From the IMG/VR virus record IMGVR_UViG_2582581022_000020, positions 1-11,649 of that record: a DNA stretch of 11,649 nucleotides. The stretch is one strand, 5' to 3'. Source of the DNA: a virus (lineage: Duplodnaviria > Heunggongvirae > Uroviricota > Caudoviricetes). The notes under the pieces are model-generated. The model saw nothing but the letters and a program-made list of their open reading frames with translations, ran no database searches and was not told where the DNA came from. This document shows positions 1 to 11,649 of the stretch, in pieces. Numbering within the stretch: the first letter of the stretch is position 1; each line of letters opens with the position of its first letter. Made by a program: the position numbers and the translations under genes.

Positions 1-420
1 ATGACGGATTATCAGCCATACAGGAAAGGAACTGTGCTTGCCCCAACTGGACCATGCAATCATCTTCATGTGATTTGTAATGATCCTGTTTATTACCCCG
101 TTAACGATTGTTATTGTGTTTTAGTTGTTAATATTTCTAGTATCAAGGATGGTGTCCCCCACGATCCGTCTTGCGTCTTGAATTCTGGTGATCATCGCTT
201 TATCAAGCATCCAAGTTATGTTGTTTACGCTGAAGCTATAATTTGGCGAGTGGATAACATGGTTAGAAAGCTGCGATCGGGTGAGATTTCTGTTCATGAT
301 GATATGCCAGAAGCTACATTCAATAGAATTCTGGACGGTTTTGATATCTCTGATGAAGTTACGCCAAAGAACCTTAAATTTAAAAATAAATATTGCGTAT
401 CATCTATTGATGATGAGTAA
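1..420 (+). CDS. Hypothetical 139-aa protein, first gene of a plus-strand cassette opposite to the early-left operon; weak Kid/PemK/MazF-like pattern
   Basis: Complete ATG-to-TAA ORF, protein-like composition. Segment-wise resemblance to the Kid/PemK toxin fold, judged by eye only (RKGTVLAPTGP, CVLVVNISS, YVVYAEAIIWRVDNM, MPEATFNRILDGF). Confidence 0.45.
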   Translation: MTDYQPYRKGTVLAPTGPCNHLHVICNDPVYYPVNDCYCVLVVNISSIKDGVPHDPSCVLNSGDHRFIKHPSYVVYAEAIIWRVDNMVRKLRSGEISVHDDMPEATFNRILDGFDISDEVTPKNLKFKNKYCVSSIDDE

Positions 421-459
421 ACAACAGGAATTGTTTCGGTATAACTTCTGGAGTTTTCT

Positions 460-633
460 ATGGAAGATCAAAAAGCAACCAAGCCACAGGTTAAGTTCGA
501 CACAATGAAAGCATTCGTAGGTATGGGTGCTGCTGTTGAAGTTCTGATGAAGGCTGCTCCTAATGCGTTCACTCACGCTACTGTCTCTGGTAAAGAGCAG
601 CAGGGTAAGCTTCGTCGTCTCAAAGCAGCATGA
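460..633 (+). CDS. Small hypothetical protein, 57 aa (MEDQKATKPQVKFDT...KLRRLKAA), below the ORF-track length cutoff
   Basis: ATG at 460 preceded by GGAG (450-453) with a 6-nt spacer; TGA at 631-633; strong terminator 20 nt downstream. Confidence 0.4.
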   Translation: MEDQKATKPQVKFDTMKAFVGMGAAVEVLMKAAPNAFTHATVSGKEQQGKLRRLKAA

Positions 634-652
634 TCATAGCTGGTGCTTTTTG

Positions 653-678
653 AAAACCCGCCTTCAGGCGGGTTTTTT
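653..678. terminator. Bidirectional rho-independent terminator between convergent genes
   Basis: AAAACCCGCC-TTCA-GGCGGGTTTT stem-loop with a T-run on the plus strand and an A-run upstream (T-run on minus); lies between the plus-strand stop at 633 and the minus-strand stop at 681. Confidence 0.75.
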
Positions 679-680
679 CT

Positions 681-962
681 TTAGTGATTTTCTTTGCCCT
701 TCTGTTTGACTGTTCTGACCTGTTCCCACTCGATACGTCCTTCTTCTCGCCTTTTGTCTATGTATTCCGCAAGATCCTGAATATTGATGCAACGTTTTGC
801 TTTTTGTGATGTGCCGATGCGATATGTTGGAACGGGCAACTTACAAGCGTTTGCTTTTGCTTCTGCCGTGGCTGGACTCATACCAAAGTACTTTTGGCTA
901 ACTGCTGAGAGTTCAATGTTTGGGGTATTGAATTCAGCCATCAGTAAAAACAAGGTGTTCAT
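681..962 (-). CDS. PrtN/excisionase-family small DNA-binding protein; last gene of the leftward early operon
   Basis: N-terminus MNTLFLLMAEF and C-terminal DLAEYIDKRREEG fit the recalled PrtN-family pattern. ATG at 962 has a GGAGA RBS with ~5-6 nt spacing; the ORF track's 989 start is GTG without an RBS. Confidence 0.6.
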   Translation of the reverse strand: MNTLFLLMAEFNTPNIELSAVSQKYFGMSPATAEAKANACKLPVPTYRIGTSQKAKRCINIQDLAEYIDKRREEGRIEWEQVRTVKQKGKENH

Positions 963-998
963 AATTTTCTCCATCAAAACCGGCTGCACCCGGGAAAA

Positions 999-1571
999 TC
1001 ATAATTCTGTGCTGGTGGCAGGAATTAATTTCTGCCAGATAGCGGAAACATATTTTGCCTGATGACGGGCATCAGCCAGGGCGTTGTGCCGTTCGCCATC
1101 GAAAGGCATGTCCATTTTGGGGTCGAATCCGATGGAACGCCCAAGCGTAACGATCGTGCGTACATCGTGGTCATTCCAGTATGCCCACGGGCAGATTTGT
1201 CCTGCTCGCTCATAAGCTCCACGTAAAATTACGTTGTCGAAGGTGGCTCCGTTACCCCAGACTTTTAAATATTTCGTATTGTCTGCGTGCCGGTTAATGA
1301 AATGATTTAGTTCTGAGAGAGCATCGCTGATCGACAAAGTATCATCAATACAGATTGCAGCTCGTGCTTCAGGGCTTTGTTTCAACCACCACAGGATGGT
1401 ATCGCCGTCAGGTGTAGCTCCTTGCTCCATAGCACTTTCCAGGCTAACAACCGTATAGAATTCTTGTCCGATGTCTCCGGTTTCTGGAGTGAAGAACACC
1501 GCGCCAATGGAAACGATCGGTGCATCCTTATTTTTCCCCATCGTCTCAAGGTCGATCATTAAGTTATTCAT
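999..1571 (-). CDS. DnaQ-like DEDDh 3'-5' exonuclease (RNase H-like fold)
   Basis: Exo I motif MIDLETMG, Exo III motif with catalytic His (RHNALADARHQAKY); ATG shares a base with the upstream gene's TAA (TAATG coupling). Confidence 0.8.
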   Translation of the reverse strand: MNNLMIDLETMGKNKDAPIVSIGAVFFTPETGDIGQEFYTVVSLESAMEQGATPDGDTILWWLKQSPEARAAICIDDTLSISDALSELNHFINRHADNTKYLKVWGNGATFDNVILRGAYERAGQICPWAYWNDHDVRTIVTLGRSIGFDPKMDMPFDGERHNALADARHQAKYVSAIWQKLIPATSTEL

Positions 1572-1882
1572 TACTTCACCTCCTGCGTTTCTTTGCTGCT
1601 GTGAATTCGCCAGTTACCGACGCCTTCCCATTCAAACTGGCGGTTACTAATTCGCGTCCAGCCCCTGCCGAAAAGCAAATCCAGATACCAGTATTTTAAA
1701 GTTCTGATAATTGCTCTTACAGTTGGTTTGCATCCAGAAGTCTTTGATGCGCAAATAAAGCACCGAGTTATGCTCATGGCTTCTACAAAAGGCCAGATAA
1801 ACCAAACCCAGATGCAAAGAGCCACGAACAACATGAGCGCGATGTTAGCCACTAAGCCAGACCAGTACAGATAATTGCTCAT
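1571..1882 (-). CDS. Hypothetical small membrane protein (103 aa)
   Basis: Hydrophobic Trp-rich N-terminal segment (LVANIALMLFVALCIWVWFIWPFV) consistent with a transmembrane helix; ATGA overlap with the upstream gene. Confidence 0.55.
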   Translation of the reverse strand: MSNYLYWSGLVANIALMLFVALCIWVWFIWPFVEAMSITRCFICASKTSGCKPTVRAIIRTLKYWYLDLLFGRGWTRISNRQFEWEGVGNWRIHSSKETQEVK

Positions 1883-2262
1883 TGGTTGCCTCCACCTTGG
1901 CTCTGAAGCATGGCAGCGCGGCAGGCGTTCCAGCCATCAACATACCCAGCCATGATATATCGATTAAAACCCACATCTTTCTGTGCGCGTGCCAGATTCA
2001 TTTCCTCCGGCACGTGTACTGGCTGAGCTATATATAGCGGCTGAACATACCAACCCTTTGATAACCAACTGTCAGCAACGTTTTTACTCCGTGTTATTGC
2101 CGGAATACCTAAGCCATTGTCTGAATGCAGCCATGCCACCGGTTCTGCTTCCAGCGATGCCAGCGTAATCCGTGCAAGTTCCATTTGTTCACCACGGGTA
2201 AGCCCGTTTTCAAGCGGATTTTTAATGAATAATTCGATACGTTCTTTGGTAATAGAATTCAT
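1879..2262 (-). CDS. Hypothetical phage protein (127 aa)
   Basis: ORF with protein-like composition, translationally coupled on both sides (TAG..ATG upstream, ATGA downstream). Confidence 0.55.
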   Translation of the reverse strand: MNSITKERIELFIKNPLENGLTRGEQMELARITLASLEAEPVAWLHSDNGLGIPAITRSKNVADSWLSKGWYVQPLYIAQPVHVPEEMNLARAQKDVGFNRYIMAGYVDGWNACRAAMLQSQGGGNQ

Positions 2263-2263
2263 G

Positions 2264-2455
2264 CTATTTCACCTTAATCTCAACATTTCGCAGTTTTAGC
2301 TCCACTGGCAGGTCTGACTTTCCGGTTAAAGCTAATGCGAGATTTTCTGGAGTAATGAGAGCTGTTATTGTTTTCCCCATTGCCAGACGAATAATTATTC
2401 GTATTTCGCGATCGTCACATGCTCCCGGTCGAACAATTGATATTTGTCCGTCCAT
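2264..2455 (-). CDS. Hypothetical small protein (63 aa)
   Basis: ATG start 2 nt after the upstream gene's stop; fills the gap in a tightly packed operon. Confidence 0.45.
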   Translation of the reverse strand: MDGQISIVRPGACDDREIRIIIRLAMGKTITALITPENLALALTGKSDLPVELKLRNVEIKVK

Positions 2456-2456
2456 A

Positions 2457-3056
2457 TCACTCTCCTTTGATGCGAATGCCAGCGTCAGACATCATATGCA
2501 GATACTCACCTGCATCCTGAACCCATTGACCTCCAACCCCGTAATAGCGATGCGTAATGATGTCGATAGTTACTAACGGGTCTTGTTCGATTAACTGCCG
2601 CAGAAACTCTTCCAGGTCACCAGTGCAGTGCTTGATGACAGGAGTCTTCCCAGGATGGCGAACAACAAGAAACTGGTTTCCGTCTTCACGGACTTCGTTG
2701 CTTTCCAGTTTAGCAATACGCTTACTCCCATCCGAGATAACACCTTCGTAATACTCACGCTGCTCGTTGAGTTTTGATTTTGCCGACTCCAGTTGTTTTG
2801 TTAGTTCCGCAATACGGCAAACATCGTTGATACGCGTTTCCTCTAATGCGTTGATCTCATCCAACAATGCCAGCGCGATATCTGGCGTAGGTTTTGTCTG
2901 TAACTCTTCGATACGTTCAGCCAGCGCCGCGCACTTGGCCTCAGCTTCAGCAAATTTACGCACCAGGTACTCAGCGTTTGTTTCGTTCACTTTCAGATCT
3001 CGCGGTACACATTTCCCGCGAAGAAACCCTTCCATTTCGAAAACATTCATGCGCAT
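2457..3056 (-). CDS. Ea22-like coiled-coil early protein
   Basis: Central Glu/Leu/Ala-rich coiled-coil and C-terminal ITHRYYGVGGQWVQDAGEYLHMMSDAGIRIKG tail resemble lambdoid ead/Ea22-like proteins. Alternative ATG at 3050 overlaps the upstream TGA (ATGA). Confidence 0.6.
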   Translation of the reverse strand: MRMNVFEMEGFLRGKCVPRDLKVNETNAEYLVRKFAEAEAKCAALAERIEELQTKPTPDIALALLDEINALEETRINDVCRIAELTKQLESAKSKLNEQREYYEGVISDGSKRIAKLESNEVREDGNQFLVVRHPGKTPVIKHCTGDLEEFLRQLIEQDPLVTIDIITHRYYGVGGQWVQDAGEYLHMMSDAGIRIKGE

Positions 3057-3583
3057 TTGCGTAACCCCGATAACTCGTTAAAACGTTCCATAAACATCCC
3101 GTAGGCATGGCCTGGTGACAGTGGAATCACGTTGAACATCTCTGTTGCCGGGATACCTTCCAGTACAGGCCAGAAAGAACCATCATCAAGCCCGAGATCA
3201 CGGCGTTCGGTTGCCAGCATAATGAGATCGGCATATTTCACTGGCGTGCTCATAACAGGAGGTAACCCGTATTTCTCACGGATTACGGCGTCTATTTTTT
3301 CTTCCATCCGTTTATAGTCAGGAAGAAGGCGTTTCAGTGGAGCGGGAATATCCTGGCAATACGCTTCTGTTGCATCATGCATTAACGCTTCAAAAGCAAA
3401 TTCCTGCGGCACCAGCTGGCTGCAAAGCACCGCATGCTGGGCGACGCTGTAGAAGTGCGAAAGATGACCGGCAAAGCGACAGATATTTGAAAGGGAAACC
3501 GCGATATCGTTAATATCGATGTCGTCTTTATTTATCCTGTCATAATAAAAATGCTTCCCGGAAAAAGTTTTAATAAATGACAT
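3047..3583 (-). CDS. yfdR: HD-domain phosphohydrolase, YfdR-like 5'-deoxynucleotidase (178 aa)
   Basis: HD motif (His...ALMHDATEAY); ATG at 3583 with GGAG 6 nt upstream. The ORF-track start at 3628 is TTG without an RBS. Length and family match recalled CPS-53 YfdR. Confidence 0.75.
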   Translation of the reverse strand: MSFIKTFSGKHFYYDRINKDDIDINDIAVSLSNICRFAGHLSHFYSVAQHAVLCSQLVPQEFAFEALMHDATEAYCQDIPAPLKRLLPDYKRMEEKIDAVIREKYGLPPVMSTPVKYADLIMLATERRDLGLDDGSFWPVLEGIPATEMFNVIPLSPGHAYGMFMERFNELSGLRKCA

Positions 3584-3676
3584 TTTGTTCTCCACGTATA
3601 TGCGCTGCACCGCGCTGAATTCTGGCAAAAAGAATCCCTCACCATCCGGCGATTATTGAGTAAATTACGTTTCCAT

Positions 3677-3698
3677 AAATGCCCCCGCAGGGGCATTT
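3677..3698. other. Perfect 9-bp stem / 4-nt loop hairpin (AAATGCCCC-CGCA-GGGGCATTT) in the yfdQ-yfdR intergenic region
   Basis: Perfect inverted repeat 13 nt past the yfdQ-like stop; no U-tract on either strand, so not a canonical intrinsic terminator. Confidence 0.5.
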
Positions 3699-3710
3699 GC
3701 AGTAATGAAA

Positions 3711-4535
3711 TCAGGCGGTGAAAGTACCAATAAAGGTTTCTACTTTGCTGTCCTTGAATTTCTCAACAAGCAGATCACGAAATTCGTTAGCCATTTCTTC
3801 CTGCACCGCCTCCAGCTGAATAATGCGCAGAACCAGTACAGGACGATCGCCAGTGATAATACTGAGGCGTAATTTAAACGGACGTTCTTTCAGACCTTCA
3901 AACGGAACGCATTTAAATTCAAATGCCACTGGCATAATGTCTTTGGTCTTCGCTTCGACAGACTCCATCAGGGAGCGTTTGCCGCTGAAGTCATTATCTT
4001 CAAAATCAGAGGTCTGGTTTGCTTCAATCGTGATTTTACGGACAGCCGCAGCCGCTTTTGTTGCCTGAATAGCGTCACCATTAGCATCAAAGCCCACAAG
4101 ATAGTCGGCCCAGTCTTCAATCCATTCTGCTAGTGACTTCTGGGAGTTACGCTCGCCGTTAACAGACAACAGAGCAGAGAACGGTGCTGTCTTTTTCAGT
4201 TTGAGTGTGGCGGTGTTATCTGCGTGACCTGGTTCATCAATAGTACCCAGGTTAAGCACACTGACTGCACGCATATTATCAGCATCGATAAAGCAGCGGG
4301 TGCCTTCATCTGCAAGATCTTTAGAATAACGGGTAAAGTCATCGATGCTGGCAGTGGAAAGCGCACCACGGAAACGGAAGCGATTTAAATTAAATTTTTC
4401 CAGATCATGAATGCGGAAATGCTCAGGCAATGCCACAGCATCGGCACCAATCTTACTGATAATTTCATTAACACCCTGAGCAGAAATAAGGGCATGGATT
4501 TGATTAATTGCGGTTGCGTCTAAGTTCTGAGACAT
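3711..4535 (-). CDS. yfdQ: YfdQ-like DUF2303-family protein (274 aa)
   Basis: ATG with GAGGA RBS; length and position immediately upstream of the YfdR-like gene match the recalled CPS-53 yfdQ-yfdR synteny. Confidence 0.7.
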
Positions 4536-4600
4536 AATAAGTCCTCACTATATAAAGATATTCAGTGATGAGATAAATAATCAGTTAATTAAAAACGATA

Positions 4601-4963
4601 TTAACGACCTGCTGCGCGGAGTTTTCCGTCAGGTTCACCGGCAAGAGTCAGTAACTGTCCCTGGTCTTCCTGCAGAATAGTCAGGCGACCACCGCGATTG
4701 ACATACATCGGCGTTTCGGTGGTGTCTTCTTCGGAAATTTTCCCGCGGTTAGTCGGGCGAACATATGAGAGTTTGTGTTTGATTTTCACACGGTTCTCAT
4801 CAAATGGTTCGATTTCCAGGTTGAGTGAGACCTTACCTTTGGTTTTCGTGTTCATCACACCGGAAGCGACTTCACTGAGAACTGCGCCGATTTTGGTTTC
4901 AAATACGCCGCCGTCCAGCTCCCCGATAAATGCCTGCACATCAGTACTGCGTTCGCTAGCCAT
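4601..4963 (-). CDS. Hypothetical early protein (120 aa, MASERSTDVQAFIGELDGG...); possibly yfdP-like
   Basis: ATG at 4963 preceded by GAGGAG at -13..-8. The ORF track's 226-aa version is an upstream extension through GC-rich non-coding sequence. Confidence 0.6.
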   Translation of the reverse strand: MASERSTDVQAFIGELDGGVFETKIGAVLSEVASGVMNTKTKGKVSLNLEIEPFDENRVKIKHKLSYVRPTNRGKISEEDTTETPMYVNRGGRLTILQEDQGQLLTLAGEPDGKLRAAGR

Positions 4964-5011
4964 TTTGCTGCTCCTCATCATATCGACCCTGCAAGGTCGG
5001 TTAGTTTCTCC

Positions 5012-5290
5012 ACAAAACAGAGAAGAACACCTGCGGTGACTGCCGCCCGGATGGATTGGGTTATGAGCCCGTCGTCCGGTGATGCTCTTCTCTGTTTTGT
5101 AAAAAGGACGGTACCAGCCGGAAGCAAGGGTACAAACTGGTACCTCCAGGACTACACACAGCATAAAGTTGTGGTGCCGGGTGCCTCCCGGTGCCTGGCG
5201 AAGGTTGCACACCAGACGGGTGGGTATCCACAGAAGGTCGACTGTCAGCCTCAACCTTAACCCGCGTGCGCTGAGCCGCATTCACCACAA
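5012..5290. other. GC-rich, highly structured non-coding element; candidate ncRNA or cis-regulatory RNA, strand undetermined
   Basis: No credible ORF. Perfect 15-bp inverted repeat ACAAAACAGAGAAGA (5012-5026) / TCTTCTCTGTTTTGT (5086-5100) enclosing 59 bp with nested hairpins; 8-bp GGTACCAG / CTGGTACC stem (5110-5117 / 5137-5144); three direct GGTGCC(T) repeats (5173-5196); CCGGG-N5-CCCGG hairpin. Confidence 0.35.
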
Positions 5291-5400
5291 CGCTAAGGAT
5301 TCTCTTTGGTTGAAAATACTTAGCTGTTATGTGCCTGTCTTTTCACCACTTCAGGCTCGGTGGTATCCTTTTAAGCCCGTATACATAAAAGGAAAATCAA

Positions 5401-5646
5401 ATGACTTTTGATGAAAAAGAACTTGATAATGCAATTAATAAAATCATCGTAACGTCGCTCTTTTCCTGTCTCAGCGACACTCAGCAGAAACAGTTCTACG
5501 AATCGGCTTTCAACATGATCGAGCGTTGTTGTTTCTGCGATGCCGATGAGTTACCTGAAAAAATCAGGAAACAGTTGGCTGATGCTCTTCGAGTGCGACT
5601 TTCTGACCAATTTTCTGAAATGTGCTCTCGGAATTTGGACAAATAG
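5401..5646 (+). CDS. Hypothetical 81-aa protein, rightward gene between the leftward early operon and cI
   Basis: ATG at 5401 with AAGGA RBS and 7-nt spacer; helical, charged composition. Confidence 0.5.
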   Translation: MTFDEKELDNAINKIIVTSLFSCLSDTQQKQFYESAFNMIERCCFCDADELPEKIRKQLADALRVRLSDQFSEMCSRNLDK

Positions 5647-5839
5647 AAAAAGGCCATTTCCATTCAGGGTCTGATGGAAAGACTTCAGCCTGTTCTAAAG
5701 CACGGCGTAAAGAGAATACAACTCCAGCCATAATCTGATGTTTCCCATTGGCCCAGCTATCGCCGCTCTGATCTACAGGGGCGGCTATGTCGTATGACCA
5801 AACGACTTCACAGTTATTGTTTAAAATCTGGACTTTCAT
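5564..5839 (-). CDS. Questionable 91-aa ORF, first ORF downstream of the pL-like promoter
   Basis: ATG with GGAGG but a 12-nt spacer. The 3' 83 nt overlap the convergent plus-strand gene, and a weak hairpin plus U-run (5641-5680) lies inside it. Not Arg-rich like N. Confidence 0.3.
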   Translation of the reverse strand: MKVQILNNNCEVVWSYDIAAPVDQSGDSWANGKHQIMAGVVFSLRRALEQAEVFPSDPEWKWPFSICPNSESTFQKIGQKVALEEHQPTVS

Positions 5840-5955
5840 TTTGATCTTTAACCTCCAGATACGGGCGTTTAATTGCCCCGCCGAACAGCTCTTTTCCGCA
5901 ATAGCTGCAATGTCTTTCGCGAATCAGCCTGCGCATTCACCACAACTCTAAAAAC

Positions 5956-6011
5956 AAATGTAGGATATCCAACATGTAAGTGTCAAGAGTTTATGTTGGT
6001 TATCCTACATA
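5956..6011 (-). promoter_or_regulatory. pL-like leftward promoter with two OL-type operators
   Basis: On the minus strand, -35 TTGACA (plus coords 5981-5986), 18-nt spacer, -10 TACATT (5957-5962). 18-bp operators ATGTAGGATATCCAACAT (5958-5975) and ATGTTGGTTATCCTACAT (5993-6010). Confidence 0.55.
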
Positions 6012-6024
6012 AAAAGATAGGCTC

Positions 6025-6052
6025 ATAAAAAAACCGGGGATACCCGGTTTTG
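6025..6052 (-). terminator. Intrinsic terminator just downstream of cI, with bidirectional potential
   Basis: Minus strand AACCGGG-UAUC-CCCGGUU followed by a 7-U run, about 20 nt past the cI stop. Confidence 0.65.
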
Positions 6053-6071
6053 CGATAGTGAGGAAGATGTG

Positions 6072-6725
6072 TCAAAAATCCATTATTACTTGTTTGACAA
6101 GACCAACTATTCTGCAGTTCTCACCGCATTCAATAGTTTTATAGTTAGGATTTAGTGGGACGAGATACCTGTTCGGCCAGTCCTCAACAAATTTTTTGAG
6201 TGTCGCTTCTTGCCCACCATTGATATGGGCAACAACGATTTTTCCGTTAATACACTCTGTATCAATAATATCTGGCTCTACGATAACGATAGAACCTTCT
6301 GGTATCGATGGTGAGCCGAGGGGATTGGTCATTGAATCACCACGGACCCGTAGTGCAAATGCCATTTCTGATACAAGGGCGGTAGTATAAACCCACTCTT
6401 CAGCATCTTCTTTCCTGACACCAGGCTCCGTCATTGTCCATGAACCCGCCTGAACCCACGAGATGAGGGGGACTTTTTTAACTGCGAATATTTCAGGTTT
6501 TAGATTTATCTTTGGTTCAGGCGAGCCTTTTCCGCTAACAAGCCACAGAGGATCGCATTTAAGTGCGTTGGCTAGGGCTTGAAGGTTGGCTCCATTTGGT
6601 TGGTAGTCGTCCTTTTCCCATCCAGTAACCGTGACACGGTTCACACCAGTCAAATCAGCCAGTGCTTGTTGTGTCAGGTTCAGTTCTTTTCGCCTTTGGC
6701 GAATACGATCACTCATGTTCATCAT
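6072..6725 (-). CDS. cI: Lambda-cI-type prophage repressor (HTH plus LexA-like S24 autopeptidase domain)
   Basis: N-terminal HTH (IRQRRKELNLTQQALADLTGV); Ala-Gly cleavage context VQAGSW; catalytic Ser in GDSMTNPLG and Lys in ATLKKF; the C-terminal domain (GDSMT...PLNPNY...VGLV) is collinear with lambda cI. Confidence 0.9.
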   Translation of the reverse strand: MMNMSDRIRQRRKELNLTQQALADLTGVNRVTVTGWEKDDYQPNGANLQALANALKCDPLWLVSGKGSPEPKINLKPEIFAVKKVPLISWVQAGSWTMTEPGVRKEDAEEWVYTTALVSEMAFALRVRGDSMTNPLGSPSIPEGSIVIVEPDIIDTECINGKIVVAHINGGQEATLKKFVEDWPNRYLVPLNPNYKTIECGENCRIVGLVKQVIMDF

Positions 6726-6815
6726 GTAGGCAATCCTACCACATGCCCATGTAGGATTCTTGACATTGGCGTGTTGGATATCCTACATTTCTGCTTAACG
6801 TAATTCAACGGGAGA
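6724..6815. promoter_or_regulatory. OR-type operator cluster (three sites) with pR and divergent pRM-like arrangement
   Basis: Operators at 6724-6741, 6749-6766 and 6771-6788. pR -35 TTGACA (6760-6765), 18-nt spacer, -10 TACATT (6784-6789), then GGGAGA RBS and cro ATG at 6821. The operator at 6724-6741 overlaps the cI start codon. Confidence 0.6.
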
Positions 6816-6820
6816 CAGAA

Positions 6821-7018
6821 ATGCGGAAATCCGACGTGATTAATTATTTCGGCGGAGTTTGTAAAACCGCCGAAGCCCTAGGTATTAAGCATCCGTCTGT
6901 TTCAGAGTGGCCTGAGATTATTCCTGAAGGCCGAGCGTACCAGTTAGAAAAAATTACTAACGGGAAACTGAAAGTTGACGTGTCTTTATATCAAAAGACT
7001 AACAGTGCTGCGGCATAA
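6821..7018 (+). CDS. cro: Cro-like (YdaS-family) HTH regulator
   Basis: 65-aa protein immediately downstream of pR/OR and divergent from cI; HTH-like segment GGVCKTAEALGIKHPSVSEW. Confidence 0.8.
   Translation: MRKSDVINYFGGVCKTAEALGIKHPSVSEWPEIIPEGRAYQLEKITNGKLKVDVSLYQKTNSAAA

Positions 7019-11649: not shown

Follow-up and report, generated by a model that had tools for sequence, protein, structure and literature searches.

What is encoded by the GC-rich, repeat-packed DNA between the leftward early promoter pL and orf32 of an SfV-type phage? In the window, which is the whole 11,649-nt stretch of Caudoviricetes DNA that was analysed, GC content is 0.55 at 4951-5250 compared with 0.41-0.45 in the flanks, and a preliminary description of 4964-5400 had pictured a structured spacer without a convincing ORF between the early operon and pL. 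Its placement was right (pL is at 5986-5957, minus strand), every compositional and repeat feature that it listed was found in place, and the inverted repeats are non-random. The long inverted repeat has arms of 25 nt each at 5012-5036 and 5076-5100 that are 84% complementary and include a perfect stretch of 15 bp; the GGTACCAG/CTGGTACC stem has its arms at 5110-5117 and 5137-5144; and the GGTGCC(T) repeats and the CCGGG-N5-CCCGG hairpin at 5177-5196 correspond on the minus strand to helices P5 and P1 of an RNA core. On the minus strand, which is that of the leftward early transcript, the order downstream of repressor-controlled pL is core, linker, terminator, large hairpin and orf32/yfdP (a match to phrog_204, annotated YfdP), with orf33 (5564-5839) between pL and the structured region. 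The parts of the locus are as follows.

5957-5986, minus strand: pL, TTGACA-18-TACATT, with 10 of 12 matches in the promoter scan, mirrored at pR
5958-5975 and 5993-6010: palindromic pL operators of 17-18 bp that overlap pL and recur at pR (6771-6788)
5313-5365, minus strand: leader module (ACCACCGAGCCUGAAGUGGUGAAAAGACAGGCACAUAAC...), conserved in alignments
5299-5304, minus strand: GAGAAT, which we infer to be a candidate weak -10 box, which precedes P1 by 7 nt and lacks a good -35
5168-5291, minus strand: structured core, a multi-helix element of about 125 nt of the STnc100/PasD superfamily
5149-5167, minus strand: single-stranded linker UUUAUGCUGUGUGUAGUCC, a candidate seed
5101-5147, minus strand: intrinsic terminator, GGAGGUACCAG-loop-CUGGUACCGUCC followed by UUUUU, with the hairpin at 5147-5106
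5009-5103, minus strand: large hairpin, with a 23-bp basal stem and a three-way junction
4961-5001, minus strand: small hairpin CGACC-UUGCAG-GGUCG and start of orf32/yfdP, with Shine-Dalgarno GAGGAG at 4976-4971 and ATG at 4963-4961

The pL and pR regions share the operator repeats and a 40-nt inverted repeat. The leader module is where a mosaic block common to e14, mEp460_4F5, phiES15 and 118970_sal3 begins; at 5313-5372 it has no significant structure (z = -0.13), and to read it as nut-like would be speculation. Near P1, the promoter scan of the window gave 8 of 12 matches at best with a poor -35, and GAGAAT falls below the scan threshold; its position is the one at which many family members have a -10 box.

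One answer to the question is that the region encodes protein, either a YmfH-like product, following the annotation of e14 in K-12, or an N-terminal extension of orf32. An open frame does exist, and to this extent the earlier statement about ORFs has to be amended: a 226-aa ORF (4601-5281, minus strand) starts inside the region and reads in frame into orf32. In RefSeq, homologues of the region are annotated either as a CDS, ymfH, which has 103 aa in the e14 homologue, or as a pseudogene with a frameshift, and a published 'ymfH' clone has a phenotype, the triggering of the retron-Sen2 toxin. However, the e14 ORF exists only through a 1-nt deletion in the P5 loop plus a second indel, the same sequence is spread over three frames in SfV, PGAP calls the SfV-type copy frameshifted, and the reading frame is not conserved among relatives, with 1-nt and 20-nt indels in ST64B. 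Translations of the region (a 75-aa ORF and the 106-aa extension) had no match in Pfam or PHROG, orf32 has a Shine-Dalgarno sequence and an ATG (4963) of its own, and the substitutions preserve RNA helices. A protein-coding function is scarcely credible on this evidence. The region is a structured RNA rather than coding sequence, as the preliminary description had held, and strong covariation in three helices bears this out. The elements of the core fold are as follows.

5291-5283 with 5176-5168, minus strand: P1, the closing helix, with the GAAU junction next to it
5279-5264, minus strand: P1a hairpin, with a bulged A
5258-5234, minus strand: P3 hairpin
5217-5193, minus strand: P4 hairpin
5191-5177, minus strand: P5 hairpin, CCGGG-AGGCA-CCCGG
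5258-5252 (AAGGUUG) with the P4 loop 5207-5201 (CAACCUU), minus strand: pseudoknot

The minimum free energy fold of the core is the family architecture, with z = -2.06, and the z-score of the whole RNA (5315-5095) is a modest -1.62; the thermodynamics of one sequence would by themselves have been too little to establish the element. P1, P1a and P5 were predicted independently by RNAalifold. With 24 sequences aligned by MAFFT, the share of paired cells is 97.4% and both sides have changed in 9 of 19 pairs, a covariation score reached by none of 500 shuffles, while slid controls gave 48% or less. In 114 sequences aligned to the model, 95.2% of cells are paired with double changes in 14 of 19 pairs, and no shuffle out of 500 matches the real alignment on any of five measures. 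P4 and the pseudoknot were aligned inconsistently by MAFFT across subfamilies and were therefore analysed with our own anchored scripts. P4 occurs as 28 distinct stems, and the pseudoknot, which is absent from the annotation of the Rfam model, occurs in at least eight distinct sequence versions. A first test of the pseudoknot in a wide window was weakly discriminating (a mean of 6.6 bp for cognate versus 4.7 bp for non-cognate partners) and a restricted window did better; the significance is roughly 3e-6 when per-class shuffle p-values are combined by hand with Fisher's method. The 5' partner of the pseudoknot overlaps P3, so that the pseudoknot and P3 are mutually alternative. One pair is U.G in every one of the 113 sequences with letters there, and G.U variants are frequent; because of these pairs the RNA is assigned to the minus strand.

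The preliminary description had regarded the element as undescribed, which is not the case. It had named an Rfam hit to a known element as a refutation, and this outcome was reached in part: the search that it had proposed aligned the window to STnc100 (RF02076) over model positions 1-206 of 206, spanning core, linker and terminator, with 35.6 bits and E = 7.7e-5, a score that is under the gathering score of 47 bits. Sequences of the SfV and ST64B type were all kept out of a covariance model, R1, which was trained on 43 members; it gives a single full-length match in the window at 5296-5167 (minus strand) with 69 bits and E ~5e-18. For comparison, R1 scores are 73.7 bits for K-12 Qin, 73.6 for phiES15, 51.5 for e14 and 28.3 for PasD1, and 24 bits for mEp460, in which only P1 is kept and the interior has been replaced. 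The window has all 30 columns that are invariant in the family alignment, and it also has the closing helix around several hairpins and the GGUGAAU and CACCGGGAGGCACCCGGCACC motifs. The RNA of 5291-5101 (minus strand) thus belongs, as a divergent copy with a DicF-like tail, to the prophage small RNAs of the STnc100/PasD family.

STnc100, PasD and EcOnc27 are described in the literature as Hfq-binding prophage sRNAs, EcOnc27 and STnc100 being Hfq-bound in EHEC. PasD1 is 173 nt long, is Hfq-dependent by Northern blot, starts exactly at P1, and has its seed, as mapped by RIL-seq, in the linker just before the terminator. Like the window copy, STnc100 (also EcOnc27/sRNA103 in EHEC) resides in enterobacterial prophages and has the closing helix, the GGUGAAU junction, the bulged-A hairpin, P4, the CCNGGAGGCACCNGG hairpin and the pseudoknot position. 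The pseudoknot sequence of the window copy differs from that of STnc100, and its P1a reads GCGGC/GC-A-CGC instead of CCCCC/GG-A-GGGG, a fully compensated change; the window copy lies inside the early-left pL operon with no clear promoter of its own, whereas STnc100 belongs to the late region, downstream of stx2 or Q. PasD1 and PasD2 (EPEC E2348/69; also EcOnc13) share with the window copy the layout in three parts, the predicted start at P1 and the single-stranded seed 5' of the terminator, and a pseudoknot can be read from their sequence at the same place (AAUGAUC/GAUCAUU). They differ in a reduced core, which has a shorter P1a and has lost the P5 hairpin, in the seed UGUGAG, and in a strong promoter of their own in the late region beside the lysis genes.

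Downstream of the core, the linker at 5149-5167 has the same position as the PasD1 seed, and its motif UGCUGUGUGURR is conserved ahead of unrelated terminator stems in SfV, e14, ST64B, phiES15 and Qin/CP4-like loci. The 3' module consisting of linker and terminator hairpin folds with -21 kcal/mol (z = -2.67), and the terminator aligns to the terminator of the STnc100 model; it is predicted to be both the 3' end of an RNA of about 190 nt (5291 to 5101) and a tL-type barrier within the pL operon. In its position, and in part of its sequence, the terminator resembles DicF. In e14 and CP4-like loci the module gives matches to Rfam DicF (RF00039) below its threshold of 48 bits (28.5 bits for the e14 homologue and 39.1 bits for L094). 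The SfV module itself was rejected as a DicF member, since a 141-nt search (5060-5200) returned no RF00039 match at E <= 10. Its 5' single-stranded motif also differs from that of DicF. Comparison with ftsZ from -60 to +30 by RNAduplex did not separate even genuine DicF from shuffles.

The likeness to DicF extends to the organization of the Qin operon, in which a repressor-controlled pL-type promoter is likewise followed by small ORFs, an sRNA with an intrinsic terminator, a long helix after the U-tract, and genes. The predicted SfV RNA has the size of the long form of DicF, and the K-12 dicF-dicB spacer of Qin is filled by the same core family, but the order is reversed, the SfV core preceding the DicF-like module and the Qin core following DicF, and P1 is 9 bp long in SfV versus 21 bp in Qin. 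An RNase III cut has been reported about 19 nt past the DicF terminator, with a 72-nt form being made; by the coordinates of the Qin locus, the reported end of the 72-nt form falls inside the 21-bp P1 of the Qin core.

With a probability of about 0.6, the locus as a whole is best explained as an Hfq-dependent, base-pairing sRNA of the STnc100/PasD type whose terminator doubles as an early-left barrier. Onto the family membership, fold, strand, terminator and linker conservation observed here, the expression, Hfq binding, targets and processing of the SfV-type RNA can be added by analogy with PasD1 and DicF. The RNA would be derived from the repressor-controlled pL transcript after induction, perhaps also from a weak promoter that immediately precedes the first helix; transcription would end at the RNA's own terminator to give about 190 nt, and possible trimming by RNase E in the linker would leave a DicF-sized RNA of about 60 nt. 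Hfq would be bound through the terminator hairpin and U-tail, and host or phage mRNAs would be paired through the conserved linker UGCUGUGUGUAG. As a barrier, the terminator would limit how much transcription passes into orf32 and onward to xis/int, and in read-through transcripts the long hairpin that follows would be a likely RNase III site, parting the sRNA from the downstream mRNA. Since there is no convincing promoter of its own, the RNA may not be made at all in the lysogen.

The preliminary description had offered two options, a leader of the early-left transcript or a free-standing sRNA. The sRNA option comes closest, with the addition that the element's terminator also lies inside the pL operon. 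The other option would be a cis-acting leader, in which the core, as a sensor of a ligand, a protein or RNA polymerase, decides between stopping at the 5147-5101 terminator and reading on into orf32-int, as a riboswitch-like attenuator or as a put-like antiterminator in a phage without N. The core is indeed directly upstream of the terminator inside the pL operon, and no N-like protein is evident, orf33 matching only a PHROG family of unknown function and its translation, by reading, not being arginine-rich. The conserved junctions and loops and the alternative pairing of the pseudoknot partner in P3 have a riboswitch-like complexity, and in copies of the Qin and P1 type the core is followed, after 30-45 nt that contain no terminator, by a start codon (dicB, tciA). 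HK022 putL/putR too are structured RNAs in the early-left leader of a lambdoid phage without N protein, but put is about 70 nt with two stems, and the window shares no motif and no significant local alignment with the early region of HK022, so that homology to put was rejected. The family core, unlike put, often has a terminator of its own: one follows the core by 33-106 nt in 34 of 79 non-redundant representatives (counted within 120 nt), and -10-type boxes of the form TANNNT peak before P1, with 45 occurrences at offsets -17, -15 and -14 from GGUGAAU, or up to 45 of the 79. Termination right after the core is thus common in a stand-alone unit, head-to-tail arrays of five to seven copies have no ORFs between them, and no conserved alternative pairing between core and terminator was found. 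A cis-acting leader is unlikely, and the antitermination role first suggested for the region with it.

The large hairpin raises the question of whether the locus serves mainly in RNA processing. As RNA, this hairpin, which contains the long inverted repeat, folds with -49.3 kcal/mol (z = -7.3; none of 200 shuffles folds as well); it shows G-C to A-U compensation between SfV and ST64B, occurs also upstream of the core in P1-like phages, and is a candidate RNase III processing site in read-through transcripts. A processing or punctuation module would comprise long helices and a tRNA-like core that are cut by RNase III, RNase E or RNase P, so that the polycistronic early-left transcript is divided into separately stable pieces and the level of downstream mRNA is set, with any trans activity being secondary. 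The placement of the reported cut past DicF within P1 of the Qin core is consistent with such a module, as is the SfV 23-bp stem beginning right after the U-tract. Cores elsewhere are interleaved with tRNA genes, as near as 5-9 nt, in arrays that must be processed, and P1 stacked on P5 without an intervening nucleotide resembles, by our reading of the structure, an acceptor/T-arm minihelix. Nevertheless, P1 of the SfV type is only 9-10 bp and too short alone for RNase III, ARAGORN found no tRNA in the window, the P5 loop has 5 nt and is not a 7-nt T-loop, and processing alone would leave the invariant loop sequences and the conserved linker unexplained. As the main function of the locus, processing seems improbable.

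A tRNA or tmRNA at this locus was also rejected, ARAGORN having returned 0 genes in the window and none in the SfV-like, ST64B and phiES15 loci. The resemblance to tRNA in the window is at the level of a fragment: within the large hairpin, the inner hairpin GGG-CUCAUAA-CCC (5070-5058) matches the anticodon arm of tRNA-fMet, and the interior aligns locally to the D and anticodon arms of tRNA-fMet with p ~0.004 by shuffling. This fragment, together with the T-arm-like hairpins in a related module of 118970_sal3, would suit an evolutionary remnant of a phage tRNA/sRNA array, carried in the mosaic early-left region with no present function in SfV, as would the visible decay of the e14 copy (a P5 loop deletion and a stem mismatch, at 51.5 bits on R1) and the loss of all but P1 in mEp460. 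DNA similar to the region is present in 2,785 of 5,426 complete E. coli genomes, about half. Contrary to what a remnant would predict, every helix is intact in the SfV-type copy, the sequence is 95-99% conserved with at least 80% of the region covered in 1,814 of the 5,426 genomes, and the changes between lineages are compensatory. Loss of function is highly improbable.

To return to the base-pairing sRNA, the conservation of the core, including its loops and pseudoknot, exceeds what a simple sRNA scaffold needs, and base-pairing may not be the main activity. It is a somewhat doubtful possibility that the core is an autonomous, tRNA-like, pseudoknotted RNA domain and not a mere scaffold for a base-pairing sRNA. 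The array members elsewhere score 48-92 bits on Rfam STnc100, and since the core occurs in arrays and among phage tRNA genes, enzymes of the kind that process tRNA or rRNA presumably cut it out. The invariant loops (U-N-N-G-C, the bulged A and GGAGGCA) suggest that a specific host or phage factor is bound, such as the ribosome, RNA polymerase, a nuclease or a defence protein. If the core is such a domain, the triggering of retron-Sen2 by the 'ymfH' clone would be an effect of RNA and not of protein, and the family would be placed in phage-defence conflicts.

The result is mostly deflationary, in that the region belongs to a catalogued sRNA family of which distant members are experimentally validated. 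RNAs of the STnc100/PasD type are widespread in prophages and plasmids of Enterobacterales, and the family includes PasD1, the dicF-dicB spacer of K-12 and the K-12 "gene" ymfH; the Rfam threshold misses a whole clade to which the latter two belong. The covarying pseudoknot and the association with tRNA arrays are undescribed in the current Rfam model and in the family literature that was compared, and they suggest an independent function for the conserved domain. The reported cut by RNase III downstream of DicF can be explained concretely by the Qin core, and there is now a testable reason to re-examine the phenotypes of ymfH as effects of RNA.

The RNA locus lies inside the repressor-controlled pL operon of this SfV-type phage DNA. 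The preliminary description had placed a structured segment (4964-5400) between the early operon and pL, and rightly so, because leftward of pL the order is orf33, the segment, orf32/yfdP and yfdQ. The segment is higher in GC than its flanks, as had been stated, and all of the repeats reported in it are present. Shigella phage SfV (24553-25103) is 99% identical to the window, and the pL and pR regions together form a 40-nt inverted repeat. The features are as follows:

6760-6789, plus strand: pR (TTGACA-18-TACATT)
6072-6725, minus strand: cI-like repressor gene
5986-5957, minus strand: pL (TTGACA-18-TACATT)
5958-5975, 5993-6010 and 6771-6788: three copies of a 17-18-bp palindromic operator of the ATGTAGGATATCCAACAT type, overlapping pL and pR
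5839-5564, minus strand: orf33, first leftward of pL, ahead of the RNA region
5291-5168, minus strand: RNA core (helices P1, P1a, P3, P4 and P5)
5167-5149, minus strand: linker, UUUAUGCUGUGUGUAGUCC, following P1
5147-5101, minus strand: terminator hairpin and U5 tail, following the linker
5103-5009: large hairpin with a 23-bp stem, starting directly after the U-tract
5058-5070: inner hairpin with a GGG/CCC stem and a CUCAUAA loop
4963-4601, minus strand: orf32/yfdP, after the RNA region and followed by yfdQ

Ahead of the RNA region, convergent ORFs at 5401-5646 (plus strand) and 5564-5839 (minus strand) overlap by 83 nt and match phrog_3311 and phrog_3195, respectively, both PHROG families of unknown function. 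The ORF on the plus strand would lie antisense to pL-driven transcription, immediately upstream of the RNA, and e14 and mEp460 also have opposite-strand ORFs at the equivalent position. Elsewhere in the window, a strong GC-rich hairpin at 596-685 (plus strand) with A and T runs at its flanks (AAAACCCGCCTTCAGGCGGGTTTTTT) has weak Rfam matches to terminator-containing families (rnk leader, RNAI); its likeliest identity is an intrinsic terminator working in both directions.

When Rfam was scanned with permissive filters, a single meaningful match came out, to STnc100 (RF02076), end to end over 5313-5098 of the minus strand; its E value is 7.7e-5 and its score, 35.6 bits, falls below the curated gathering score of 47. 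With R1, a custom covariance model of the STnc100/PasD superfamily core whose seed comprised 43 diverse members, one genome per species, and left out all SfV/ST64B-type sequences, the window yields a single full-length match (69 bits, E ~5e-18; 5296-5167, minus strand). By the same model phiES15 reaches 73.6 bits, K-12 Qin 73.7, e14/ymfH 51.5 and PasD1 28.3; R1 has no match over the HK022 early region. The region previously put forward as a candidate undescribed element is thus no new kind of element but a new member, below the Rfam threshold, of a family already known. A weak R1 match (14.9 bits, E 0.019) at 3600-3711 of the minus strand, where a short spacer separates yfdQ from the gene that follows, recurs in SfV (L001 4701-4812) and mEp460 (L008 3938-4049) and is probably noise. 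In distant blastn comparisons ST64B, 118970_sal3, Cronobacter phiES15 and P1-like plasmid prophages share the middle of the region (~5305-5147) in conserved form, always on the same strand as the downstream early genes. Searching viral contigs with the 5' motif added more than 120 loci, in most of which the element lies between DicF (Rfam 76.7 bits) and dicB of Qin-like prophages; the K-12 dicF-dicB spacer is itself a copy of the core, closed by a helix of 19-21 bp (full core at L130 2443-2585, 73.7 bits, 21-bp closing helix). The family occurs in many Enterobacterales genera, on prophages and plasmids. In the literature STnc100 is described as an sRNA that associates with Hfq, and EcOnc27, located downstream of stx2, as its counterpart in EHEC. 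PasD1, which is abundant, depends on Hfq and has been validated by Northern blot, measures 173 nt, and a common ancestor has been proposed for PasD and STnc100.

The earlier suggestion of a structured RNA is borne out by a covariation check, which found compensatory changes in P1, P1a and P5. From a plain MAFFT alignment, RNAalifold predicts P1, P1a with its bulged A, and the P5 hairpin CCNGG-AGGCA-CCNGG; 97.4% of the cells in these helices are paired, both sides change in 9 of the 19 pairs, none of 500 shuffles reaches the covariation score, and slid controls give at most 48%. For 114 distinct sequences, with the caveat that their alignment is fitted to the model, 95.2% of cells are paired, both sides change in 14/19 pairs, and 0/500 shuffles match any of five measures, including two robust to relatedness. 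One U.G pair never varies among the 113 sequences that have residues there, and G.U variants are many; therefore the RNA strand is the minus strand of the window. P4, examined with anchored scripts, has 28 distinct stems with several pair types at each position. The P4 loop pairs with the segment after P1a (5258-5252 with 5207-5201) in a pseudoknot that recurs across the family in at least eight sequence versions (5' partner / loop partner):

SfV: AAGGUUG / CAACCUU
phiES15: AAGGCUG / CAGCCUU
P1-like phages: UGGUUAU / AUAACCA
Qin: CAGUUAA / UUAACUG
classic STnc100: AUCAGCR / YGCUGRU; CUGGUGN / NCACCGG; CUGGCU / AGCCAG; AAUGACU / GGUCAUU

Composition-preserving loop shuffles give per-class p values of 0.002 to ~0.1 (hand-combined Fisher ~3e-6). 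The structure line of Rfam RF02076 contains no pseudoknot, and in SfV local pairing within P3 is an alternative for the 5' partner.

The region is non-coding, as first described, although the statement that it has no convincing ORF is to be qualified, since an open frame of 226 aa extends from 5281 into orf32. In RefSeq, homologues are annotated as CDS ymfH (K-12 e14) or as a frameshifted pseudogene, and PGAP gives the latter call to the intact SfV-type copy. In an alignment of SfV, e14, ST64B and mEp460_4F5, the 103-aa e14 ymfH ORF is open only by virtue of two indels, one of them a 1-nt deletion in the P5 loop; its sequence is distributed over three frames in SfV, ST64B has 1-nt and 20-nt indels in the region, and translations of the region matched no Pfam or PHROG family. 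A protein-coding function is rejected because the ymfH frame is created by indels and is not kept among the relatives, and because neither database has a match. The e14 copy of the RNA (L251 2574-2702, R1 51.5 bits), which lies under ymfH (L251 2582-2893), is decaying. That the element is a decay remnant would fit e14 and mEp460, but the SfV type is intact, and at least 80% of the region is covered in 1,814 of 5,426 complete E. coli genomes. The mEp460 variant (L008 2350-2490, R1 24 bits) keeps P1 and the GGUGAAUGCG start, but unrelated sequence stands in place of its interior. Part of that sequence is homologous to the window's pL-proximal leader (5900-5861), and the variant has the look of a scar left by recombination within the element. 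In a published screen, a ymfH clone (ymfH overexpression) was reported to trigger the toxin RcaT of retron-Sen2 (bioRxiv 10.1101/2020.06.22.160242); because ymfH looks like a spurious ORF over the RNA, it may be speculated that the trigger is the RNA rather than the protein.

Downstream of the core, the linker and terminator hairpin form a module of -21 kcal/mol (z = -2.67). UGCUGUGUGURR is conserved before differing terminator stems in SfV, e14, ST64B and phiES15 and occupies the position of DicF in CP4/Qin-like loci; the combination of a conserved seed with a terminator that varies freely is typical of sRNAs. The Rfam DicF model scores the module at 28.5 bits in e14 and at 38-39 bits in its CP4-like form, both below threshold, and has no match to the SfV version. 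In the E2348/69 sequence, PasD1 starts exactly at P1 and its RIL-seq seed (UGUGAG) lies in the linker, just before the terminator. TANNNT boxes of the -10 type are most frequent between -17 and -14, counted from GGUGAAU, with 45 occurrences among 79 non-redundant members, and the transcription start is therefore placed at P1. A cis-acting attenuator or antiterminator is disfavoured because the core recurs with its own terminator, 33-106 nt downstream, as a stand-alone unit in 34 of the 79, because copies occur in ORF-less arrays and because there is no similarity to put. Such head-to-tail arrays hold 5-7 copies, some cores only 4 nt apart (L290 948-1994, L310 6399-7839, L280 3114-4491 and L321 3717-5512, from a Pantoea plasmid and other Enterobacterales). 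Cores are also interleaved with tRNA genes at spacings down to 5-9 nt (in L321 a tRNA starts 5-9 nt past the core), and tRNA genes adjoin the core in P1-like phages and L117.

The large hairpin, the long inverted repeat of the region, folds as RNA with -49.3 kcal/mol (z = -7.3), far beyond chance. Its interior (5036-5076) can be aligned to tRNA-fMet over the D arm and the anticodon arm (p ~0.004 by shuffling), including 14 identical bases, CGGGCUCAUAACCC, a likeness that may be either a remnant or a mimic. In SfV/ST64B the module follows the core, and in P1-like phages (L004/L006 ~2450-2500) it precedes it; its 118970_sal3 counterpart has two T-arm-like hairpins. A 72-nt form of DicF made by RNase III has been reported, and by Qin coordinates its 3' end falls within the 5' strand of the 21-bp P1 of the Qin core. 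In SfV the equivalent place, directly behind the U-tract, is taken by the 23-bp stem. A role purely in processing would agree with what is reported on RNase III and with the proximity to tRNA genes, but leaves the invariant loops and the conserved linker unexplained.

As an sRNA, the SfV-type locus is predicted by analogy with PasD1 and DicF to produce, after induction, a ~190-nt RNA ending near 5101, with low-level transcription possibly from a weak promoter (GAGAAT at 5304-5299). This RNA would bind Hfq through its terminator and U-tail and pair with mRNAs through the linker, and cleavage by RNase E may set free a 3' piece about the size of DicF; the 23-bp stem after the U-tract is a candidate for RNase III cleavage of read-through transcripts. 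The terminator would also necessarily limit transcription of orf32 and the genes beyond it as far as int. That the conserved core is more than a scaffold is suggested by how complex it is, by its invariant loops and pseudoknot, and by its occurrence in arrays and near tRNA genes.

Follow-up and report, generated by a model that had tools for sequence, protein, structure and literature searches.

A predicted antisense-controlled cargo gene in the sieB slot of an SfV-like lambdoid (pro)phage and its overlapping convergent partner

The locus and its overlapping gene pair

The analyzed DNA (the window, 11,649 nt in total) represents the early region of a lambdoid (pro)phage of the SfV type. Around the locus, 1.2 kb of sequence is 98% identical to prophages of many E. 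coli genomes and to the phages vB_EcoM-720R4, SKA5, and SfV, the last of these over 78% of this length. At the center of the locus lie two convergent ORFs that share an 83-nt segment, 5564-5646 (Table 1). Their coordinates and overlap, given in an earlier sequence-only reading of this DNA, were confirmed from the ORF list, as was the good ribosome-binding site attributed there to the 81-aa ORF (AAGGA at 5389-5393, 7 nt upstream of the ATG). A search of the whole window with Rfam at the gathering threshold gave zero matches. Below this threshold, model RF02076 aligns over its full length (1-206) to a neighboring small RNA candidate with 35.6 bits (gathering score 47; E = 8e-6); the context of the STnc100/PasD family is described in bioRxiv 10.64898/2026.05.13.724894.

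Table 1. Coordinates of genes, promoters, and RNA elements at the locus and next to it
Feature	Position	Strand	Remark
yfdP, yfdQ, yfdR	left of locus	-	
STnc100/PasD-like sRNA candidate	5098-5313	-	Rfam RF02076; neighbor, outside the cassette
Predicted sas-like antisense RNA	~5405 to 5316-5333	-	P22 sas coordinates transferred by homology
Conserved core GCCTGTCTTTTCACCACTTCAGGCTCGGTGG	5333-5363		two interleaved stems, S1 and S2
Leader hairpin S3	5366-5393	+	TCCTTTTA (5366-5373) pairs with TAAAAGGA (5386-5393)
81-aa gene	5401-5646	+	ATG start; predicted cargo of the sieB slot
91-aa gene	5564-5839	-	ATG start; last pL-side gene before the convergence point
Zone of apparent double-frame constraint	5581-5610	both frames	codon-position variability
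pL-like promoter TTGACA-18-TACATT	5957-5986	-	predicted to drive both the 91-aa gene and the antisense RNA
LexA-family cI-type repressor gene	6072-6725	-	
pR-like site	6760-6789	+	both hexamers the same as in the pL-like promoter
cro	6821-7018	+	
YmfL-like gene	7046-7630	+	

Comparison of five lineages revealed a third-position signature in each non-overlapping part of the pair. In the plus frame of 5401-5563, the mean pairwise difference at codon positions 1/2/3 is 0.21/0.16/0.47, and in the minus frame of 5647-5839 it is 0.25/0.15/0.41. Since the variability fits the own frame of each ORF, both ORFs are, by this comparative evidence, genuine genes. In the overlap, 5581-5610 shows little variation at any codon position (0.06/0.16/0.18), and 5611-5640 is variable in both frames. 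This pattern suggests that 5581-5610 is constrained in both reading frames. The zone includes a 17-nt block, GCTCTTCGAGAGCGACT, shared without change by four of the five lineages in the initial alignment; it has one change in the window and several in the Yersinia copy. The functional part of the 81-aa gene would thus cover roughly 5401-5625, and that of the 91-aa gene roughly 5839-5581.

A homolog of the 81-aa gene was found at 157 loci, and the partner 91-aa gene is present at 155 of them, with a start-to-start distance of 439 nt and no indel in all 155 cases; the two genes are thus inherited together. The host genera of the related loci are Escherichia, Salmonella, Klebsiella, and Yersinia, where the pair resides in prophages, and protein searches additionally retrieved homologs of the pair from metagenomes. 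Each diverged copy keeps both ORFs intact, and the flanks of the pair are unrelated among lineages, being Rac-like RecE regions, P22-like regions, or yfdP-type regions. A tblastn search of 50,697 phage records recovered each protein from only four records, which are the same ones for both. The pair is carried by 404 of 5426 complete E. coli genomes (~7%). A peptide-pattern scan of genome contigs gave zero relatives of the pair, and a looser DNA pattern gave mostly chance matches.

Gene callers usually annotate just one ORF of the pair: PGAP calls the 91-aa ORF alone (WP_072199399.1, corresponding to SfV orf33), and in one phage record annotated by RAST it is the 81-aa ORF that is called. The doubt that the sequence-only reading had cast on the 91-aa ORF as a gene is removed by its conservation, its existing annotation, and the codon signature of its own frame. 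Neither protein of the pair was matched by the sequence profiles of Pfam, NCBIfam, PADLOC, or PDB, in agreement with the earlier remark that no recognizable family was involved. In PHROGs, the 81-aa protein matches the profile of PHROG 3311 over its full length (E = 2.8e-54, positions 1-81 of 81) and the 91-aa protein matches that of PHROG 3195 (E = 1.3e-64, positions 8-98 of 98); both are families of unknown function. The homology check proposed for both proteins returned relatives, none of them informative.

The 81-aa protein is acidic (pI 4.7, GRAVY -0.43), its top 19-residue hydropathy is 0.80, and its hydropathy profile contains no membrane or hydrophobic segment. The AF2 model, of low confidence (pLDDT 67), predicts three amphipathic helices (residues 5-22, 26-50, and 53-80), and a Foldseek search of PDB and BFVD gave nothing at E <= 0.001. 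Homologs with 56-63% identity are intact at all diverged loci. An exhaustive profile search added distant homologs that are 26-50% identical to the window protein. Two of the distant homologs are solitary genes on the strand opposite to the late operon, within the cargo region that separates the Q antiterminator from the holin. Such placement is typical of lysogen-expressed accessory genes, and it counts toward the 81-aa gene being cargo of this kind. One of these two homologs adjoins HicAB and retains a remnant of the 3' part of the 91-aa gene. A CCxC motif was considered as a metal site and discarded, because its cysteines are lost in the distant homologs. A possible relationship between the family and the cytoplasmic portion of SieB (hhalign probability 2.9%, E = 0.015, 34 columns) was too weak to be accepted and is kept as a lead only. 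Met39 is invariant; no ribosome-binding site was found upstream of it in the aligned lineage sequences, as an Esc-like internal start would have.

The homologs of the 91-aa protein share 45-68% identity. Its N-terminal ~65 residues are conserved, with conservative substitutions, and the conserved part as a whole extends over approximately residues 1-85. The stop of the minus-strand ORF wanders among lineages, giving products of 91, 93, or 122 aa; the 122-aa version, observed in three lineages, reads through the antisense of the 81-aa gene, and these long tails are not conserved as protein. The 91-aa protein is acidic and soluble (pI 4.95), without a hydrophobic segment. Its N-terminus, MKVQILNNNCEVVW, lacks an N-type arginine-rich RNA-binding motif, and the entire protein has two Arg residues, which bears out the statement that it is not Arg-rich like N. 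The AF2 model of this protein is unreliable (pLDDT 45). The terminator-like hairpin with a U-run that had been noted inside the ORF does exist (TTTCCAT 5657-5663 / ATGGAAA 5674-5680, followed by CCUUUUUC on the minus strand); as a terminator it was rejected, being specific to this lineage and not kept in diverged ones, with a U-run that consists of W-P-F codons. An intrinsic terminator was also sought on the plus strand 3' of the 81-aa stop and was not found.

The conserved core and the leader hairpin

Homology among the lineages starts at about position 5333, upstream of the 81-aa ORF, with the conserved core. Its two stems are formed by 5333-5337 with 5352-5356 (S1) and by 5345-5349 with 5360-5364 (S2). 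Double compensatory changes preserve both stems in lineage L007 (GCCTT/AAGGC and ACCGC/GCGGT) and in the Yersinia copy (GCCGGG/CCCGGC and ACCACG/CGTGGT). An H-type pseudoknot combining S1 and S2 was rejected, as the loop crossing S1 would be just 1-3 nt long; for this reason, the two stems are read as mutually exclusive alternative hairpins. The core is nearly invariant, loops included, and marks mosaic breakpoints.

The core is followed by the leader hairpin S3, whose 3' arm includes the AAGGA ribosome-binding site of the 81-aa gene, so that the site is covered by a predicted hairpin with covarying arms. S3 is present in the minimum-energy fold of five of six lineages. An automated best-hairpin search of 59 unique leaders gave 27 stem-arm pairs, about 20 of which are clear S3 variants, e.g. 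TCCTTC/GAAGGA, TCCTTG/CAAGGA, TCTTGGT/ACCAAGA, TGCTGG/CCAGCA, TACTGG/CCAGTA, and TTCTTGG/CCAAGAA. In all leaders, the 3' arm either overlaps the ribosome-binding site or lies directly next to it, and internal G.U pairs of S3 are compatible with the plus strand only. Neither the leader nor the sas-like RNA has an exceptional fold energy (z from -0.2 to -1.8), and thus the evidence for the leader structures is covariation, not stability. A metagenome scan yielded no further leader variants.

The top sigma-70-like match is similarly placed in all ten lineages scanned and consists of TTCACC, TTGCCA, or TTAACC, a spacer of 15-17 nt, and (TG)nTATCCT. In the window it reads TTCACC-16-TATCCT with an upstream TG (5342-5369) and overlaps the core. 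Transcription from this match would start 3' of the 5' arm of S3, at odds with formation of S3 in the mRNA. The fourth base of TATCCT (5364-5369), in turn, covaries with the 3' arm of S3, implying that at least some mRNA starts farther upstream. Judging from these two patterns, either the mRNA of the 81-aa gene starts upstream of the sigma-70-like match, or two kinds of transcript are formed.

The sieB slot and its other cargo genes

Searches with blastn located the core directly upstream of annotated sieB genes in P22, lambda, HK620, VT1-Sakai, and their relatives; SfV was found as well. In SfIV, the core is present and both ORFs are absent, the sequence departing just after GGTGG. The core of the window is identical to that of P22 (L562 1502-1532) at 29 of 31 positions. 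Because the core matches the sequence upstream of P22 sieB, the 81-aa gene is placed in the sieB slot, and the 91-aa gene holds the position of N/gp24 without being N-like. The assignment of the locus to the rexAB/sieB position in the sequence-only reading is thereby substantiated, along with its observation that the 81-aa gene points against pL: the gene and the first pL gene are convergent, like sieB and N/gp24.

In P22, the slot is controlled by the antisense RNA sas. It spans nucleotides 11,387-11,513 of the minus strand, and its sequence is printed in a 2026 small-RNA study, where it is an abundant RNA of the pL strand that is present in infected cells only (PMC13397905 Table 2). Mapped to L562 (1485-1611), sas extends from 4 nt within sieB to 17 nt on the far side of the core and carries the reverse complement of S2 and S1 (...ACCACCGAGCCUGACGUGGUUAAAAGACAGGC...) near its 3' end. 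According to passages of PMC7067206 and PMC12197685 that cite Ranade & Poteete (1993), sas switches translation of sieB between SieB and Esc and is required for the phage to bypass its own exclusion. The earlier proposal of an RNA-plus-protein module at the locus stands in this outline, as the P22 core lies within the sas antisense RNA (PMC13397905 Table 2, PMC7067206). No Rfam model matches 5316-5405, the interval of the RNA predicted here.

Comparison of the locus with the sieB loci revealed several common features: (i) the core, shared with P22 and also present in lambda, (ii) a rightward gene that faces pL and is flanked by the first pL gene and by the ral-side genes, (iii) convergence of this gene on the first pL gene, which is gene 24 in P22, N in lambda, and the 91-aa gene here, and (iv) a leader hairpin directly 3' of the core. 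An antisense RNA over the leader and start codon, documented for P22 only, would be expected here as well. The differences concern mainly the cargo. The window encodes a soluble, acidic, predicted helical protein of 81 aa, whereas SieB is a membrane protein of 160-193 aa. The 81-aa protein has no match to Pfam PF14163 and belongs to PHROG 3311 rather than 6399, its hhalign probability with SieB being the low value given above, and an internal start of the Esc type is not evident in its gene. The leader downstream of the core also differs, with one hairpin over the ribosome-binding site here and two hairpins with CCCCUACAG loops in P22 and lambda. As for the partner, the 91-aa gene resembles N and gp24 in being the pL-transcribed gene that directly precedes the point of convergence with the gene in the sieB slot; it differs from them in lacking the arginine-rich motif and any sequence similarity, and no nut site was identified for it. 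On this comparison, the 81-aa gene is a new cargo in a known prophage slot whose sieB occupant is controlled by antisense.

Copies of the core were found in at least 120 stretches among the viral-contig matches listed. To classify the cargo, the first ORFs after the core in 307 copies with at least 1 kb of downstream sequence were grouped by single-linkage blastp, and they fall into at least 27 unrelated families. One of these is the P22-type SieB (Pfam SieB, E = 2.9e-25) and another is the lambda-type SieB (PHROG 6399). YmfI, BssS-family, weakly GhoS-like, and zinc-ribbon proteins form other families, and most families are of unknown function. An exclusion role has been demonstrated for one of the at least 27 families. 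The first pL genes opposite the other cargoes vary and include N/gp24, YmfJ-like, ClpX-zinc-finger-like, and MKFxxLP-family genes. These observations indicate that the sas/sieB leader core may be a portable element placed ahead of many unrelated cargo genes, a point that may itself be new.

The same arrangement was observed in the e14 prophage of E. coli K-12, where an identical left flank and the core lie directly upstream of ymfI. The leader is of the same class, with its own S3-like hairpin (TGCTGG/CCAGCA), and ymfI (plus strand) and ymfJ (minus strand) are convergent, overlap by 63 nt, and adjoin the LexA-family repressor gene ymfK. YmfI shows no sequence similarity to the 81-aa protein, nor does YmfJ to the 91-aa protein; the two genes were therefore dismissed as homologs of the pair and are regarded as architectural analogues. 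The ymfI-ymfJ pair is listed as an excludon by RNA-seq (PMC12288877), and ymfJ is induced late in the SOS response, with its protein detected (PMC11002266). This behavior of the K-12 twin fits a sas-like shut-off. Our locus shares with excludons, among them also sieB-ydaF of the Rac prophage, two convergent genes with presumably overlapping transcripts, for which mutual exclusion via transcriptional interference and RNA-duplex cleavage would be expected. It differs from them in that the coding sequences themselves overlap by 83 nt, ~30 nt of which are apparently constrained in both frames, and in that one partner is under a predicted repressor-controlled phage promoter.

Proposed control of the locus and its implications

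By analogy with P22, we lean slightly towards the view that the locus is a variant of sieB/sas with both protein genes replaced, in which lysogen cargo is silenced by antisense transcription from pL. In the lysogen, the mRNA of the 81-aa gene would be made rightward from the sieB-type promoter and leader, and its translation would be kept low by S3. Once pL is active, be it after induction or in a sibling phage that superinfects, the leftward transcript would encode the 91-aa protein first and continue across the 81-aa gene and its leader in antisense orientation, giving rise to a sas-like RNA of about 75-90 nt. By pairing with the leader, ribosome-binding site, and start codon, this RNA would turn the 81-aa gene off, and convergent transcription would add further interference. 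The 81-aa protein would then be a prophage accessory factor harmful to the lytic growth of its own phage, for instance a host modulator or a factor for exclusion or abortive infection, and the 91-aa protein would be an early lytic protein that may also neutralize it.

Such a self-harmful accessory role is, on this analogy, the most likely one for the 81-aa protein. The argument for a self-harmful, exclusion-like cargo is that the phage needs the slot silenced during lytic growth, a need deduced from sieB alone. Likewise, the word 'exclusion' is an extrapolation for the 81-aa gene, because it derives from the one cargo family with a demonstrated role of this kind.

The strict coupling of the two genes suggests a functional pair, perhaps an effector with its antidote, in which a lysogen-made 81-aa effector would be neutralized by the 91-aa protein as the first pL product, in the role of Esc. 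The co-occurrence at nearly all loci, in the same four phage records, and across five diverged lineages with unrelated flanks agrees with such a two-protein system, as do the fixed geometry of the pair and the zone apparently constrained in both frames; the other cargoes of the slot, by contrast, face varied first pL genes. However, the physical overlap could by itself account for the linkage, as it stops recombination from separating the genes, and among the distant 81-aa homologs L337 has no partner gene and L338 has only a remnant of it. We therefore consider this reading possible and hold it tentatively. Somewhat less credit is given to the pair being ordinary early or regulatory genes without an exclusion role, the core then acting chiefly as a promoter/terminator or as a linker for recombination where modules meet. 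The prevalence of cargo families without known function speaks for it, the BssS-like and weakly GhoS-like families suggest host modulation, and the core hardly varies even in its loops, lies at mosaic breakpoints, and is overlapped by the top promoter-like match. Yet the compensatory changes in S1, S2, and above all S3 point to an RNA structure beyond a promoter or linker, and sieB, the characterized member of the slot, is an exclusion gene under documented antisense control.

The hairpin covering the ribosome-binding site also recalls type I toxin-antitoxin systems, in which case the 81-aa ORF would encode a toxin whose mRNA is left untranslated owing to this hairpin and to a cis-antisense RNA, like the RNA known to cover the leader and start codon of the homologous P22 element. 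Type I toxins are mostly small, hydrophobic, membrane-active proteins, whereas the 81-aa protein is acidic and hydrophilic and has no membrane segment. In addition, the P22 antisense RNA, being restricted to infected cells, is not a constitutive antitoxin, and there is no PADLOC or Pfam match, all of which makes a type I system unlikely. Still less probable, and in our view hardly to be expected, is that one ORF is translated and the other is an open antisense shadow. The habit of gene callers to annotate one ORF of the pair would agree with a shadow, as would the extension of the minus ORF to 122 aa in three lineages. This explanation is largely refuted by the third-position signature in each half; moreover, the 81-aa family has solo homologs elsewhere, and the N-terminal ~65 residues of the 91-aa protein are conserved, unlike the 122-aa tails.

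The sieB/sas-like shut-off of lysogen cargo can be extended from this locus to the slot as a whole, in a generalization that we regard as speculative and rather doubtful in its full extent. Enterobacterial lambdoid prophages would have an 'anti-pL cargo slot' that is marked by the core as a general, portable module of control, and dozens of unrelated small genes, in at least 27 families, would be expressed during lysogeny and silenced by antisense RNA from their own pL. As the core is near-invariant, sas of a superinfecting relative could silence the resident cargo in trans. Most cargoes would then be undiscovered exclusion or abortive-infection effectors with a built-in bypass, and the 81-aa/91-aa pair would be a new effector/antidote system.

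To our knowledge, sieB/sas is among the few documented antisense RNAs that let a phage escape its own exclusion, and it has so far been regarded as peculiar to P22 and lambda. The core precedes at least 26 further cargo families besides that of the 81-aa protein, nearly all of them of unknown function. The pair further illustrates that annotation pipelines routinely overlook one of two true overlapping convergent genes. A testable hypothesis is hereby supplied for ymfI/ymfJ of E. coli K-12 and for SfV orf33. If the regulatory logic of sieB carries over, the core would be a cheap tag for lysogen-expressed prophage cargo, and the tagged genes would be candidates for exclusion, defense, or host-modulating functions, each with its controlling RNA.

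The core and its cargo families

The 31-nt sieB/sas leader element (core) was found in viral contigs upstream of at least 27 unrelated families of cargo ORFs (loci L336, L459, L460-L561, L562, and L563), including two SieB families, YmfI, a BssS-family protein, and zinc-ribbon proteins. The leaders located 3' of the core form two classes: (i) a single hairpin over the ribosome-binding site, and (ii) two hairpins with CA-rich loops, e.g. CCCCUACAG or CCCAACAAC. One protein, P0049, is a chimera that fuses the N-terminal ~33 residues of the 81-aa protein to the C-terminal part of another cargo (104-aa ORF, L534); this chimera is evidence that recombination takes place inside the cargo slot.

Distant homologs of the 81-aa protein, with 26-40% identity, were identified at two loci, L337 and L338, where each occurs by itself, in antisense orientation, in the interval that separates the Q antiterminator from the holin gene. 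At L338, HicAB is present in the same cargo region, and the homolog precedes a relic of the 91-aa gene (AAGGCCATTTCCATCCAGG). A weak resemblance over the motif LFxxL(S/T)xxEQ connects the 81-aa family (residues 16-29 of the 81-aa protein) with SieB (residues ~97-132), in the segment directly after the SieB membrane helices. Comparison of the 81-aa family with SieB by hhalign covered 34 columns with a probability of 2.9% and E = 0.015, which is not significant and serves as a lead only.

Features of the analyzed loci
Feature	Locus	Positions	Strand	Remark
STnc100-like sRNA candidate	window	5098-5313	-	left of the core
Core	window	5333-5363
Hairpin ATCAAA-TGACT-TTTGAT	window	5398-5414		straddles the 81-aa start codon
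Motif LFxxL(S/T)xxEQ	window	5416-5487
40-aa ORF	window	5814-5936	-	between pL and the 91-aa gene
17-nt inverted repeat TGTAGGATATCCAACAT...ATGTTGGTTATCCTACA	window	~5961-6010		left-operator candidate
Bidirectional terminator (predicted), CCGGGG-ATA-CCCGG	window	6027-6051		between A and T runs, after the repressor gene
81-aa homolog	L337	3001-3219
81-aa homolog	L338	2265-2519
M(K/E/N)F(x)(x)LP family	L226, L359, L486, L490, L505, L533
M(K/E/N)F(x)(x)LP family	L007 (diverged lineage)	4572-4772
ymfI/ymfJ pair	L336 (E. coli K-12 e14)	5498-6085

Genes and signals facing the cargo

The 40-aa ORF overlaps the start of the 91-aa gene by 26 nt and contains the sequence CSYCGKE. Since a first pL gene of ClpX-zinc-finger-like type is present at other loci (e.g. 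MSVNSIYKCSFCG...AICSDCAVQC), this ORF may be a truncated remnant. It is located in a segment that differs between immunity types, and homology to SfV stops at ~5841. On the pL side, the gene that converges on the cargo often belongs to a recurrent family of small proteins with the N-terminus M(K/E/N)F(x)(x)LP..V(Q/R)..AA.

The pL-like promoter, in the 5957-6051 region, has the same hexamers as the pR-like one, and the inverted repeat looks like the left operator. The predicted terminator after the repressor gene would also block rightward read-through from the 81-aa gene. The hairpin over the 81-aa start codon, next to which UUUCCUUUU follows on the minus strand, is the counterpart of the 'putative rho-independent terminator' annotated in SfV, with no obvious conservation across other lineages.

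The STnc100-like candidate

STnc100 is a family of prophage sRNAs recently linked to PasD sRNAs (bioRxiv 10.64898/2026.05.13.724894). The candidate matches RF02076 over its full length but below threshold (35.6 bits vs the gathering score of 47, E = 8e-6); PGAP labels this segment a frameshifted pseudogene, and in e14 its counterpart is overlapped by ymfH. The 5' end of the candidate adjoins the 3' end of the predicted sas-like RNA, and therefore both predicted RNAs could be excised from the pL transcript.

Correspondence with e14 ymfI/ymfJ

The ymfI/ymfJ pair resembles the 81-aa/91-aa pair in several respects: (i) the core and its flank upstream of ymfI are identical, (ii) the genes are convergent, with a 63-nt overlap in e14, and (iii) the repressor is adjacent. 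The proteins of the two pairs lack similarity. The shared architecture provides a testable regulatory model for K-12 ymfI and ymfJ, both of unknown function.
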